A stretch of 64,000 nucleotides of DNA from an uncultured Solirubrobacterales bacterium (GTDB taxonomy: Bacteria; Actinomycetota; Thermoleophilia; Solirubrobacterales; Solirubrobacteraceae). Location of the stretch: positions 483,919-547,918 of the forward strand of contig CAWAIB010000005.1 of the NCBI GenBank assembly GCA_963782025.1, given 5' to 3'. The position numbers and the translations under genes were made by a program. Under the pieces are notes generated by a model, which saw only the letters and a list, made by a program, of their open reading frames with translations, was not told the DNA's origin and ran no database searches. Below are positions 1 to 64,000 of the stretch, one piece after another (within the stretch, counting starts at the first letter, position 1; each line of letters starts with the position of its first letter).

Positions 1-568
1 TCAGCTTCGCCGCCGAAGCGCCCGCTGGGCAGGGGCTCCTAGGGGTTGCGTGGTAGCGGCCCGTAATCGGTCTGGGTGCATCGGCCACGCACCCAAAACC
101 CCACAGAAGGTCTCCCGCGGCAGCTAATAACCGGCGCGCGCGACGCGCGCGCGTCGCCGCTCCACGCCCTCGACCGCGGGCTGGGGGCGGTCGCGGCGGA
201 CGGGGCGCAACACGGGTCCGAGCGAGCCTCCGACCAGCCGCAGGACATACGCTTCGCGCGTGAGGCTGTAGCGCAGCAGGGGCCGCAGCGGGAACAGCAG
301 CAGTGGCGGGATGTAACGACGCGGACGAGCCGTCGAGCGACGCATTTTGTCTCCTTTCCTCTACATGTCTCGGCGAAGCGCTCCTCGCGCTCGCCCCGGT
401 CCGGGACCGTCCTCCCAAAGCCGGTCCCGATGCGTTTTGGGGAGGTTTCCCGCGCGCGGGATCTCCGAAACTAAATTCACAACCGCGCAACACCCGGCGC
501 GTGCGGGCGCCGCTTTTCGACGCCAATCGCTGTTCTATGGAGCAGAGCGGGTCAAGCGTGGCGTACGG

Positions 569-2788
569 TCATAGCAACTCGGCGATGCGCTGGGCCGCGT
601 TGGCGGCGCCATCGGTCTCGACGTCGCGATAGTCGACCTCGCGGCCGATCTCCTGGGCTATCGCCGCCGCGATCTGCTCTGGCGGCGAGTCGTCGTAGTC
701 CATGCGGCGACCGGCTCCGTAGCGCTCGAGCCGGTGGCGAACGTGGAAGTTCTGCTCGAAGTGGTGGCGCAGCGGGAAGTAGAGGAAGGGCCGCTTGTTC
801 GCCGTCAGCTCCATCGTCGTGGTGAGCCCGCCCTGCACTACGGCGAGGTCGCAGGCGGCGAGGTGCCGGTAGAGGTTGTGCACGTAGGCGACCACCTCCA
901 GACCGGGGTGGGAGGGAAGCGAATCGGGGTCGATGCGGGGGCCGGCGACGACGATCATGCGCAGCTCCGGGACGCGCTCCTTGGCCTGCGGGAAGGCCGC
1001 CATGACCCGTGCCAGCAGGTCGGCGCCGACGCCGGAGCCGCCGACGGTCACGATGCAGACCTGCTCCTCGTCCGCGTAGCCCAGCTCGGCGCGCAGCTTG
1101 GCGCGATCGCTCAGGTCCGCGGGATCAAAGCCGGTGATGTAGCCGGTGAAGTCATAGTTGCGCTCGGCCCAGTCGCGGATCATCGGCAGCCCGGGCCCGA
1201 AGCGCTCGGGGACGATGTCATCGGGGTTGCCCACGAACAGCGAGAGGTCGCGGACCTCGGGGTGCTCGGCGATGTGTTCGATCCTCTGGGCGTTGAAGTC
1301 GGCGGTCAGGAAACATTCCCGCGCGTCCCCACCGTCCATCGGCAGGAACCCGACGAAATCGCTCAACCACACGTAAGGGACCCGCTTCTCGCTGGGGTTC
1401 TCGTGCAGGTAGTAGTCGAGCTCCCATGCCTCGTCGCCGATCCAGAGGTCATAGCGCTGCTCGCGCACGACGTCGTGGAAGACCATGAAGTTGGCGGCGA
1501 GGATCTCGTCCATGCGGCGTATGGCCTGGAAGGCGTGCAGGTCGTGCTCGGCGGACTCCGATTCGATGTGCTTGGACTCGCTGGCCAAATGAGTGCTGGC
1601 GGGGTGGATGCGCTCGCCCTCTGCCTGAAGCACTCGGGTGACGGGGTCCTGGGCGAGCCAGTCGATCTGCAGGTCCGGCTGCAGGCGGCGCAGCTCGCGG
1701 GCGATCGCCACGTCGCGTTGGGCGTGGCCGAGCCCGATCGGCGATGAGATGAAGAGAGCGCGGGGACGGCCATCGGGTCGGTAGACGGTGGGGTCGCACG
1801 GTGTGCGCGGACGCCTGAAGGCGTCCTCGGCGAAGTCGCGCAGCGCCAGGTTGAAGGCGACCGGCTTGCGGGCGTGCGGCAGATGGCCTGAGCCTCCCAC
1901 CACGTTGAGTTTTCCGCCGCTCAGCCGTGCGAGCGCCCGGCCGTCGCGGGTCGCCGAAATCTTGTCGTGCTCGCCGTGGATGACCAGTACCGGGCAGTCG
2001 AGGTTCTGCGCCAGCTCGCGCAGGGTTCGCCGGCCACGGATGAACTCACCATGTGCCGCCGATGCGCTCAGGGTCTCCGGATCGCTGTCGAGCATCCATC
2101 CGACGCCGTCCTCGATGGCCTTGGCCGAGTGGGGCTCGGGCAAGCATCGCGCGACGAACCAGCTAGCGAACCGTGGGAGATCGTGGCGCCAGTGAACCGG
2201 GTTCATGTGCGTCCACCCGACAGGCTTGGGTGAGTGAACCGAGCGGGAGAGAGATTGGGCCAGCGGGTCGGTGAAGAGCGAGTTCTTAGACAGGGTGTAG
2301 GGGAACAGCGGCCCGATGAACACGGCGCCGAGCACCCGCTCGGGCGCGAGCCGTGAGAGCTCGAACTGGTACTGCGCGCCGGTGGAGAGACTCGCCATCA
2401 CCGCTCGCTCGGTGCCGGTGGCGTCCATCACAGCCAGACAGTCACGGGCGAACTCCACGGGTGCGTAGCGCTTGGGGTCACGGCAGCGATCGGAGCGCCC
2501 ATTACCAAGGCCGTCCATCGTGAGCACCCGAAAGTGACGCGCGAGGTAGTGGATCTGCATCTTCCAGTGGCGCGAGTGCGCCAGCGACCAGGTCGGCAGT
2601 AGGAAGATCGTCTCCTCGCCCTCGCCGTAGACCTCATAGAACAGCCGCTGGCCATCGCGTTCGACGAAGCCCTCGCTGTCGGGATAACGAGCGCGGCTCT
2701 GCTCGGGCGCCGCGCGGAGTGCTTCCACGTCGAGCGGCGGTGACCCCGCCCTAGAAGTCTGGATTCTCATCGAGCCCGCCCCTTTCAT
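569..2788 (-). CDS. alpha/beta-hydrolase domain fused to GT-B glycosyltransferase (MurG/GT28-like C-terminal domain)
   Basis: 739-aa ORF. N-half has hydrolase-fold strings (IFLLPTWSLAHSRHW, VMASLSTGAQY, PVLVIHGEHDK). C-half has GT-B strings (LFISSPIGLGHAQRD, CIVTVGGSGVG, AVVQGGLTTTMELTA). 4-nt start/stop overlap (2785-2788) with the upstream methyltransferase ORF. Confidence 0.75.
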   Translation of the reverse strand: MKGAGSMRIQTSRAGSPPLDVEALRAAPEQSRARYPDSEGFVERDGQRLFYEVYGEGEETIFLLPTWSLAHSRHWKMQIHYLARHFRVLTMDGLGNGRSDRCRDPKRYAPVEFARDCLAVMDATGTERAVMASLSTGAQYQFELSRLAPERVLGAVFIGPLFPYTLSKNSLFTDPLAQSLSRSVHSPKPVGWTHMNPVHWRHDLPRFASWFVARCLPEPHSAKAIEDGVGWMLDSDPETLSASAAHGEFIRGRRTLRELAQNLDCPVLVIHGEHDKISATRDGRALARLSGGKLNVVGGSGHLPHARKPVAFNLALRDFAEDAFRRPRTPCDPTVYRPDGRPRALFISSPIGLGHAQRDVAIARELRRLQPDLQIDWLAQDPVTRVLQAEGERIHPASTHLASESKHIESESAEHDLHAFQAIRRMDEILAANFMVFHDVVREQRYDLWIGDEAWELDYYLHENPSEKRVPYVWLSDFVGFLPMDGGDARECFLTADFNAQRIEHIAEHPEVRDLSLFVGNPDDIVPERFGPGLPMIRDWAERNYDFTGYITGFDPADLSDRAKLRAELGYADEEQVCIVTVGGSGVGADLLARVMAAFPQAKERVPELRMIVVAGPRIDPDSLPSHPGLEVVAYVHNLYRHLAACDLAVVQGGLTTTMELTANKRPFLYFPLRHHFEQNFHVRHRLERYGAGRRMDYDDSPPEQIAAAIAQEIGREVDYRDVETDGAANAAQRIAELL

Positions 2789-3855
2789 GCCTTCAGTTCG
2801 TAGAGGACCGAGAAGGGTTCCTCGATCGGGAGCTTGCGAAACTGCGTGAAGCCGGCCGCGTAGGCAAGCTCGCGCGCCTTCTCCTGACCCATACAGGCAC
2901 CGATGCCCGCGCCTCCGTGGGCGAGCGAGGTCGTCATGCAGTAGAGGGTGCTGACGTTGTAGAGGAGCTTGCCGAGTGGGTTGCGATTCTCCTCCACATC
3001 GCCGGAGGCGTTCATCTCGAGCATCAGGTATGTGCCGTCAGCTCGCAACGCTCCACGGATCGCGCTCATCAACCCGACCGGGTCCACCGAGTCGTGCACG
3101 ACGTCGAACGTGCTGATCAGGTCGAATCGGTCTTCTGGCAAATCGGCGCCGTCGCTGACGGTGAACGTCACCCGGTCGGCTACTCCTTCTGCCTGCGCGC
3201 TTGCCCGTGCTCGCTCGATCGAACCCGGGTGCACGTCGTAGCCGTGAACCTCGGCCGCCGCCAGCGCCTTGGCGAGCGTGATCGGAGCGCGACCGCACCC
3301 GCAACCGACGTCGCAGGCCGACCCGCCCGCCTCCAGCTTCTCCTGAACGCCGGGCATCGCCGGGAGCCACGTCTGGACGAGATGGTGCTTGTACCACGGC
3401 GCGGTGGCGCGTTCGATCGCCTCGTACATGTCGGGCAGGTACTGATCCTGGGTGACACCCCCACCGGTCTTGAACGCCTCGGCCACCGCCGGTGCGACGG
3501 TGACCGTCGGGACGATCATCTGCAGGAATCCGCCGGTGAAGAACGGGAACTCCTCGTCGGCGAGTGGCAGAGCGTGCTCGGGCGGCAGGTAGTAAGTGTC
3601 GGCCTCGCTGTCGTGCTCGATGTACTCGGCTGTCGTCATCGACCCGAGCCACTCGCGCAGGTAGCGCTCGTTCAGACCCGTTTGCCCGGCGAGCTCAGTC
3701 GCCGTCACCGGCCCGGACCCCGCCAGTGCGGCGAAGATGCCGAGGCGGTCGCCGATGTACACCAGCCCCCCACGCATCGCGGTTCCGACGTCGAGCACGA
3801 TCCGCTGCACGAACGCTTCGAGCTTCTCCTGGTCGAGTTGCACCTCGGTAGCCAT
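2785..3855 (-). CDS. class I SAM-dependent methyltransferase with N-terminal winged-helix-like domain
   Basis: 356-aa ORF. SAM motif I ACDVGCGCGRAPITLA, then VHGYDVH and FDLISTFDVVHD. N-terminal ELAGQTGLNERYLREWL resembles the wHTH of small-molecule methyltransferases. Confidence 0.85.
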   Translation of the reverse strand: MATEVQLDQEKLEAFVQRIVLDVGTAMRGGLVYIGDRLGIFAALAGSGPVTATELAGQTGLNERYLREWLGSMTTAEYIEHDSEADTYYLPPEHALPLADEEFPFFTGGFLQMIVPTVTVAPAVAEAFKTGGGVTQDQYLPDMYEAIERATAPWYKHHLVQTWLPAMPGVQEKLEAGGSACDVGCGCGRAPITLAKALAAAEVHGYDVHPGSIERARASAQAEGVADRVTFTVSDGADLPEDRFDLISTFDVVHDSVDPVGLMSAIRGALRADGTYLMLEMNASGDVEENRNPLGKLLYNVSTLYCMTTSLAHGGAGIGACMGQEKARELAYAAGFTQFRKLPIEEPFSVLYELKA

Positions 3856-3995
3856 CTGTGTCTCCCTTCGTGGTTGTACTTTCTAAAAGGCACTGTCCCA
3901 GGGCTCCGTGGCGCCAGCGCGAAGCGCGCGCGAAAGGTGCGTGAATCCGTGCAGATCTGCTCGATACCGCGCGTCAACCCGCGTAGGCTGCGTCG

Positions 3996-6900
3996 ATGCT
4001 GCGCGTAAGGCTGTTGGGAGAGATGACGTTCGAGGTGGACGACGGGCAGCTCGAGTTGCCTTCCAGCCGCCGCGCGCGGTCGCTGCTCGGCGTGCTCGCC
4101 CTCGAGCGGCGCACCCACCCGCGCGGCCAGCTCGCGGCGCGCTTCTGGCCCGACGTGCTCGACGAGAGTGCGCGCACGAGTCTGCGCAGCGCCCTGTCGG
4201 CGCTGCGGCGCGCGCTCGGCGTCGACGCCGATCGCTACCTGCTCTGCACCCGCGACGCGGTGGCGCTCGCCGGCCCAGATCGCGTCTGGACCGACATCGA
4301 CGAGTTCGACCGCCGGCTGGGAGAGGGTCGTCTCGAGGATGCGCTCGAGCTCTGCAGGGGCGATCTGCTTGAGGATCTCGAGGACGACTGGGTGTATGAG
4401 CGACGCGACGAGCACCGTGCCCGCGTCCTCGCGCTGCTGGAGCGCATGGCCGCCGACGCACAGGGCGCGGGGAACCTCGCCGCGGCGCTCGCTCTCACCC
4501 GCCGCCAGATCGCGCTCGACCCGCTCTCCGAGGACGCTCATCGTGAGCTGATCCGCCGCCTGGTTGCCAGTGGGGACCGTTCGGCGGCGCTCACCACATA
4601 CCGCCGTCTGACGGAGCGGCTCGCCTCAGAGCTCGGGATCGCGCCCTCGCAGGCCACGCGCGAGCTGATCGAGGGGATCCGCGCCGGCGAGCCGTCGCGG
4701 CCGCTCGCCGCGCCGCCACCGGACTCGGCGGCGCCCGTGCCGCCACTGCCTGCGGCGTCCGGTGAGCCGCGGACCGGCACGGTGACCCTGTTGTTCACTG
4801 ACCAGGTCGGCTCCACCGAGACGCTCCAGCGAGTGGGCGATGAGGAGGGCGAGCGTCTGCGGCGCGCGCACTTCGGCCTGCTGCGCGAGGCGGCTCAGAT
4901 GCACGGCGGCGAGGAGGTCAAGAACCTCGGCGACGGGCTGATGGTGGCGTTCGCGAGCGCGGTCGATGCTGTCGTGTGCGCGATCACGATGCAGCAGGCC
5001 GTCGACCGCGCCCGTGCCAGCGGCGAGCTCGAATTCGCGGTTCGCATCGGCTTGAACGTCGGCGAGCCGATCCGCGACGAGGGCGACTACTTCGGCACGC
5101 CGGTCGTGATCGCCAAGCGGCTCTGTGACGCCGGCGCCCCCGGGCAGATCCTCGCCTCGGAGCTGGTGCGTGCCCTGATCGGCACGCGCGGCGGGTTCGC
5201 CTACCGCGCGCTCGGGGCCGTTCCGCTGAAGGGCGTCGCCGACCCGGTCGGAGCCTGCGAGGTGATCTGGGAGGCATCGACCGAGGTGCGTGTCCCACTG
5301 CCCCCGCTGCTGGCCGGCGAGGATCGCGGCGCGTTCGTCGGCCGCTCCGACGCGGCCGCTGCCCTACAGGCGCAGTGGACGGAGGTCCGCGAGCAGGGCC
5401 TGCGCGTCGTGGTGCTCGCGGGCGAGCCCGGGATCGGCAAGACGCGCCTGGTAACCGAGTTCGCGCGCACGGCGCACGACGACGGCGCGACGGTGCTGGC
5501 GGGCAGCTGCCACGAGGAGACCCACATTCCCTACCAGCCGTTCGTGCAGGCGCTGCGCCACTACATCGCCTGCTGCCCTCCGGCCGAGCTGGCTGTGCAG
5601 ATCACGCCACGGCGCGCGCAGCTCGCCGCGATCCTGCCAGAGCTCGAGGACGCGCGTTCCCCGTACGGACCGACGGGCCTTGGCGCCGAGCAGGAGCGCT
5701 TCCGCCTGTTCGAGGCGGTCTCCTCGCTGCTTGCCGACGCCGCGCATCTTCGCCCGCTGGTGCTGTTCCTGGACGACCTGCACTGGGCCGATCAGTCGAG
5801 CCTGCTGCTGCTTCGCCACCTCGCACGTTCGGCGAAGGGCGCGCCGTTGATGGTGCTGGGCACCTACCGGCCGGTCGAGGTCGGCGACGAGCACCCGCTC
5901 GCCGAAGCGCTCGCGGAGCTGCGCCGCTCGCGGACCGTTGAGCGGCTGGCGTTGTCGGGGCTCGGTGAGGGGGAGGTCGCCGAGCTGATCGCGGGTCGCA
6001 CCGGGCTGAAGGCGCCAGGCGGGTTCGTGCGCCGTGTCGCGGAGCGCAGCGAGGGCAATCCGTTCTTCATCGAGGAGCTGCTGCACGATGTCGATGCGCA
6101 GTCCGGTTGGGACGCGGCCGCGGGCGGCGTGCCCGAAAGTGTCAGGGACTTGCTCACCCGCCGCCTGCGCGGCCTGGGCGATGACTGCCGTCAGGCGCTC
6201 TCGGTGGCCGCGGTCGCGGGTCGCGAGTTCGAGCTCGACGTGCTCGAGCGTGTCCTTCAGCATCCACGCGATCGCCTGATCGACCTCGTTGAGGAGGCGA
6301 TCGACGCCGATGTCCTGGTCGAGCCCGCGCAGTCGGTGGGGCGGCTCAGCTTCTCCCACGCGCTCTTTCGCGAGACGATCTACGAACAGCTCTCGGCTAC
6401 CCGCAAGGCGCAGGTCCACGGCCGCATCGCCGCCGCGATCGAGCAGGCGCCCACGGACCGTCCCGACGAGCGCGCCGGCACGCTCGCCTACCATTACCGT
6501 GCCGCCGGCGAGCTGCGCAAGGCGTTTGACTACCATCGCCGCGCCGCCACGGCGGCGCAACGGGTCCACGCCCAAGAGACGGCACTCGTGAACCTGCAAG
6601 GAGCGATCCTCGCGGGCGAGATGCTCGGTATGACGGCGGCCACCGAGGAGACGATCCGCGACCTCTACGGCGCTCGGGCCTGGACGCTACGCCTACTCGG
6701 CGAGCCCGAGCGCGCCCTGCCCGACCTCGAGCACGCGCTGGAGGGCGCATGCGCCGCGGGTGACCGCGCGAGTGAGATGCGGGTGCGCAACGAGCTGGGG
6801 AGGCATTGGCACGTGCGCGATCCGCAGACCTCGCGCCGCTATCACGAAGAGGCGCTGCGGATCGCCGAGGAGCTCGGCGACGAATCCGGCCAGGTCAGCG

Positions 6901-8063
6901 CGCTCAACCGCCTTTCGCTGGTGCTCGCCAACGAGCTGGAGTTCGCCGAGGCGGTCGAGCTGGGCGAGCGGGCGCTACAGATTGCCCGCCGCGCCGGCGA
7001 CGAGCTTGCCGTCAGCCAGGCGATGGACGGCCTCAAGTTCGCCGCGCTGGCGCTCGGCGACCTCGAGCGCCTGGAGGAGCTCTGCGCAGAGCTCGAGCGA
7101 TCCCAACGCCGCCGTGGCGACCTCTGGTATCTGCAATGGACGCTGTGCGAGTCCTGCTACATACCGCTGGAGCGCGGCGACTGGCAGGAGGCAGAACGGC
7201 GTGTAACGGAGGCGCTCGCGATCAGCGATCGCGTGGGGGGAGAACGCGCCAGCGGAGTTCTGTTTCGCGAGGCGTCGAGCTGGATCGCGCGCTGTCGCGG
7301 CGACTATGCACGATCCTTGGCGTTTGGCCGTGAGGCGCTCGCCGCCGCGGACACGCCCGAGGCCGACTGGCTCGGCTGGGCCGCGGCGGGCCTGGCGAAT
7401 CCCCTCCTGGACCTGCGGGCGGCTGAGGAGGCTGTCGCTGTCCTGCAGCGCGGGCTTGCCGCGGCCGAGCGCAACCGGTCGCGCGGGCAGATCTTCCGCT
7501 GCCTCGGAGCGCTCTCTTCGGCCATGCGTATGACGGGCGCCGACACCCAGGCGGATGCCCTCTCCGAGCGTGCGCGGCAGATCGCCGAGCAGGTCACGAC
7601 GCCGCCCGGAAAAGTCGACTTTTGGGGCGAGCAGGCTTACTGCGCGATCGCCGAGACCCAGCTGGCGGCCGGCGAGATCGAGCGCGCCGAGAAGACCATG
7701 CGGGACCGGCTGAAAGCTTGGGAGCAAAGCCAGGCGCAGCGCTCGATCGCAATGACCACCCGCCTTTTGTCTCGCTGCGCGGAGGCTCGAGGAGACTGGG
7801 CAACCGCCGCGGGGATGCTCGCCCGCGGCGCCGAGGCGGCCGGCGATCAGGGCCTGCTCTGCGAGCGCTGGCAGATCCAAGCCGGGCTTGCCCGCGTAGC
7901 CACGGCGGGGGACAGGCTCGTGGAGGCCGAGGATCACAGGCTCCGCGCGCGAGAGCTGATCGACACGATCGCGGCATCGGTCGGCGAGGAGCAGATCGCC
8001 GCGCGGTTCCGTGAGCGCGCGCTTGCCGAGATCGACCACCCGGGACCGACGCTAGGTCATTAG
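3996..8063 (+). CDS. multidomain regulator: SARP/BTAD - class III adenylate/guanylate cyclase - AAA ATPase - TPR
   Basis: 1355-aa ORF. N-terminus MLRVRLLGEMTFEVDDG plus DPLSEDAHRELIRRLVASGDRSAALTTYRRLTERLASELGIAPS (BTAD). Cyclase strings TVTLLFTDQVGST, KNLGDGLMVAF, RIGLNVGEP. Walker A LAGEPGIGKTRL, Walker B LVLFLDDLHWAD. Long helical-repeat C-terminus. Confidence 0.85.
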   Translation: MLRVRLLGEMTFEVDDGQLELPSSRRARSLLGVLALERRTHPRGQLAARFWPDVLDESARTSLRSALSALRRALGVDADRYLLCTRDAVALAGPDRVWTDIDEFDRRLGEGRLEDALELCRGDLLEDLEDDWVYERRDEHRARVLALLERMAADAQGAGNLAAALALTRRQIALDPLSEDAHRELIRRLVASGDRSAALTTYRRLTERLASELGIAPSQATRELIEGIRAGEPSRPLAAPPPDSAAPVPPLPAASGEPRTGTVTLLFTDQVGSTETLQRVGDEEGERLRRAHFGLLREAAQMHGGEEVKNLGDGLMVAFASAVDAVVCAITMQQAVDRARASGELEFAVRIGLNVGEPIRDEGDYFGTPVVIAKRLCDAGAPGQILASELVRALIGTRGGFAYRALGAVPLKGVADPVGACEVIWEASTEVRVPLPPLLAGEDRGAFVGRSDAAAALQAQWTEVREQGLRVVVLAGEPGIGKTRLVTEFARTAHDDGATVLAGSCHEETHIPYQPFVQALRHYIACCPPAELAVQITPRRAQLAAILPELEDARSPYGPTGLGAEQERFRLFEAVSSLLADAAHLRPLVLFLDDLHWADQSSLLLLRHLARSAKGAPLMVLGTYRPVEVGDEHPLAEALAELRRSRTVERLALSGLGEGEVAELIAGRTGLKAPGGFVRRVAERSEGNPFFIEELLHDVDAQSGWDAAAGGVPESVRDLLTRRLRGLGDDCRQALSVAAVAGREFELDVLERVLQHPRDRLIDLVEEAIDADVLVEPAQSVGRLSFSHALFRETIYEQLSATRKAQVHGRIAAAIEQAPTDRPDERAGTLAYHYRAAGELRKAFDYHRRAATAAQRVHAQETALVNLQGAILAGEMLGMTAATEETIRDLYGARAWTLRLLGEPERALPDLEHALEGACAAGDRASEMRVRNELGRHWHVRDPQTSRRYHEEALRIAEELGDESGQVSALNRLSLVLANELEFAEAVELGERALQIARRAGDELAVSQAMDGLKFAALALGDLERLEELCAELERSQRRRGDLWYLQWTLCESCYIPLERGDWQEAERRVTEALAISDRVGGERASGVLFREASSWIARCRGDYARSLAFGREALAAADTPEADWLGWAAAGLANPLLDLRAAEEAVAVLQRGLAAAERNRSRGQIFRCLGALSSAMRMTGADTQADALSERARQIAEQVTTPPGKVDFWGEQAYCAIAETQLAAGEIERAEKTMRDRLKAWEQSQAQRSIAMTTRLLSRCAEARGDWATAAGMLARGAEAAGDQGLLCERWQIQAGLARVATAGDRLVEAEDHRLRARELIDTIAASVGEEQIAARFRERALAEIDHPGPTLGH

Positions 8064-8790
8064 CTGAAGGCGCCAATCGACCTCGAGACCGAGCAGCTCG
8101 AGGATCTGCCAGCGATCCGAAGTCCTTCTGCAGTGGCGCTATTTGACTGCCATAGGTAAACACCGCCTCGAGCTTGCTGGCATGGTCATCGGTTCCCAGC
8201 CGGTGCACTGCGGCCACCATCCGCTCCACCGCAAGGCCGGTGGTTTCGAGCTGGGTCGCCCATGCCTCGCTCGCCACATCGGCGCCCGTACGCGCCCCGC
8301 CATTGAGCACCCACGCGGGCCATCCGTCCATCGTCGCGTGAGGAAGGTCGGCATACAGCGCCACGTCGGCGCCCTCTGCGTGGAGCGCCAATGCAGCCGC
8401 ACGCACGGCGGCGTGGTCGCGATGAACGTCGCCCAGGCTCGCCGGCGCATATATCAGGGCATCCTCGACGAGCACTTCGCGCAGCGCCCGCACGATCTCT
8501 CCCGGCGCCTGGTCGCCCTCGCGGTACTGCCCGTCCAGGAACGGCAGGTTGACCGTCGCGTGGCCGGTGCGCGCAAGCGCCCGGCGGTCCTCCTCGACAC
8601 GCGTGCGGACCACCGCGGCCGAATCGCTCGCGCCCGCGAGCTGATCCCACCAGCCGAGCGTGCCGGCGGGAGGCTCGCCCGCAAAGACGTTCACCACGAG
8701 CACCTCGCCGGCGCTCGCCAGCACGTGCCAGCACGACAGCACCGCGTCGTCGAAGTGGGGCGAGAGGATCACCGTCGTGTCGGGACTCAT
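7594..8790 (-). CDS. PIG-L/LmbE-family deacetylase (3' end uncertain)
   Basis: N-terminus MSPDTTVILSPHFDDAVLSC and LGDVHRDHAAV fit the PIG-L zinc-deacetylase signature. Only the first ~235 aa look protein-like. The last ~160 aa are Arg/Pro/Ala-rich and antisense to the 3' end of the 3996..8063 gene. A +1 frame entered near 8105-8125 ends RWQILELLGLEVDWRLQLMT* at 8052. Confidence 0.65.
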   Translation of the reverse strand: MSPDTTVILSPHFDDAVLSCWHVLASAGEVLVVNVFAGEPPAGTLGWWDQLAGASDSAAVVRTRVEEDRRALARTGHATVNLPFLDGQYREGDQAPGEIVRALREVLVEDALIYAPASLGDVHRDHAAVRAAALALHAEGADVALYADLPHATMDGWPAWVLNGGARTGADVASEAWATQLETTGLAVERMVAAVHRLGTDDHASKLEAVFTYGSQIAPLQKDFGSLADPRAARSRGRLAPSANDLASVPGGRSRQARAHGTARRSAPRRPMPRSCRSALARGACDPRPPRACPPPWLRGQARLGSASARRAGPDRRPPRRRGRASPRRLPSLLEPPRSETKGGWSLRSSAAPGFAPKLSAGPAWSSRRARSRRPPAGSRRSRSKPARPKSRLFRAAS

Positions 8791-8893
8791 CGTTGCTCAC
8801 TATCGCCCGCGTGCGTGTGGCCACCGTGAAACCGTCGCGAAAGCTTCTTGCTCCCTGTGATGAAAAAGCCTAGATAACCAGTGCCAGAGCGGC

Positions 8894-10252
8894 TCAGAGG
8901 ATGTCGAAGCATCCGTACACGATGTACAGCGGGTTCGTGACGGTGCTGCCGTGGGCGCCGGGCATCGTCGGGCCGCCGATGAAGGCGGGAGGGGACTGGG
9001 CCTTGTAGCAGCCGTCGGATTCCACGCTCACGTCGTACTCGACCGAGGTCTGCTGGAACGGCACCGACTGCGCCTGGGGCAGGTACACGTAGAGCGTGCA
9101 GTTCCAGTCTCCCGGGCCGACCGCCTTGGCGGCGCGGCGGTTGCAGTTGGGCAGGATGTCGAGCTTTGCGCCGGCCGGCACTCGCCGCCCGATCAGCTGC
9201 TGCTGGAGCAGCGTGACGTCGTTGAACTCTTCCCCGATCGCCGCGCTGAGGCGGTGGGCGGTGTCGCCGGTGGGACCGGTGCCCGAGAGCAGCGCGAGCA
9301 CCGCGACGATCGCGGTGGCGATCGCAACGACCCGCACGGGGGTGCGCCAGTCGGGACCGCGGTTGACCGTGCTCGCCAGGAAGTCGCGTCGCCGGAGGAT
9401 CCTCCAGCTGGCGGTGACGCAGGCCGCGATCCAGACGACGCTCACGAGGCTCGAGACCGCGAGGGGGACGTAGAAGCGGTGCGTGGTGAAGAGGCCATGC
9501 CAGCCCTCGAAGGCCGAGCCGATCAGGAGCAGGTGCACGACCACGCCCTTGCCGATCAGGTCCAGCAGCTGGGTCAGCAGCGCGACGAGCAGCGGCCCGA
9601 GCACGCCGACGATCCCGTTGCGCGTCGCGACCGAGAACAGGATCGCCACGCTCGTGTACGCCAGTGTCGGCAGCAGGCACAACAGCCAGCTGAGCAGCGT
9701 CAGGGCGAGCAACTGGCCCGGCGGGGTGAGCGCGCCGCTGAGGTCGACGAGCGAGTGCGCGCCCACGAACAGGAACCCCGCGAGCAGGCTCGAGAGCGCC
9801 AGCAGCAGCGTCAGCGCGACGGTCAGCGTCCCGGCGGCGAGGAGCTTGGCGGCGTACACCTCGGCGCGGGTGCAGGAGCGGGTGAGGATCGTCTTCCAGG
9901 TCCCGTGCCGATCCTCGGAGGCGAACAGGTCGCCCCCCAGCAGCCCGGCGATCAGCGGCAGCCCCCAGTTCGCGGCGAAGCTGAGGATCACGAGCGAGAT
10001 CGCGAATCCGGAGGAGTGCACCCAGACGCCGAACAGCGCGTCCGAGGGAGTCCCGCTCTGCACCTTCAGCACCGCCGCGAACGCGAACGGGCCGGCGATG
10101 CAGACGACCGCCAGCAGCCGGACGATCAGCTGGGCGCCCAGCTTCTGTAGCTCGGTCCGGAACGCGTTCCAGATCGCGTCCTCTCCGCCGAGCGGCCGCG
10201 AAGCCGAGGTGGCGGGCGCGGGGGAGGGCGCCGCGGGGGCGACCGCGCTCAT
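8894..10252 (-). CDS. ABC-2 type transporter permease with C-terminal extracytoplasmic domain
   Basis: 452-aa ORF with multiple hydrophobic spans (LLAVVCIAGPFAFAAVL, LVILSFAANWGLPLIAGLLGG, LLSWLLCLLPTLAYTSVAILF) and a Cys-containing soluble tail. 4-nt overlap with the ATPase ORF upstream. Confidence 0.75.
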   Translation of the reverse strand: MSAVAPAAPSPAPATSASRPLGGEDAIWNAFRTELQKLGAQLIVRLLAVVCIAGPFAFAAVLKVQSGTPSDALFGVWVHSSGFAISLVILSFAANWGLPLIAGLLGGDLFASEDRHGTWKTILTRSCTRAEVYAAKLLAAGTLTVALTLLLALSSLLAGFLFVGAHSLVDLSGALTPPGQLLALTLLSWLLCLLPTLAYTSVAILFSVATRNGIVGVLGPLLVALLTQLLDLIGKGVVVHLLLIGSAFEGWHGLFTTHRFYVPLAVSSLVSVVWIAACVTASWRILRRRDFLASTVNRGPDWRTPVRVVAIATAIVAVLALLSGTGPTGDTAHRLSAAIGEEFNDVTLLQQQLIGRRVPAGAKLDILPNCNRRAAKAVGPGDWNCTLYVYLPQAQSVPFQQTSVEYDVSVESDGCYKAQSPPAFIGGPTMPGAHGSTVTNPLYIVYGCFDIL

Positions 10253-11211
10253 CGCGCGGCCAGCACTCTCTCGGCCAGCTCCCGCGGCTCGAGCTCGTCG
10301 AGCGGGGCGCCGTCGGAGGTGAGGGCGAAGAACATCGTCTCCAGCGGGCTCACGAGCGCCTCGAGTCGCCGGATCGCCACGCGCGCGTCCCCGAGCGCGA
10401 GCACGAACGCGTCCAGGAAGCCCTCGTGCACCGCCAGCGCGAGCTCTCCGCTGCTCGAGCGCCCGGCCCGCACACCGGCCTGATCCGCGGCGATCCGCAG
10501 GGCCTGCTCGTCATCGCTGGTCGCGAGGGCGTACGCGGAGGCCGGCGCCTGGGCGACGAGCTCTGTCGCCGAGCCGTCCCACACGACCCGCCCCTCGCGC
10601 ATCACCGTGTAGGCGTCGCACACCCGCTCGAGCTCCCCGATCTGGTGGCTCGAGAGCAGCACGGCGACCCCCTCGGCGGCCAGCTCGCGCACGAGCGCCG
10701 CGACGGTCCGTGTCCCGCCCGGGTCCAGGCCGCTCGTCGGCTCGTCCAGCAGCAGCAGGCGCGGCGAGCGCAGCAACGCGGCCGCGAGCCCGAGCCGCTG
10801 GCGCATGCCGGTGGAATAGCCGGCCACGCGATCCTCGCCCCTTGACTCCAGCTCCACGCGGGCGAGCGCGTCCTTGACCGCGGCCGCGCTCGGGCCGGCG
10901 TCCAGCCGCGCGAGCAGGGAAAGGTTTGCGCGCCCGGACAGGTATGGGTAGAAGGCCGGCTCCTCGACGAACCCGCCCACCTCCCGCAGGGCCTCGCCGC
11001 CGAGCCCGTGCAGCGGGCGCCCGAGCAGCTCCACCGAGCCGGCATCCGGGTGGATCAGCCCGAACAGCATCCGCAGCAGCGTCGTCTTGCCCGCGCCGTT
11101 GGGGCCGAGCAGGCCCCGAACCTGCCCCGGGGCGACGGTGAGCTCGACGCCGTCAACCGCGGTCCTCGCCCCGAAGCGCTTGACCAATCCGCTCGCTCGG
11201 ACGCCGTCCAC
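10249..11211 (-). CDS. ABC transporter ATP-binding protein
   Basis: Walker A GPNGAGKTTLLRML, ABC signature YSTGMRQRLGLA, Walker B LLLLDEPTSGLD, H-loop LLSSHQ. Confidence 0.9.
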   Translation of the reverse strand: MDGVRASGLVKRFGARTAVDGVELTVAPGQVRGLLGPNGAGKTTLLRMLFGLIHPDAGSVELLGRPLHGLGGEALREVGGFVEEPAFYPYLSGRANLSLLARLDAGPSAAAVKDALARVELESRGEDRVAGYSTGMRQRLGLAAALLRSPRLLLLDEPTSGLDPGGTRTVAALVRELAAEGVAVLLSSHQIGELERVCDAYTVMREGRVVWDGSATELVAQAPASAYALATSDDEQALRIAADQAGVRAGRSSSGELALAVHEGFLDAFVLALGDARVAIRRLEALVSPLETMFFALTSDGAPLDELEPRELAERVLAAR

Positions 11212-11460
11212 AATTTGTCAGCTTACCCGCGTCCACCCGCAGCTCGTGAAGCGCTCGTAAACGTCAGTGATTTATTCGTAAACGATAGGTGAAGGTACTG
11301 CGAAGAACGCGTGACAGCAGAGCAAAGAACGAGAAATTTCACACTGATCTTCACCGCAGGGTAACAAGGGAAAACCATAGGCGGGTAAACCGAGTGGCAC
11401 ACAGATTTTCCGTTGATTTTTGTCGCATTTACAACCCGGCTTCATCTACTTGGGAGGTAG

Positions 11461-14238
11461 TTGACCTTGGCCAGCTCGGTTCCGATCCACACTGATGCGA
11501 TCCACACCAATGGTGTTCGCCGTAACCGCCGGCGCAGGCGTCTGGGCGCGGTCGCCGTCCTGGTGGTCTTCGTGGCCGCTGTGGGCGTTGCCTCCGCGGA
11601 GTTCGGCGGCGTCAACCCGTTTGGCTCAGGCGAAGTCGGCCAGACCTACAACGGCGCCCTGTTGCTACCGACGAACCAGTGGATCTCGCCGATCGGAACC
11701 CGGATCGAGGACCCGTACGGGCGGATTGTCTCGAGCACGCTCAGCCCCGACGGCCAGTACCTGGCGGCGCTGACCTGGAACGAGTTCACGGGCTACCTCA
11801 CGATCTTCGACCTCAGGACCGGGAAGATCGTGCAGGAAGAAGGCGGCTATCCCAACACCCTCGACCCCGGGGCCGGCGAACCCGGCGAAGAGGTCGCGGC
11901 CGACGGGCCGCTCTACTCGCCGGACGGAAAAACGATCTGGGTCCCGCAGACGGGCGACATCGCCAAGTTCACAGTCGATCCGGAAACGGGCATGGTGTCG
12001 GAAAAGACGATCATCACGATGCCGAAGGCCGCGAACGGCCCGGCGCCAGAATACAGCACCGCGGCGACCCATCCCGGCGAAGCCGAGCCCTCGGGCATGG
12101 CGCTCTCCTCCGACGGTAGCAAGCTCTACGTGGCCTTCAACGGGTCCAACGCGCTCGGCGTGATCAACACCTCGACAAATGAGGTTGAAAAAGAAATCCC
12201 CGTCGGCAACGCGCCGCGCCAGGTGGTTCTCGACGGCAACACCGCCTACGTTTCCAACGAGGGCGGCCGGCCCGCCCGGGCCGGCGACACCACCAACCTC
12301 TCCGACGGAACTCCGATCGTCTCCAGCCCCGTCACGGGCGCCGCGACGACCGGCACGGTCTCGGTCGTCAACCTGACGACGGGCAAGCAGGTGCAGGAAA
12401 TCCCCGTGGGGCTCGAGCCGACCGCGCTGTATCAGAGCGCGGGAGCGCTGCTCGTCGCCAACTCCAACGACGACAGCATCTCGGTGATCGACACTAAAAC
12501 CAACACGGTCGTGCAGACGGCGAGCACCAACCCGCTGCCGGGCGCCGGCGTGGGCAGCTACGCGAACGCGATCACGATGCCCGACCCCGAGCACGTGCTC
12601 GTCAGCATCGGCCGCGACAACGCGATTGCCGTCTACAAGTACAGCGGTCTCACGAGCGGGAGACACGGGGGCTTCGGACACGGGGGCTTTGGAGGAGGGC
12701 ATTCAAACCCGGCGCAACCACTCCAGTTCGAGGGTCTGCTGCCGACCGACTGGTACCCGGTCGCAGTGCAGCCCGACCCGGCACTCGGAAGCGGGGAGAT
12801 CGTCGTCACCAACGACAGGGGCATCGGCGACCGCGGCCCCCAGGCGAAGATCTGCAAGGGCACGGAAACCTCGCCGGCTCCCGAATGCGCGAAGGGCTAC
12901 AACACCTACGACGACACCGGCACGGTGACAACATTCAAGATGCCGGCCGAAGGTGAACTGGCGAAATACACCAGCGCCGTCTTCACCGACAACGACTGGA
13001 GCCACGTCCCTCAGATCAACAGCGGTGCGGGCGACACGGTGCCGGGTGTGATCCCGAGGCAGATCGGAGGTCATTCGCCGATCAAGCACGTATTTGTAAT
13101 CGTCAAAGAGAACCGAACCTACGACCAGGTGCTAGGCGACCTCGGTGAGGGCAACAGCGACCCCGAACTGGCGCAGTTCGGCCAGAAGATCACGCCCAAC
13201 GCGCACGCGCTCGCCAAGCGCTTCGGCGACCTCGACAACTTCTACGACGAGGGCACATTGTCGGCCGACGGGCACAACTGGATCGTGCAGGCCGAGGCCA
13301 ACGACTACGTCGAAAAGGAGTTCGGAGCGTTCTACCGCTCCTATCCCGCCGAAGGCGGCGACGCGCTCGCCTACCAGCGCGACGGGTTCCTGTGGAACGC
13401 GGCGCAGAAGGCGGGGCAGAGCGTCAAGGACTTCGGCGAGTACAACAGGTACATCACCACCACCGGGTCTGGCACTGGCGGCGACTGGAAGGAATGGTAC
13501 GAAGACTCGCAGATCCTCGAAGGAAAGCAGAGCGGGCCGCTGCCGATCCCGACCACCGAATACAAGACCTCCTCGGACATCCCGTCGCTGAACGCAATCA
13601 CCGATCCCGCCTACCCGAGGTTCGACCTCGAAATTCCCGACCAGTACCGCTACGACATCTGGAAGGGCGAATTCGAACACGAGGAAGGCTCGGGCGCCGT
13701 TCCCGACCTGACGCTGATCTGGCTGCCCGACGACCACACCGGCGGTGCGCCGGACCCGGTGGCTCAGGTGGCCGACAACGACCTCGCGTTCGGGAGGATC
13801 GTGGAAACGATCTCCCACAGCAAGGTGTGGAAGAGCTCGGCGATCTTCGGCGTCGAGGACGACACGCAGAACGGAGTCGACCACGTCGACGGGCACCGCG
13901 GGCCGGCGTTCGTGATCAGCCCGTACGCGAAGGGTGGGGTGCAGGGCGAATATGAGACGCAGCTCAACGTGGTGCGCACGGTCGAGCAGATCCTCGGGGT
14001 CCAGCCGATGAACCAGGAGGACTACGCCGCCGAACCGATGTACGGGGCCTTCACCGAAAGGCCGAACTTCGAACCGTTCACCGCCGCGCCCAACGAAATC
14101 CCGCTGACGCTCGGGGTCGCGGGCTTCCCCTCGATGGCGACCACGACGCCGGCGACGACGACACCAGGCGACAACGACGCCGGCGACAACGACAACGACA
14201 ACGACGCCGGCCACAACGACAACGACGGGCGGGCCTGA
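11461..14238 (+). CDS. secreted beta-propeller (YVTN/YncE-like) fused to phosphoesterase (phospholipase C / AcpA family); probably frame-disrupted at its 3' end
   Basis: 925-aa ORF. Arg-rich N-terminus plus hydrophobic span (RRNRRRRRLGAVAVLVVFVAAVGVASA). Propeller-type repeats (LSPDGQYL, YSPDGKTIWV, LSSDGSKLYVAFNGSNALGVINTSTNEV, ANSNDDSISVIDTKTN). Phosphoesterase strings HVFVIVKENRTYDQVLG, DGHNW, IWLPDDHTGG, VEDDTQNGVDHVDGHR. GGGAGG 4 nt upstream of the TTG start. Confidence 0.8.
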   Translation: MTLASSVPIHTDAIHTNGVRRNRRRRRLGAVAVLVVFVAAVGVASAEFGGVNPFGSGEVGQTYNGALLLPTNQWISPIGTRIEDPYGRIVSSTLSPDGQYLAALTWNEFTGYLTIFDLRTGKIVQEEGGYPNTLDPGAGEPGEEVAADGPLYSPDGKTIWVPQTGDIAKFTVDPETGMVSEKTIITMPKAANGPAPEYSTAATHPGEAEPSGMALSSDGSKLYVAFNGSNALGVINTSTNEVEKEIPVGNAPRQVVLDGNTAYVSNEGGRPARAGDTTNLSDGTPIVSSPVTGAATTGTVSVVNLTTGKQVQEIPVGLEPTALYQSAGALLVANSNDDSISVIDTKTNTVVQTASTNPLPGAGVGSYANAITMPDPEHVLVSIGRDNAIAVYKYSGLTSGRHGGFGHGGFGGGHSNPAQPLQFEGLLPTDWYPVAVQPDPALGSGEIVVTNDRGIGDRGPQAKICKGTETSPAPECAKGYNTYDDTGTVTTFKMPAEGELAKYTSAVFTDNDWSHVPQINSGAGDTVPGVIPRQIGGHSPIKHVFVIVKENRTYDQVLGDLGEGNSDPELAQFGQKITPNAHALAKRFGDLDNFYDEGTLSADGHNWIVQAEANDYVEKEFGAFYRSYPAEGGDALAYQRDGFLWNAAQKAGQSVKDFGEYNRYITTTGSGTGGDWKEWYEDSQILEGKQSGPLPIPTTEYKTSSDIPSLNAITDPAYPRFDLEIPDQYRYDIWKGEFEHEEGSGAVPDLTLIWLPDDHTGGAPDPVAQVADNDLAFGRIVETISHSKVWKSSAIFGVEDDTQNGVDHVDGHRGPAFVISPYAKGGVQGEYETQLNVVRTVEQILGVQPMNQEDYAAEPMYGAFTERPNFEPFTAAPNEIPLTLGVAGFPSMATTTPATTTPGDNDAGDNDNDNDAGHNDNDGRA

Positions 14239-14266
14239 TGACCAGCCAGGCGCGGTACCGGCCTCG

Positions 14267-14482
14267 ATGCAGGGGGTCTATGACGCCTGGGTGAGCTGGA
14301 GGCAGCATCAGCGCTTCTTGGGGCCGGACGCGATACCGGACGCGGCCAAGCCGGTGCTGCTCAACCGCTTCGACTGGTACTCCGCGCACGACTGGAGCGT
14401 GGCGTATCCGGGCGACCCGAAGATCTATGAGCCCGACGAAGTCCCCGGCAGGGAACTGCCCGCCGCGTTCATCGGCGACTGA
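14267..14482 (+). CDS. probable detached C-terminal segment of the 11461..14238 phosphoesterase gene
   Basis: 71-aa ORF in the +1 frame relative to 11461..14238. That frame is open upstream through the ACG/ACA repeat and reads ATTTPATTTTTTTPATTTTTGGPDDQPGAVPAS before the listed Met. Confidence 0.45.
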   Translation: MQGVYDAWVSWRQHQRFLGPDAIPDAAKPVLLNRFDWYSAHDWSVAYPGDPKIYEPDEVPGRELPAAFIGD

Positions 14483-14619
14483 GAACCGCGGGTTCGCGTC
14501 ACAGCCTGAGACCGCGGCCGCGCCGAAGCTGGCGCGGCCGGTCCGCGATCGGCTCCGAGCGTTCATCCCTCGCGCTGCTCGCGAGCGAGAATCCCACTCT
14601 CGCGCTGCGTCCGCGATGC

Positions 14620-15969
14620 TTGGGCGCGTATCTTGTGCGAATGGCTGCGGTGCCGGACTCGTCGACGTGGGTGCCCGAGACGCGGTATGCGCGCAATGGC
14701 GAGGTGCATATCGCCTACCAGGTCTTCGGCGAGGGCGAGGTGACCTTCGTCGGCCTGCCGGGGATCGTGTCGAACGTCGAGGTGTTGTGGGAGGACCCCG
14801 AGTCTCGGCGATGGCTGATGGAGCTCGCGTCGTTCACGCGGATGGTTCATTACGACAAGCGCGGCCAGGGGGTCTCAGATCGCGACTCGGGCGTTCCGAC
14901 TCTCGATGATCGGCTCGGGGATCTGACGGCGGTGCTGGATGCGGCCGGTGTGGATCGCGTCGCGCTGGGCGGGATCTCGGAGGGAGGTACGACGGCCGCG
15001 ATGTTCGCCGCCACATATCCCGAGCGCGTGAGTCACCTGCTGCTGTACGGCACGTTTGCGCATATCGATCCCGCTCTCGGCGACGCGGTGATGCCCGTTT
15101 GGGCCGAGAAATGGGGAACGCCGGAGACCTTCAGCGTTGAGGTGATCGCGCCGAGCAAGGCCGGCGATCCCGACTTCTTGCGTTGGATGAATCGCTATGA
15201 GCGTCAGAGCACGACCCCGGGAGGGCTGCTCGCGGCGTGGCGCTGGATCCGGGAGATGGACCTGCGCCCCGTCCTCGGCTCGATTCAGTGCCCGACGCTC
15301 GTGGTGCATCGCAGCGACGATCGCCTCGTGCCCGTGTCAGCGGGCCGCTATCTCGCCGAGCATATCCCCGGTGCGCGGATGGTGGAGCTGGACGGAGACA
15401 CCCACGCACCCCAGTGGGGTGACTTCGAGGTGATGGTGTCGTTGGCGGAGGAGTTCCTGACCGGGCATCGCTCGACCCCGAAGCGCAGTGAGCGGGTGCT
15501 CGCCACCGTGCTGTTCACCGACATCGTCGATTCGACTGCCCGCGCGGCGGCTCTCGGTGACAGGACGTGGCGGGAGGTGCTCGATCGTCACGACACGATC
15601 TCGCGCAGCACCGTCTCGGAATGGGACGGGCGCCTGGTGAAGGGGACCGGTGACGGCGTGCTCGCCACCTTCGACGCGCCGGCGCGCGGGCTTCGCTGCG
15701 CCGATGCGCTGCGCTGCACGCTGGCGGATGCGGGGATCGCGATCCGGGCGGGCGTGCACACGGGTGAAATCGAGCTTCGCGGCGAGGACGTTGCGGGGAT
15801 CGGGGTCCACATCGCCGCCCGCGTCGCGGCGCTCGCCGACTCTGGAGAGCTGCTCGCCTCCCGCACCGTCAAGGACCTGGTCGCCGGATCGGACTACACA
15901 TTCGCTAGTCGCGGGATACACAGCCTGAAGGGCGTCCCCGACGAGTGGGAGCTACTCGCGGTGACCTGA
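14620..15969 (+). CDS. alpha/beta hydrolase - class III adenylate/guanylate cyclase fusion
   Basis: N-half hydrolase (VTFVGLPGIVSN, GGISEGGTTA nucleophile elbow, LVVHRSDDRLVP). C-half cyclase (VLATVLFTDIVDST, KGTGDGVLATFD, RAGVHTGEIE, GIGVHIAARV). Same architecture as mycobacterial LipJ-type cyclases. Confidence 0.85.
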   Translation: MGAYLVRMAAVPDSSTWVPETRYARNGEVHIAYQVFGEGEVTFVGLPGIVSNVEVLWEDPESRRWLMELASFTRMVHYDKRGQGVSDRDSGVPTLDDRLGDLTAVLDAAGVDRVALGGISEGGTTAAMFAATYPERVSHLLLYGTFAHIDPALGDAVMPVWAEKWGTPETFSVEVIAPSKAGDPDFLRWMNRYERQSTTPGGLLAAWRWIREMDLRPVLGSIQCPTLVVHRSDDRLVPVSAGRYLAEHIPGARMVELDGDTHAPQWGDFEVMVSLAEEFLTGHRSTPKRSERVLATVLFTDIVDSTARAAALGDRTWREVLDRHDTISRSTVSEWDGRLVKGTGDGVLATFDAPARGLRCADALRCTLADAGIAIRAGVHTGEIELRGEDVAGIGVHIAARVAALADSGELLASRTVKDLVAGSDYTFASRGIHSLKGVPDEWELLAVT

Positions 15970-15978
15970 CTCAGGACA

Positions 15979-16126
15979 CTAGTCGGTGAGCCGGATCTCG
16001 TGGTCCTTGAGCTTGGTGAGCAGGGCGATGTTGTGTCGTCCCCAGGGAATTTGTGCAGCAGGCTGTTGCACAATTGATGTTCAACACCCTTGCAGGGCAA
16101 TTGTCCAACGGGCTGTTGGACAATTT
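15979..16126 (-). pseudogene. internal fragment of a YhcG/DUF1016-family (PD-(D/E)XK nuclease) gene
   Basis: Minus strand reads IVQQPAAQIPWGRHNIALLTKLKDHEIRLTD* (16074..15979). A second out-of-frame copy of the motif reads IVQQPVGQL (16124..16098). QQPxxQ(I/L)PWGHN is the characteristic DUF1016 N-domain string. No start codon and no downstream nuclease domain. Confidence 0.6.
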
Positions 16127-16140
16127 CCCCGCTGCCTCGA

Positions 16141-16272
16141 GCTCAACCAAGGCAAGCAATCCCGGGTCTTTCGTCTCCCGGCCAATAAGTCCGCGAAGCG
16201 GTATTGGCCGGGAGACGAAAGGCCCGGGATCTGCGTAGCCGGGGGACGAAAGACCCGGGATCTGCGACGGGC
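16141..16272. repeat. type-1 hairpin element (27-bp stem, GCGAAGC apex) plus one extra R-arm copy
   Basis: L-arm CCCGGGTCTTTCGTCTCCCGGCCAATA 16161-16187, R-arm 16202-16228 (one T:G position), second R-arm end GACGAAAGACCCGGGATCTGCG 16245-16266. Preceded by GCTCAACCAAGGCAAGCAAT. Confidence 0.9.
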
Positions 16273-16343
16273 TACTTGTTAGGACAGCGAAGCGACGATG
16301 TCCGAGAGTGGCTAGGGGTGCCGGGCCATCTTTGTGAATGGAG

Positions 16344-16769
16344 TTAGCCGGGGGTGCGCTCGAAGCGAACGGCGTTCTCGAAGTGCGGTGCCCACGGTGG
16401 CGCGGAGCGTGTCCAGATCTCGACCGTTGGGTTTATCCAAGAGGTATCGTCGATCGTTCCCGCCTTCAGGAAGGCCACTCCCGGCATCGACTCGATCGTG
16501 CTGAAGATCGGCGACCCGCAGGCCGAGCAGAACCGCCGCTCGGTGGTGCTCTGATAGTCCTCGCTGACGGTCTCGAACGAGGCGAGCGTGTCACCCTCGA
16601 CGGTAAGCGTCTTGCTCGGTACGCCCACGATCACCGAGAACGCCGTAGCGGTCTGGCGCCGGCAGTTCGTGCAGTAGCAAGCGCCCTGCCAGACCGGCTC
16701 GGCGTCGACGCTATAAGTCACGCCACCGCACAAACAGCGGCCCGTAATCGGTCTCGGTGCATCGGCCAC
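16344..16769 (-). CDS. GFA (glutathione-dependent formaldehyde-activating / CENP-V-like) family protein
   Basis: 141-aa ORF with Cys motifs GRCLCGGV, CYCTNCRRQT, FCSACGSPIF. Confidence 0.85.
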   Translation of the reverse strand: MADAPRPITGRCLCGGVTYSVDAEPVWQGACYCTNCRRQTATAFSVIVGVPSKTLTVEGDTLASFETVSEDYQSTTERRFCSACGSPIFSTIESMPGVAFLKAGTIDDTSWINPTVEIWTRSAPPWAPHFENAVRFERTPG

Positions 16770-16849
16770 GCACCCGAAACCCTACAGGAGCTGCGAGGAT
16801 TGGCGTCCAGACACGCAAACCGAAGGAGGCTCCGGATGGCCGTGCTCAC

Positions 16850-17764
16850 GTGAAGGCGACCCGAACACCCGACTCCTGTTTCGTTGGCCTCGAGGACTAT
16901 CCATATGAGGCGCGCTACGTAGACGTCGACGGGATCCGCATGCACTACGTCGACGAGGGCGACGCATCGGCGGCGCCGGTCCTGATGCTCCACGGCGAGC
17001 CGACCTGGTCGTATCTGTATCGCCACATGATTCCCGTCTGTGTCGCGGGTGGCAGTCGCGTGATCGCGCCGGATTTGATCGGCTTCGGGAAGTCTGACAA
17101 GCCGACCGAGAGAGGCGACTACTCCTACCAGCGACATGTCGACTGGATGACCGGCTTCATCCAAGCGCTCGACCTCCGCGAGATCACGCTGTTCTGCCAG
17201 GACTGGGGCTCGCTGATCGGGCTTCGCGTAGCGGCCGAGAACGACGATCGCTTCGAGCGGATCGTCGTCGGCAACGGTGCTCTGCCGATCGCCGACGATC
17301 AAGCACGCCCCGGTCTCCCAAACATGCTCGCGTTCCTCGCCTGGCGAACGTTTGCGACCTACAGCCCGATCCTTCCGGTGAGTCGCATAGTGAGCTTCGG
17401 CTGCCTGAAGACACTCTCCAAGGAGGAGCGCCGTGCCTACGACGCGCCCTTCGCGGCCCCCGATACCAAGGCCGGCGCACGCGCGTTTCCGAAGCTCGTC
17501 CCAATATCGGCGGGAGATCCCGCGATCCCGTCCAATCGCGCGGCATGGAGCGCGCTCGGCAACTGGAACAAGCCGTTGCTGACCGTGTTCAGCGATCGAG
17601 ACCCGATCATGCGCGGGGGAGAGCGAGCCTTCCAAAAGCATGTGCCGGGAGCGGCCGGACAGCCCCACGGCACGCCCCACGCCGGTCACTTCCTGCAGGA
17701 GGACGCGGGCCCCGATCTGGCACGACAGGTCAACGAGCTGATCGCCGCCACCCCGACACGGTGA
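16850..17764 (+). CDS. haloalkane dehalogenase (DhlA-like, alpha/beta hydrolase)
   Basis: RTPDSCFVGLEDYPY, LMLHGEPTWSYLYRHMIP, APDLIGFGKSDKP, TLFCQDWGSLIGL (Asp nucleophile). These closely resemble DhlA-type enzymes. The track ORF starts at 16757, overlapping the divergent GFA gene. GTG 16850 sits just before the conserved N-terminus. Start uncertain. Confidence 0.85.
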   Translation: MKATRTPDSCFVGLEDYPYEARYVDVDGIRMHYVDEGDASAAPVLMLHGEPTWSYLYRHMIPVCVAGGSRVIAPDLIGFGKSDKPTERGDYSYQRHVDWMTGFIQALDLREITLFCQDWGSLIGLRVAAENDDRFERIVVGNGALPIADDQARPGLPNMLAFLAWRTFATYSPILPVSRIVSFGCLKTLSKEERRAYDAPFAAPDTKAGARAFPKLVPISAGDPAIPSNRAAWSALGNWNKPLLTVFSDRDPIMRGGERAFQKHVPGAAGQPHGTPHAGHFLQEDAGPDLARQVNELIAATPTR

Positions 17765-17779
17765 TTCGGGGCGTGACGC

Positions 17780-18721
17780 TCACGCGGGGGCGAGGCCTGC
17801 AGCGTCCAGGAACTCGCGGATGTGGCGATTGACGAGCTCGGGGTGTTGCTCGGCGATCCAATGTGTCCCGTCCGCCACCGGGTGGAACGTCAGGTTGCGG
17901 GCGAAGTGCTCGAGGCCGGCATGAGAGGCGGGCCTGACGTATGGGTCTGCCTCCGGGTAGATCACCATCGTCGGGACATCGACGTACAGGGGCGCCACGT
18001 CTGGGCAGTAGTTGCCGCGGCCGGGGGTGCCGTCCCGATCCGGCGGCGCGATTCCCTCGACCTCATACCAGTGAAGCGCCGACTCGATCGTCCGCGGAAC
18101 ACGCCATGAGCGCCGGTAGGACTCGCGATCCTCCTCAGAGAAGAACGGGTGATCGAGCGCCTGCTCGAGCGCGGCGAAGTCGTTGGCGGCGATCGCCTCG
18201 ATTGCATCCGGGCGTCGAAGTCCGAGGAGATACTGGCTGGCTTTGATCTGCTCGTCGTCCTCCCGTTGCGCACGATCGAGGACACCGGGATGGGCACCGC
18301 CGAGGCTGATCAGCGCCCGCAGCATCTCCGGATAGTGGAGCGCGAACGACCATGCCACCAGGCTGCCCCAGTCGTGGCCGACGAGCACGAAGCGGTCGTA
18401 GCCAAGGTGCTCGACGAGGCAGCGCAGATCCTCTACCGCTGGCCAGATCCCGTAGCTGTGGACGCCCTCGGGCTTGGAGGAGAGGTTGTAGCCGCGCTGG
18501 TCGGGAGCAACGGCGAGGTGGTCGGCGCCGAACTCACGCAGCTGCGCGCGGAAGGCATAGTGGTACTGGGGGAAGCCATGCAGGAAGACGATCAGTGGCC
18601 CTGTGCCCGCGTGGGCGTAGTGCAGCTCGATCCCGTTCACGGCCGCGGTCTCGTACTGAACCATCCCGTCGCGGATAGCCAGGCGCCGCTGAAGGCCGGT
18701 TTGCTCATCTGTGTTGGTCAT
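17780..18721 (-). CDS. alpha/beta hydrolase (epoxide hydrolase-like)
   Basis: 313-aa ORF. IVFLHGFPQYHY (HGxP), APDQRGYNLSSKP, LVGHDWGSLVAW (Asp nucleophile). Confidence 0.85.
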   Translation of the reverse strand: MTNTDEQTGLQRRLAIRDGMVQYETAAVNGIELHYAHAGTGPLIVFLHGFPQYHYAFRAQLREFGADHLAVAPDQRGYNLSSKPEGVHSYGIWPAVEDLRCLVEHLGYDRFVLVGHDWGSLVAWSFALHYPEMLRALISLGGAHPGVLDRAQREDDEQIKASQYLLGLRRPDAIEAIAANDFAALEQALDHPFFSEEDRESYRRSWRVPRTIESALHWYEVEGIAPPDRDGTPGRGNYCPDVAPLYVDVPTMVIYPEADPYVRPASHAGLEHFARNLTFHPVADGTHWIAEQHPELVNRHIREFLDAAGLAPA

Positions 18722-18766
18722 GGGCGGATCATCCCGCTTGACCGTTGGCGCGCCGTTGGCGTCTGC

Positions 18767-19513
18767 TCAGCGCATGACGAGCTCGGAGTGCAACGCCAGC
18801 AGCTGCGGTCCCGGTGCGACTCCTAGGGCCTCGCGTAGCCGCAAGCGAAGCTCGTCGTACACGAGGAGCGCGGCCGGCCGCTCACCACGCGTGTCAAGCG
18901 CTCGCATCAGCAGCGCGGTCGCGCTCTCGCTCAGCGGCTCGGCGGCAACGAGCTCGCGCGCCGCCCTCTCGGCAGTCAGCAGCTCGGTTTCGCCGAGCTC
19001 GAGCGCGGCCGCGGCGAGCGTCGCCAGCGCGCGTGTGTATAAGGCGCCGAGCTCCCTGCGGCGGTCATCGACCCATGCGCCGTCGTGCCCGGTTAGGAAG
19101 CCACGGCGCGTGACATTCATCGTAATGTGGGAGGCGATCCAGGCACGCTCCCACTCCTGCCGAACAACCCCCGACTCAGCGTCGTGGATCGCCCGTGCGG
19201 CTACCTCCACGTCAACGCTCGCGCCGTCATCGAGCGTGAGACGCAGCGGCCCAACTGCCGGGAGCGAGTCGCGTCCGATCACCGAGCGGAGCTTGGAGAG
19301 CAGAGCACGCATTGCCTGAGCGGACGCCGGCGGACGCTGTTCTCCCCAGATCGCCGTCGCGAGCTCCTCCCGCAGCGCGGCGCGATCACGGTTACAGACG
19401 AGCCACGCGAAAGCGATCCGGCCCTGCGCTCCAGGTAGCTGACCCGCCAGCTCAGCTCCTGCGGATCTCACGAGAAGGCGTCCACACAGCTGCACGACCA
19501 CATCAGCGAACAT
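18767..19513 (-). CDS. SARP-family transcriptional regulator (OmpR-type wHTH + BTAD)
   Basis: VVVQLCGRLLVRSAG, RIAFAWLVCNRDRAALREELATAIWG, and BTAD string EPLSESATALLMRALDTRGERPAALLVYDELRLRLREALGVAPGPQL. The track start 19618 overlaps a convincing opposite-strand DUF1059 ORF. I used Met at 19513, which is uncertain. Confidence 0.75.
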   Translation of the reverse strand: MFADVVVQLCGRLLVRSAGAELAGQLPGAQGRIAFAWLVCNRDRAALREELATAIWGEQRPPASAQAMRALLSKLRSVIGRDSLPAVGPLRLTLDDGASVDVEVAARAIHDAESGVVRQEWERAWIASHITMNVTRRGFLTGHDGAWVDDRRRELGALYTRALATLAAAALELGETELLTAERAARELVAAEPLSESATALLMRALDTRGERPAALLVYDELRLRLREALGVAPGPQLLALHSELVMR

Positions 19514-19519
19514 ACCGAC

Positions 19520-19678
19520 ATGGCAAAGCGAATCGTTTGTGAGTGCGGCTACATCATTCGGGGTGAGGACGACGAGCAGGTCGTGGAGCTCGGACGCGAG
19601 CACATGCAGGCCAACCATCCCACGATCGCGGCGGTGATCACCGCCGCGGAGTTGCTGGAGATGGCCGAGGAGGAATGA
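19520..19678 (+). CDS. DUF1059-family small protein
   Basis: 52-aa ORF below the track cutoff: MAKRIVCECGYIIRGEDDEQVVELGREHMQANHPTIAAVITAAELLEMAEEE*. The CxCG start and the helical tail are typical of DUF1059. Confidence 0.7.
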   Translation: MAKRIVCECGYIIRGEDDEQVVELGREHMQANHPTIAAVITAAELLEMAEEE

Positions 19679-19767
19679 GACCTGCGGGCGCAGGTTCTCC
19701 GTCCAAGTTTCACAGCGGGGCCGCCGGCCCGGTGGGTCCTGCCCGGGCCGGCGGCGATCCGCGATCG

Positions 19768-20958
19768 TCAGTCGACGGCGATGCCCGAGGCGACCGCGCC
19801 CGCGGGCAGCGGCGTGGGCGAGCTCGGAAGCTCGGTGAGGCTGCCGCCGTTGACCGCGAACGACGCGATGACATCGGCCTTGGAGCCGTTCACCAGCAGC
19901 GTCCTGCCGTCGGGAGACAGGCGCGCGTCAACGGCGCCCGCGCCGGCCGAGCCGAACGGCGTGCTTCCGATCAACACCAGCGAGCCGCCGGGGGTGATCG
20001 CGTAGCTGGAGATCTCTCCCGAGCCGGTGTTCACGGTGAACAGGAACTGCCCGTCGTGGCTGATCTCCACCCAGCAGGGTGCGGTCTGCAGATCGGCGAA
20101 CGGGGATGTGCCGATCGAGGTTAGTTCGCCGGAGAGGCTCACGTTGAAGGCCGAGACCGTCCCGTTGCCTTCGCCGCCGTGGGCGTTGCTGACGAACAGC
20201 TGCGAGGGATTCGTCGGACGGAACTCCGAGCCGAACGGTCCCGGTCCCTGGGCCGCGAAGGGCGAGCCTGGAGCGGCGACGAGGCGTCCGTCGAAGCGAA
20301 CGTGGAAGCTCGCGATCGTCGAGGTGTTGACGAGCGGGACGATCAGCCGCTGACCGGTGGGATCAAACAGTACGTCGTCGGGACCCGAGCCGGCTCCCAG
20401 CGCGACGGTCGAGCTCGGCAACGGGTACAGAACACCCCAGGGGGCCAGGTAGAAGCCCGTGACGTTCGGTTCGTTGGCGCCGGCGTTGGCGACGTAGACG
20501 AGGTTGCCCGAGACCGCGATGCTGACGGGGTCGCTGCCACCGGAGGACACGGGCGCGCCAACCGGCTGCGGAACGCCGCCGAAGCCGAGTCCCAAGACCG
20601 AGACCTGGTTGCTTGCGGCGTCGACCGCGAGCAGGTAGCGCCCGTCGCTGGAAAGCTGGATCGCGCCCTGCGAGGCCAACCCGGCGCCGGTGCCGGCGCC
20701 ACCGGTCGCGAAGGGGGAGCCGGGGATCGGGGTCAGCGAGCCGTCGGCGTGCCGGTCAAAACCGGCGATTGTGTTCGACACTGCGGTGTTGTCGTTGACA
20801 TAGGCGTGGCCGACGACGAAGGATTCGCGTTCGGGTTGGTGTTCGCGTTCGTGGTGGTGGTGGCCGAAGAAGAAGGGCGCCGCAGAGGCACTGGCGGATG
20901 AGACGGTCGCTCCTGCGAGGGTTAGTGCGAGCAGGATGACGAGGCGAGGTGGCTTCAT
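19768..20958 (-). CDS. secreted 7-bladed beta-propeller (lactonase-like) protein
   Basis: Signal peptide MKPPRLVILLALTLAGATVSSASASA, His-rich stretch FFFGHHHHEREH, repeated SSDGRYLLAVDAASNQVSV / SHDGQFLFTVNTGSGEISSY / SPDGRTLLVNGS blades. Confidence 0.75.
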   Translation of the reverse strand: MKPPRLVILLALTLAGATVSSASASAAPFFFGHHHHEREHQPERESFVVGHAYVNDNTAVSNTIAGFDRHADGSLTPIPGSPFATGGAGTGAGLASQGAIQLSSDGRYLLAVDAASNQVSVLGLGFGGVPQPVGAPVSSGGSDPVSIAVSGNLVYVANAGANEPNVTGFYLAPWGVLYPLPSSTVALGAGSGPDDVLFDPTGQRLIVPLVNTSTIASFHVRFDGRLVAAPGSPFAAQGPGPFGSEFRPTNPSQLFVSNAHGGEGNGTVSAFNVSLSGELTSIGTSPFADLQTAPCWVEISHDGQFLFTVNTGSGEISSYAITPGGSLVLIGSTPFGSAGAGAVDARLSPDGRTLLVNGSKADVIASFAVNGGSLTELPSSPTPLPAGAVASGIAVD

Positions 20959-21115
20959 GATCGAACCTCCTGTGTCTGGCGGGGGTCATTCCCCGACCGC
21001 CATCACGATGCCCGCCACTCCTAACGCGCCTCTTGCAGGAAGATGAACATTCCCTGAAACCACAAGGGCGGCTGTGCAGGTAGCTCGAACCGGCCGCCGA
21101 TCGGGCGCCAGCCAT

Positions 21116-22126
21116 TCAGCCGGTCGTTGTGCGCGGCTCGGCGAGCGGCAGCGTGAACGCGAAGCGGGCGCCTCCATCGGGCCGGTTCTCTGCCCAGATG
21201 CGCCCGCCCTGGGCTTCGACGAAGCCGCGTGCGATCGCGAGCCCCAGCCCGGCGCCGCCGCTCGCGCGCGTGCGTGAAGTGTCCTCGCGCCAGAAGCGCT
21301 CGAACATCCGCTGCTGCGCTTCGCTGCTCAGTCCCACGCCGGTGTCCTCGACCGACACCTCCAGCTCACCTATGTGGCGTCGTGCTCTGACGAAGACCGA
21401 GCCATCTGAGGGCGTGTGTCGCAACGCGTTGGTGACGAGGTTCAGGAGCACGCGCTGCAGGTGCTCCGGCGCGCAGCGGACATCGGGCAGAGCCTCGTCG
21501 AGCTGGCTCTCGAGGTGAACCTGCCGCGCTCGCGCTTCGGCCTCGAGACCGCGCACGCAGTGGGAGACGAGCGCTGGCAGCTGTGCCTCGCGCAGCTCGA
21601 GCGTGAGCGCGCCCGCGTCGATTCGAGCGAGCTCGAACAGATCGTCGATCAGCGTCGCGAGCGTCCGTGTCTGCTGGTGCAGCGCCGGCAGGTACTCGTC
21701 GATCGAGGCGAGGCCGTCCTGCACCGCTTCGAGCATCGCCTGGATCGATGCCACCGGCGTGCGCAGATCGTGACTGGCCCAGGCGACGAGCTGGCGGCGC
21801 GCGTCGAACAGCGCCTCGATGTTCCCAGCCATCGTGTTGAAAGCCTCACCGACGTGCGCGAGCTCGCGCGGTCCCTCCACCGGCGCCCGGGCTGTCAGCT
21901 CCCCGCAGGAAAGCTCCTCGGCCGCCGCCTCCAGGCCACGGATGCGCCGCGCGATCCCCGCCCCCAACAACAGTGCGGCGGCAAGCGCCGTCGAGGCCGA
22001 CGCGGCCCCCACGGCGAGGATCTTCACATCGTCGTGCATGTGGAACATCACCAGACCGCCCAGAATCACCGCCGCGAGCGGTAGCCCCACCGCCAGCAGC
22101 GCGAGCCCCGCGAGCTGCAGGCGCAC
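21116..22126 (-). CDS. sensor histidine kinase (HAMP-HisKA-HATPase_c)
   Basis: Two N-terminal TM spans, H-box SHDLRTPVASI, N box LLNLVTNALRHTP, G boxes VEDTGVGL and GGAGLGLAIARG. Confidence 0.9.
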   Translation of the reverse strand: MRLQLAGLALLAVGLPLAAVILGGLVMFHMHDDVKILAVGAASASTALAAALLLGAGIARRIRGLEAAAEELSCGELTARAPVEGPRELAHVGEAFNTMAGNIEALFDARRQLVAWASHDLRTPVASIQAMLEAVQDGLASIDEYLPALHQQTRTLATLIDDLFELARIDAGALTLELREAQLPALVSHCVRGLEAEARARQVHLESQLDEALPDVRCAPEHLQRVLLNLVTNALRHTPSDGSVFVRARRHIGELEVSVEDTGVGLSSEAQQRMFERFWREDTSRTRASGGAGLGLAIARGFVEAQGGRIWAENRPDGGARFAFTLPLAEPRTTTG

Positions 22127-22207
22127 CGTCGGCAGCAGCCGTAGCGCCAGCGCCGAGCGCGATCCCAGCGGCGAGCGTGCTCAGTGAGACGACAAGGGCA
22201 AATTCGG

Positions 22208-22888
22208 TCACGGGGTGAACCGGTAGCCGGAGCCGAACACCGTCTCGAGGTGGCGCGGACGCGAGGCATCGTCCTCGATCTTCTTGCGCAGGCGACGGAC
22301 ATGAACCGTCACCGTCCCCGTGTCGAGCGCGCTCCGGTAATCCCACACCCGGTCCATCAGCTGGTCGCGCGAGAACACCTGCCGCGGATTGGACGCGAAG
22401 AACAGCAGCAGATCCAGCTCCTTCAGCGTCAGCCTGAGCAGCTCGCCGCCCTTGCGAACCTCACGAGCCACCGGGTCGATGACGACATCACCGAAAGCGA
22501 TCGTCTGCGCTGCACCCGCGGTCGGCTGGGCCGTGCGACGCATGAGATTGCGAACTCGAACCGCCAGCTCGCGCGGCGAGAACGGCTTGGTGAGGTAGTC
22601 ATCGGCTCCGAGCTCGAGGCCGACGATCCGATCTGCCTCCTCGCCGAGCGCCGTCAGCATCACGATCGGCACCTCCGAGCGCGAGCGAATCCAGCGACAC
22701 AGCTCGAGCCCGCTGACCCCCGGCAGCATCACATCCAGCACGACCAGCGAGGGCGCTTGGAGCTCGAGCAGACGCCGTGCCTCGTTGCCGGTGGCGGCCT
22801 CGAGTGTCTTGTAACCGTCGCGCTCGAGGTAGCGCACGACCACGTCGCGCACAATCGGCTCATCATCGACCACGAGGACGGTAGACAC
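22208..22888 (-). CDS. OmpR/PhoB-family response regulator
   Basis: REC domain (VLVVDDEP, LVVLDVMLPG, MLTALGEE) plus winged helix (LTLKELDLLLFFASNPRQVFSRDQL, VTVHVRRLRKKIE). Confidence 0.92.
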   Translation of the reverse strand: MSTVLVVDDEPIVRDVVVRYLERDGYKTLEAATGNEARRLLELQAPSLVVLDVMLPGVSGLELCRWIRSRSEVPIVMLTALGEEADRIVGLELGADDYLTKPFSPRELAVRVRNLMRRTAQPTAGAAQTIAFGDVVIDPVAREVRKGGELLRLTLKELDLLLFFASNPRQVFSRDQLMDRVWDYRSALDTGTVTVHVRRLRKKIEDDASRPRHLETVFGSGYRFTP

Positions 22889-22951
22889 TCGAGGATTGTC
22901 GATAGCCGAGCTTACGAAAACCTTAACCGGGCTCAGCTCGGTTTCGCAGCG

Positions 22952-24403
22952 TCATCCGTGTGCCGCTGCTCGTGCTGTCCTCTCCGCTGTAGGAGCACGC
23001 TCGGTTAGGCGTACGCGTAGCCCACTGGGGGCCATTGTGAACTGGAAGGTCTCTGTGACGGGGCCGGCGCTTTCGTCGAGCTCGATGTGGAAGTTGCGGG
23101 CGATCGTCGCCATCGCGGCCTTGGACTCCAGGAACGCGAGGTTGCGCCCCGGGCAGAACCGGGGGCCCGCGCCGAACGCGAGAAACGTCTTCTGGTCGGG
23201 CGTCTCGTCGCCGGGACCGTCCTCGCTGAGCCAGCGATCGGGGTCGAACTCCTCCGCGCGGCTTACCGAGCGCAGGCCGATCAGGCGGGTGGGCGCGAAC
23301 AGGCGCGTGCCGGCGGGAATCTGCGTGTCGGCGATGACGGTGTCCTCGATCGGCTCGACGCCGAGGATCGGAGCGACGGGCTTCAGGCGCATCGACTCGC
23401 GCAGCACCGCCTCGCCATAGCGCAGCTCGGCGATCGTGTCGTACCTGCCAGGGAAACGTTCGTCGCCAAGGACCTCGTCGGCCTCCTGCGCCCAGCGCCG
23501 CTGGATCTCGGGGTGACGGGCAAGCAGCCACAGCGTCCACGCCATCGTGTGCGCGGTCGTGTCCTCGCCGGCGAGCAGCAGCGTGTATACGTTGCCGAGA
23601 ATTTCTGCGTCCGTGAACGTTTTGTCCTGTTCCTGGGCGGCGATCATGCTCTCGAGGAAGTTCTCAGGCTCCTCGCGCAGCTCTGGTCTCGCGGCCATCC
23701 GTGCGCGCGCCTGCGCTATGAACGTGTCGATCTCAGCCCTGATCGCGAGCACCGCACGGTCGGCGGCGCGGTCGACTGGGAGTCGCAACCAGCGCCAGTA
23801 GGGGACCGGGATCGTGATCCGCCTGCCCGTGATGTCGAAGATCCGCTGGATGTTGCGCTGCAGCTCGCCGTCGCCGTGTTCGAGCGTGTTCAGGTCGTGC
23901 CCGAACGCGAGCGCGGAGGTCACATCGACCGTGAACGAGGTCAGGTCGCCGCCGATCTCACGGCTCCCACCCTCGCTCACCGCCCGCTCGAGCCGCCCGC
24001 AAAGGCGCTCGGTGCACGTGCGCACGATCTCGTAGTAGCGCTCGAGGTGGTTCGAGTTCAGCGCGGTGACCGCGAGGCGGCGCTGCTGGCGCCACTCCGC
24101 GCCCTCGGCGGCGAACACACCGATCGTGCCGATCAATTCCCTCGTCACGCTCTCGATCCCGCGCGTACGCCTGAACCGGTCCGGACGCTCGCGCAACGCC
24201 CGATTGATCGCATCCGCGTCTGCGATCACGACGAAGCGACCGCTCCCGAGCTTGAACGTATAGATCGGCCCGTAGCGTTCACACCAATCCTCGAGTACCT
24301 GATGAAGCGCGGCTACACGCATGCGGTGCGCGACGCCGATCAGCGGCAGCCCTCGCGGCCCGGGAAGATCACGAATCGAGCGCGAAGCAGCAGCCGAGCT
24401 CAT
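22952..24403 (-). CDS. cytochrome P450
   Basis: Heme loop FGAGPRFCPGRNLA, ExxR EAVLRESMRL, I-helix LLLAGEDTTAH, N-terminal LPGPRGLPLIG. The track ORF extends to 25333 by reading through the repeat array. ATG 24403 (MSSAAASRSIRDLPGP) was chosen. Confidence 0.88.
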   Translation of the reverse strand: MSSAAASRSIRDLPGPRGLPLIGVAHRMRVAALHQVLEDWCERYGPIYTFKLGSGRFVVIADADAINRALRERPDRFRRTRGIESVTRELIGTIGVFAAEGAEWRQQRRLAVTALNSNHLERYYEIVRTCTERLCGRLERAVSEGGSREIGGDLTSFTVDVTSALAFGHDLNTLEHGDGELQRNIQRIFDITGRRITIPVPYWRWLRLPVDRAADRAVLAIRAEIDTFIAQARARMAARPELREEPENFLESMIAAQEQDKTFTDAEILGNVYTLLLAGEDTTAHTMAWTLWLLARHPEIQRRWAQEADEVLGDERFPGRYDTIAELRYGEAVLRESMRLKPVAPILGVEPIEDTVIADTQIPAGTRLFAPTRLIGLRSVSRAEEFDPDRWLSEDGPGDETPDQKTFLAFGAGPRFCPGRNLAFLESKAAMATIARNFHIELDESAGPVTETFQFTMAPSGLRVRLTERAPTAERTARAAAHG

Positions 24404-24689
24404 CGAAGGAAACCTACTACATGAGGATTGCGCTACAGGGGCCACATCGTCGAACCACGCGGCAGGCGGTGCAGGAGTCGAGATCGCCCTCGAACTGTAC
24501 TTCTCGATGTGTGGTGCTGGATATAGGCCCACTTGCGCTCGGTGAGCTCGACCTTGCGCCCTTGCGGTGAGAGAGTGTTCGAGTGTTCGCGATGACATGG
24601 GTGTCGTCAGTCCGACGTGCGGGTGGAGGACCAGGCATCGAACATATGGCCCATAGTCCCCGGACGGAATTCGGAACGATTCGTGTGGC

Positions 24690-25030
24690 TCAACCAAGGC
24701 AAGCAATCCCGGGTCTTTCGTCTCCCGGCCAATAGGTCCGCGAAGCGGTATTGGCCGGGAGACGAAAGACCCGGGATCTGCGACGGGGACAAGACCCGGG
24801 ATCTGCGACGGGGACAAGACCCGGGATCTGCGACGGGGACAAGACCCGGGATCTGCGACGGGGACAAGACCCGGGATCTGCGACGGGGACAAGACCCGGG
24901 ATCTGCGACGGGGACAAGACCCGGGATCTGCGACGGGGAGGAAGGTCCGGGATCTGCGACGGCAGCGAAGCCGGTATTGGACGGGGACGAAAGACCCGGG
25001 ATCTGCGAAGGGGACGAAGCCGGTATTTTG
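24690..25030. repeat. type-1 hairpin element with the largest arm-reiteration array (six perfect 25-bp units plus variants)
   Basis: L-arm 24708-24734, apex GGTCCGCGAAGCGG, R-arm 24749-24775 (perfect 27-bp stem). Units CGACGGGGACAAGACCCGGGATCTG start at 24781, 24806, 24831, 24856, 24881 and 24906. Degenerate units run to 25030. Confidence 0.95.
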
Positions 25031-25064
25031 TCGTGTGGGAGGCCCCGGGACGAAAGGTATATGG

Positions 25065-28000
25065 ATGGGTGATGACGTGTTGGGCATCAGCCTCCTCGGG
25101 GCTTTCTCGATCACCGTGGGGGGCCATGTCGTCCCCGACGACGCCTGGCGGCTGCGCAAGGCGAAGACCCTGATCAAGCTGCTCGCGCTTGCGCCCGGAT
25201 GTCGCCTGCACGCCGATCGGGCGATCGAGCTGTTGTGGGCGGGGCGCGAGGAGGCCTCCGCTCGGAACAATCTGCACCAGGCGATCTTTGCGGCGCGACG
25301 GGCGCTCGACTCGGCCGGGCTCGAGGGCCGCAACCATCTCGAGCTGCGCGAGGATGTGATCGCCCTCTGCCCCGAGGATCCCGTGCGGATCGACGTAGTC
25401 GCCTTCGAGGAGGCCGCCGCGAGCGCGCGGGAGGGGCGCGACCCCGCCGCCTATCGGGACGCCCTCGATTCCTACGACGGCGAGCTGCTGCCCGAGGATC
25501 GCTACGAGGAGTGGACGGCATCGCGGCGCGACGCCGTCCACGAGCTTCGCCTCGCTCTGGGGATCGAGCTGGCCGAGCTGCAGGCGCCGGAGCACCCCGC
25601 CGCGGCGATCGACCGCCTGCGATCGGTGCTGGTCGACGCGCCGCTCCACGAGCCCGCCCATCGGGCGCTGATGCGCCTCTATGTGGAGGGCGGGCGCCGG
25701 CAGGAGGCGCTGGCCCAGTTCCAGGAGCTGAAGCGCGGTCTGCGGCGCGAGTTCGAGGACGAGCCCGACGAGGTGACCCGCCGCCTCTACCGGGAGATAC
25801 TCACGCGCGGCGCGGGAGAGGCGAAAGCGGACGGGGAGCCGGCCAGCCCACCCACGGCGGCCGCGGTGCGAGAGCCGGCCGAGAGCCCACCCACGGCGGC
25901 CGCGGTCTCCTCGCCGGCCGAGAACCCAGGCAACCCGAACAACCTCCCGAAGCAGCTGACGAGCTTCATCGGCCGTGAGCGCGAGCTGGCCGAGGCCGGC
26001 GCGCTCTTGCGCAGCTCGCGGCTGTTGACGTTGACCGGGGCTGGTGGCTGTGGCAAGACGAGGCTCGCTCTGGAGCTGGCCGGGCAGCGGGCCGGGGACT
26101 TCACCGACGGCGTCTGGCCGGTGGAGCTGGCCGCGCTTGGCGAGCCCGAGCTGCTGGGCCCCGCGGTCGCCCAGGCCCTGGACACACGGCTCGCCTCCGA
26201 CCGCGCTCCGGAGGTCGCGCTCGCCGGCCACATCGGTGATCGCCGGCAGCTGCTTCTGCTCGACAATTGCGAGCACCTGATCGAGCCGGTCGCCCACCTC
26301 GTCCAGGCGCTGCTCGGCCACTGCCCTCGACTGACCGTGCTGGCGACCAGCCGCGAGCCGCTCCGTATTCCCGGCGAGGTGACCTGGCGGGTCCCGTCGC
26401 TCTCGCTCCCCAGCCTGGCCGAGCTCTCCTCCTCGGGCGAGGCGATTGAAGCGGAGTCGGTGCGGCTCTTCGTCGTGCGCGCCGGCCACGCGGCGCCCGG
26501 CTTCGAGTTGGACACGGAGAACGCGGCCGCGATCTCGACCGTTTGCCACCGGCTCGACGGGATGCCGTTGGCGATCGAGCTCGCGGCGGCGCGGGTCGGC
26601 GCCCTCACCCCCGCGCAGATCGTCGAGCGCCTCGACGGCTCGCTCGAGTTGCTCTCGGGGGGGAGTCGCACGGCGATGACCCGGCAGCAGACGCTGCGGG
26701 CGACGCTCGCCTGGAGCTTTGATCTGCTCGATGGCGACGAGCAGATCCTTTTGCGGCGCCTCGCGGTGTTCGCCGGAAGCTTCGGCCTGGACGCGGCCGA
26801 GGACGTCTGCGCGGGGGATCCGCTCGAGCGCCAGGAGGCGGTCGCGCTCCTCGGCCGTCTGATCGACAAGTCGCTCGTCCACGTCGAGGAGGGCCCCGGC
26901 GATCGCCGCTACCGTCTGCTTGAGACCGTGCGGCAGTACGCCGCGGAGCGGCTGCAGGAGGCTGGTGAGCGCCATGCCTTCGAGCGCCGCCATTGCGATT
27001 GGTACGTTGAGCTCGCCGAGAGCGACCCGACGCCGGTCGGTGACCTCCCGACGAGGGACCGGCTGCGGCGGTTGGATCTGGAGCGCGACAATCTCCGCGC
27101 CGCTCTCGCCTCGGCCCTGGCCGACGATCCCCAACTCGCTCTGCGCCTGACCGTCGCCCTCTGGCGTTTCTGGCTGATGCGCGGCTATCTCGCCGAGGGG
27201 TATCGCTGGCTCGCCGCGTCGCTGGCGGCGGCGCCGGAGCACACCATGGATCGTGCCCGTGCCCTGCTCGCCGCCTGCCTTGTTGGCATGCGGCGCGGCG
27301 TCCCTCTGCACCTGCACGAGCTCGGCGCCGAAAGCGTTGCGATCTTCGGCGAGTTCGGCGACCACGCCGGGATGTTCGACGCGGTCGAGGTATTGGCGGC
27401 CTATCGCGTGATCGTCAGCGGCCCGGCGGACATCGAGGCGCTGCTCGGCGAGCACGAGACGCTTCAGGTGGACGATCTCCCCGTGGCCCGGCCGCCGGCG
27501 TGGGCGGCGCACACGCGCGCCATCGCGGCCTGGTTTCGCCGTGAATATCCGCAGGCGCGCCGGCAGTTCGAGCTCGCGCTGAAGCGGGCCGGAGAGCTCC
27601 TCGCCGATGAGCGCCCGGCACTGTGGCCGCTGAGCTACGCGGTGTTCTCGGTCGAGGCCGAGAACGGCTACCCATTGCTGCTGCAGGAGGACACGGCGAT
27701 CGTCGGTCGCCGGGTCGGTGGCGAAGCGGCGGTTGCGTACATCCTGGGCAACCTCGCCGTCGTCGATCGGGTGCAGGGCGCCTTTGACCGGGCGGGTGAG
27801 TTGATCGAGGAGAGCCTCGCGCGCTTCCAGGCACTCGCCGACGTGCAGGGGGAAGCCTACGCGCTGGGCGCGCTCGGCAACCTCGCCCGCTCCAGTGGCG
27901 ACTTCGAGCGCGGCCGGGAGCTGCTCGGCCGCAGCCTCGCTCGCCGGCGGGAGGTCGGCGACCGGCGCGGCATCGGGATCACGCTTGGGTGCCTGGCGGT

Positions 28001-28394
28001 GCTGGACGCTCGCTCAGGCGATCAGGCAGGCGCCCGGGCCGCCGCTGAGCAGAGCCGTGACTGGTTCGCTGAGAACGACGACATGATCGGCCTCAGCGCC
28101 GCCGAGCTCTGCCTGGCGAACGTGGCGCTGTTCGCCGGCGATCGGGTGGGGGCGCGTGCGCATCTAAAGGACGCGGCCTCGGTGCTCGGGGGTATCCAGT
28201 CGACCCCCCAGAAGGGTTGGGTATTGGCCGTGCTCGCCGCGATGTCCGCCGAGGACGGCGAACCGGCGACGGCTCGCCGCTGGCTCGACCGGGCGATCTC
28301 CCAATTCGAGTTGGTGGGCGGCGACGCCGGCATCGCCTACTGCCGTGAGGTGGAGCGCGGGCCGGGTGTCGCAGCAAGCGCGATCGCCGATTAA
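25065..28394 (+). CDS. SARP/BTAD - NB-ARC/AAA ATPase - TPR regulator (AfsR-like)
   Basis: LGISLLGAFSITVGG and DAPLHEPAHRALMRLYVEGGRRQEALAQFQELKRGLRREFEDEP (BTAD). Walker A LTGAGGCGKTRLALE, Walker B LLLLDNCEHL. TPR-like repeats (GNLAVVDRVQGAFDRA, GALGNLARSSGDFERG). GAAAGG 7 nt upstream of ATG 25065. Confidence 0.88.
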   Translation: MGDDVLGISLLGAFSITVGGHVVPDDAWRLRKAKTLIKLLALAPGCRLHADRAIELLWAGREEASARNNLHQAIFAARRALDSAGLEGRNHLELREDVIALCPEDPVRIDVVAFEEAAASAREGRDPAAYRDALDSYDGELLPEDRYEEWTASRRDAVHELRLALGIELAELQAPEHPAAAIDRLRSVLVDAPLHEPAHRALMRLYVEGGRRQEALAQFQELKRGLRREFEDEPDEVTRRLYREILTRGAGEAKADGEPASPPTAAAVREPAESPPTAAAVSSPAENPGNPNNLPKQLTSFIGRERELAEAGALLRSSRLLTLTGAGGCGKTRLALELAGQRAGDFTDGVWPVELAALGEPELLGPAVAQALDTRLASDRAPEVALAGHIGDRRQLLLLDNCEHLIEPVAHLVQALLGHCPRLTVLATSREPLRIPGEVTWRVPSLSLPSLAELSSSGEAIEAESVRLFVVRAGHAAPGFELDTENAAAISTVCHRLDGMPLAIELAAARVGALTPAQIVERLDGSLELLSGGSRTAMTRQQTLRATLAWSFDLLDGDEQILLRRLAVFAGSFGLDAAEDVCAGDPLERQEAVALLGRLIDKSLVHVEEGPGDRRYRLLETVRQYAAERLQEAGERHAFERRHCDWYVELAESDPTPVGDLPTRDRLRRLDLERDNLRAALASALADDPQLALRLTVALWRFWLMRGYLAEGYRWLAASLAAAPEHTMDRARALLAACLVGMRRGVPLHLHELGAESVAIFGEFGDHAGMFDAVEVLAAYRVIVSGPADIEALLGEHETLQVDDLPVARPPAWAAHTRAIAAWFRREYPQARRQFELALKRAGELLADERPALWPLSYAVFSVEAENGYPLLLQEDTAIVGRRVGGEAAVAYILGNLAVVDRVQGAFDRAGELIEESLARFQALADVQGEAYALGALGNLARSSGDFERGRELLGRSLARRREVGDRRGIGITLGCLAVLDARSGDQAGARAAAEQSRDWFAENDDMIGLSAAELCLANVALFAGDRVGARAHLKDAASVLGGIQSTPQKGWVLAVLAAMSAEDGEPATARRWLDRAISQFELVGGDAGIAYCREVERGPGVAASAIAD

Positions 28395-28511
28395 CCCAAC
28401 TTAGAGCGGCCATAAGACATTGCAAAGTCGTCGTTAAGAGGTGGACCGTAGCCTCGCTGAGTGTCGTTGAGGCGCGATGTCAGACAACCAAACTGAGGAG
28501 GAGGCCGGCGC

Positions 28512-29482
28512 ATGGCTACGCAAGGGGTGCTTGGGGCGGCGACGTTGAAGGAGTTCGAGGACGGGTTGCACGGAGAGCTGATCCGGCCCGGCGATGGCGT
28601 TTATGACGAGGCTCGTGCGATCTGGAACGGCGCCCATGACGCTCGCCCGGCGGTGATCGCCCGCTGCGCTGATTCCTCCGACGTGCGCCACGCGATCGGT
28701 TTCGCGCGCAGCGAGGGACTTGACGTCGCGGTGCGTGGCGGCAGCCACAGCATCCGGGCGACCGCGCCGAGGAGATCATGCGCTTCTACCGGGAGTTCAC
28801 GCGTGAGGTGCCGGATGAGCTGAGCACCCTGGTCAACCTGATCACCGGGCCACCCGCTCCGTTCATTCCTGAGGACTGGCACGGCAAGAAGCTGATCGCC
28901 CTCGTCGGCTGCTACTCCGGTGACCCCGAGGAGGGGATGAAGGTGATGCAGCCGCTCCGCGACCTGGGCGACGCGGTCGCGGACCTTGTCAGCCCGATGC
29001 CCTACGTGCAGATGGAGAGCCTGCTCGATGCGCTCTGGCCGAAGGGCACCCAGGCCTACATGAAGGCGGGCTACTTCCGCGAGCTCGACGATCACGCGAT
29101 CGAGACGATGGCCCGCTTCCATCAGAACGCGACCTCCCCGGCCTCGGAGATCCACATCCAGCAGTTCGGCGGCGCGATCGCCCGTGTCGGTGAGGAGGAG
29201 ACCGCCTGCGGGGAACGCCAGGCGCCGTTCGTGCTCAACGCGATCGCCGCCACCCATGAGCCGACCGGCCTGGAGACCCATATGGATTGGGCGCAGCGGC
29301 TCTATGCCGAGATCGAGCCGTCGCTGACCGGTGGCGCCTACATCAACTTCCTCTCCTCCGAGGGCGAGGATCGGGTCAAGGCGGCCTACGGGACCGAGAA
29401 GTTCGCCCGGTTGCGGGCGCTCAAGGACCGCTACGACCCCACCAACCTGTTCCACCTGAACCAGAACATCCCACCATCATGA
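28512..29482 (+). pseudogene. BBE-type FAD-binding oxidase with 427-nt internal deletion (copy of 51088..52485)
   Basis: Nearly identical to 51088..52485 at both ends. The junction near 28751-28757 (CACAGCAT/CCGGGCGACC) removes the equivalent of about 51330-51756 and shifts the frame. The track shows two ORFs, 28512..28823 and 28778..29482. Confidence 0.9.
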
Positions 29483-29547
29483 TCATGGCGGTGAGGGTCC
29501 GCACCAAGCCACGTCTGGTGCGTCTACTGCTCGGAGTGCCCATTCCG

Positions 29548-29937
29548 TCACCGTTTTGCCGCGAGGTCGGCATAATGGCCCCACGGCAATGTTGCAGCAG
29601 GCTGCTGCAACATTGCCTCAGATGTCTCGCACATGCTCCATGCGCGCGCGAACTCGCGCATGTATCGAAGGTTACGTAGCGAGAAGCCGGTGATATCGGG
29701 CAGCTCGCGCCGAAGATCAACCGCCAGCCTGTCTACAATCTTGGCGCCCCATCCCTCACGCCGCTCGCGTTCGAGGATCTCGTGCCCGATTTCCCAGTAG
29801 AGCTGGATCAGCTCGCTGTTGACCGCGAGCACGGCACGAGTCCGGGCAGCCCCGATCCGGGCCTTGATCTCGGCCAGGAACTGCGGGTAGGCGGCCGGCA
29901 GCTCGTCGGCGCGACTTGTGGGTGGCACACTGGGCAT
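29548..29937 (-). pseudogene. truncated yhcG/DUF1016-family gene (N-terminal domain only)
   Basis: MPSVPPTSRADELPAAYPQFLAEIKARIGAARTRAVLAVNSELIQLYWEIGHEILERE...GFSLRNLRYMREFARAW...LQQPAATLPWGH, then unrelated sequence and a stop. The PD-(D/E)XK C-domain is absent. The ATG abuts the SOS box. Confidence 0.75.
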
Positions 29938-29951
29938 CGAACATATGTTCC
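29938..29951. promoter_or_regulatory. LexA/SOS-box-like operator (CGAACATATGTTCC)
   Basis: 13/14 match to the palindrome CGAACATATGTTCG. Lies directly 5' of the yhcG-like ATG on the minus strand. Confidence 0.6.
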
Positions 29952-29984
29952 CATCGTCTGCGGACGGCATCCGGAGCTACTCGT

Positions 29985-30133
29985 CTGAGCTCAACCCAGG
30001 CAAGCAGTCCCGGGTCTTTCGTCTCCCGGCCAATAGGTCCGCGAAGCGGTATTGGCCAGGAGACGAAAGGCCCGGGATCTGCGATCGCGGCGAGCCCGGT
30101 ATTGGACGGGGGACGAAGGCCCGGGATCTGCGC
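29985..30133. repeat. type-1 hairpin element plus one partial apex+R-arm copy
   Basis: L-arm 30009-30035, R-arm 30050-30076 (two imperfect positions), second copy GCGAGCCCGGTATTGGACGGGGGACGAAGGCCCGGGATCTGCG 30089-30133. Confidence 0.9.
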
Positions 30134-30283
30134 TGGGCTGTTGTGAAGCTCAGTAACGGCGAGTATGAGGTCCACAACATCGGCGTCAACTGGCCACACC
30201 ACATCTTCGTCAACCAGGACTTCGAGGTGCTCGGCGCCGAGTAGGCGATTCCACAGCAACCAGCGACACATTTGCCCCAGTGA

Positions 30284-31300
30284 TTAGGTACCCACCCGCC
30301 CGGCCACAGAAACTTGGGGGGTGTGCGGGCCTGCGGTCATGCCGCCGCCACCTCGCGGAGCGCCGCGCCGCCGAGTGCCGGGCCGCGGATGCCGGCCACG
30401 GAATGCCGGGCCACGGAATGCCGGGCCACGCACCCCAGCCCCGTTGAGCACCTGGAGGACGTCTTCCGCGCATGCGACGGGGTGCGCCCCGTCCTGCAGC
30501 AGCCGGAGTATGCGGTCTCCGCCCGGGTCGGTGAGGCGGCTGGGCACAACCGCGATATCGCGCCCGAGCTCGGTGGCGATCTTCGTGGTGAGCGCCGCGT
30601 TGGTGAAGCCGCCCGCCTCGACGATCACGATCATGTCGGCAAGCGCGGCGATGATCCGCCGCGAGGCGGTGAAGCACCAGCGCTGGTGTTCGAAGAACCC
30701 GGGCGGGAACTCGGAGATCGCCGTGCCGTGGGCGAGGATCCGCTGGTGCAAAGGATCCTGCCGGGTGAGATGGGAGAGATCGGGCGAGCAGGCCATCACC
30801 GCGATCGTGGCACCGCCACCGGCCAGCGCCCCCTCGTGCGCGATCCCGTCGGGCCCCTCGTTGACGCTGCTTACAACAGTCACACCCGCGCGCGCGAGGT
30901 CCCGCGTGAGCGTCAACGTGATCTCCTCGGCGTACGGGGTCAGCCCGCGGCTGCCAACGATCGCGACCCTGGGATTGGCTGGGGAAAGCAGCTCGCGCAG
31001 ACGCTCAACACCGCAGGTCGCGTACAGCACGGCCGGCGCGTTGGGGAGCTGCCGCAGCGCCCGGGGATAGGCGGCGTCGTGCTGGCACAGCGCGGTCGGG
31101 ACGCTGTCGGTCGGAGCGGGCAGCTCCAGCCCGCGCGGGACCCCGGAAGGATCCTCGACCCCGGCAGCACGCAGCAGCCCCTCGTTCGGGAGGGCCAGCA
31201 CCGACAGCAGCCACTGCTCGCGCAACGGCGAGCGCCGAGCGAGCGCCGGAGCAGCCGCAGCCACAACCGCGGAACGTCGTAAGCAAAGAGAGCAAACCAT
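30284..31300 (-). CDS. dprA: DNA-processing protein DprA/Smf family
   Basis: Rossmann-type core RVAIVGSRGLTPYAEEITLTLTRDLARAGVTVVSS, GGATIAVMACSPD, ISEFPPG, RIIAALADMIVIVEAG. The usual GLARGID string is diverged (VNEGPDGIAH). In-frame 15-nt tandem duplication at 30391-30430 (RGPAF x2). Confidence 0.8.
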   Translation of the reverse strand: MVCSLCLRRSAVVAAAAPALARRSPLREQWLLSVLALPNEGLLRAAGVEDPSGVPRGLELPAPTDSVPTALCQHDAAYPRALRQLPNAPAVLYATCGVERLRELLSPANPRVAIVGSRGLTPYAEEITLTLTRDLARAGVTVVSSVNEGPDGIAHEGALAGGGATIAVMACSPDLSHLTRQDPLHQRILAHGTAISEFPPGFFEHQRWCFTASRRIIAALADMIVIVEAGGFTNAALTTKIATELGRDIAVVPSRLTDPGGDRILRLLQDGAHPVACAEDVLQVLNGAGVRGPAFRGPAFRGRHPRPGTRRRGAPRGGGGMTAGPHTPQVSVAGRVGT

Positions 31301-31454
31301 CGCGCCCAGAACGGTACGCGCGAGTTGTGACGGCAGAGTGGATTAGGTGCCCGCCCACCCCGCGAGACTGTCGCGAGAAGTCCAGCTTGCGGATCTAATT
31401 ACCAGTAACGACTCGTGTGTCCGTGTCTGCCAACACGCCTTGGGACTTCTTTCG

Positions 31455-31625
31455 AGCTCAACCCAGGCAAGCAATCCCGGGTCTTTCGTCTCTCGGCCAA
31501 TAAGGCCGCGAAGCGGTATTGGCCGAGAGACGAAAGACCCGGGATTGCGTAGCCGGGGAGGGAAGACCCGGGATTGCGTAGCCGGGGAGGGAAGACCCGG
31601 GATTGCGTAGCCGGGGGACGAAGAG
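31455..31625. repeat. type-1 hairpin element with 29-bp-period arm reiteration
   Basis: L-arm 31476-31502, R-arm 31517-31543 (perfect, T:A variant). Units ATTGCGTAGCCGGGGAGGGAAGACCCGGG at 31544 and 31573, partial unit from 31602. Abuts the stop codon (31630) of the surface-protein gene. Confidence 0.92.
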
Positions 31626-31629
31626 CGTC

Positions 31630-34112
31630 TCAGTACTTCACGTGCGCTTCGGCTTCGGTGTAGGAGGTGCCTTCTTCGACCTTGAGCTTCAGGATGGCTT
31701 CGCTCGTGCCGGACGCGGGGCTCGTGTATTCGAAGACGCCTGAGGATTCGGCGAGGCCGGAGGCGGGGATCGCGAGGCCGGTAGCGTTCGTGAGCGTGCC
31801 TTCGCCGCTCGTCTTTTCGACCTTCGCCTTGTGGGCGCCGCCGAGGTTGGAGACGATGTTGCCGTATGCGTCGGTGACGCTGGCGTGGGCTTTGAATTTC
31901 TTGCTGGCGCCGATGCTGGTCGTGATGCAGGCAAAGGGGCAGGTGCCTGCTTCGAGTTTGCCGGCGCTCACCGTGGCGCCTGACCAGGCAAAGCGTTCCG
32001 GCGCGCCAGCCCTGATCGTGAACGAGCCCGACGTGCCTGTCACGGTGGCTGCCTTCTTTGACTTTGAGGGTCGTGTTCTGGGCGTCAAAGAGCTTGATCA
32101 GAGAGGCTGTGCCCACGCCTTCGGTGAAGGTGACCGTCGTGGCCGTGGTCGGGTATTCGGGCGCGAGGCCGCCGGGCGAGCTGGCGGGTTCGCTGAAGGC
32201 GAGTGTCCTTGAGCCCGCATAGCCGGCCGTGATGTTGCCCCATTCGTCGGTGGCGGTGAGCGTGATGTTGAAGGGGGCGCCCGCTTCCTGTTCTGAGGGT
32301 GTTGGCACGGTGAGCTTTTTGGTCGCGGCTGCTTTGACCGTGAAGGAGCCCGTGACGCCTTCGATCGTCCCTTCCGTCGCCTTCAGTGTCGTGTTTTGGG
32401 CGTCGTAGAGTTTGATCGTCGAGGCCGTGCCCACGCCGGAGGCGAAGGTGACGGTCGCCGGGTAGCTGGGCGGTTGTCCGCTGGGCGAGTTTGAGGGTCC
32501 GCTCCAGGTGAGCGTCTTTGCGCCCGTGTAGCTCTTGGCGGTGTTGCCCCATTCGTCGATCGCGGTGGCTTTCACGCTGACGGCGGTGGTGCCCGCTGTC
32601 GCTTCGGCCGGCGTCGTCATGCTGAAGCTGTTGGCGGCGGCCGCCTTGACGGTGAACGAGCCCGAGGCGCCTTCGATGCTGCCTTCTTTCGCTTTGAGCG
32701 TGGTGCTCGCGGCGTCGTAGAGCTTGAGCGAGGAGGCCGTGCCCACGCCCGCGGTGAAGGTGACCGTCGTCGCCGAGGCAGGGTATTCGGGCGCTGTGCT
32801 GATGGGCGAGGGCGAGCTCGCCGGCCCGCTCCAGGCGAGCGTCTTTGCGCCGGCGTAGCTGGTCGCGGTGTTGGAGTATTCGTCGAGGGCGGTGAGCGTC
32901 ACGTTGAAGGGGGCGCCCGCTTCCTGTTCGGACGGCGTTGGCACAGTGAATTTCTTGGCGACGGCCGGTTTGACGGTGAAGCTGCCCGACGTTCCTTCAA
33001 TTGCTGTCGTGCTTTCCTTTGCTTTCAGCGTCGTGGTCTGGGCGTCGTACAGCTTGGTCGAGGCAGCCGCGCCGGCGCCGGCGGTGAAGGTGACCGATGC
33101 CGTGTAGCTGGGCGCTTTTCCACTGGGCGAGTTGGCGGGTTCGCTCCAGGTGATCGTCTTTTTGCCCGCATAGCTCGTGGCGGTGTTGCCGTATTCGTCG
33201 GTGGCGGTGAGCGTCACGTTGAAGGGGGCGCCCGCTTCCTGTTCTGAGGGTGTCGGCACGCTGAGCTTCTTCGCCGCGGCCGCTTTGACCGTCACCGCCA
33301 GTCCGGTGGAGTTGTTGAGCGAGCCTTCCTTGACCTTGATGTGCGCGGCTTCGGCCTTGTACAGGGTCATCACGCCGTTGATCGCGCTCGACACCGTGGA
33401 TTTGCCTTCGCTGAACGTGATTTCGGTTGCTTCGCCAAAGCTCCTTTCGACGCCTGAATTGTCAACCACAAGCGGTTCTTCGCCGGCCGCTTCGTTGGCG
33501 CCTTCAAAGATCAGGGAATGCGAACCCGAGTAGGTCCCGACCGTGTCGCCCGACGCGTCCTTGGCGGTGATTGTGAGGTTGTCGGTCGCGCCGGCGGTGG
33601 GCGTGGTGTTTGCGGCTTCGAGCACGAGGTGGGTCGCCGGGCCATAGGCAACCGTCACCGATTTGGCTGTGCTTGTCGCCGTCCAAGTGCGCCAGACCGC
33701 GGTGACCGTGTATTCGTGGGCGCCGATCGACAAGCCCGTGTCGGTGCAGCTCGTGGCGGTCGAGGGAGAGCCCGAGCTCGGGCAGCCGCCGCCGGGGGAG
33801 CCGGCGTCGCGAGTCAGCGAAGTATTCGACCGTGCCGCCGCCGGGTGGCGTGACGGCCGACCAGGTGAGTTCGACCGTTTGGGCGCCCGGCGTGGCACTC
33901 GAGATCGCGGGCGAGGAGAGCGTCGCCAGGCTCGCCGACGCGTTTATTGTGCCGGCGCCCGACCAGTAACCAAAGACGCCCGCGACCAGCAGGCTCAGCG
34001 TCATCACGGTAGTGACCGCGATCCGCCGGGGCCTGCTGTGGCGGTTCGATCGCCTGGGCCTGCTGCGACGATTCGGTCTTCTCATGAGTGCGCGCTTGGT
34101 ATCGCGGGCCAC
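31630..34112 (-). pseudogene. large cell-surface protein with about six tandem Ig-like (Big_1-type) repeats, interrupted by two +1 frame disruptions
   Basis: Three track ORFs join into one protein: 33504..34112 (signal anchor IAVTTVMTLSLLVAGVFGYWSGAG, TVEYF), 31343..33898 (LTRDAGSPGGGCPSS..., then ~100-aa repeats VPTPSEQEAGAPFNVTLTATDEYGNTATSYAG...KLYDAQTTTLKAKE) and 31630..32088 (ATVTGTSGSFTIRAG...EAEAHVKY*). Frame breaks near 33815-33825 and 32047-32056. Confidence 0.75.
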
Positions 34113-34134
34113 TCGACCCGCGCTCTCTCGTCGT

Positions 34135-34650
34135 CTACGAGGCTTTGTACTTGAGCGTGATCGACGCGCCCTTGCACGCGTTCTGGTTGACGGCGGCTTC
34201 TTCTTTCATTTTCAGGTTCACGGTGTATTCCTTGGTTTCACCGTGGGCAAGCACGACTTTCGGTTCCTGGGATGCGGGCGTGACTTCAAACCATTCTTTT
34301 TTGCATTCCGCTACGGAGGTTTTTTCGACTTCAGCTTCGAGTTTCGTCAAAAACTCATTCTGGCTCGCGTCGACGTCCTTGACCTTGACGGTGACCGCGG
34401 AGCTGCCCCCGGGATAGAGGCCTTCGACCAGCGTGCTGGTGACTTCGAAGGATGCGCCGCCGGAGCTCGCTTTGACCGTGCCCGAGCCTTCGCCGGAGTT
34501 CGTCCAGTAGGCGAACGCGGCGGCGGCGGTCAGCGCCAGGACGAGTACGACAACGCCAAACGCAAGGCGGGTTTTGTTCTTCGCAAAGGTGGGGTTGTTC
34601 TTCGCAAAGGCGGGGTTTTTGTTCTTTTTGATGGGGAATGGCACCCCCAC
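34135..34650 (-). CDS. small secreted/anchored protein with TasA/camelysin-like (SipW-type) N-terminal signal region
   Basis: 171-aa ORF. Basic N-terminus with a tandem NPAFAKN/NPTFAKN duplication, TM span LAFGVVVLVLALTAAAAFAYWTNSGEGSG, beta-rich remainder. 22 nt upstream of the surface-protein gene on the same strand. Confidence 0.65.
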   Translation of the reverse strand: MGVPFPIKKNKNPAFAKNNPTFAKNKTRLAFGVVVLVLALTAAAAFAYWTNSGEGSGTVKASSGGASFEVTSTLVEGLYPGGSSAVTVKVKDVDASQNEFLTKLEAEVEKTSVAECKKEWFEVTPASQEPKVVLAHGETKEYTVNLKMKEEAAVNQNACKGASITLKYKAS

Positions 34651-34730
34651 CTATCGGACGGGGTGTAGCGGGCTTTAGCGCTGGGCGCCGCCTGGCAATA
34701 CGGAACCAGAGTCGCGGCCGACCGTCGCTC

Positions 34731-34774
34731 GGGAGACGAAAGACCCGGGATCTGCGCCGGGGACGAAAGACCCG
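34731..34774. repeat. partial type-1 element (two R-arm copies, no L-arm)
   Basis: GGGAGACGAAAGACCCGGGATCTGCGCCGGGGACGAAAGACCCG. Lies between the 34135..34650 start and the 34777 stop. Confidence 0.8.
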
Positions 34775-34776
34775 TC

Positions 34777-35361
34777 TCAGCGAAAGGTGAGTGTGTCTGC
34801 GCCGAGGGCTTGGGCTACGAGCGCGAGGTCGTGTTTGTCGTGGAGGTGGCGGGCGTGCTCGCGTAGGTCGAGGGCGGCGTTCATCGCGGCGACGAGGTCC
34901 GCGGCGTGGGCGTCCACCTCGACCTTGGCTCTTTCGTGCTCGGTGAGCCAGTGAGCGACATCTGGCCAGTGCCATAGGCGGGTCTTGTGGTCTGCGTATG
35001 TGACGGGGGCTGGGAAGCCTCCGGGACCGCGTTCGTTGGTGGAGAGCAGCCGTATGTACTCGCGTGAGAGTCCGCTGCGCTTGGCGATGGCGGCCATTGT
35101 GACGAGCTCGTCGGGCTCGATGCGAACGACCTGCAGGCCCGGTACGGCGGAGGTGACATCTCGGATGGCGCTGGCCAGCGCCTCGCTGAAGCTGTCCGCC
35201 TCGCGATCGAACGCTCCGTACTGCGCACCGTCTCGCACCCCGAACAGTGCGTCGTCGCAGCCGGCCTCGTACAACGCATCGAACTGCTCGTCGTCCAGCA
35301 CATCGACACCGCTGAAGAAGATAGTGAAGCTGTGGATCGTTGGTTTAGTGGTCGAGCTCAT
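34777..35361 (-). CDS. HTH DNA-binding protein (antitoxin-like)
   Basis: Probable start MSSTTKPTIHSFTIFF at 35361. HTH-like PDELVTMAAIAKRSGLSREYIRLLSTNERGPGGFPAPV...RLWHWPDVAHWL. ATGA start/stop overlap with the upstream small ORF. Confidence 0.6.
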   Translation of the reverse strand: MSSTTKPTIHSFTIFFSGVDVLDDEQFDALYEAGCDDALFGVRDGAQYGAFDREADSFSEALASAIRDVTSAVPGLQVVRIEPDELVTMAAIAKRSGLSREYIRLLSTNERGPGGFPAPVTYADHKTRLWHWPDVAHWLTEHERAKVEVDAHAADLVAAMNAALDLREHARHLHDKHDLALVAQALGADTLTFR

Positions 35362-35618
35362 TTGCTTTTCTGCTGTTTCACGGTGTTTGGTGTGCCCGGG
35401 TTGTGATCGCATTTCTTGATGGCCTCACGGATGCGCTTTGCGATGTCGCCCGGCCGTCGCGGTGTGCCCGCAAGCGCGACTGCGCAGCCACTGCCACAGG
35501 AGAGTGTCCCCCAGCGGTGGCCCGCCCCTTTGGATCTGTCTGTTTTCCAGCCGGCACGTTCAGCGTCCTTGATCGCCTTGCGAATGTCCTTGTCTGGGTG
35601 AAGGTCTTTGTTAGCCAT
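35358..35618 (-). CDS. small Cys-containing hypothetical protein, translationally coupled to 34777..35361
   Basis: 86 aa from ATG 35618: MANKDLHPDKDIRKAIKDAERAGWKTDRSKGAGHRWGTLSCGSGCAVALAGTPRRPGDIAKRIREAIKKC... The track ORF (to 35756) is extended through the yhcG-fragment module. Confidence 0.55.
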   Translation of the reverse strand: MANKDLHPDKDIRKAIKDAERAGWKTDRSKGAGHRWGTLSCGSGCAVALAGTPRRPGDIAKRIREAIKKCDHNPGTPNTVKQQKSK

Positions 35619-35668
35619 AAGTGTAGCAACTAGTTGGAGGTTGTCAACACATGCGGGAGTGGGTCTGC

Positions 35669-36095
35669 CCGGGCCTTGATCTCGGCCAGGAACTGCGGGT
35701 AGTCGGCGGACAGCGCGTCGCTCCGGCGTAAGGGTGCAGAACAAGTAATCGAACATATGTTTGTATATGGCCAGGACGGAACGAGGCTACTCCAGGCGTC
35801 TGGCCCGTCTTCACGGCCGCTGATCCGGGCCCAACCAAGGCAAGCAGAGTCCGGGTCTTTCGTCTCCCGGCCAATAAGTCCGCGAAGCGGTATTGGCCGG
35901 GAGACGAAAGACCCGGATCTGCGCCGGGGGGAGCTGTGAAAATCTCTTTGTGAATTTAAGGATGTGTTTTTGGGCCAGCATTCGCGCAGGAAGGTGAAAC
36001 CTCCAATGGAAGTGGGCGCGGAGCGTCCTGCTCCGCGTACAGGGGTTGCTTAGCCACGGTAGATGTGTGGCTTTAGCCCTGGCTGGCTTGTACAA
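35669..36095. repeat. composite module L1: yhcG 5' fragment, SOS-like box, conserved 85-nt spacer, type-1 hairpin, D module
   Basis: 35669-35748 encodes (minus strand) ...SDALSADYPQFLAEIKAR with ATT in place of ATG. Hairpin arms 35850-35876 and 35891-35917. D module 35931-36095 with hairpin CGCGGAGC-GTCCT-GCTCCGCG at 36017-36037. Confidence 0.85.
35750..35763. promoter_or_regulatory. SOS-box-like site with one mismatch (CGAACATATGTTTG)
   Basis: 13/14 match to CGAACATATGTTCG, in the same module position as the perfect copies. Confidence 0.45.
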
Positions 36096-36103
36096 ACGCG
36101 CTG

Positions 36104-37525
36104 TCAGCCGTTGATGGTCCAGGCGAGCAGGCCGGCGGGAACGGCCCATATGTCTTCCCTCAGGTCGAGGATGTCGCGGGTGGCGATGATCCCTCGCTGG
36201 TAGTGCTCGTCCAGGGCTTTGCGCTCTTGCATCCATTTCTGGCTGACGTACTTGGACTCGATGGGAGTCTCTATGAGAGGACCGACGAAGTCGATCTCGC
36301 CGCCGGTGTTCGGGTTGCGCTGCACGAGGATCGCGGCCTCATCGAGGATCGCGAGGGGGTCGGCGCGGGCGAGGGCGCGCAGTAGACACATGCCGAGCTG
36401 TTGCTCGGACAGGTAGGTGACATCAGGGGACGCAACCGAGCGATCGCGCAGGAAGGGCAGGCGGGCGATCAGCGGGTCGGTGAAGTAGAGCTTGCTCTGC
36501 CCTCCTGCAACGGCCGTCACTCCATCGTGGGTGATGGAGGCCCGCCACGCGTAGAAGGAGGCGCAAAGCCTGTCGATACGGTCATCGACTGTGTTGCGAG
36601 TGCCGATGTTCAGCGATGTGGCGATGTTGGCGACGCTGAGCGGTGAGCCCATTCCAGCCACGAGGCGCTGAAGAAGTGCCTTCACGTCCCGGTCGCTCAT
36701 CGAGCCGATATGGAGGACGTCACCGACGAGGATGTTCCAGAGGCCGTTGGCTGTCGTGGCTTGCACGTCGACTCCCTCGAGGGCATCCGCGACCGCGCGG
36801 GGGAAACCGCCGATCGTCAGGTAACGCTCCCAGGCGAGAACGAGCTGGTCGACTTGGACCGCGAGTGGCTCCAGATAACGTCGAGCCCCATCGGATTGCA
36901 GGTCGAGCAACGCCACTGCATCCCCTGGGAGGTTGGCGGACAGGTTGGGATAGAGCTCTCCTACGAACGCACGAAACTGCATTGGGAGGAGCAGGCGAAC
37001 TCCGCCGGCGTCGCCCTCGCGGCCTCCGAGCTCCCCCTGAGCTTCGCGCAGCTTGGCTCCGGAGGACCCCGTCGCAACGACGCATCCACTGCGTAGGGAG
37101 GTTTGATCGCGTAGCTGCTTGAGGGCTGCGGCCCAGCCGCTGATGTAGGTGATCTCGTCGAAGAACCAGTAGCGGTGCTCAGGCGCGATCCCGGGTGTCA
37201 GATCCTCGGCGAGCTTGACGATGCGTCGCAGATCCTGGGGGCTCAGATCCTCACACGGACAGAACACGATCCGCCGCGGATCGACGCCCTCGTCGAGCAG
37301 GCCGGCGATTGCGCGCTTCATCGCAACGCTCTTGCCGGCCCGACGAGGGCCCATGAGGAGATAGAGCGAGCCGAGCGCGATGTCGCTCAACGGATGAGGG
37401 TCGTAGGAGCTGAGCGCGTTCAGTCGCGCCTCCCGCAGATCAGGATCCCGCTCCCGCCACCGCTTGGGGTCCTGCCACCACGGGTTGAAATCAAGCAAGT
37501 GCTGGCGGCGCTCGAAGTCCCTCAT
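36104..37525 (-). CDS. AAA ATPase with C-terminal DUF4143 nuclease-like domain (COG1373 type)
   Basis: 473-aa ORF. Walker A LLMGPRRAGKSVA, Walker B WFFDEITY, C-terminal GGEIDFVGPLIETPIESKY (D...E.K nuclease-like). TACAAT (37540..37535, minus strand) lies 9 nt upstream of the ATG. Confidence 0.85.
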   Translation of the reverse strand: MRDFERRQHLLDFNPWWQDPKRWRERDPDLREARLNALSSYDPHPLSDIALGSLYLLMGPRRAGKSVAMKRAIAGLLDEGVDPRRIVFCPCEDLSPQDLRRIVKLAEDLTPGIAPEHRYWFFDEITYISGWAAALKQLRDQTSLRSGCVVATGSSGAKLREAQGELGGREGDAGGVRLLLPMQFRAFVGELYPNLSANLPGDAVALLDLQSDGARRYLEPLAVQVDQLVLAWERYLTIGGFPRAVADALEGVDVQATTANGLWNILVGDVLHIGSMSDRDVKALLQRLVAGMGSPLSVANIATSLNIGTRNTVDDRIDRLCASFYAWRASITHDGVTAVAGGQSKLYFTDPLIARLPFLRDRSVASPDVTYLSEQQLGMCLLRALARADPLAILDEAAILVQRNPNTGGEIDFVGPLIETPIESKYVSQKWMQERKALDEHYQRGIIATRDILDLREDIWAVPAGLLAWTING

Positions 37526-37748
37526 CTAAGCCATATTGTAGCCCAAAAACACAGAAAGCCTCATCAAAACCAACCCATATTCAGGTAGATCACTCATCAA
37601 AACCAGGGGTAAATCACGGGTAACGCTCAACAGAACCAGGCATGTCGCCTCATGCTCGCCCGCGGCAAGCAGCGCAAATAGCCCCGGGACACCCTCATCA
37701 GTTTGCCGTTTGGGGTTGTTGTTGAGAAGCCATAGACCAGGAGGTGTA

Positions 37749-38165
37749 CTGAGCGGGGTTTTTTGGGTCGCATCCGTGCAGAACAAGTAATCGAACATAT
37801 GTTCGCATATGGCCAGGACGGAACGAGGCTAGTCCAGGCGTCTGGCCCGTCTTCACGGCCGCTGATCCGGGCCCAACCAAGGCAAGCAGAGTCCGGGTCT
37901 TTCGTCTCTCGGCCAATAGGTCCGCGAAGCGGTATTGGCCGAGACGAAGACCCGGATCGAAGACCCGGGATCTGCGCCGGGGGATGAAAGACCCGGGATC
38001 TGCGACGGGGAGGGAAGACCCGGGATCTGCGACGGCGGGAGCTGCGAAAATCTCTTTGTAAATGGAGGATGTGTTTTTGGAGGATGTGTTTTTGGGCCAG
38101 CATTCGCGCAGGAAGGTGAAACCTCCAAAGGAAGTGGGCGCGGAGCCTCCTGCTCCGCGTCAAGG
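37749..38165. repeat. composite module L2: short yhcG start remnant, perfect SOS box, spacer, type-1 hairpin with three R-arm ends, D module
   Basis: Hairpin L-arm 37892-37918, R-arm 37933-37956 (with small deletions). R-arm ends finish at 37976, 38004 and 38031. D module 38037-38165 has an internal duplication GGAGGATGTGTTTTT x2. Confidence 0.85.
37792..37805. promoter_or_regulatory. perfect LexA/SOS-box palindrome CGAACATATGTTCG
   Basis: Exact 14-bp palindrome flanked by T on the left (TCGAAC). Matches the Gram-positive/actinobacterial LexA operator consensus CGAAC-N4-GTTCG. Confidence 0.65.
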
Positions 38166-38198
38166 GCGCATTACGCTCGCCGGTCTATGAGGCTGGCC

Positions 38199-38423
38199 CT
38201 ACCCCGCTGTTATGGGACGCAGCGAGTCCTCGGGGAAGGGGATGTCTTCCTCTTGGAGGGTCTCACCCGAAGGGCCGTGAATCGGGACTCGCACCTTGAC
38301 GTATCGCCGTGCCGGGGTGCCGTAGACCTCGAGCACCTCGCCGACGATCTCATCCAGACCCCACGGCACCGCAACCTTGTCTCCGATCTTGATGTGCTTG
38401 TTCATCGTCGCCATCGTTATCAC
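38199..38423 (-). CDS. small hypothetical protein
   Basis: 74-aa ORF (KIGDKVAVPWGLDEIVGEVLEVYGTPARRYVKVRVPIHG). Its GTG start overlaps the stop of the upstream reading frame (GTGA). Confidence 0.5.
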   Translation of the reverse strand: MITMATMNKHIKIGDKVAVPWGLDEIVGEVLEVYGTPARRYVKVRVPIHGPSGETLQEEDIPFPEDSLRPITAG

Positions 38424-38696
38424 CAGGGTCGTTGCCGTTGGAACAGCTGGCCGAGCTGGGTCGCTGTCTCTGCATCCAGGTTAGCGGCCAAGCCATCGAG
38501 GTCTCGCCGCCAGCGTCGAAAGGTGCCCAGTACGAGCGGAAAGCCTTCCGCACGTAGTTTTGACCAACTTGGCTTCATCCGCATGCGCAATGCCATTGCG
38601 GGCATCGTTGAGCAATGTCAGCGTGAGGTTATGTCTTGGAGTATGTGGATCTCGTTTGTCTAGCGCCGGCCATACGTCGAAGCCGAACCTTCCAAA
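38420..38696 (-). pseudogene. HEPN-like (Rx4H motif) gene remnant, frame-disrupted at an A4 run
   Basis: VVTFGRFGFDVWPALDKRDPHTPRHNLTLTLLNDARNGIAHADEAKLVK continues in the +1 frame as LRAEGFPLVLGTFRRWRRDLDGLAANLDAETATQLGQLFQRQRPW*. The break is at TTTT 38558-38561 (plus strand). Confidence 0.4.
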
Positions 38697-38701
38697 AGTC
38701 A

Positions 38702-38803
38702 CTACGCGCCCTTGAGCACCCAGCGGTCGGGTGCCACGACGAGCAGGCGGCGCAGGAACAACTCGAACGCCACACGCTTGCGAAGGCGGGTGTAGGCCGA
38801 CAC
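38702..38803 (-). pseudogene. AbiEii/AbiGii-toxin N-terminal fragment ending in tandem stops
   Basis: VSAYTRLRKRVAFELFLRRLLVVAPDRWVLKGA** is the characteristic pre-catalytic segment of DUF1814 nucleotidyltransferase toxins. TAG-TGA at 38704..38699. Confidence 0.55.
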
Positions 38804-38922
38804 GTTCGCTGGGGATGGTGGCGACGTGGTGGGTGAGGATGTGGGGGGTTGACGACCGAACGACCAAAGGGGTGTCTGTGGTAGTTCCGCTGCGCCGGCA
38901 AGGCGAGGAAATGACGCTCAGT

Positions 38923-39363
38923 TCAGGGGCGAGCAGCGTTCAGGGTCGGGATGTCGGTGCTGGACGATATGTATTGCGCGATCGGAGGGTCAAGCCGCTC
39001 GGTAACCCACAGTACGTCTTGGAGTGCCGCCGTGAGGTTTGTACTCAGGAGCGGCTCGTGGTGTGCAACGCGGTTGCGCAGCTCGTGCAGGCGACCGACC
39101 CGGGCGTCCAGGTCGCTGCGATTGGTCTTGGCTCCGAACGCGGCATGGAGATAGGGCACCCACAGGCTCTTCTCGTGTGCCTTGGAGGAGAGGTATCGCC
39201 AGAAGCCGAACGTCAGGTTGGCGACTACCTTGCCGGATGGGGCAGCTGGCCCGCCGGCGGCGGCGACGGCCCGATCTACGATTTCTCGTGGCTGGCGATT
39301 GATGTCTATGGGTCGGGCCGCTCTGCCGGGCGTGCGCTTGCTGCGGTAGAGCGGCGGAAACAC
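38923..39363 (-). pseudogene. Abi_2 (AbiD/AbiF-like, HEPN) C-terminal fragment
   Basis: ANLTFGFWRYLSSKAHEKSLWVPYLHAAFG...RVGRLHELRNRVAHHEPLL (Rx4H). The N-terminal half expected for this family is not found in any frame upstream. Confidence 0.55.
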
Positions 39364-39871
39364 CGTTTCCGGGGCGAGCGTCCAGTGTGTTTGCCCGGCA
39401 GGGGTCGCGGCTGGTTGAGTGTATACTTCACGTTGGAAAGCCCCGGTGGACCGCTGACCTCGGTCATGTCGCCGGGGCTAAGTCGTTCCGGGCCGCTCTC
39501 AACACGCTTGTGCGGACTTCGCGCCCATCGATCTGAAGCCCTGAGCCGCTTCGGTGCCCTCGCTAACGCCTTCGCAGTTCATCGGCGCCGAAGTGCAGCG
39601 TCAGAACTTACACCGCATCCATGTAATCGCCTGACGTCCGCGGAGAGTTCTGTGCTAACGGCTCCGCAGGATTCAGCGAACGTAGTTGTGAGCGTCACCG
39701 GGCGGGGATGTCATACAGGTCGTCATACATCTGAGAGCTTATAGCGGCGGAAGGCCTGAAGCGAGACGGATGTCTCGCGGTCTCCAGAAGCCAACAAACT
39801 TCCACCGAGGGGCCTCCATCCTCACCCACCACGTCGTCAACCCAAACGCAGATGCTCATCCAATGTGGCGT

Positions 39872-39967
39872 TCAACAGCGGGCAACACCGAGGCCGGTGC
39901 TGGCGGCTTCGTTCTTCAGGCGCTCCTCGAGCGCTTGGCGGAACGCGGCGGCGCTCGTGTACTTCAT
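39872..39967 (-). pseudogene. first 31 codons of an AbiEii-type toxin, ATGA-coupled to the AbiEi gene, then stop
   Basis: MKYTSAAAFRQALEERLKNEAASTGLGVARC*. The start ATG (39967..39965) overlaps the AbiEi stop TGA (39966..39964). Confidence 0.6.
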
Positions 39968-40560
39968 CGGTGCGTCTCGCTGGTGAGGAGGGCTTGGATC
40001 GTGTGCTGTTGACGGCGGCGGGCGGCTTCTTCTTGGAGTTGCTTGCGCGTGAGCAGTCCTCGGCGCAGGGCCTGTCTGACCGCCATCGAGAGCTGCTCGG
40101 GCTGGAGGCGGTCCGCGACATCGAGGAGCGTTCGTGGCGGGGCGGTGAGGGGCAGGCCGTCACGCCAGACGGTCGCGACCTCTTCACCGTCAGGGCGGGT
40201 GTGGAGGGTGACGCCCGCAGGCCGGCGCAGCCCGCGGTGCCGGCGCGGGACGAGCAGGTGCATCCCGTCGGGGATGTTGTCGCTGAGGTCCAGCAGCGCG
40301 AGGGCGCTCTCGTGGGAGAGCAGTGCATCGCTGGCACCCACGGCCATCCACGCCTCGCGCAGGTCGTCGTGTTCGGCGGTTGGGAATCCTCGGATGCGGT
40401 ACAGACCGCGGCGGATACGCGCGAAGCGCCCGCGGCGCACGTGGTGATCCAGGAGTTGGCGGCTGACTCGATGCGCACGGGCCTGGCTGGCAGTGAAGTA
40501 GCCGCCCTGTTGATAAGCCTCGGCCTCGAGCTCCCGCATGCCAGGGTATACGTCATTCAT
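39964..40560 (-). CDS. type IV toxin-antitoxin AbiEi-family antitoxin (AbiEi_4-like)
   Basis: MNDVYPGMRELEAEAYQQGGYFTASQARAHRVSRQLLDHHVRRGRFARIRRGLYRI...ALLSHESALALLDLSDNIPDGMHLLVP...GLPLTAPPRTLLDV. The track ORF starts 16 codons earlier, inside module L3. Confidence 0.85.
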   Translation of the reverse strand: MNDVYPGMRELEAEAYQQGGYFTASQARAHRVSRQLLDHHVRRGRFARIRRGLYRIRGFPTAEHDDLREAWMAVGASDALLSHESALALLDLSDNIPDGMHLLVPRRHRGLRRPAGVTLHTRPDGEEVATVWRDGLPLTAPPRTLLDVADRLQPEQLSMAVRQALRRGLLTRKQLQEEAARRRQQHTIQALLTSETHR

Positions 40561-40589
40561 AAGACAAGTATAGCTTGACTTTCGCGGAC

Positions 40590-41025
40590 CACGAGAGTCA
40601 TCGAACATATGTTCGCATATGGCCAGGACGGAACGAGGCTAGTCCAGGCGTCTGGCCCGTCTTCACGGCCCGCTGATCCGAGCTCAACCAAGGCAAGCAG
40701 AGTCCGGGCCTTTCGTCTCTCGGCCAATAAGTCCGCGAAGCGGTATTGGCCGAGAGACGAAAGACCCGGGATCTGCGACGGGAGGAAGCCCCGGGATCTG
40801 CGCCGAGGCGGCGCTCGCCTATGGCGTGCGAGTGGTGTGTCTGTGTGCCGGAAGAGCCTGTGCAGGAAATCGGCTACGGGGGGTGTGTTTTGGCAGTTAT
40901 GAAGGCCGTCTTGATGAGCGTCAAAACCATGCCGACCCCACGCCTGAGGGCGCGCGGGAGGTGTGTCTCCAAGACCAGGTGGTCGTGGTGATGGCCTGTG
41001 CCGGTACGCAAGGCGGACAACGCGA
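40590..41025. repeat. composite module L3: SOS box, spacer, type-1 hairpin, E module, partial F module, type-2 spacer remnant
   Basis: Hairpin arms 40703-40729 and 40744-40770, extra R-arm end to 40802. E module 40803-40866, F module 40867-40950. GTGGTGATGGCCTGTGCCGGTACGCAAGGCGG at 40985-41016 matches the 64-bp type-2 spacer. Confidence 0.85.
40602..40615. promoter_or_regulatory. perfect LexA/SOS-box palindrome CGAACATATGTTCG
   Basis: Exact copy of the 37792-37805 site. On the minus strand it is followed by ATG (40601..40599), then unrelated sequence and the AbiEi gene. Confidence 0.65.
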
Positions 41026-42162
41026 TTATGCCCACAGGGCGCCGATTGGCAGAGCCCAGAGACGGTCTCCCAGGGGGATTGTCTGCTCTCGGGGATGGAT
41101 CACGATGCCTGCTGTAAAACGGGAGCCGCGACGTTCGCGGAGCTTGATCAGCCACTTGTAGTCCTGGCTCCTGATCGTCGCGCGCGCCTTGATCTCGATC
41201 GCGACGATCTGGCCGTCGGCGCGCTCCAGGATCAGGTCCACGTCTTCGCGGTCGCGCTGGTAGTGGTAGAGGCGGGCCCGGTTGGTGGAGGAGCCGAGGT
41301 GCTTGAGGATCTCCATCGCGACGAAGTTCTCGAGGATCTTGCCGGTGAGCTGATCGTCGCGTGCGATTCGCGTCTCGTCGGCGCCCAGTAGCGCCGCGAG
41401 CAGGCCCGAGTCGGCGAGATAGACCTTTGGCGTGCTCGCCTCTCGTGCCCCGAGCCCAGGCCGCCATGCGTTGAGCCTTCTCACGAGGAACAGCTGCTCC
41501 AGGAGTCCCACATAGGCCTTCACCGTTTCGGGGCTGAGGCGCAGACGCACGGCCGCGTTGCGGTAGGAGAGGAGGTTGGCCGCCTGGGTTGCGAGCAGGC
41601 GCAACAGCCTCGGCATCTCCTCGATCTTGATCGCATCGGAGATGTCGCGCAGGTCGAGCTCGAGCGTGCTATCGACGTAGCTTTCGAACCAGCGTTCGCG
41701 TCGGGGTCCACTGCGCACGAGGGCTTCGGGATAGCCTCCCGCGGCGACGATCGGCACAAAGGCGTCCCGCCCCACGGTGCAGCCGTCCAGCCATGGAGGA
41801 GCGCCCGCGAACAGAGCATCCACGAGGTTTGTCTGGCCGCCTCGAATCTCGCTCTGGGACAGTGGCCAGAGGTTCAATGTCTCGATGCGCCCGGTGAGCG
41901 CGTCCTTGACCCTCGTCGAGGTCAGGATGTTGGCGGAGCCCGTCAGCAGAAACCGGCCGGGGGTCGTGTCCCTGTCGACGGCGCGCTTGATCTCCAGCAG
42001 CAGCTCCGGCACGTGCTGGACCTCATCGATCAGGACAGGCCCGGAAAGCTCCGCAATAAAGCCCCCGGGATCGCGAAACGCCGCGTCGCGAGTCGCCGCC
42101 TCGTCGATGCAGCTCGCGCAGGATGCGGACGATTCCCTGCGCCGGCGACGATGAGACCGCAA
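41026..42162 (-). CDS. DUF4143-type ATPase-nuclease paralog lacking a recognisable in-frame P-loop (possibly degraded)
   Basis: PVLIDEVQHVPELL (Walker B region), RFLLTGSANI, C-terminal DVDLILERADGQIVAIEIKA. No Walker A upstream of the TTG start in this frame. Neighbouring frames 42163-42420 show only weak remnants. Confidence 0.65.
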   Translation of the reverse strand: MRSHRRRRRESSASCASCIDEAATRDAAFRDPGGFIAELSGPVLIDEVQHVPELLLEIKRAVDRDTTPGRFLLTGSANILTSTRVKDALTGRIETLNLWPLSQSEIRGGQTNLVDALFAGAPPWLDGCTVGRDAFVPIVAAGGYPEALVRSGPRRERWFESYVDSTLELDLRDISDAIKIEEMPRLLRLLATQAANLLSYRNAAVRLRLSPETVKAYVGLLEQLFLVRRLNAWRPGLGAREASTPKVYLADSGLLAALLGADETRIARDDQLTGKILENFVAMEILKHLGSSTNRARLYHYQRDREDVDLILERADGQIVAIEIKARATIRSQDYKWLIKLRERRGSRFTAGIVIHPREQTIPLGDRLWALPIGALWA

Positions 42163-42699
42163 TCACCGCGGTCGGCGAGCTGCGACGGCTGCTGACCGAC
42201 GCAGGATAAACGCGATACGCCGCTGTGAAGAACCACTGCCGGCCCGTTGCCGGTCGCGCTCACGACCGCTTTTGTGCAAGAGCGAGCACGCCAAGAAACC
42301 GCTCCAGGACAGCTGAGTTGGACGAGGAGCAGGGGAATCGAGCAACTCAAACGCGGAGAGTCGCTCCTCTGCGCTGCTCCCAAGAAGATGCAGCACCACG
42401 ATTCCTACCTCTTGCATGCTTCTTGCCTTTCGCGTTCGTGTTCACAATGCCGGCCGAGCGTTGTGCGATTCGCAGGGTCTTGGTCTCGCGTTGTCGTGGG
42501 TCGAGGGGCCCGACCGATCGGAGATCGGCCAGCGGGAGCGGATGGCCTACTCGGGGGCGAGTCGGGGGGGAGGTGATCTCCAGGATTGCCGGCGACGCCG
42601 CCGACGCAGGGATCTCGTCCTGAGTGCAAGCGAGCTGTGCGTCTGCGCAGACGCTTGCCCAATTCTCCTGCTCCTCGGTGACGGCTAGGAGCCCGGTCC

Positions 42700-43155
42700 T
42701 CAGGTGGGCTTGTGTGCCAGGAAAAGGTAGCGGTTGAGACTGAGCACGAGCGCCCGCCCTCCCGGGCGCAGCACCCGCCCCAGCTCCGCCAGCGCGGCGG
42801 GAACATCATCGACGTACTCGTAGACCTGTGTGCAGACTGCGACGTCGAAGCTCTCCTCCGCATAGGGGAGCGTGTGCGCGCCAGCTTCCTGGTACTCGAT
42901 CTCCCCGCTGTGAGCTGGTGCTCTGCGCGCCCTGGCGAGGGCAAGCATGTTCTCGCTGACGTCCACCCCGCAGATCCGCCCGCTCCTCCCGACAGCAACG
43001 GCCATTTCGCACGCGAGTAGACCAGGACCCGAGCCGATGTCGATCGCACGCTCGCGAGCCGGCGCAGGCGCTGCTCGGTGGTCTTGCCCTGCCGAATCAG
43101 CAGCACGCACTTCGTCGCTTTCCTCCCGCTCGGGGCTGGTCTCGTGACCGGGCAA
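42700..43155 (-). CDS. short class I SAM-dependent methyltransferase (Methyltransf_11-like)
   Basis: AIDIGSGPGLLACEMA, ICGVDVSENML, FDVAVCTQVYEYV, LRPGGRALV. Only 151 aa, so possibly truncated. Confidence 0.7.
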   Translation of the reverse strand: MPGHETSPEREESDEVRAADSAGQDHRAAPAPARERAIDIGSGPGLLACEMAVAVGRSGRICGVDVSENMLALARARRAPAHSGEIEYQEAGAHTLPYAEESFDVAVCTQVYEYVDDVPAALAELGRVLRPGGRALVLSLNRYLFLAHKPT

Positions 43156-43156
43156 C

Positions 43157-43444
43157 TCAGTGGACGGCGTCGGCCCAGTCGCGCAGACGGTCCGAGAACT
43201 GTGGTGTGGCTGCGCTTACCTCGACGACGACGTCGGCCGGGACGTTCGCCTTACGGGCGGCGGCGAGGATCGCGTCGGGTGACGGCGCCTCGTAGAGGCA
43301 ATAGGTGCGTCGCCGGTCGGCGCTCAGGAACGAGAAGAGCCAGCGGACTCCCTCGTCGCTGTTGATCTCCTCGATCAGCTCGACGTCGTCGTCGGTGAGG
43401 TCGAGCTGATCGGCGAAGCTGCGCTCGATCACGTACAGGGCCAT
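43157..43444 (-). CDS. DUF4242 (SCO4226-like) small protein
   Basis: MALYVIERSFADQLDLTDDDVELIEEINSDEGVRWLFSFLSADRRRTYCLYEAPSPDAILAAARKANVPADVVVEV. Confidence 0.75.
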   Translation of the reverse strand: MALYVIERSFADQLDLTDDDVELIEEINSDEGVRWLFSFLSADRRRTYCLYEAPSPDAILAAARKANVPADVVVEVSAATPQFSDRLRDWADAVH

Positions 43445-43469
43445 CGGCTAATCGTAGCTGGGATTCCGC

Positions 43470-46445
43470 TCATCCCGGGGCGAGCCCGTGGTGGTGGGCG
43501 TAGGACGCGGCCTCGGTGCGGTTCGCGCAATCGGTCTTGCGCAGGATGCTCCGGATGTGGTTGGCCGCGGTGTGTTCGCTGATCGTCAGCTCTTCGCCGA
43601 TCGCGCGGTTGCTGAGCCCGGTGGCGACCAGCTTCAGGATTTGCGCCTCGCGCGGGGACAGCCCGCCTGGGAGAACACCCTCTGAGGCGGGCACGCCGAG
43701 CAGGCGGATCTTTCCGAGTAGTCCCTCCATGCCGATCTGCTCTGCCAGGCCGGCTGCCTCACCGAGTAGGGCCTGCGCGCGGTCGCGCACACCTGGCCCC
43801 CGTCGAAGCAGGAAGCGCCCGTACTCGTAACCCGTGTGAGCCAGCCAAGTCGACGCTCCCATCCGCTTGTTCTGCTCCATGGCCCGCTCGAAGTGCTCCT
43901 CGGCTAGCCCCGGCTCCCCCAGCGTCGCGGCGAGCATCCCCAGATAGCGATCGGCGGCTCCGTAGCACGCAACCAGGTGACTGATCATCACTGTGGTCCC
44001 CGCAAGCGGCTCCAGCTCGGGATAGACGATCGCCGCCATCGCCTCGTCGCCCAGCGCAGCGCAGGCGTCGGTCAGGTAGGTGAGCGACGCCACCCACAGC
44101 GATGTCTGGAAGCCGTCGATGCCCTCGGCTGCAATCCTCGAGAGCTCTCGCCTCGCCTCGCTCTGCATGCCCAACTCGGCGAGCACGGCGACGAGCCCGG
44201 GATGCCACGGCCCCTCTCGGTCGCCTTGGGCGGCGAGGATCCTTACCACCGGCGCGAGCTCTGCCAGGCGCCCCTGCTCGCGGCGAACACCGAACATCTG
44301 GATGCCGTGGGTGCCCGATGCGTCGGGACCGGTCAGTAGCCGGCCCCAATCGTGCGAGCGGCCCGCCATCGCCTCTGCGTCCGCGAGGTTCCCGTCACAG
44401 AGAGCGATCGCTGACCCGTAGTGCTCGGCTATGTGGTTCATGACCGGCTGCGCTGTGCGCTCGGCCATCTCGCGCAGGACGACGATCTCTGCCCTGGCGG
44501 ACTCGAGGTCGCCTAGCGCGACGAAGGTCGGTACGCGCCAGGCCATCGCCTCCGCGTTGGTCTCGGCGTCCGCCAATTCCTGTGCCAGGTCCCTCGCCTC
44601 GGTTAGCATGGAGAGGATCTCCTCCAGCGGGGTTGTGCCGCGCGCCCAGTAGGAGCGAACCAGCACCTTCGCGAGCCCCGCGCGGTCCTCGTGTCGCCTG
44701 GCCAGCGCGACGGCGTTTTCGCGCACGAGCGCCCCACGCTCGCGTTCCCCCTCGAAGTCGAGCGCTCGCGCGAGTCCCGCCAGCAGGCCGATTCGCAGCT
44801 CCTCGCTCTCCTCATCGACCGCCGCGAGCGCCTCTTCGAGCAGCTCGACCGCATCCCGTATCGCTACCACGGGGCGCCAGGTGGCGTCCTCGTAGCCGAT
44901 CGCCGCTCGGGCGAGCAGCTCGGGGCTGTCCAGCGAACGGGCGATCGCGGCCGCTGATGCGAAGGACTCCAGCGCATCGGTCGCCTTGCCCGCCCGATGG
45001 CTGACCGAGCCGAGCTCGAGCAGGGCGTTGGCGCGCTCGCGCTCGCCCTCGATTCCGATCTCGATTGCCGTGCGCAGCCGCATTGCGGCATCGTCGAAGG
45101 CCAGGGCGGCTCTCGCCGCGCGCGCCGCGCGCAGGTTGTAGTCGATCGCCCGCTCGGCCCCGCCGAACGGGGCGGCCGCGCCGAAGTGATGCGCGAGGTC
45201 CGCGAGGGCGCGGTCCGAGCGCGAGCCGGCGCTCTCCAGGGCTTCCCCGACGCGCAGATGCAGCTCGGCCCGCCGCAACCGCGAGAGCCGGTCATAAAGC
45301 GCCCGTCGCACGATCTCGTGGGTGAAGCGGCAGGCCAGTCGCGGCGAGGAGAGCTCCTCGATCATTCCGCTGCCGATCGCCTCCTCGAGAACGGCGAGCA
45401 GCTCGGACTCGGCAAGACCAGCGGCGCAGCGAACCGGCTCCAACTCGAACTCCGGCCCGGCAACGGCAGCGAGCTCGAGCAGGTCTGTGGTCCTCGGGGC
45501 CAGGCGCGATAGCCGCTGGCTGACCACCTCGCGGACGCTTTCGGGTGTGCCGAGCTCGGTCAGTGGGCGGGTCACCCTGACCTGCCCGGAGGTGACCTCG
45601 ACGATCCCCGTCTCGAGCAGGGCGCGCCAGAGCTCGCAGACGAGAAAGGCGTTGCCCCCGGTGAGATCGCGGATCGTGGTTGCAAGCTCGCGTAGCTCGG
45701 GGTCGGGGTCGCTTCCGGCGGCACGACTGACCAGATCAGCGATCTCCGCCCCAGAGAGCCCTTCCAGACGCATGCGCACAACGTCGTCGGCGCGGCGCAG
45801 GTCGGCAAGCGTCTCTGAGAGCTCTACCGGCACGTCGGCCTCGCTGTCGCGGAAGGTTGCGAGGATCAGCAGGCGGGCGCTCCATGCGGAGCGCGCCAGG
45901 TGGCGCAGGAGCAGAAGCGTCGCCCTGTCCGCCCAATGCCCGTCCTCGAGTACAAGCAGTATCGGTCTTCCGCGGCTGACGTTCGCGAGCAGGTCGGCAA
46001 CCGACGTGTGGAGGCGATGACGCTCGGTATCGGGGTCGGCCTCAACCGGCCTCGGCAGCTCACCGACCTGGGCGGGCAGATCGGGCAGCAGCCGGGTCAG
46101 CTCGCCGCCGCCTGCACCGAGCGCGGCGCGCAGCTCCGCCACCTCGGTTACGCGCACTAGGCGTTCGAGTGCCTCGACGAAAGGCCCGTAGGGCGTGCGC
46201 ACCACTGCGTCGCAGGCACCGTAGAGAACAAGCGCCCCTTCGATTGCGGCCTGGCTGGCGAACTCGCGCGCTAGGCGGCTCTTACCGGCGCCCGGCTCAC
46301 CCGCGAGCAGCACCATGCGGCGCCGCTCGCCCTTGGCTCGCGGCATCAGCGTCCGGAGCTTCTCCAGCTCGCCCGCGCGCCCGACGAACGGGGAACTCGA
46401 GGTCGGGCGAAGCGGGCCCGGAAGGTCCAGGATCTCGGCGTCCAT
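43470..46445 (-). CDS. LuxR-family STAND regulator (AAA ATPase - TPR-like - LuxR HTH)
   Basis: Walker A LLAGEPGAGKSRLA, Walker B ILLVLEDGHWAD, C-terminal LSPREAQILKLVATGLSNRAIGEELTISEHTAANHIRSILRKT. Confidence 0.9.
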   Translation of the reverse strand: MDAEILDLPGPLRPTSSSPFVGRAGELEKLRTLMPRAKGERRRMVLLAGEPGAGKSRLAREFASQAAIEGALVLYGACDAVVRTPYGPFVEALERLVRVTEVAELRAALGAGGGELTRLLPDLPAQVGELPRPVEADPDTERHRLHTSVADLLANVSRGRPILLVLEDGHWADRATLLLLRHLARSAWSARLLILATFRDSEADVPVELSETLADLRRADDVVRMRLEGLSGAEIADLVSRAAGSDPDPELRELATTIRDLTGGNAFLVCELWRALLETGIVEVTSGQVRVTRPLTELGTPESVREVVSQRLSRLAPRTTDLLELAAVAGPEFELEPVRCAAGLAESELLAVLEEAIGSGMIEELSSPRLACRFTHEIVRRALYDRLSRLRRAELHLRVGEALESAGSRSDRALADLAHHFGAAAPFGGAERAIDYNLRAARAARAALAFDDAAMRLRTAIEIGIEGERERANALLELGSVSHRAGKATDALESFASAAAIARSLDSPELLARAAIGYEDATWRPVVAIRDAVELLEEALAAVDEESEELRIGLLAGLARALDFEGERERGALVRENAVALARRHEDRAGLAKVLVRSYWARGTTPLEEILSMLTEARDLAQELADAETNAEAMAWRVPTFVALGDLESARAEIVVLREMAERTAQPVMNHIAEHYGSAIALCDGNLADAEAMAGRSHDWGRLLTGPDASGTHGIQMFGVRREQGRLAELAPVVRILAAQGDREGPWHPGLVAVLAELGMQSEARRELSRIAAEGIDGFQTSLWVASLTYLTDACAALGDEAMAAIVYPELEPLAGTTVMISHLVACYGAADRYLGMLAATLGEPGLAEEHFERAMEQNKRMGASTWLAHTGYEYGRFLLRRGPGVRDRAQALLGEAAGLAEQIGMEGLLGKIRLLGVPASEGVLPGGLSPREAQILKLVATGLSNRAIGEELTISEHTAANHIRSILRKTDCANRTEAASYAHHHGLAPG

Positions 46446-46594
46446 GCAAAGACCCTAGTCAGTCTTGACCATGCCGGCTGGGATCGATGGAGGTCGGCGG
46501 CACTCGAATTGGATCAGGTCAGGTCATCACAGAGAGATACGACTGCCCTAGGTTCGACCGAGACGAGTTGAGACGACCGGCCAGAGAGGAACGC

Positions 46595-47989
46595 ATGAGC
46601 ACCACCAACGCTTTGATACAGACGGCCCGCAGCGGGATGCCTGGATTCCAGGGACGGCTTACAGCCCCCGAGGACCCCGGCTACGACGACGCTCGCAAGG
46701 TCTACAACGCGATGATCGATCGGCGGCCTGCCCTGATCGCAGCTTGCGCTGACTCCGGCGACGTCGCGAAGGTCGTCTCGTTCGCCGCTGACCACGAGCT
46801 TTTGCTGGCCGTGCGCGGCGGCGGCCATAACGGCGCCGGGCTGGGAACGTGCGACGACGGCGTGGTGCTCGACCTCTCGGGCCTGAAGGGAGTCGCAGTC
46901 GACCCCGGCGCTCGGACGGCGAGGGTCGGCGGCGGCTGCACCTGGGGCGAAGTGGACGCCGCTACCAACGCGCACGGCCTGGCCACGCCGAGCGGAATCA
47001 TCTCGACCACCGGCGTCGGCGGTCTCACGCTGGGTGGCGGCCTCGGGCACCTGACTCGCAAGTGCGGCCTCACTATCGACAACCTGCTCGAGGCAGACGT
47101 CGTGCTCGCCAGCGGCGAGACGGTTCGTGCCGCCGCCGATGAGAACCCCGACCTGTTCTGGGCGATCCGCGGCGGCGGCGGCAACTTCGGCGTCATCACC
47201 TCCTTCCTCTTCAGGCTGCACGAGGTCGGAACCGTCGTCGCCGGCCCGACGTTCTGGCCGGTCGAGCTGGGCGCGGAGGTGCTGGCGGCGTACCGAGACT
47301 TCCTACCAAACGCTCCACGCGAGCTGAACGGCTTCTTCGCCTTCCTATCGGTCCCGCCGGAGCCCCCTTACCCCGAGGAGCTCCATCTGCGCAAGGTCTG
47401 CGGGGTCGTCTGGTGCTATGTCGGCGGCCCCGAGGACGCCGCGGCGGCGATGGCCCCGTTGCTGGATGCGTTGCCGGAGCCCTTGTTGCATGGGCCACAG
47501 CCTATGCCCCACGCCGCGTTCCAGGGCGCCTTTGACTCTGTTTACCCCGCTGGCGACCAGTGGTACTGGCGCGCCGATTTCGTCAAGGAGATCCCCGACG
47601 CCGCGGTGGAGGCACACGCCAAGTTCGGCGCTGAGATGCCGACGTGGCAGTCGACGATGCACCTGTACCCGATCGACGGAGCCGCCCACGACGTCGGCCC
47701 CTCCGAGACCCCGTGGAGCTACCGCGACGCGGTCTGGGGCTCGGTCTTCGCCGGTGTCGATCACGACCCCGCCAACGCGGAGGTCATCCGCCGCTGGTGC
47801 GTGGACTACTTCGAGGCGCTCCACCCCTACTCCGCCGGCGGCGCCTATGTGAACATGATGATGGACGAGGGCCAGGAGCGAGTACGGGCGAGCTACCGCG
47901 AGAACTACGATCGCCTGGCGCGGATCAAGGGCACCTACGACCCGGACAACCTCTTCCGGGTGAACCAGAACATCCAGCCGCAGGCATAG
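46595..47989 (+). CDS. FAD-binding oxidoreductase (PCMH-type FAD domain + BBE domain)
   Basis: LLLAVRGGGHNGAG, GGGCTWGEVD, IRGGGGNFGVITSF, C-terminal YDPDNLFRVNQNI. GAGAGGAA precedes ATG 46595. Confidence 0.88.
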   Translation: MSTTNALIQTARSGMPGFQGRLTAPEDPGYDDARKVYNAMIDRRPALIAACADSGDVAKVVSFAADHELLLAVRGGGHNGAGLGTCDDGVVLDLSGLKGVAVDPGARTARVGGGCTWGEVDAATNAHGLATPSGIISTTGVGGLTLGGGLGHLTRKCGLTIDNLLEADVVLASGETVRAAADENPDLFWAIRGGGGNFGVITSFLFRLHEVGTVVAGPTFWPVELGAEVLAAYRDFLPNAPRELNGFFAFLSVPPEPPYPEELHLRKVCGVVWCYVGGPEDAAAAMAPLLDALPEPLLHGPQPMPHAAFQGAFDSVYPAGDQWYWRADFVKEIPDAAVEAHAKFGAEMPTWQSTMHLYPIDGAAHDVGPSETPWSYRDAVWGSVFAGVDHDPANAEVIRRWCVDYFEALHPYSAGGAYVNMMMDEGQERVRASYRENYDRLARIKGTYDPDNLFRVNQNIQPQA

Positions 47990-48004
47990 GGGTTGGTGCG
48001 GCCA

Positions 48005-49378
48005 ATGGAGCAATTTGATGTGATCGTGGTCGGGGCGCGCTGTGCGGGGTCGCCGCTGGCGGCGTTGCTCGCCCGGTCCGGCGTGCGCGTTGCTGTGGTG
48101 GAGCAAGCCACATTTCCACGCGACACCCTCTCGACACACTTCATTCACGCGCAGGCGCTGGCGTTCCTTGACCGCCTGGGAGTGATGGAGAAGATCCGCG
48201 CGACCGGTGCGCCACTCGTCGGCCACTTTGACGTGCGCCAGGAGGACCTCGAGTTTGTCACCCCGATTCCCCAGCGCCCAGGGGACGTCGGCGGTGCGGC
48301 GTCGGTGCGGCGCACTCTCCTCGATTCGATCCTGGCGCAGGCCGCCGCGGAGGCGGGCGCCGATGTGCGTATGGCCAGCAAGGTGACGGGCCTAGTGGAG
48401 GACCGCGGTCGGGTTGCCGGCGTGCGGGTCACACACAACGGCTCGGAGATGACCCTGCAGGCGCGGCTGGTGGTCGGTGCCGACGGTCGCAACTCCACGA
48501 TCGCGAACCTCGTCGAGGCTCAAAAGTACAACCTCACCCCGAACGAGCGCTTCGCCTACTGGTCATTCTTCGAGGGTGCCAATCCGGGCCCAGATCCCGC
48601 GTTCGTCCATCATCGCTGGGGCGAGCGACTGGTGTTCGCGACGCCGGCCGACAGCGGGCTCTATCAGGCCGGTGTCATGGCCGATCTGAGTGAGCTCCCT
48701 CGTTTCCGGGAAGACCTGGAGGGCAGCTTCACGGAGTACATATACAGCGCTCGGCCGGTCGCGCAGGCGCTCGAGGGCGCGCGCCGCGTGGGAAAGCTCT
48801 TCGGGATGCTGCGCTGGGAGGGATTCTTCCGAGAGGCCTGTGGCCCTGGGTGGGTGCTGGCTGGGGACGCCGGCCACTTCAAGGATCCGACGCCCGGCCA
48901 GGGAATCCAGGACGCGTTCCGGCAGGTCGACGCGCTCGCGCCGACGATCGCCGGCGCCCTGGATGGCTCGGCGGAGGACATGGACACCGCGCTGGCGGAC
49001 TGGGGTCGCTGGCGCGACAGGGATGCCGCCGGGCACCACTGGCTCGCGACCGATATGGGCAAGGCCGGGGCGGTACCCGCCGTGCTGCCCGAGATGCAGA
49101 GGCGGCTGCTCGGGCAGGGCAAGATCGACATCGTCATCGATCTGTTCACCCACCGCTCAAGGCCCTCGCAGGTCATAACGCCACAGCGCCTGCTGGGCGC
49201 CACCGGCCGTCTGCTCGTGCGACCGGGATGTGAACGACGGAACCTGCTGCGCGAGGTCGGCGCGCTGATCAGGACGGATATCCACAGAAAGCGTCTCAAC
49301 AGGCGCCCTGCATACGTGGCGGTCGCTGCCTGCACCGACGCGGGCCCAACAGAGGTGCAAGACAGCGCGATGCGCTGA
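48005..49378 (+). CDS. FAD-dependent monooxygenase / NAD(P)/FAD-dependent oxidoreductase
   Basis: FDVIVVGARCAGSPLAALLA (GxGxxG), VVGADGRNST, LAGDAGHFKDPTPGQGIQDA. Confidence 0.85.
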   Translation: MEQFDVIVVGARCAGSPLAALLARSGVRVAVVEQATFPRDTLSTHFIHAQALAFLDRLGVMEKIRATGAPLVGHFDVRQEDLEFVTPIPQRPGDVGGAASVRRTLLDSILAQAAAEAGADVRMASKVTGLVEDRGRVAGVRVTHNGSEMTLQARLVVGADGRNSTIANLVEAQKYNLTPNERFAYWSFFEGANPGPDPAFVHHRWGERLVFATPADSGLYQAGVMADLSELPRFREDLEGSFTEYIYSARPVAQALEGARRVGKLFGMLRWEGFFREACGPGWVLAGDAGHFKDPTPGQGIQDAFRQVDALAPTIAGALDGSAEDMDTALADWGRWRDRDAAGHHWLATDMGKAGAVPAVLPEMQRRLLGQGKIDIVIDLFTHRSRPSQVITPQRLLGATGRLLVRPGCERRNLLREVGALIRTDIHRKRLNRRPAYVAVAACTDAGPTEVQDSAMR

Positions 49379-49398
49379 CGCTCGGCGGCCCGATCACG

Positions 49399-50205
49399 AT
49401 GCCCCTCTACATGGACCGCCACGATCTCCCGGACGCGACCGCTGCGGACGTCTCAGCTGCCCACATGCGCGATCTCGAGGTTCAGGACGGATTCGGCGTG
49501 CGCTTCGTCACCTACTGGTTCGAAGAGGGGGCGGGGAGTGGCTTTTGCCTGGTCGAGGGCCCGGACGAGGAGGCCGTTGAGGCCGCCCATCGGGCAGCCC
49601 ATGGGTTGGTTCCATCGAATGTCATTGAGGTTGATCAGGCTGTGGTGCGTGGCTTTTTCGGCCGGCTCAATACCCATCCTCCTGGCGAGCCATACACAGA
49701 AAGCGCGTTCCGGGCCATCCTCTTCACCGACATGGTCAACTCCACTCGTCTGACCCAGCAATTGGGAGACCGTGCAGCGATGAGGTTTCTACGGGCACAC
49801 GACTCAGTCGTGCGCGCCGCCCTGGCACGCTTCGGGGGTAGCGAGATCAAGCACACCGGCGACGGGATCATGGCTGCGTTCACCTCGGCCTTCCAGGCGG
49901 TCTCCGCGGCGATGCAAATCCAGCGCACACTCCACGAGCGTGACGACGATGCTGACGGGCACCTGCACGTGTGTGTCGGGGTGGCGGCCGGGGAGCCCGT
50001 CACCGAGCAAAACGATCTCTTTGGCGCAGCAGTGCAACAGGCCGCGCGGTTGTGCGCGTGGGCTCAGCCGGATTGCATCGTCGTTTCCTCCGGGGTGCAG
50101 GATCTCTGTCGCGGCAAGGGCATCCGGTTTTCTGACGGCGGGCCCATCGACGTGAAGGGCTTCGACGAGCCCATCGGGCACTTCGAGGTCGAGTGGCGCG
50201 ATTGA
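49399..50205 (+). CDS. DUF4242 (SCO4226-like) domain fused to class III adenylate/guanylate cyclase
   Basis: N-terminus MPLYMDRHDLPDATAADVSAAHMRDLEVQDGFGVRFVTYWFEEGAGSGFCLVEGPDEEAVEAAHRAAHGL. Cyclase strings RAILFTDMVNST, KHTGDGIMAAF, VGVAAGEPV, LFGAAVQQAARL. Confidence 0.85.
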   Translation: MPLYMDRHDLPDATAADVSAAHMRDLEVQDGFGVRFVTYWFEEGAGSGFCLVEGPDEEAVEAAHRAAHGLVPSNVIEVDQAVVRGFFGRLNTHPPGEPYTESAFRAILFTDMVNSTRLTQQLGDRAAMRFLRAHDSVVRAALARFGGSEIKHTGDGIMAAFTSAFQAVSAAMQIQRTLHERDDDADGHLHVCVGVAAGEPVTEQNDLFGAAVQQAARLCAWAQPDCIVVSSGVQDLCRGKGIRFSDGGPIDVKGFDEPIGHFEVEWRD

Positions 50206-50268
50206 GCGCCGGCGCTTCGCGTCCGGCGAAGAGCCATGAACAGCATCCACACACGAAAAGGAGCCACC

Positions 50269-50640
50269 ATGAAGGCCATCACGCTTGAGGAGTTGCCAAT
50301 CGCAATCGAAGACGGTGACGTTCAGGTCCGCCTCCGCGACGAGGACGGTCTCTCCGTCGGGTTCGTGCGGCTGCCCGCCGGCGCCGACCTGCGCCCTGCC
50401 ACGAAGGGCCTCCCAGACGATCTCTGCCCGTGTCCGCATTGGGGATACATGATCAAGGGCCGTGTGCGGATGCACACACTGGACGGGCATCAGGACTTCG
50501 CCGCGGGCGAAGCGTTCTACTGGGCTCCCGGCCATGCTCCCGAGGCGCTCGAAGATTCTGAGTACGTCGACTTCTCACCGACCGAGCAGTTCACGCCAGT
50601 GATCGAGCACATCACATCCGGAGCGGGTGCCTCCGCGTGA
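50269..50640 (+). CDS. cupin-domain protein
   Basis: MKAITLEELP...GFVRLPAGADL...HWGYMIKGRVRMHTLDG...EAFYWAPGH. AAAGGAG 6 nt upstream of ATG 50269. Confidence 0.7.
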   Translation: MKAITLEELPIAIEDGDVQVRLRDEDGLSVGFVRLPAGADLRPATKGLPDDLCPCPHWGYMIKGRVRMHTLDGHQDFAAGEAFYWAPGHAPEALEDSEYVDFSPTEQFTPVIEHITSGAGASA

Positions 50641-50695
50641 CAAGGACGCCGGCAACGGCAGTATCCAGATCATCGTGCCAGTTGATCCCTTCGGA

Positions 50696-50985
50696 GTAGT
50701 TTTCCTGATCAAGCTGCTCGCTCTGGAGTCCGAGCGCCGCCTCCACGTCGAGCAGGCGGCCGAGCTGCTGTGGGCGGGGCGGGACCCGGACTCCGCCCGC
50801 AACAACCTGCATCAGGCGATCTTCGCGGCCCGGCGCGCGCTCGACTCGATCGGGCTGGACGGCAGCCGCTACCTGGAGCTGCGCGAAGAACTGATCCTGC
50901 TCAGCCCCGAGGACCCGGTCCGGATCGACGCCGTCGCCTTCGAACAGCTCGCCGCCGCGGCGCGCAAGCAGGGCGAGCCCGGCGG
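50696..50985 (+). pseudogene. N-terminal fragment of a SARP/BTAD regulator (diverged paralog of 25065..28394)
   Basis: LIKLLALESERRLHVEQAAELLWAGRDPDSARNNLHQAIFAARRALDSIGLDG...PEDPVRIDAVAFEQ aligns with residues ~40-130 of the 25065 protein. It then joins directly to the sequence found downstream of that gene (GCGGCCATAAGACATTGC). Confidence 0.75.
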
Positions 50986-51087
50986 CCATAAGACATTGCA
51001 AAGTCGTCGTTAAGAGGTGGACCGTAGCCTCGCTGAGTGTCGTTGAGGCGCGATGTCAGACAACCAAACTGAGGAGGAGGCCGGCGC

Positions 51088-52485
51088 ATGGCTACGCAAG
51101 GGGTGCTTGGGGCGGCGACGTTGAAGGAGTTCGAGGACGGGTTGCACGGAGAGCTGATCCGGCCCGGCGATGGCGTTTATGACGAGGCTCGTGCGATCTG
51201 GAACGGCGCCCATGACGCTCGCCCGGCGGTGATCGCCCGCTGCGCCGATTCCTCCGACGTGCGCCACGCGATCGGTTTCGCGCGCAGCGAGGGACTTGAC
51301 GTCGCGGTGCGTGGCGGCAGTCACAGCATTCCCGGCTTCTCGACGGTCGATGACGGCATCGTTATCGACCTCTCGCCGATGAAGGGCGTCACGGTGGATG
51401 TGGCCGCTCGCACCGCCAGGGCCGAGGGTGGCGTCACCTGGGGGGAGTTCGACGCCGTCACCCAGGAGCACGGCCTTGCCACCACCGGGGGCCTGGTCTC
51501 GACCACCGGCGTCGCCGGCTTCACGTTGGGCGGCGGGATCGGCTGGCTGATGCGCAAGCATGGTCTGGCCTGCGACAACCTGCGCTCGGCCGAGGTCATC
51601 ACCGCCGACGGGCAGATCCTGACCGCGAGCGCGACGGAGAACCCCGATCTCTTCTGGGGCCTGCGCGGCGGCGGAGGTAATTTCGGCGTCGTCACCTCCT
51701 TCGAGTTCGACCTGCACCCGGTTGGCCCGACCGTGGCCGCCGGCCCGGTCTGGTATCCGGGCGACCGCGCCGTGGAGATCATGCGTTTCTACCGGGAGTT
51801 CACGCGTGAGGTGCCGGATGAGCTGAGCACCCTGGTCAACCTGATCACCGGGCCACCCGCTCCGTTCATTCCTGAGGACTGGCACGGCAAGAAGCTGATC
51901 GCCCTCGTCGGCTGCTACTCCGGTGACCCCGAGGAGGGGATGAAGGTGCTGCAGCCGCTCCGCGACCTGGGTGACGCGGTCGCGGACCTGGTCAGCCCGA
52001 TGCCCTACGTGCAGATGGAGAGCCTGCTCGATGCGCTCTGGCCGAAGGGCACCCAGGCCTACATGAAGGCGGGCTACTTCCGCGAGCTCGACGATCACGC
52101 GATCGAGACGATGGCCCGCTTCCATCAGAACGCGACGTCCCCGGCCTCGGAGATCCACATCCAGCAGTTCGGTGGCGCGATCGCCCGTGTCGGCGAGGAG
52201 GAGACTGCCCAGGGCGAGCGCCAGGCGCCGTTCGTGCTCAACGCGATCGCCGCCACCCATGAGCCGACCGGCCTGGAGACCCACATCGATTGGGCGCAGC
52301 GGCTCTATGCCGAGATCGAGCCGTCGCTGACCGGTGGCGCCTACATCAACTTCCTCTCCTCCGAGGGCGAGGATCGGGTCAAGGCGGCCTACGGGACCGA
52401 GAAGTTCGCCCGCCTCCGAGCGCTCAAGGACCGCTACGACCCCACCAACCTGTTCCACCTGAACCAGAACATCCCACCATCATGA
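51088..52485 (+). CDS. FAD-binding oxidoreductase (BBE-type), intact copy
   Basis: 465-aa ORF. DVAVRGGSHSIPG, LRGGGGNFGVVTSF, YDPTNLFHLNQNI. GAGGAGGAGG upstream of the start. Confidence 0.9.
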   Translation: MATQGVLGAATLKEFEDGLHGELIRPGDGVYDEARAIWNGAHDARPAVIARCADSSDVRHAIGFARSEGLDVAVRGGSHSIPGFSTVDDGIVIDLSPMKGVTVDVAARTARAEGGVTWGEFDAVTQEHGLATTGGLVSTTGVAGFTLGGGIGWLMRKHGLACDNLRSAEVITADGQILTASATENPDLFWGLRGGGGNFGVVTSFEFDLHPVGPTVAAGPVWYPGDRAVEIMRFYREFTREVPDELSTLVNLITGPPAPFIPEDWHGKKLIALVGCYSGDPEEGMKVLQPLRDLGDAVADLVSPMPYVQMESLLDALWPKGTQAYMKAGYFRELDDHAIETMARFHQNATSPASEIHIQQFGGAIARVGEEETAQGERQAPFVLNAIAATHEPTGLETHIDWAQRLYAEIEPSLTGGAYINFLSSEGEDRVKAAYGTEKFARLRALKDRYDPTNLFHLNQNIPPS

Positions 52486-53402
52486 TCGCGGCGGTGAGGG
52501 TCGAGGAGATGACGTTCCGCTCTGAGGGCGTGGACTGTGCGGCCCGGGTCTACCGGCCGGACGTTGCGCCTGGGGAGGCCACACCGTGCGTCGTGATGGC
52601 TAATGGTTTCAGCCTCACACAAGACGACGGTCTGCCGGCGTTTGCGGAGCGGTTCGCGGGCGAGGGGATCACCGCACTCACCTTCGACTTCCGCCACCTC
52701 GGCAGGAGCGATGGCGAGCCGAGGCAGGTCATGGACCCAAACCGCCAGCAAGCCGACTTCGTAGCAGCCGTGTCGTTCGCTCGACAGCTCGAAGGTATCG
52801 ACGCTGATGCCATGGCTGTGTGGGGCTTCTCAGGCGGCGGCGGTCTCGCGATTAACGTTGCGGCTCATGACCATAGGATCGCCGCTGCTATTGCCATGAA
52901 TCCGGCGACGGACACGATCGCGCTCTTCCGGACAATGCCGATCCGCACTTTGCACGCGGTGAACGTTGCTATTTTGCGCAACATGTTTGGCAGAGCGCGG
53001 GTTCACATTCCGGTTGCGGCGCCTCCAGGCTCCATAGCCTGGTTCACGCAGCCCGAGGCGCTCCCCGGTTTCGAGGCCATCCGTGGCGATCGCTCCCTCT
53101 GGCGCAACGAGTACTTGCCACTTTCGTTTGCGGGGGCCACCAGCTTCCGACCGGTCCGGGTGGCCCACCGTGTGCAATGCCCGCTGTTCGTCGGTATTGG
53201 TGAACAGGATCACGTGATTCCGCGTAAGGCGGCTGAACGGACCGCCGAACGTGCCCCGCGCGGTGAGCGGCGCGACTACCCGATCGATCATTTCGGCGCT
53301 TTCCTGGGTGAGGGTTTCGAGCGTGTGGTGGCAGACCAGATCGAGTTTCTCTCACGTCACCTGCTCGCTGCGCAAACACCCAGCCCGCGCGCGATCAGCT
53401 AA
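52482..53402 (+). CDS. alpha/beta hydrolase
   Basis: Start MIAAVRVEEMTFRSEG at an ATGA overlap with the oxidase stop. VVMANGFSLTQDD, VWGFSGGGG (GxSxG). The track start 52290 is an in-frame over-extension inside the oxidase gene. Confidence 0.8.
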   Translation: MIAAVRVEEMTFRSEGVDCAARVYRPDVAPGEATPCVVMANGFSLTQDDGLPAFAERFAGEGITALTFDFRHLGRSDGEPRQVMDPNRQQADFVAAVSFARQLEGIDADAMAVWGFSGGGGLAINVAAHDHRIAAAIAMNPATDTIALFRTMPIRTLHAVNVAILRNMFGRARVHIPVAAPPGSIAWFTQPEALPGFEAIRGDRSLWRNEYLPLSFAGATSFRPVRVAHRVQCPLFVGIGEQDHVIPRKAAERTAERAPRGERRDYPIDHFGAFLGEGFERVVADQIEFLSRHLLAAQTPSPRAIS

Positions 53403-53516
53403 ACGTGCCACAAGGTGAAGGCTTGTTTCCGGTAGGCTCCGACTCGATGGTCACGGTCATCGAAGCTCCTCTGTGCGCGCCTTGCGGTGCTGTCATCCCA
53501 TGAGGGGAGGCGGCTG

Positions 53517-54332
53517 ATGGACGCGATGGACTGGGGTATTCAAACCGGGAGCGCGCCGGCGATCTACCAGGAGTTTCTCGTGCCGGCGATGTTCGCGCCG
53601 TTCGCGGAGCGGCTCGTGGAGCATGGGTGTGTGCGGCCGGGTTCGCGTGTGCTCGACGTCGCCTGCGGCACCGGCGTCGTCTCGCGTGCAGCCGCGATCC
53701 TTGCGGGTACGGGCGGATCGGTCGCGGGTGTGGATCTCGGAGAGCCGACGGTAGCGATCGCGCGCACACATCCGGCCGAGGAGAACGCCGCACCGATCGA
53801 CTACGCCCAGGCGGACGCCACGGTACTGCCCTTCGACGCCGAGGATTTCGACGTTGCACTGTGTCAGCAGGGCCTGCAGTTCTTTCCTGACCGCGCGGCC
53901 GCGCTCGCTGAGATGCGACGCGTACTGAAGCCCGGCGGACACGTCGCGATTGCGACCTGGAAGGACATCGAGCCGCCGTTCAGCGCGATCGCCGACGCGC
54001 TCGCTCAGCACGTCAGTAGCGAGGCTGCACAGATGATGCACTCACCATTCACACTCGGCGACGGCGCCACCCTGGCCCAACTGATGTCCGACGCGGGCTT
54101 CCGCGAGGTTGCGGTCATCGACGAAACGATCCAGTGCACCTGGGCATCCCACCCTGAGTTCGCCCGCCGCTATATCGCCGCCAGCCCAATCGCGTCGGTG
54201 TTCACCGCCGCTTCTAATCACTCCCAGCAGGCCGTCTGCGATGAAGTCGCCGAGAGACTTGCGCCGCACGCTACCGCTGAGGGCTCGCTGCGGATGCCGA
54301 TGAGCACAAACATCGCCGTTGGCAGAGCCTGA
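53517..54332 (+). CDS. class I SAM-dependent methyltransferase
   Basis: VLDVACGTGVVSRAAA, VAGVDLGEPT, FDVALCQQGLQFF, LKPGGHVAI. GAGGGGAGG upstream of ATG 53517. Confidence 0.85.
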   Translation: MDAMDWGIQTGSAPAIYQEFLVPAMFAPFAERLVEHGCVRPGSRVLDVACGTGVVSRAAAILAGTGGSVAGVDLGEPTVAIARTHPAEENAAPIDYAQADATVLPFDAEDFDVALCQQGLQFFPDRAAALAEMRRVLKPGGHVAIATWKDIEPPFSAIADALAQHVSSEAAQMMHSPFTLGDGATLAQLMSDAGFREVAVIDETIQCTWASHPEFARRYIAASPIASVFTAASNHSQQAVCDEVAERLAPHATAEGSLRMPMSTNIAVGRA

Positions 54333-54662
54333 CCCTGCGTGAGCGCAGATCCATGAGCTGCGTCAGCCTCTCCCGTTCGTCGGTGCGAGGCTCGACCACG
54401 GTCACGCCGCGCACTCTCCGTTAGACCAAGCACCGAGCCTGAGACGCGGCGACGCGAGCGCTTCGCTTTGCCCTGGGCAAGCGGGTGCCCGCCCGATCCT
54501 CGGTCGACGCTATCGAGAGTCGTCCAAGGCGAGCGCGGGCGCGGGCGTGATCCCCGTGCCCACTTTGTCGGCGGAGGGGAGGCCGCGACCCCAAGCCGGC
54601 GAATTGCACGAGCGGCACGACAGTCGCGTCACTGCCTCGACGGAAAGCGCTAGATTCGCTCA

Positions 54663-55421
54663 GTGAGCTTCCTCGCTGCGGCTGATGCGTACGACCGCTT
54701 TATGGGCCGCTACTCGGTGCTGCTGGCCCCGCAGCTTGCCGATTTCGCGACGATCGCGGCTGGTCAGCGAGCGCTCGACGTCGGCTGCGGTCCAGGCGCT
54801 CTCACTACCGAGCTGGTGAGGCGGTTGCGAGCGGACTTCGTTTCGGCTGTTGATCCTTCCGAGACCTTCGTCGCGGCGGCCCGAGATCGTCACCCCGGCG
54901 TCGACGTGCGACTTGGCTCGGCGGAGCAGTTGCCTTTTGCGGACCAGGCATTCGACGGAGTGCTCGCGCAGCTCGTCGTTCACTTCATGAAAGATCCCAC
55001 AGAGGGGCTCAGTGAAATGGTGCGCGTCACTCTCCCAGGCGGTGTCGTGGCGGCATGCGTGTGGGATCACGCTGGCGGTCAGGGCCCGCTCAGCCTGTTC
55101 TGGGATGCGGCGCGCGAACTCGACCCCGAGGTCGAGGATGAGTCGCAGCTTGCCGGTGCCCGCGAGGGCGAGCTTCCGCGGCTGTTTGACGCCGCCGGGC
55201 TGCGCGAGATCGAGGAGTCAGCCCTGATAGTCAGCGTCGAGCATCCGAGCTTTGACGATTGGTGGGAGCCGTTCACCCTTGGCGTGGGGCCGGCCGGCAG
55301 CTACACGGCTGCCCTCGACGCGAGGCGACAAGCGCAGCTGCGCGAACGCTGCCGCGACGCGCTGCCAGCGGCGCCGTTTGTGCTCCGCGCCCAGGCTTGG
55401 GCAGCACGAGGCGTCGTGTAG
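54663..55421 (+). CDS. class I SAM-dependent methyltransferase
   Basis: ALDVGCGPGALTTELV, VSAVDPSETF, FDGVLAQLVVHFM, LPGGVVAA. Confidence 0.85.
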   Translation: MSFLAAADAYDRFMGRYSVLLAPQLADFATIAAGQRALDVGCGPGALTTELVRRLRADFVSAVDPSETFVAAARDRHPGVDVRLGSAEQLPFADQAFDGVLAQLVVHFMKDPTEGLSEMVRVTLPGGVVAACVWDHAGGQGPLSLFWDAARELDPEVEDESQLAGAREGELPRLFDAAGLREIEESALIVSVEHPSFDDWWEPFTLGVGPAGSYTAALDARRQAQLRERCRDALPAAPFVLRAQAWAARGVV

Positions 55422-56252
55422 GCCCGCGGGAGCAAGGCATCGTTCAGGTCTGCGGAAGGCGCGGCAGGTAGGCACCGCGCCTCCTGGCATCCGAAAGCGG
55501 GCGTGTCGAGGCTATCCGCGCAGACGACCGGATTGGACGACCGAAATGGAGGACTGCGGGCGAGCAGGTCGGCCGCCCGCCGGTGCCGTCTCTTATATCT
55601 TTGACTGTAAGGACGGGTAGAGCGGGGCGATAGTCACTGCCCGAGCTTGTGGGCGGCGTGTCTGACGTACTGCAGCTGCTTGGCGGAGAGTTCTCCGGTC
55701 CACTCGCTCGTTTGCTTCCATCTGCATCTGGACCGTTCCGATGCGCTCGTGCCGCCAGTCTCGGCACACAGCGCGTGCTCAAATCCCTGCTCATCGAGGT
55801 CGCCCTGAAGAAACTTCACGGGCTGGACGCGCAGCGCTGGCGTCCGTGGTGATGCGCCTCAGACTGTGAGGTTGATGCGCTGAACCGGAGGCTGATAGAC
55901 TGCGATGCATCCCCCCAGTCACTTCGCTGGCTGGGCGCGAGGCTCGCTTTCGGCGGGCCTCAGCGATTTAAGCGGTGGCGTCTACCACGATGGTGGCTTG
56001 CGGATCATGCCTCCTTGGGTGTAGAGGGTGATCTGGTAGTCATCGGGCGCCTCCGGAAGCTGTGCCACAGGTGCAAGGTGGGACCCTTTGTGGGGTGCAG
56101 GGCCGCCGTCTGGCTTTGCTCGTTCGCTCACCGCGCTCTGACGCGGTGGCTGAAGCTCCAAAGACGAAGCGGCGCACCGAAGCGAGTATTTTGACCGATC
56201 AAGATCGGCCGAAACAATACTTCGATGCAGCAGCGTAGTATAATGTATATCG

Positions 56253-57281
56253 ATGTATTCGCCCCCGAGCACAGACACGCGGAATGACGCCACGATGCGC
56301 AGGTCGGTTGCCGCCCTCCAGGCGGTGCTGCCAGCGGCCACGGCCTTAGAGGTTGTGGCCGTCAATGCGCAGGATACGACGATCGTTCGCATCGGATCTC
56401 GCAAGCTCGTGGTCCGGTGGATCGGCCGGGGAAGCGTTCGGGCGGTGCAGCAAGTTCTCACGATGCGACCAAAGGCGGACGTGATCGCCGGCTCCGAGCT
56501 GTCACTGGCCGCAAGGGCCGCGGCGTCTGGCGCGAAGGTGGGCTGGGTCGACGAGTCTGGAGCAGCCGAGATCGCCACTGACACGATCGTGGTGTCGCGC
56601 ACGGGACGGCAACGACGCACGTCCGTCAGACCTGCCGGTTGGACTCGCACGGTACTCAGCGTCGCTGAGGCGGTCCTGTGCGACACGCCGGCGACGGCGT
56701 CCGCGACAGCACGAGCGACAGGTCACTCGATCAGCTCAACCGCTCACGCGCTAGCTGTGCTGACCGACCTGGGACTGCTCGAGAGCTCGGCACGCAGGGG
56801 GCGTCACTCCGGACGCCGGCTGAGCGATCCGGACCGGCTCATCGAACAGTATGCCGAGGCGGCGCTGCGGCTGCGCTCGATAACTCAGCTGCGCTGTGGC
56901 GTGCTCTGGCGCGACCCGTTGACCGGACTCGAAGAGCTCGGTCAACGCTGGACGCGGGCGGGCGTGCACTGGGCCGTTACGGGCAGCCTGGGAACGGCGG
57001 TGCTGGCGCCCCTGCTCACAAACATCGCGGGTGGCGAGGTCTACGTCGAGGCGACCGGCGAGCCCGCGCTCCGCAACGCCGCACGCAATGCGGGCATCGA
57101 GCCAATCGATGGCGGCAGACTCATACTGCGACCGTTCCCGACCACCGCATCTGACCGACTGGCCACCGAGATCGACGGCATCAGAGTCGCGCCGTGGCCG
57201 CGCGTCTACGCCGACGTTCGCGACGAGGGCGTGCGCGGCGAAGAGGCCGCCGAGCACCTCCGAGAGGCGCTCCGTGGCTGA
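56253..57281 (+). CDS. AbiEi-like antitoxin-family protein (paralog of 61026..62039)
   Basis: 342-aa ORF. The C-terminus APWPRVYADVRDEGVRGEEAAEHLREAL is shared with the 61026 protein (SWPRVYADLKRLGGRGEDAAQHLRDVM). 8-nt overlap (GTGGCTGA) with the downstream nucleotidyltransferase ORF. TATAAT at 56239-56244. Confidence 0.65.
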   Translation: MYSPPSTDTRNDATMRRSVAALQAVLPAATALEVVAVNAQDTTIVRIGSRKLVVRWIGRGSVRAVQQVLTMRPKADVIAGSELSLAARAAASGAKVGWVDESGAAEIATDTIVVSRTGRQRRTSVRPAGWTRTVLSVAEAVLCDTPATASATARATGHSISSTAHALAVLTDLGLLESSARRGRHSGRRLSDPDRLIEQYAEAALRLRSITQLRCGVLWRDPLTGLEELGQRWTRAGVHWAVTGSLGTAVLAPLLTNIAGGEVYVEATGEPALRNAARNAGIEPIDGGRLILRPFPTTASDRLATEIDGIRVAPWPRVYADVRDEGVRGEEAAEHLREALRG

Positions 57282-58089
57282 GGAGCCACCACGGTCGAGA
57301 GCCGCACGAGACGCGGCGGAGAGCGCCCTGGTGCGCGTGGTGCACCATTACGGGGGGACTCCCGAGTTCGTTCTCCTCGGCGGCCTGGTCCCAGAGATTC
57401 TCTGCGCCGCCAGCGGTGTGCTCCACGCTGGAACGACAGACGTGGACGTCCAGGTGAACCTGGAGATCGAGGTCGGTACGGTCAACGTGGTCCGACTCGA
57501 GCGCGCGCTCGTGAACGCAGAGTTCGAGCCGGTGCCAGGCAGCGTCTGGCGCTGGCAGACCCGTGGCAACGAGTTCGAGCTGCTTGCGGATCTCGAAGAC
57601 GAGCGAGCGGAAAGCGTCATCGGCTTCCGAGGCTGTAAAGCCCTCGGAGCCGTCAACCTCCGCGGCACTCGATATGCGACGAGGGATTACACGCCCCAAC
57701 CACTCCGATCACAGATCGGCGGGGTCCGCTATGACGTGGAGGTGAACATCACTGGACTCGCCGGGTTCCTGCTCGCCAAGACGGCAGCAGCCCACAGACG
57801 CCGTAAGACAAAGGACTGGTATGACATCGCGTTCGTGTTGCTGCACAACGACGCCGGAGGCCCAGAGCAGGCAGCGGCGATCACTCGCCAACGCTTCGAT
57901 ATGACCCCCGCCAGCGAGATCGTAACCTCCCTCGACGATCTGCTCGCCAACTTCGACACGCCCGACGCGCAGGGGCCGGCGGCATATGCATCTCAGATGC
58001 TTGCGGACCATCCGGGCTCCGAGCAGGCCACGCTGCGCGCCGATGCGGTACTCGCGGTACGGACGTTCCACGCCGGCCTGCTCGCCTGA
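57274..58089 (+). CDS. nucleotidyltransferase toxin-family protein (AbiEii/MNT-like), full length
   Basis: GTG 57274. NTase motif FVLLGGLVPEILCAASGVLHAGTTDVDVQV. The C-terminal two-thirds are paralogous to 60506..61033 (AVNLRGT.Y..RD, I.GLAG(F/Y)LL(A/S)K, DWYD/DYYD, VLLHNDAGGP). Confidence 0.7.
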   Translation: MAEEPPRSRAARDAAESALVRVVHHYGGTPEFVLLGGLVPEILCAASGVLHAGTTDVDVQVNLEIEVGTVNVVRLERALVNAEFEPVPGSVWRWQTRGNEFELLADLEDERAESVIGFRGCKALGAVNLRGTRYATRDYTPQPLRSQIGGVRYDVEVNITGLAGFLLAKTAAAHRRRKTKDWYDIAFVLLHNDAGGPEQAAAITRQRFDMTPASEIVTSLDDLLANFDTPDAQGPAAYASQMLADHPGSEQATLRADAVLAVRTFHAGLLA

Positions 58090-58208
58090 ACGGCTTTGTA
58101 CGCATTGTGTGCAAAGGCCCTTAAGAGACTTCCGCGAAACGAGCTGCGAAAGGCTTTAACTGCTTATGCATCACTGGCCCTGCGACATGGGGCGGCAGCC
58201 CCTCAAGC

Positions 58209-58490
58209 AGGCTAGTCCAGGCGTCTGGCCCGTCTTCACGGCCGCTGATCCGGGCTCAACCAACGCAAGCAATCCCGGGCCTTTCGTCTCTCGGCCAATA
58301 AGTCCGCGAAGCGGTATTGGCCGAGAGACGAAAGACCCGGGATCTGCGACAGGGAGGGAAGACCCGGGATCTGCGCCGGCGGAAGCAGTGAAATCTCTTT
58401 GTGAATTGAGGATGTGTTTTGGGTCGCATCCGCGCAGGTAACCGAGACCTCCAGAGGGAGTGGGCGCGGGGCCTCCATGCCCCGCGTCGG
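58209..58490. repeat. composite module L4: partial spacer, type-1 hairpin plus one R-arm end, D module (no SOS box)
   Basis: Hairpin arms 58274-58300 and 58315-58341, extra R-arm end to 58375. D module 58381-58490 with the compensated hairpin variant CGCGGGGC-CTCCAT-GCCCCGCG at 58465-58486. Confidence 0.85.
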
Positions 58491-58580
58491 ATGCGATGGC
58501 AGTACGCCGGCTATCCACGCGCTCGCAACCTCGCAGAGAACAGTCGCCTGTTGGCGAAATTGTCAACCTGAGTTGGCATA

Positions 58581-59768
58581 ATGGACAACATGGCTCGCCT
58601 GCGGTCCCGAGATCTGTTTCCCTCCGAGGAGCCCGTCCGTCCGCCTGGGAAGCTGATCGGCCGCCAGAGCGATGTCGAGGAGCTTGCTTCCCAGCTCACG
58701 AATGGGATCCACCGCATCCTCGCGGCGCCGCGGCGTACGGGGAAGAGCACGGTCTGCGAAGCGACGATTGCGACGCTTCGACGCAAACGGCTCTACACGG
58801 TGAGCGTCAGCCTGTTCAAGTACACCAACGCCGCTTCCCTTGCCGAGGCGCTCGCTCAGGAGACGCTCGCCAACCGTTCGGCGGTCAAGCGGCTGATCGA
58901 GCGTACGCGCAACCTCGGCTCGGGCGCGCTCAGCGGACGTTCGCTGACCGCGGTGCTGCGCGTGAAGTCCGAATTGGGCGAGGCGGTGGAGATCGCCCTC
59001 GAGCCGACGCGTAGACGCCGCGATCCATTGCAAGAGCTGGGCGTCGCTCTCGAATTGCCCCAGCGGATCGCCGAGCGCGACGACCGGCAGTTGATCCTGT
59101 TGATCGATGAGCTGCAGCAGCTGAACAGCGGCGCCTACGGTGACCCCGAGCAGATTACCCAGCGGCTGCGGGAGACACTTCATGCCTCCCCTCGCGTGAC
59201 TTGCCTGTTCGCGGGAAGCGTCGAGCATCTGATGCGCGATCTGTTCAGCAACCAGCACCGCGCGCTCTACCAGTTCGGTGGCTTCCACGAGCTCTCACGG
59301 ATCACCGAGGATGAGTGGCGCGCGGGACTCGGTGAGCGCTTCGCCCAGGACGAATGCACGGTCGACGAGGAGGCCCTGGAGCGCATCATTGCCTCGGGCG
59401 AAGGGCATCCGCGGTCGACGATGCTGATCGCCCAGCAGACACACCACGCCTCGGTCGAGGAGGGAACCCGCCACATCGACGGTACGCTCGCCGAGCGCGG
59501 CTACCGCGGCGCGTTGGCAGACGACGCGGGCCGTCACAGCGACCTGATGGACCGTATCCGGGCGATGGGCAACACCGCGGTCGATGTCACCATCCGCCTC
59601 GCACATCACCGCTCCCCATACACGGACCTGGAGAAAAAGGCAGTCAATCGTGCGCTGAACACACTCGCCGACACCTCAATCGTGATCAGGCCAAGCGGAC
59701 GAGGCTCCTGGACGTTGGCCGACCCCCTCTTCTCAGCCTACGTTCGCCGCGAGATCAACGACGGCTGA
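58581..59768 (+). CDS. AAA ATPase (Arch_ATPase/ORC-like) with C-terminal winged-helix-like region
   Basis: LIGRQSDVEELASQL, Walker A LAAPRRTGKSTV, Walker B LILLIDELQQL, sensor-like LFAGSVEHLM. Confidence 0.8.
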   Translation: MDNMARLRSRDLFPSEEPVRPPGKLIGRQSDVEELASQLTNGIHRILAAPRRTGKSTVCEATIATLRRKRLYTVSVSLFKYTNAASLAEALAQETLANRSAVKRLIERTRNLGSGALSGRSLTAVLRVKSELGEAVEIALEPTRRRRDPLQELGVALELPQRIAERDDRQLILLIDELQQLNSGAYGDPEQITQRLRETLHASPRVTCLFAGSVEHLMRDLFSNQHRALYQFGGFHELSRITEDEWRAGLGERFAQDECTVDEEALERIIASGEGHPRSTMLIAQQTHHASVEEGTRHIDGTLAERGYRGALADDAGRHSDLMDRIRAMGNTAVDVTIRLAHHRSPYTDLEKKAVNRALNTLADTSIVIRPSGRGSWTLADPLFSAYVRREINDG

Positions 59769-59928
59769 CGCCGCTAGAAACGACACGCCGGCCGGCTCCT
59801 TCCGCAGTCGCTGAGCGGGGTTTTTTGACCGATCAAAGATCGGCTCGCATCCGCGCATGTGCCTGGTGTTCCCGTTGTGGATGGGTGCAGGCTCTCCATG
59901 CCCCGGTACCAGGGCTTGCTTAGCCACG

Positions 59929-60130
59929 GCGGATCTCGGACATTCGTTTCGACCGAGAGGACCCGCCTCAGTGGGGCCGGTCGAAACGAATGTCCGAGAT
60001 CCGCTGTGGTGATGGCCTGCGCCTGGACGGCAAAGCGGGGCCGGTCGAAACGAATGTCCGAGATCCGCCGTGGTGATGGCCTGCGCCTGGACGGCAAAGC
60101 GGGGCCGGTCGAAACGAATGTCCGAGATCT
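59929..60130. repeat. type-2 hairpin element: perfect 27-bp stem followed by two more R-arm copies at 64-bp period
   Basis: L-arm GCGGATCTCGGACATTCGTTTCGACCG 59929-59955, 22-nt loop, R-arm 59978-60004. Further R-arm copies at 60042-60068 and 60106-60129. Confidence 0.92.
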
Positions 60131-60430
60131 TGCCCGGGCCCCCCACCCTGTGACCAACAAGTAACCATCTGTGAAGCCGGGCCTGAGATCGGCTACGGGG
60201 GGTGTGTTTTGGCAGTTATGAAGGCCGTCTTGATCAGCGTCAAAATCATGCCGACCCCACGCCAAGGGCGCGCCGGTGGCGCATGGTTCTGCCCATGCTC
60301 GCCTTCGCGACCGTCTTTGTGAATTGAGGATGTTGTGAATGGAGGATGTGTTTTTGGGCCAGCATCCGCGCAGGAAGGTGAAACCTCCAATGGAAGTGGG
60401 CGCGGAGCGTCCTGCTCCGCGTCATGGCGC
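60131..60430. repeat. F module followed by D module (shared with other loci)
   Basis: 60145-60310 is almost identical to 62445-62610 and partly to 40867-40950. 60311-60430 matches the D modules at 35931, 38037 and 58381. Confidence 0.85.
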
Positions 60431-60505
60431 GTTACGTAAACCGGGTCGGCCACCCATGCATGGCCGCGATCATCAAACCGCCTCCAAGATCCCTCGTCGG
60501 AAGAG

Positions 60506-61033
60506 CTATCGGGCGAGGGTGTCGAGGAACTCGTTGATTGCTGCGGCGGCGTCGGCGGCGAGGAGTTGCGCGTCGTCCTCGGGGGTGACCTTTCGTGCTT
60601 CGCGGGCGTAGGCTCGCGCGCCATGTGCGCGGTCGTTGCGAAATCGTTCGCGTATCTCCAGGAAGGTGGAGCTCATGCCCGGGAGTGCATCCGCGAGTGG
60701 GCTGGCCTTGACGATGTTGGCGGCTTCGGTTGGGCCACCGGCATCGTTGTGAAGTAAGACGTATGCGAGGTCGTAGTAATCCTTGTCGGCGCCGCGTGTG
60801 CGCACGGCCACGGACTTCGAGAGCAGGTAGCCGGCGAGTCCGGCGATCTGAACACGCAGATTGCCCTCGGGAACGTGAAGGATGTACTCGTGGTGGTCAC
60901 GCTCGACGTAGCCGGTGCCCCGGAGATTGACCGCTCGCAGCCTCGAGCACCCAACCGGTGAAACGATCGCCTCGGCCGGCTGGTTGTCGAGATCGCAGAG
61001 GAACTCGATCTTGACGATGCGATCGTTAGCCAC
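60506..61033 (-). CDS. N-terminally truncated nucleotidyltransferase toxin paralog (catalytic GG...DxD region absent)
   Basis: 175 aa aligning with the C-terminal ~170 aa of 57274..58089. Keeps the same 8-nt coupled start (GTGGCTAA vs GTGGCTGA), but roughly 95 N-terminal residues including the NTase motif are missing. Confidence 0.65.
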   Translation of the reverse strand: MANDRIVKIEFLCDLDNQPAEAIVSPVGCSRLRAVNLRGTGYVERDHHEYILHVPEGNLRVQIAGLAGYLLSKSVAVRTRGADKDYYDLAYVLLHNDAGGPTEAANIVKASPLADALPGMSSTFLEIRERFRNDRAHGARAYAREARKVTPEDDAQLLAADAAAAINEFLDTLAR

Positions 61034-62039
61034 GCTCTGATCCCATCACGTCGCGGAGATGTTGGGCGGCATCCTCTCCCCGGCCGCCAAGGCGTTTGAG
61101 GTCGGCGTAGACCCGTGGCCAGGAGACGAGGGGGCCAGACGGAGAAGGAGTCGTGAGGCTGAATGCGTTGCTTGGAGTGCGCCACAGCTCGATCCGGCCG
61201 GCGTCATCTGTGACGGTGAGGCCGGCGTCCCGTAGCCGCGGTGCGAGGTCGCGGTGCGCGTAGCGCTCATCGACCCGCAGGTGCAGGATCGGGAGCTGCG
61301 TGACGAATGGCGCGAGCTGCTGCGCGGCGGCCCACCCCGTCCAGCCGAACGCGACATCGCCGAGGACGTGCGTGAGGCGGGCCTGCAGGTCGTCGAGGTC
61401 GCGGCTGGTGGTGTGGGCAAACCACTTCTCTATGGGGCTGGTGTTGAGGTGCGCTGTCCAGGATGCGAGCATCGCCTCCGGGTGTTCCAGGACACGGTGC
61501 GCTCCGCGTCCTCGGGCAGGTCCCTGCTTCGCGGTCCAGCCTTCCTGGTCCCAGCCGGTGAGGATCCGGCTGGCTCGCGCGATCGAGCAGCCGGCGTGTT
61601 CAGCGATCCAGGCCGTCGTGATCTGTTCGGGGCGAGCGGCGAGGGTCGCCTCGGCGGCAAGGATCGCGATCTCACTCCAGGAGGCCCCACGCGGATTTGG
61701 ATCCTTTGGCGCGGGCGCGCGGTCGACGTGGACGAGCAGGCCGTCGCCCCGCAGATTCGCCGCGCCTGTCTCATCGACCCAGTTGATCGCCCGCTCGTCG
61801 AGCAGCCGCCGAGCGCCGGATGAGAGCTCAGGCGCGACTACGAGCGTCACAGCTGGGGAGCGCTCCAGCCGTGCACGGACCTCGGCCGGGGAGCCACGGC
61901 GAACCCACGCGGCGCTGAAGCGTGGCTGGCGAGGCAGCCCCACGACGCGCAGGGCATGCGCGCCGGCCGCGGACTGGACGAGAACGTCAGCATCGAGCAC
62001 GGTGCTGACGGCACGCGTCAACCGATCTTTCTCGTTCAT
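61026..62039 (-). CDS. AbiEi-like antitoxin-family protein (paralog of 56253..57281)
   Basis: 337-aa ORF with the shared C-terminal motif. TAGAAT (62051..62046, minus strand) lies 6 nt upstream of the ATG in an AT-rich 60-nt stretch. Confidence 0.65.
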   Translation of the reverse strand: MNEKDRLTRAVSTVLDADVLVQSAAGAHALRVVGLPRQPRFSAAWVRRGSPAEVRARLERSPAVTLVVAPELSSGARRLLDERAINWVDETGAANLRGDGLLVHVDRAPAPKDPNPRGASWSEIAILAAEATLAARPEQITTAWIAEHAGCSIARASRILTGWDQEGWTAKQGPARGRGAHRVLEHPEAMLASWTAHLNTSPIEKWFAHTTSRDLDDLQARLTHVLGDVAFGWTGWAAAQQLAPFVTQLPILHLRVDERYAHRDLAPRLRDAGLTVTDDAGRIELWRTPSNAFSLTTPSPSGPLVSWPRVYADLKRLGGRGEDAAQHLRDVMGSERG

Positions 62040-62097
62040 GCCTATATTCTACTACCACAAGCAAGAATACGATAGGAAGCAAAAAAAGGTGTGCCCA

Positions 62098-62615
62098 GGT
62101 CCGTGCAGCCCCGATCCGGGCCTTGATCTCGGCCAGGAACTGCGGGTAGTCGGCGGACAGCGCGTCGCTCCGGCGTAAGGGTGCAGAACAAGTCATCGAA
62201 CACATGTTTGTATGTGGCCAGGACGGAACGAGGCTACTCCAGGCGTCTGGCCCGCCTTCACGGCCGCTGATCAGGGCCCAACCAAGGCAAGCAGAGTCCG
62301 GGTCTTTCGTCTCTCGGCCAATAAGTCCGCGAAGCGGTATTGGCCGAGAGACGAAAGACCCGGGATCTGCGCCGAGGCGGCGCTCGCCTATGGCGTGCGA
62401 GTGGTGTGTCTGTGTGCCGGAAGAGCCTGTGCGGGAGACGCCCGCCTGTGACCAACAAGTAACCATCTGTGAAGCCGGGCCTGAGATCGGCTACGGGGTG
62501 TGTTTTGGCAGTTATGAAGGCCGTCTTGATGAGCGTCAAAATCATGCCGACCCCACGCCAAGGGCGCGCCGGTGGCGCATGGTTCTGCCCATGCTCGCCT
62601 TCGCGATCGTCCTCG
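62098..62615. repeat. composite module L6: yhcG 5' fragment (about 33 codons), SOS-like box, spacer, type-1 hairpin, E module, F module
   Basis: Minus strand 62196..62098 reads MTCSAPLRRSDALSADYPQFLAEIKARIGAAR... Hairpin arms 62297-62323 and 62338-62364. E module 62372-62440, F module 62441-62615. Confidence 0.85.
62197..62210. promoter_or_regulatory. SOS-box-like site (CGAACACATGTTTG)
   Basis: GAAC-N4-GTTT in the module position of the perfect boxes. One half-site mismatch. Confidence 0.4.
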
Positions 62616-62673
62616 CCGCCCATGTCCAGCAGGCGCGGGCGCCACAAGCCGCGGATATATAGCAAAATGTACT

Positions 62674-62702
62674 TTGCCTAAGTCCGCTTTGCTTGATATG
62701 AT
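62674..62702 (+). promoter_or_regulatory. candidate sigma-70-type promoter for a leaderless transcript of the DUF234 ATPase gene
   Basis: TTGCCT (62674-62679), 17-nt spacer, TATGAT (62697-62702), then GTG start at 62709, 6 nt downstream. Locally AT-rich. Confidence 0.45.
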
Positions 62703-62708
62703 GGCATT

Positions 62709-64000
62709 GTGACGCTTGCCCGACCAGAGGATGTTTTCGACCGGGTCTTGGAGTGGGAGGATCTGGCCTCGTTTGTGACCGCGGGCGGTGACGGTCTGCG
62801 CGTGGCGGTGGTGCACGGGCGTCGCCGGCAGGGCAAGTCTTATCTGCTACGGCGTCTCACAGCCGCGACGGAGGGCTTCTACCATCAGGCACTCGAGGAG
62901 GAGGCGACACCAGCGCTTGAGCATCTGGGTGAGGCTCTGGGCGACTGGCTGGGAGTACCGGGCGGCAGGCTGGCGTTCACGGACTGGTCCGCCGCTGTCG
63001 ACGCTGTTGCTGGCTTGCGTCGTGACGACGGTGATCCTGTGGTCGCGGTGATCGACGAGCTGCCGTACCTACTCGACCGAGTGCCAGAGCTCTCGTCGGC
63101 GTTGCAGCGTGCCGTCGATGCTTCGCGAGACGGACTAGGAGCACCGGTCCGTCTCGTCCTGTGCGGCTCGGCGCTGTCGGTGATGACGGGGCTGCTCTCC
63201 GGCCAGCGGGCGCTACGCGGTCGCATCGCCACCACGGTGAGAGTTGATCCGTTCGATTACCGTGAGGCAGCCTCCTATTGGGGCGTGGCCGGAAGCTGGC
63301 AAGTCGCGATCAGGCTTCACGCGATCGTGGGTGGAACCCCGGGCTATCGCGATCTGCTCGGGCTCGATCCGCCCCGCGACCTGGCGGCAATCGAGACATG
63401 GCTCGCCGCCGGCGTGTGCAACCCCGCGTCGGCGCTGTTCCGGGAGGACAACTATCTCCTGGCCGAGGAGCGTGGCCTCAACGACAGGGCGCTATACCAC
63501 TCCGTGCTGTCGGCGATCGCCGCCGGCAATCACACCGAAACCAAGATCGCGGCCGCGCTGGGACGCGACCGCCAGGCTCTGAGCTGGCCCCTGCGCGTAC
63601 TCGTCGATGCCGGTTTCGTGGTGCGCGACGACGACGCGCTGCGCCGGCGTCGCCCCGCCTATCGAATCGCCGAGCCGATCGTGCGCTTCCATCACGTCAT
63701 CACCCGGCGCGATCTGGCCCGCTTTGAGGAACGTCGCGCCGCGGACGCGTGGGCTGACGCTCAGGCACGCTTCGCAACGCACGTGCTGGGGCCTCACTTC
63801 GAGGATCTCGCTCGTCACTGGACGATCCGCTACGCCTCCGAGCAGACCACGGGCGGTCGCCTCGCTCGAGTAGGAGCGACGCAGGTGAACGACCCGGCCG
63901 GCCGCTCCCAAGCCGAGGTCGACGTCGTCGGCATCCGCGCGGGCGACTCCACGAAGGTCGGACTGCTCGGCGAGGCCAAGTTCCGCACCGAGCTGGCGGG
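62709..64000 (+). CDS. AAA ATPase with DUF234 nuclease-like C-terminal domain (partial, runs off the window)
   Basis: Open frame from GTG 62709 to the window end, so not in the track because it has no stop. Walker A VHGRRRQGKSYLL, Walker B VAVIDELPYL, GGTPGYR, wHTH-like region, then AEVDVVGIRAGDSTKVGLLGEAKF (E.D...GE.K). Confidence 0.8.
   Translation, partial: MTLARPEDVFDRVLEWEDLASFVTAGGDGLRVAVVHGRRRQGKSYLLRRLTAATEGFYHQALEEEATPALEHLGEALGDWLGVPGGRLAFTDWSAAVDAVAGLRRDDGDPVVAVIDELPYLLDRVPELSSALQRAVDASRDGLGAPVRLVLCGSALSVMTGLLSGQRALRGRIATTVRVDPFDYREAASYWGVAGSWQVAIRLHAIVGGTPGYRDLLGLDPPRDLAAIETWLAAGVCNPASALFREDNYLLAEERGLNDRALYHSVLSAIAAGNHTETKIAAALGRDRQALSWPLRVLVDAGFVVRDDDALRRRRPAYRIAEPIVRFHHVITRRDLARFEERRAADAWADAQARFATHVLGPHFEDLARHWTIRYASEQTTGGRLARVGATQVNDPAGRSQAEVDVVGIRAGDSTKVGLLGEAKFRTELA

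Follow-up and report, generated by a model that had tools for sequence, protein, structure and literature searches.

A LexA-like palindrome at the start of DUF1016 genes in uncultured Solirubrobacterales: a predicted SOS operator

A 14-nt palindrome, CGAACATATGTTCG, recurs along a 64,000-nucleotide stretch of DNA from an uncultured Solirubrobacterales bacterium (the window), with large repeated hairpins on one side and the start codons of minus-strand, DUF1016-like reading frames on the other. An earlier note had read it as a LexA (SOS) box embedded in the hairpin modules. The question raised by this locus is to which of its two neighbours the box belongs, and whether it is likely to be bound by LexA.

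Boxes, DUF1016 remnants and hairpin modules in the window

The window, with a G+C content of 61-73%, carries ordinary actinobacterial accessory genes (P450, BTAD/LuxR regulators, BBE oxidases, methyltransferases, a two-component system). Defence-type genes are concentrated at 29.9-42 kb and 56-64 kb; they include a DprA-like protein scoring as ShosA, AAA_14/DUF4143 ATPases (PADLOC PDC-S01), AbiEi and a weak AbiEii-like match. Two ENA contigs (L081 and L082) represent syntenic sister strains, 97-99% identical to the window.

Exact copies of the palindrome are found at two positions, 37792-37805 and 40602-40615. The sites at 29938 (…GTTCC) and 35750 (…GTTTG) differ from it by one mismatch and the site at 62197 by two, and a half-site is located at 24639; coordinates and sequences were all as previously described (Table 1). 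When up to two mismatches are allowed, 5 matches are found in the 64-kb window against 0.11 expected, a number reached in 0 of 100 shuffles. Since the copies sit in duplicated modules, 86-97% identical to one another, this excess reflects module duplication and not independent sites. Of the six sites, only 29938, 37792 and 40602 retain the strict GAAC-N4-GTTC core, while GTTT is found at 35750 and 62197, so that three boxes are intact, two are mutated in the core and one (24639) is half lost. Over about 564 kb, comprising the window and the further loci examined, all exact CGAAC-N4-GTTCG sites whose spacer is AT-rich coincide with DUF1016 starts; the sole other exact occurrence, at 41685, has a GC-rich spacer and falls within a coding region.

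The minus-strand frames abutting the boxes are indeed related to DUF1016. The one opened by the ATG at 29937 matches the Pfam domain DUF1016_N (PF17761) with E=5.4e-29, the one at 62196 retains 33 homologous codons and the one at 40601 only 2. All window copies are truncated remnants, and two of them have ATT in place of the start codon (35749 and 37791). In three related loci (L085, L089 and L091) the N and C parts of DUF1016 are encoded by adjacent ORFs, PF17761 being followed by PF06250 (YhcG_C), and ORFs containing DUF1016_N only, 129-219 aa in length, are abundant in the clade. The family scores as the PADLOC candidate defence gene PDC-S02 (E=1.5e-79), its members are found within or beside R-M and defence loci, and a close homologue (P0003, 81% identical) comes from Solirubrobacteraceae. 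DUF1016 is a YhcG-like, split PD-(D/E)XK nuclease family of Solirubrobacterales, and a candidate defence nuclease.

Among the cargo genes that take the place of DUF1016, an ATPase (AAA_14) and AbiEi were identified as proposed, whereas the supposed toxin/antitoxin pair matched no family. AbiEi, with ATG at 40560, is preceded by TATACT (40572-40567) at a distance of 6 nt, and the ATPase by TACAAT before its ATG at 37525 (both read by eye); for the cargo following the 35669 remnant, a consensus scan returned the promoter-like TTGACA-16-TACACT at 35647-35620. As promoter-like sequences already precede the cargo genes themselves, re-use of an SOS promoter in front of it, one of the possibilities previously raised, is not needed, and the loss of two start codons and the mutation of two cores make it doubtful; read-through from the two perfect boxes into the cargo may take place. 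Because the DUF1016 copies are all remnants, three cores are left and the cargo has its own promoter-like sequences, the boxes of this window are mostly relics. Where DUF1016 has been lost, box and start codon have decayed, as would be expected if the operator served DUF1016.

Table 1. Boxes, DUF1016 remnants and hairpin modules of the window, and box-bearing DUF1016 starts in related loci
Feature	Position	Strand	Sequence or remark
Perfect box	37792-37805		CGAACATATGTTCG; ~16 nt of DUF1016 5' sequence left at 37776-37791
Perfect box	40602-40615		CGAACATATGTTCG; minus-strand ATG 40601-40599 adjoining
Box, core intact	29938-29951		CGAACATATGTTCC; abuts ATG (29937) of longest DUF1016 remnant
Decayed box	35750-35763		CGAACATATGTTTG; core GTTC to GTTT; start codon mutated to ATT
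Decayed box	62197-62210		CGAACACATGTTTG; core GTTC to GTTT
Half box	24639-24652		CGAACATATGgccc; left half and spacer survive (24639-24648), right arm destroyed
Second conserved block	40626-40631		GGACGG (gene orientation CCGTCC); in every copy, 10-11 nt from box
DUF1016 pseudogene remnant	29516-29937	-	N-domain residues ~1-130 fused to short YhcG_C piece (29516-29575); PF17761, tblastn
DUF1016 5' remnant, ~27 codons	35669-35749	-	start codon mutated to ATT; unrelated cargo next
DUF1016 5' remnant, ~33-37 codons	62086-62196	-	MTCSAPLRRSDALSADYPQFLAEIKARIGAART…; joins cassette of gene 61026-62039 near 62090
DUF1016-like, ~10 codons	~24605-24638	-	beside half box 24639
DUF1016 5' scrap, ~16 nt	37776-37791	-	start codon mutated to ATT (37789-37791)
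DUF1016 homology, 2 codons	from 40601	-	AbiEi cargo thereafter
Internal DUF1016_N fragment	15988-16086	-	…IVQQPAAQIPWGRHNIALLTKLKD…; beside hairpin module 16128, without box; tblastn
Hairpin module core, reference copy	40670-40780	+	GCTCAACCAAGGCAAGCA, 27-bp stem with GCGAAGC-type apex, then GATCTGCG
Other hairpin cores	16128-16238, 24675-24785, 29976-30086, 31443-31553
Other hairpin cores (further)	35817-35927, 37859-37969, 58241-58351, 62264-62374
3'-arm-only hairpin remnant	34728-34761
DUF1016 start, L085/L086			…TATG-CGAACATGTGTTCG-ATG
DUF1016 start, L087			CGAACATGTGTTCG-T-ATG
DUF1016 start, L088			CGAACATGTGTTCG-GTG
DUF1016 start, L089			GGAACGTATGTTCG-ATG
DUF1016 start, L091			GGAACGTGTGTTCG-T-ATG
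DUF1016 starts, L001 and L002	L001:3627, L002:5153		box at same position before DUF1016

Nine hairpin cores are distributed, all in one orientation, across 46 kb. On the plus strand the full module consists of a minus-strand DUF1016 5' fragment, the box, a spacer, GCTCAACCAAGGCAAGCA, the hairpin, GATCTGCG and repeats, a 25-nt unit repeating the 3' arm being present in up to about 8 further tandem copies after GATCTGCG. Some modules include an extra conserved segment (35956-36043, 38078-38165, 58404-58491, 60340-60427), which contains a second G+C-rich hairpin. A box accompanies 6 of the 9 cores, the modules at 16128, 31443 and 58241 being devoid of it. The distance of 85-90 nt originally given between box and hairpin L-arm applies to four copies (87 nt at 35750, 37792, 40602 and 62197) but not to the two short-form copies at 24639 and 29938, where it is about 57 nt. 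Hairpin modules are also found between convergent and divergent ordinary genes, and the same modules are present in a MAG from uncultured Solirubrobacterales.

The hairpin is predicted to fold with an energy of -102.6 kcal/mol for 201 nt (z = -7). Over 16 copies, from at least 6 genomes, 93% of the stem is paired and compensatory changes are seen at five pairs, which indicates that the structure is under selection. The 64-kb window gave no Rfam match at gathering score, a single module searched at E≤1 gave chance-level matches only, and a 26-nt pattern of the hairpin apex gave 0 matches in metagenomes. In the orientation of the gene, the large hairpin and then AUUGCUUGCCUUGGUUG lie upstream of the DUF1016 promoter, and one may speculate that the hairpin and the extra segment keep read-through transcription from reaching a nuclease gene that may be toxic.

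The modules vary between strains and loci. A 200-nt patch in the DUF1016 remnant (29600-29799) is 31% diverged from a sister strain, within surroundings about 99% identical; sister strains differ in the number of tandem repeats, and part of one hairpin has been lost from the window (34702-34732). The cassette of gene 61026-62039 has an upstream boundary common to the window and to a related locus, L036, where its partners are different. These comparisons point to recombination among DUF1016/hairpin paralogues as the process by which the modules would spread. Three independent truncations are located within about 20 nt, beside a GATCCGGGCC motif mirroring the hairpin tail, GACCCGGGATCTGCG.

The box at DUF1016 starts in related lineages

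DUF1016_N homologues were gathered and their upstream DNA was read in 11 diverged Solirubrobacterales lineages, whose DUF1016 proteins share 63-100% identity with the fragment encoded in the window. In all 11 the DUF1016 start codon follows the box at a distance of 0-1 nt. The only elements conserved 5' of this codon are CCGTCCG and tATG-sGAAC-RTRT-GTTCG, and beyond about 35 nt upstream the sequences of different lineages are unrelated. Both arms of the box are close to invariant, the GTTCG beside the start codon being invariant in 11/11 lineages, and the spacer conforms to RTRT in every one. A mini-ORF or an upstream start codon covering the box was considered and rejected, an in-frame ATG further upstream being present in 3/11 lineages only.

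Box and hairpin are often found apart. The box has no adjoining hairpin in L085, L087, L088, L089, L091, L001:3627 and L002:5153; conversely, hairpin relatives without a box are found in L036, L040, L063, L064 and L068. In L068 and L040 the hairpin is followed by a differently started DUF1016 gene, without box, and elsewhere by another gene; most hairpin relatives from metagenomes lack the box. The box therefore belongs to the DUF1016 5' end and travels with DUF1016, and the hairpin repeat does not include it; the view that it is embedded in the hairpin modules, from which it is missing in 3/9 cases within the window itself, had to be abandoned. Its association with the hairpin is incidental: the box is a passenger from the presumed DUF1016 promoter and has no function in the hairpin element, and models of hairpin spread should treat the two elements separately. 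The box was also looked for in organisms with an established LexA motif; the DUF1016 genes of a Rhodococcus plasmid and of Phytoactinopolyspora are without it. The loci examined have no conserved regulator gene beside DUF1016, which favours a trans-acting repressor encoded elsewhere in the chromosome.

LexA and the competing explanations

The assignment to the LexA operator type made in the earlier note agrees with the published consensus sequences, TCGAAC-N4-GTTCGA for M. tuberculosis (PMC3381160) and tCGAAC-N4-GNNCGa for S. venezuelae (PMC9380542). The match is to a consensus derived from other actinobacteria, which may differ from the clade's own. The Cheo box of B. subtilis has the consensus CGAACRNRYGTTYC, with a spacer of the same RTRT type, and the box at 29938, CGAACATATGTTCC, equals this Cheo-box form. 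Conservation of both arms, position over the start and promoter, and the lack of a neighbouring regulator gene are consistent with a dimeric repressor acting in trans, such as LexA. On these grounds we slightly favour the interpretation of the box as an operator of the LexA type that overlies the core promoter of the DUF1016 gene.

The DUF1016 mRNA is probably leaderless, because the start codon comes 0-1 nt after the box, with no Shine-Dalgarno sequence between them, and protein conservation begins at that methionine. The box would then span -14 to -1, and GAACRT, with A at position 2 and T at position 6, would fall at -13 to -8; together with the conserved TG just 5' of the box it might act as an extended -10 (TG-n-GAACAT) whose hexamer is wholly inside the operator. 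A consensus promoter scan and inspection revealed no convincing -35/-10 pair at the box. A LexA dimer on the box would block RNA polymerase, and DNA damage, through RecA-stimulated LexA self-cleavage, would release the DUF1016 nuclease gene. In the window, the box and the DUF1016 5' end have been copied along with the neighbouring hairpin repeat and joined to defence-type cargo. DUF1016 is accordingly a predicted new member of the SOS regulon in an uncultured actinobacterial order. Counting against this, a literature search returned no paper linking DUF1016 to a LexA regulon, DUF1016 is missing from the S. venezuelae LexA supplements, and the Rhodococcus and Phytoactinopolyspora genes are without the box.

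The two-armed conservation shows only that the binder is likely to be dimeric, and the palindrome could be the operator of another dimeric regulator, such as the repressor of a mobile element, or serve autoregulation by DUF1016_N, a helical domain that stands by itself in many ORFs of the clade. Confinement of the box to one DUF1016 subfamily would suit such a regulator, as would the results of the searches for SOS genes: tblastn of LexA and RecA found neither these nor other canonical SOS genes in the window or in the 93 further loci examined, and among the 60 matches listed, of 681, from a LexA tblastn against a plasmid collection there is no Thermoleophilia or Rubrobacter. Moreover, Rubrobacter radiotolerans RSPS-4, a deep-branching actinobacterium outside the class, is without lexA (PMC4148983). 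The box, however, reproduces the phylum's LexA consensus exactly, down to the RNRY spacer, and a dedicated regulator gene is not conserved beside DUF1016; we consider a regulator other than LexA unlikely, yet worth keeping in mind. An NrdR box was rejected on inspection, its half-site pattern being different. The conserved block might also be just a core promoter and a leaderless DUF1016 start, with no repressor and a coincidental resemblance to LexA sites. TG-n-GAACAT could be an extended -10, and the conservation of the spacer and of the flanking tATG could reflect promoter constraint rather than LexA contacts, but a promoter does not need mirror-image arms, and a GTTCG invariant in 11 lineages would have no promoter role at -5 to -1. 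This makes the absence of any repressor rather improbable.

A role of the box as a recombination or insertion site, with an att-like core joining cargo cassettes, is suggested by foreign-DNA junctions 0-5 nt from the box at 40602 in the window, at L001:2937 and in L083/L084; in these last loci a Phage_integrase gene lies directly upstream and the box is broken. Modules also flank the cargo as direct repeats. Yet further junctions fall about 16, about 30, 81, 98 and about 390 nt into DUF1016, with no fixed crossover, a typical tyrosine-recombinase core is longer than two 5-bp arms around a 4-bp spacer, the window ORFs scanned include no recombinase, and in L085, L089 and L091 the box precedes an intact-looking split DUF1016 without any cargo junction. 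It is thus quite improbable that the box is such a site. Hardly credible, finally, is the earlier proposal that the box controls a plus-strand, SOS-dependent transcript running into the hairpin and its tandem repeats. The box does lie 57-87 nt 5' of the hairpin in six modules, and the hairpin is under structural selection, but each element is kept without the other, nothing is conserved on that side once the hairpin is absent, the conserved neighbour of the box is the minus-strand start codon with its N-terminal peptide, and the hairpin corresponds to no Rfam family. Even taken together, the promoter without repressor, the att-like site and the plus-strand transcript remain unlikely.

Should LexA bind the box, the SOS regulon of Thermoleophilia would gain a candidate anti-phage nuclease family (DUF1016/YhcG, PDC-S02). 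Members of this class of Actinomycetota abound in soil, but very few have been cultured, and their response to DNA damage has hardly been studied. DNA damage, or damage induced by phages, would be tied to the expression of a defence-island nuclease, and the 14-bp box could be used as a probe for mapping the LexA regulon in Thermoleophilia genomes.

Comparison with known systems

An SOS-type box next to co-oriented cassettes, separated by conserved hairpin-forming repeats, recalls integrons, whose integrase genes have been reported to be under SOS regulation (PMC3108266). Here, however, the box precedes a nuclease gene and not intI, and the near-perfect 27-bp stem shows no clear R''/R' cores or extrahelical bases like those of attC sites. 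GCTCAAC, 5' of the stem, fits RYYYAAC, but a conserved complementary GTTRRRY is not found 3' of it. Phage_integrase had no match in about 60 window ORFs scanned, and was found beside DUF1016_N only in the unrelated loci L083/L084. An integron proper was rejected, there being no integrase in the window ORFs scanned and no clear attC core. A more distant analogy would be an actinobacterial, integron-like cassette-exchange system, made of the SOS-gated DUF1016 nuclease, the hairpin and the direct-repeat modules, in which damage licenses the shuffling of defence cassettes and the tyrosine integrase is replaced by the PD-(D/E)XK nuclease or by RecA-mediated recombination at the repeats. The nine co-oriented modules, the covarying stems, the shared cassette boundary, the gene-conversion patch in DUF1016 and the clustered truncations hint at such a system, which we nevertheless hold to be improbable.

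With the Gram-positive/actinobacterial SOS box (Cheo box, the LexA/DinR operator, CGAAC-N4-GTTCG) the palindrome shares the core, the RNRY-type spacer, the overlap with gene start and presumed promoter, and conservation across homologous promoters. It differs in that DUF1016 is not a known SOS gene and most copies in the window front dead genes.

A precedent is offered by REP13E12 of M. tuberculosis, a multi-copy and putatively mobile repeat family at whose genes six LexA ChIP-seq peaks were observed; this too is a repeated, probably selfish or accessory actinobacterial family with an SOS box per copy, some of them degenerate (PMC3381160). Its protein is of the 13E12/HNH type, as opposed to the PD-(D/E)XK type of DUF1016, it has no adjoining structured hairpin, and LexA binding was established there by ChIP-seq, while here it is predicted from sequence.

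Damage-inducible genes of the dinD/RhuM type lie within type I restriction-modification (R-M) loci and defence loci; in E. coli, dinD is regulated by LexA. The fold and family of dinD/RhuM are unlike those of DUF1016; what they have in common is an SOS-gated accessory gene within R-M/defence loci, a niche that is also that of DUF1016, for which the gating is predicted.

Repeats and a conserved segment around the hairpin modules

Conserved and repeated features of the window, with their coordinates
Feature	Window position	Strand	Description
Conserved 90-nt segment	35956-36043, 38078-38165, 58404-58491, 60340-60427		GGAGGATGTGTTTTTGGGCC…GGGCGCGGAGC-N5-GCTCCGCG
Tandem 25-nt repeats	24766-24965; also 37948-38036, 31522-31620		unit AAGACCCGGGATCTGCGACGGGGAC
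Large ORF	31343-33898	minus	internal repeats of ~312-320 nt, 62-85% identical

The 3' arm of the hairpin, together with its tail, is duplicated by tandem 25-nt units (see table). The number of GACCCGGGATCTGCG cores in the 24766-24965 stretch varies among sister strains, being 7 here vs 5 and 3 in the syntenic contigs L081 and L082, respectively, a variation suggestive of slippage or of some process acting repeatedly at GACCCGGGATCTGCG.

The conserved 90-nt segment was also found in eight of the loci fetched for comparison (L001, L002, L063, L064, L071, L074, L085 and L091), with an identity of 80-98% between several genomes. It is located upstream of DUF1016, the YhcG-like nuclease family, either with or without the big hairpin. 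No match was found in Rfam, and the segment may be a terminator, an insulator or a small RNA. The large ORF produced no convincing family match; its called 3' end is probably over-extended, since a hairpin module (31443-31553) falls within it.

Box-like matches and other palindromes

A further exact CGAAC-N4-GTTCG (CGAACCAGCGTTCG) occurs at 41685-41698, within the AAA_14/DUF4143 ATPase gene; its spacer is GC-rich and it is not conserved elsewhere, so that this match to the candidate LexA operator is probably due to chance. Palindromes of the TTGTGCAGC-N3-GCTGCACAA and AATTGTCCAAC-N3-GTTGGACAATT types, observed at 16090-16160 in the window, at 3271-3313 in L001 and in upstream regions of L087 and L088, were ruled out as operators, as they correspond to DUF1016_N coding sequence, encoding the conserved motif IVQQPAAQ(I/L)PWG.

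Rearrangements within the window and between strains

The cassette carrying gene 61026-62039, for which no family match was obtained, seems to be mobile as a discrete unit. Its upstream boundary (…GAAGCAAAAAA) is identical in the window (about 62090) and in the metagenomic contig L036, but its neighbour there differs, being a DUF1016 remnant in the former and, with a direct junction, a hairpin flank in the latter. A BBE/FAD-oxidase gene region is duplicated in the window (28406-29499 vs 50982-52502, 97-99% identical); about 425 nt are missing from the interior of the copy at 28.4-29.5 kb, and the gene is full at the same position in L082.

When the window is compared with L081, 62 of the 200 positions in 29600-29799, inside a DUF1016 remnant, are different, vs about 99% identity in the surrounding 11 kb. 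This patch looks like the product of gene conversion, with a paralogous DUF1016 copy as donor. A deletion of about 130 nt at 34702-34732 (relative to L081 1090-1250 and to L082) removes the 5' arm of one hairpin module, which is intact in both sister strains.

DUF1016 genes in the clade

Among the loci examined, the sole recombinase found beside the DUF1016 family is a Phage_integrase-domain gene of a Solirubrobacteraceae MAG (L083/L084, 3225-4001), ending 116 nt upstream of DUF1016_N, where the box is broken (CACCGA|TTCAGCC). According to homologue matches, DUF1016 is usually encoded in two pieces in the clade, one ORF (about 208-219 aa) carrying the N-domain and another (about 135-160 aa) carrying YhcG_C (L085, L089, L091). 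Shorter N-only ORFs, of 74-180 aa, are very common among the same matches, and DUF1016 truncation is therefore widespread in the clade.

Follow-up and report, generated by a model that had tools for sequence, protein, structure and literature searches.

A reiterated palindrome as a likely member of a REP-like, genus-restricted hairpin family in an uncultured Solirubrobacterales bacterium

On balance, we read the palindrome at 59924-60129 of the window as one copy of a genus-restricted family of palindromic intergenic repeats, a REP-like hairpin of gene 3' ends whose array of right arms is local and has no dedicated enzyme behind it. The window is the whole stretch of DNA that was analysed, 64,000 nucleotides long, and corresponds to C5:483919-547918 of a 2.81-Mb genome in 8 contigs with 67% G+C (91% complete). 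The family is previously undescribed, and it is REP-like with unusual copy-specific stems in which changes on one arm are compensated on the other. Here the palindrome itself is called type 2, and the more numerous hairpins of the surrounding region are called type 1. Positions without a contig prefix are those of the window.

Structure of the palindrome and its surroundings

A preliminary description of this DNA had reported two arms perfectly complementary over 27 bp, two further copies of the right arm at 60042 and 60106, and a remnant of the 64-bp spacer near 40985. All three were borne out, with the third copy of the arm being only 24 nt long, and the features are as follows.

59924-59955, plus strand: left arm, 32 nt with its CCACG flank; the perfect 27-bp part is 59929-59955 (GCGGATCTCGGACATTCGTTTCGACCG)
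59956-59977, plus strand: loop of 22 nt, with its own mini-hairpin CCCGC-CTCA-GTGGG at 59962-59975
59978-60004, plus strand: right arm copy 1 (CGGTCGAAACGAATGTCCGAGATCCGC), pairing with the left arm over 27 bp
60005-60041, plus strand: spacer 1, 37 nt, with CCTGCGCC (resembling the family 3' terminus) and GGCAAAGCGGGGC (resembling the family apex)
60042-60073, plus strand: right arm copy 2, 32 nt, 100% complementary to 59924-59955
60074-60105, plus strand: spacer 2, the rest of the second 64-bp unit
60106-60129, plus strand: right arm copy 3, shortened to 24 nt; the array ends in GATC and is followed by the F module
40985-41017, plus strand: remnant of the spacer of the 64-bp unit, adjoining a type-1 module

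The perfect stem spans 59929-60004 and measures 27 bp with copy 1, or 32 bp if the left arm takes copy 2. Over 32 nt the left arm is 97% complementary to copy 1 and fully complementary to copy 2, which is the better partner, and the minimum-energy fold of the whole array likewise pairs the left arm with copy 2. The array was reported by TRF at 59973-60129 with a period of 64, 2.5 copies and 98% matches. Each unit starts in the apex-like GGCAAAGCGGGGC, runs through the right arm and its terminus, and ends 14-17 nt past it in the stretch that contains CCTGCGCC; the model matches behind these likenesses to the family terminus and apex in spacer 1 are weak. Folded as RNA, the 95-nt type-2 element reaches -74.1 kcal/mol on the plus strand and -66.1 kcal/mol on the minus strand (z about -10.5), a value matched by none of 200 shuffles, and the 64-nt unit by itself is not significantly structured (z +1.3). 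For the spacer remnant at 40985-41017, 27 of 33 positions are identical, with one gap, and its local score of 39 compares with a shuffle maximum of 27. As the 64-bp period is not a multiple of three, a coding repeat was rejected, and the ORFs overlapping the array and the modules gave no Pfam match.

The palindrome sits between the convergent reading frames 58581-59768 (plus strand) and 60506-61033 (minus strand), in the following setting.

58581-59768, plus strand: AAA-type ATPase gene, converging on the hairpin from the left, with its stop codon 160 nt before the left arm
59842-59910, plus strand: diverged D-type module just upstream of the left arm, resembling C5:548158-548222, which follows the next ATPase gene
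60147-60315, plus strand: F module, 97-98% identical with 62445-62611 and also with C5:549508-549675 and C5:554109-554242, both outside the window
60311-60430, plus strand: D module, common to 35956-36043, 38078-38165 and 58404-58491
60506-61033 and 61026-62039, minus strand: two ORFs, converging on the hairpin from the right
62287-62375, plus strand: nearest type-1 hairpin, for comparison
16152, 24699, 30000, 31467, 35840, 37882, 40693 and 58265: window starts of the other type-1 hairpins

Given the diverged D module upstream of the left arm, the type-2 hairpin has D-type sequence on both sides; that module has GGCTCGCATCCGCGCA in common with 60357-60372. Neither of the two minus-strand ORFs has a Pfam or PADLOC match, and no promoter or regulated ORF is evident around the type-2 array. 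Right after the ATPase gene, 59795-59826 reads CCGCAGTCGCTGAGCGG and then GGTTTTTTG, a hairpin and T-run that form a candidate conventional terminator upstream of the type-2 hairpin.

A family confined to one genus

Membership of type 2 in a wider family was established with covariance models. The first model, R1, followed a scan for long perfect hairpins. It recovered hairpins from several congeners, and other families of the order gave none. The second, R2, was made from 21 hairpins of other genomes only, with nothing from this genome, and it places the family in 10 of 40 species of one uncultured Solirubrobacterales genus, at about 5-20 loci each. In 38 other genera of the same taxonomic family, which served as a negative control, R2 gave no hits at E<=1e-4. 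Applied to this genome, R2 gives 54.8 bits for type 2 (E 2.5e-7 per genome), 37-53 bits for the type-1 copies, all below type 2, and 58-73 bits for the solitary hairpins at C4:26002, C3:671432, C3:1388809 and C3:1388954. As R2 finds both types and has no hits in the 38 other genera, the homology of type 1 and type 2 that had been proposed from the likeness of their right arms now has statistical support. The genome-wide search suggested at the same time located the type-2 arm at one further site, C5:549467-549490, 1.5 kb past the end of the window and nowhere else in the genome. With the perfect stem set to a minimum of 18 bp and the loop to a maximum of 40 nt, the entire genome contains only 17 hairpins, and 13 of them are of this family.

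Family members are 80-95 nt long and have a constant order of parts, which from the 5' end is (ATCAG)CYAAGCRGGTCC, a copy-specific stem segment, CGACCG, an apical mini-hairpin, CGGTCG, the complementary segment and GGATCCYGCGC. The mini-hairpin is usually CCGCGAAGCGG, of the GCGNAGC type. The termini (AAGCRGGTCC and GGATCCYGCG) are conserved, and the middle of the stem differs in nearly every copy. In the family alignment and in the type-1 copies of the window, the 3' terminus nearly always reads GGATCC, with an extra A relative to the 5' GG-TCC, which gives a conserved one-base bulge near the base of the stem and a conserved GATC. The loop of type 2 is without the GCGNAGC or GCGNNAGC apex that is usual in the family.

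Diverged solitary members, located by the hairpin scan and R1, stand on other contigs of this genome, as listed here.

C4:26007-26090: solitary member with a 35-bp stem
C3:671433-671522: solitary member with a 31-bp stem
C3:1388809 and C3:1388954 (span C3:1388809-1389046): inverted pair of solitary members

These adjoin housekeeping genes; solitary members occupy housekeeping loci in other species too, and they are conserved at orthologous positions. The inverted pair consists of two canonical members in opposite orientation, 54 nt apart and BIME-like, and the right arm of its second member, CGGTCGAAAAATGAAGG, is close to that of type 2.

A derivation of type 2 from type 1 is unsupported. The type-2 arm is about 70-82% identical both to type 1 and to the solitary elements on other contigs, so roughly equidistant from the two, and pairwise arm identities do not place it nearer either. 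Type 2 is a sibling of type 1 within the family, not a demonstrated descendant. Its orientation is indicated in two opposite ways. R2 scores type 2 higher on the minus strand by 10 bits, and the loop of type 2 is similar to the one in the C4 element, whereas the apex-like motif in the repeated 64-bp units points to the plus orientation, the orientation that type 1 has by its apex, flank and bulge. If type 2 were minus-oriented, the reiterated arm would be a different intrinsic end in the two types, and on this the evidence is mixed.

Outside the genus-level searches, exact scans for the type-2 arm or hairpin found no copies in GTDB representative genomes or JGI metagenome contigs, and a search of 60 relatives allowing up to 3 mismatches gave two chance hits only, with no partner arm. 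A loose family pattern run over GTDB returned mostly chance matches, the model confirming 2 of 80 loci. Plasmid and phage collections yielded no match, nor did Rfam at gathering thresholds; a plant miRNA-precursor match in Rfam at E<1 was rejected as spurious (41 bits against a threshold of 268).

Concerted change of both arms

The claim that the two arms of these hairpins diverge in concert is upheld by the hairpins of relatives. Paired cells make up 92% of their alignment, a share that drops to 29-48% on sliding the partners, and 17 of 23 pairs change on both sides; in 500 shuffles the observed values were never reached. Direct comparison of loci gives the same picture. The orthologous loci L069 (genome G036) and L070 (genome G008), from different species, are separated by two fully compensated pairs and no other stem difference, and a paralogous pair within one genome differs by three compensated pairs and two uncompensated changes. 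L065 and L080, both in G008, are paralogous hairpin loci; their flanks match, as do those of L069 and L070, and their stems differ by compensated pairs.

Mismatches of the G.U and A.C kinds number 12 and 8, without strand bias, and neither strand of the family folds consistently better. As neither the mismatches nor the folds favour one strand, the constraint looks like one on a DNA palindrome or a two-strand hairpin, that is, at the DNA level or on both strands, and not like one on a single-strand RNA. Template switching between the arms of quasipalindromes both makes and repairs perfect stems (PMC7202029, PMC8794818). We infer that it probably keeps the arms of type 2 and of the family complementary, possibly together with selection; a change in one arm would be copied to the other by quasipalindrome correction, or pairing itself would be selected, or both. 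The preliminary description had suggested protein recognition of a folded structure, and mutational correction of the arms would explain the perfect stems equally well.

Local origin of the array in a variable island

The type-1 hairpins, about 16 in number, all lie within C5:500-568 kb and all have the same orientation. This 68-kb region is a variable island with ATPase genes and candidate defence genes, and the type-1 copies in it carry their flanking modules along. Two likenesses that had been drawn between the types do not hold. In type 1 the length of the perfect stem varies between 20 and 32 bp instead of equalling the 27 bp of type 2, and the 64-bp period belongs to type 2 only, the tails of type 1 having periods of 25-31 and 49 nt. 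The 49-nt units of type 1 likewise begin in the apex (GCGAAGCCGG) and continue through the right arm, and in the island the reiteration is on the right side every time.

The further site of the type-2 arm is part of a hybrid array at C5:549273-549490, which comprises a type-1 hairpin, a 49-nt tail unit, a junction, and one type-2 spacer with its right arm, followed by the F and D modules that are also at 60147-60430. The array lies 1.4-1.6 kb past the end of the window. The block of type-2 unit, F and D modules at C5:549412-549787 is 97% identical to the type-2 locus over 378 nt. The junction can be written GACGAAGCCC/GAGATCCGC or GACGAAGCCC/GAGATCCGCTGTGG and falls inside the homology of the arms. 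As it lies within a stretch common to both arm types, the two types are alike enough for recombination or a template switch between them.

Extra arm copies occur only in island types 1 and 2, and none of the 23 solitary members of this genome and its relatives has them. From this absence outside the island it follows that the shared architecture of arms and repeats reflects tandem duplication in one recombination-prone region and is not a trait of the family. The earlier argument that a preserved architecture implies function is weakened in the same measure: the hairpin is indeed kept across the family, but the reiteration of the arm is not. With units that stand head to tail in non-coding DNA, as in a minisatellite or VNTR, the 64-bp array is most simply a local minisatellite. 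It would have arisen by tandem duplication of the apex region, the right arm and the 14-17 nt beyond, probably through slippage or unequal recombination in the recombination-prone variable island, and the same block would also have been copied to a second locus at a distance of 5.5 kb. These steps would involve no dedicated transposase or recombinase.

Other repeats were seen in the same region. A 315-nt tandem repeat of 3.9 copies with 72% identity occupies 32048-33289, within the minus-strand ORF 31343-33898, and is probably a repeated protein domain. Two 300-nt stretches in 28406-29051 and 50982-52054 are 98-100% identical at a distance of 22.6-23 kb; the pair is a recent segmental duplication within the island. 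The modules upstream of type-1 hairpins at 35744-35818, 37786-37860, 40596-40670 and 62191-62265 carry TCGAACATATGTTCG, a perfect Gram-positive/actinobacterial LexA-box palindrome, and there is none at the type-2 locus.

Position at gene ends and a possible role

Where the flanking genes of the relatives' hairpins could be called, most of the hairpins follow a stop codon at a distance of 0-38 nt; several are between convergent genes, and some overlap the stop codon. A very stable hairpin would form in transcripts off either strand, or in unwound DNA, and at gene 3' ends it could serve as a barrier at the end of the transcript, or terminator, or as a protective hairpin, or be merely a tolerated palindrome. 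As the location at gene 3' ends is that of REP-like hairpins and of the mycobacterial terminator TRIT (PMC3384566), we favour a role as transcript-end barrier or protective hairpin, with which the placement of the family is consistent.

Several observations speak against such a role. Mycobacterial RNA polymerase is said to need a U-tract at intrinsic terminators. On reading of the sequence, the U-tract or T-run of a canonical intrinsic terminator is absent after either type-2 arm, and a scan with a terminator consensus listed no site at the type-2 hairpin. The upstream ATPase gene is, moreover, already provided with a hairpin-plus-T-run candidate at about 59800-59826, whose fold by itself is not significant. 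The conserved termini and the GCGNAGC apex exceed what a mere terminator would need, which hints at protein recognition or at a role in single-stranded DNA.

Alternative explanations

The last of these roles can be stated as a full alternative, in which the hairpins act when the DNA is unwound as single-stranded-DNA signals. The GCGNAGC mini-hairpin would nucleate them, and they might serve, for example, in priming or initiation or as the landing pad of a protein. GCGNAGC is an extraordinarily stable DNA mini-hairpin of phage G4 and of ssi (single-strand) origins (PMC13037366). Of 21 relatives, 15 have GCGNAGC or GCGNNAGC at the apex, always on one and the same strand of the element, where the background would be about 0.07 per 32 nt, and the motif is present in type 1 as well; pairing in the stems is perfectly Watson-Crick, and G.U wobbles are enriched on neither strand. 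However, the apex of type 2 itself is without the motif, there is no plasmid or phage link, and the location just after stop codons suits a role at the transcript level better. We therefore consider a single-stranded-DNA signal unlikely.

The arrangement of the island raises a different possibility, namely that the hairpins are attC-like recombination sites for the shuffling of cassettes without an integron, types 1 and 2 being alternative sites that bound defence-gene cassettes. About 16 co-oriented hairpins do punctuate the 68-kb island of ATPase and candidate defence genes, the canonical members combine a variable middle with conserved ends and have a bulge of one base close to the foot of the stem, and a hybrid junction of type 1 and type 2 exists. 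Nevertheless, no IntI (TIGR02249) was found above the cut-off, the best matches, on another contig and of XerC/D-type appearance, reaching 76 bits against 265, and the island and its immediate surroundings contain no tyrosine recombinase. RYYYAAC/GTTRRRY cores are lacking, with no GTTRRRY at or beyond the right arm in either type. Solitary members stand at housekeeping loci in conserved orthologous positions, and the long shared flanking modules are as expected from ordinary homologous recombination. Cassette shuffling of this kind is improbable on these grounds. We also give little credence to a further proposal, that the hairpins are GCGNAGC-nucleated single-stranded-DNA signals read by a hairpin-specific enzyme, the co-oriented hairpins, the arm arrays and the hybrid junction of the island being footprints of non-integron shuffling of defence cassettes.

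Type 2 could also be a switch or other structured regulatory RNA whose left arm selects among the three right arms and so controls the neighbouring genes. The left arm can indeed find a partner in each of them, over 27 bp in copy 1, 32 bp in copy 2 and 24 bp in copy 3, and copy 2 is taken in the minimum-energy fold. Such a switch is nonetheless very improbable, as the 64-nt unit is unstructured, all 23 solitary members checked are without the reiteration, Rfam offers no relative beyond the spurious sub-threshold match to a miRNA precursor, and neither a promoter nor a regulated ORF is evident.

Movement of a REP/REPIN-like element by a cognate RAYT (HUH Y1 transposase), one per repeat type, is largely refuted and now scarcely credible. 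The elements are palindromic, extragenic and repeated at gene 3' ends, and several sequence types occur in one genome, all of which would suit a RAYT system. The HUH/RAYT-like gene that the preliminary description had suggested looking for was not found, however: neither this genome, which is 91% complete, nor any of 8 congeners with the hairpins has a match to PF01797 (RAYT/Y1), which a control search detected in 6 reference genomes. There is no GTAG-type 5' motif, the middle of the stem varies from copy to copy, and copies number merely about 5-20 per genome. As the type-1 copies are confined to 68 kb and share their flanking modules, they point to segmental duplication and not to transposition. 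With regard to MITEs, the ends of the hairpins are inverted repeats, and 21 flanks show no target-site duplication; a scan for autonomous insertion sequences, with pairs of termini flanking an ORF, gave chance-level hits only.

A chance palindrome or assembly artefact, which could be argued from there being one complete type-2 hairpin anywhere and from the empty exact scans of GTDB representatives and JGI contigs, is refuted by the fold (z about -10.5), by the R2 E-value of 2.5e-7, and by the left arm with its flank recurring without differences in several independent soil metagenomes from different studies. A contig from one soil metagenome run, X1, joins 59857 to 60404 through 31 other letters that do not occur in this genome, and one of its sides is anchored by just 21 nt; it is probably another D-module locus from a different strain, or it may be a strain allele without the type-2/F block.

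Discussion

The reading we favour, that type 2 is a local, reiterated copy of a genus-restricted hairpin family, adds to what is known without overturning current ideas. What is new is a well-delimited palindromic repeat family of an uncultured soil actinobacterial genus, with an unusual combination of conserved ends and apex, compensated copy-specific stems and no RAYT. The family constitutes a clean natural data set on what keeps stems perfect, selection or template-switch correction, with L069/L070 and L065/L080 as useful material on the latter, and it could be a marker for strain typing. The type-2 array, in turn, shows such elements seeding minisatellites and recombination junctions in a defence island.

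Among known systems, REP/BIME elements and the REPINs of Enterobacteria and Pseudomonas are also extragenic palindromes at gene 3' ends, with stable hairpins that stand singly or in clusters and are limited to a lineage. The present family is likewise extragenic and mostly located at gene 3' ends, but a RAYT and the GTAG motif are both lacking, each genome has only about 5-20 copies, and in contrast to the conserved sequence of REP its mid-stem is hypervariable and compensated, with a conserved GCGNAGC apex. TRIT is a repeated and conserved hairpin terminator motif of Mycobacterium tuberculosis at well-defined mRNA 3' ends (PMC3384566). The two have in common a repeated conserved hairpin motif in an actinobacterium at mRNA or gene 3' ends, and TRIT's terminator activity has experimental support, whereas the role suggested for the present family comes from its position and the type-2 arms are without a U-tract.

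In BOX elements (boxA-boxB(n)-boxC) and MIRU-type minisatellites, which are also modular repeats between genes, one module recurs head to tail in variable number. The module reiterated in type 2 is one arm of a long perfect palindrome with its flank. Integron attC sites resemble the family in having conserved ends and a variable, largely self-complementary middle, in punctuating arrays of accessory genes and possibly in working as a folded single strand. They differ from it in that the family is without IntI and the R/L core consensus, has nearly perfect stems and also occurs singly at housekeeping loci. Quasipalindrome correction is a mutational mechanism and not an element family, and it is the patterns of the stems that suggest it here; it would explain both the perfect stems and the multi-base compensated changes (PMC7202029, PMC8794818).
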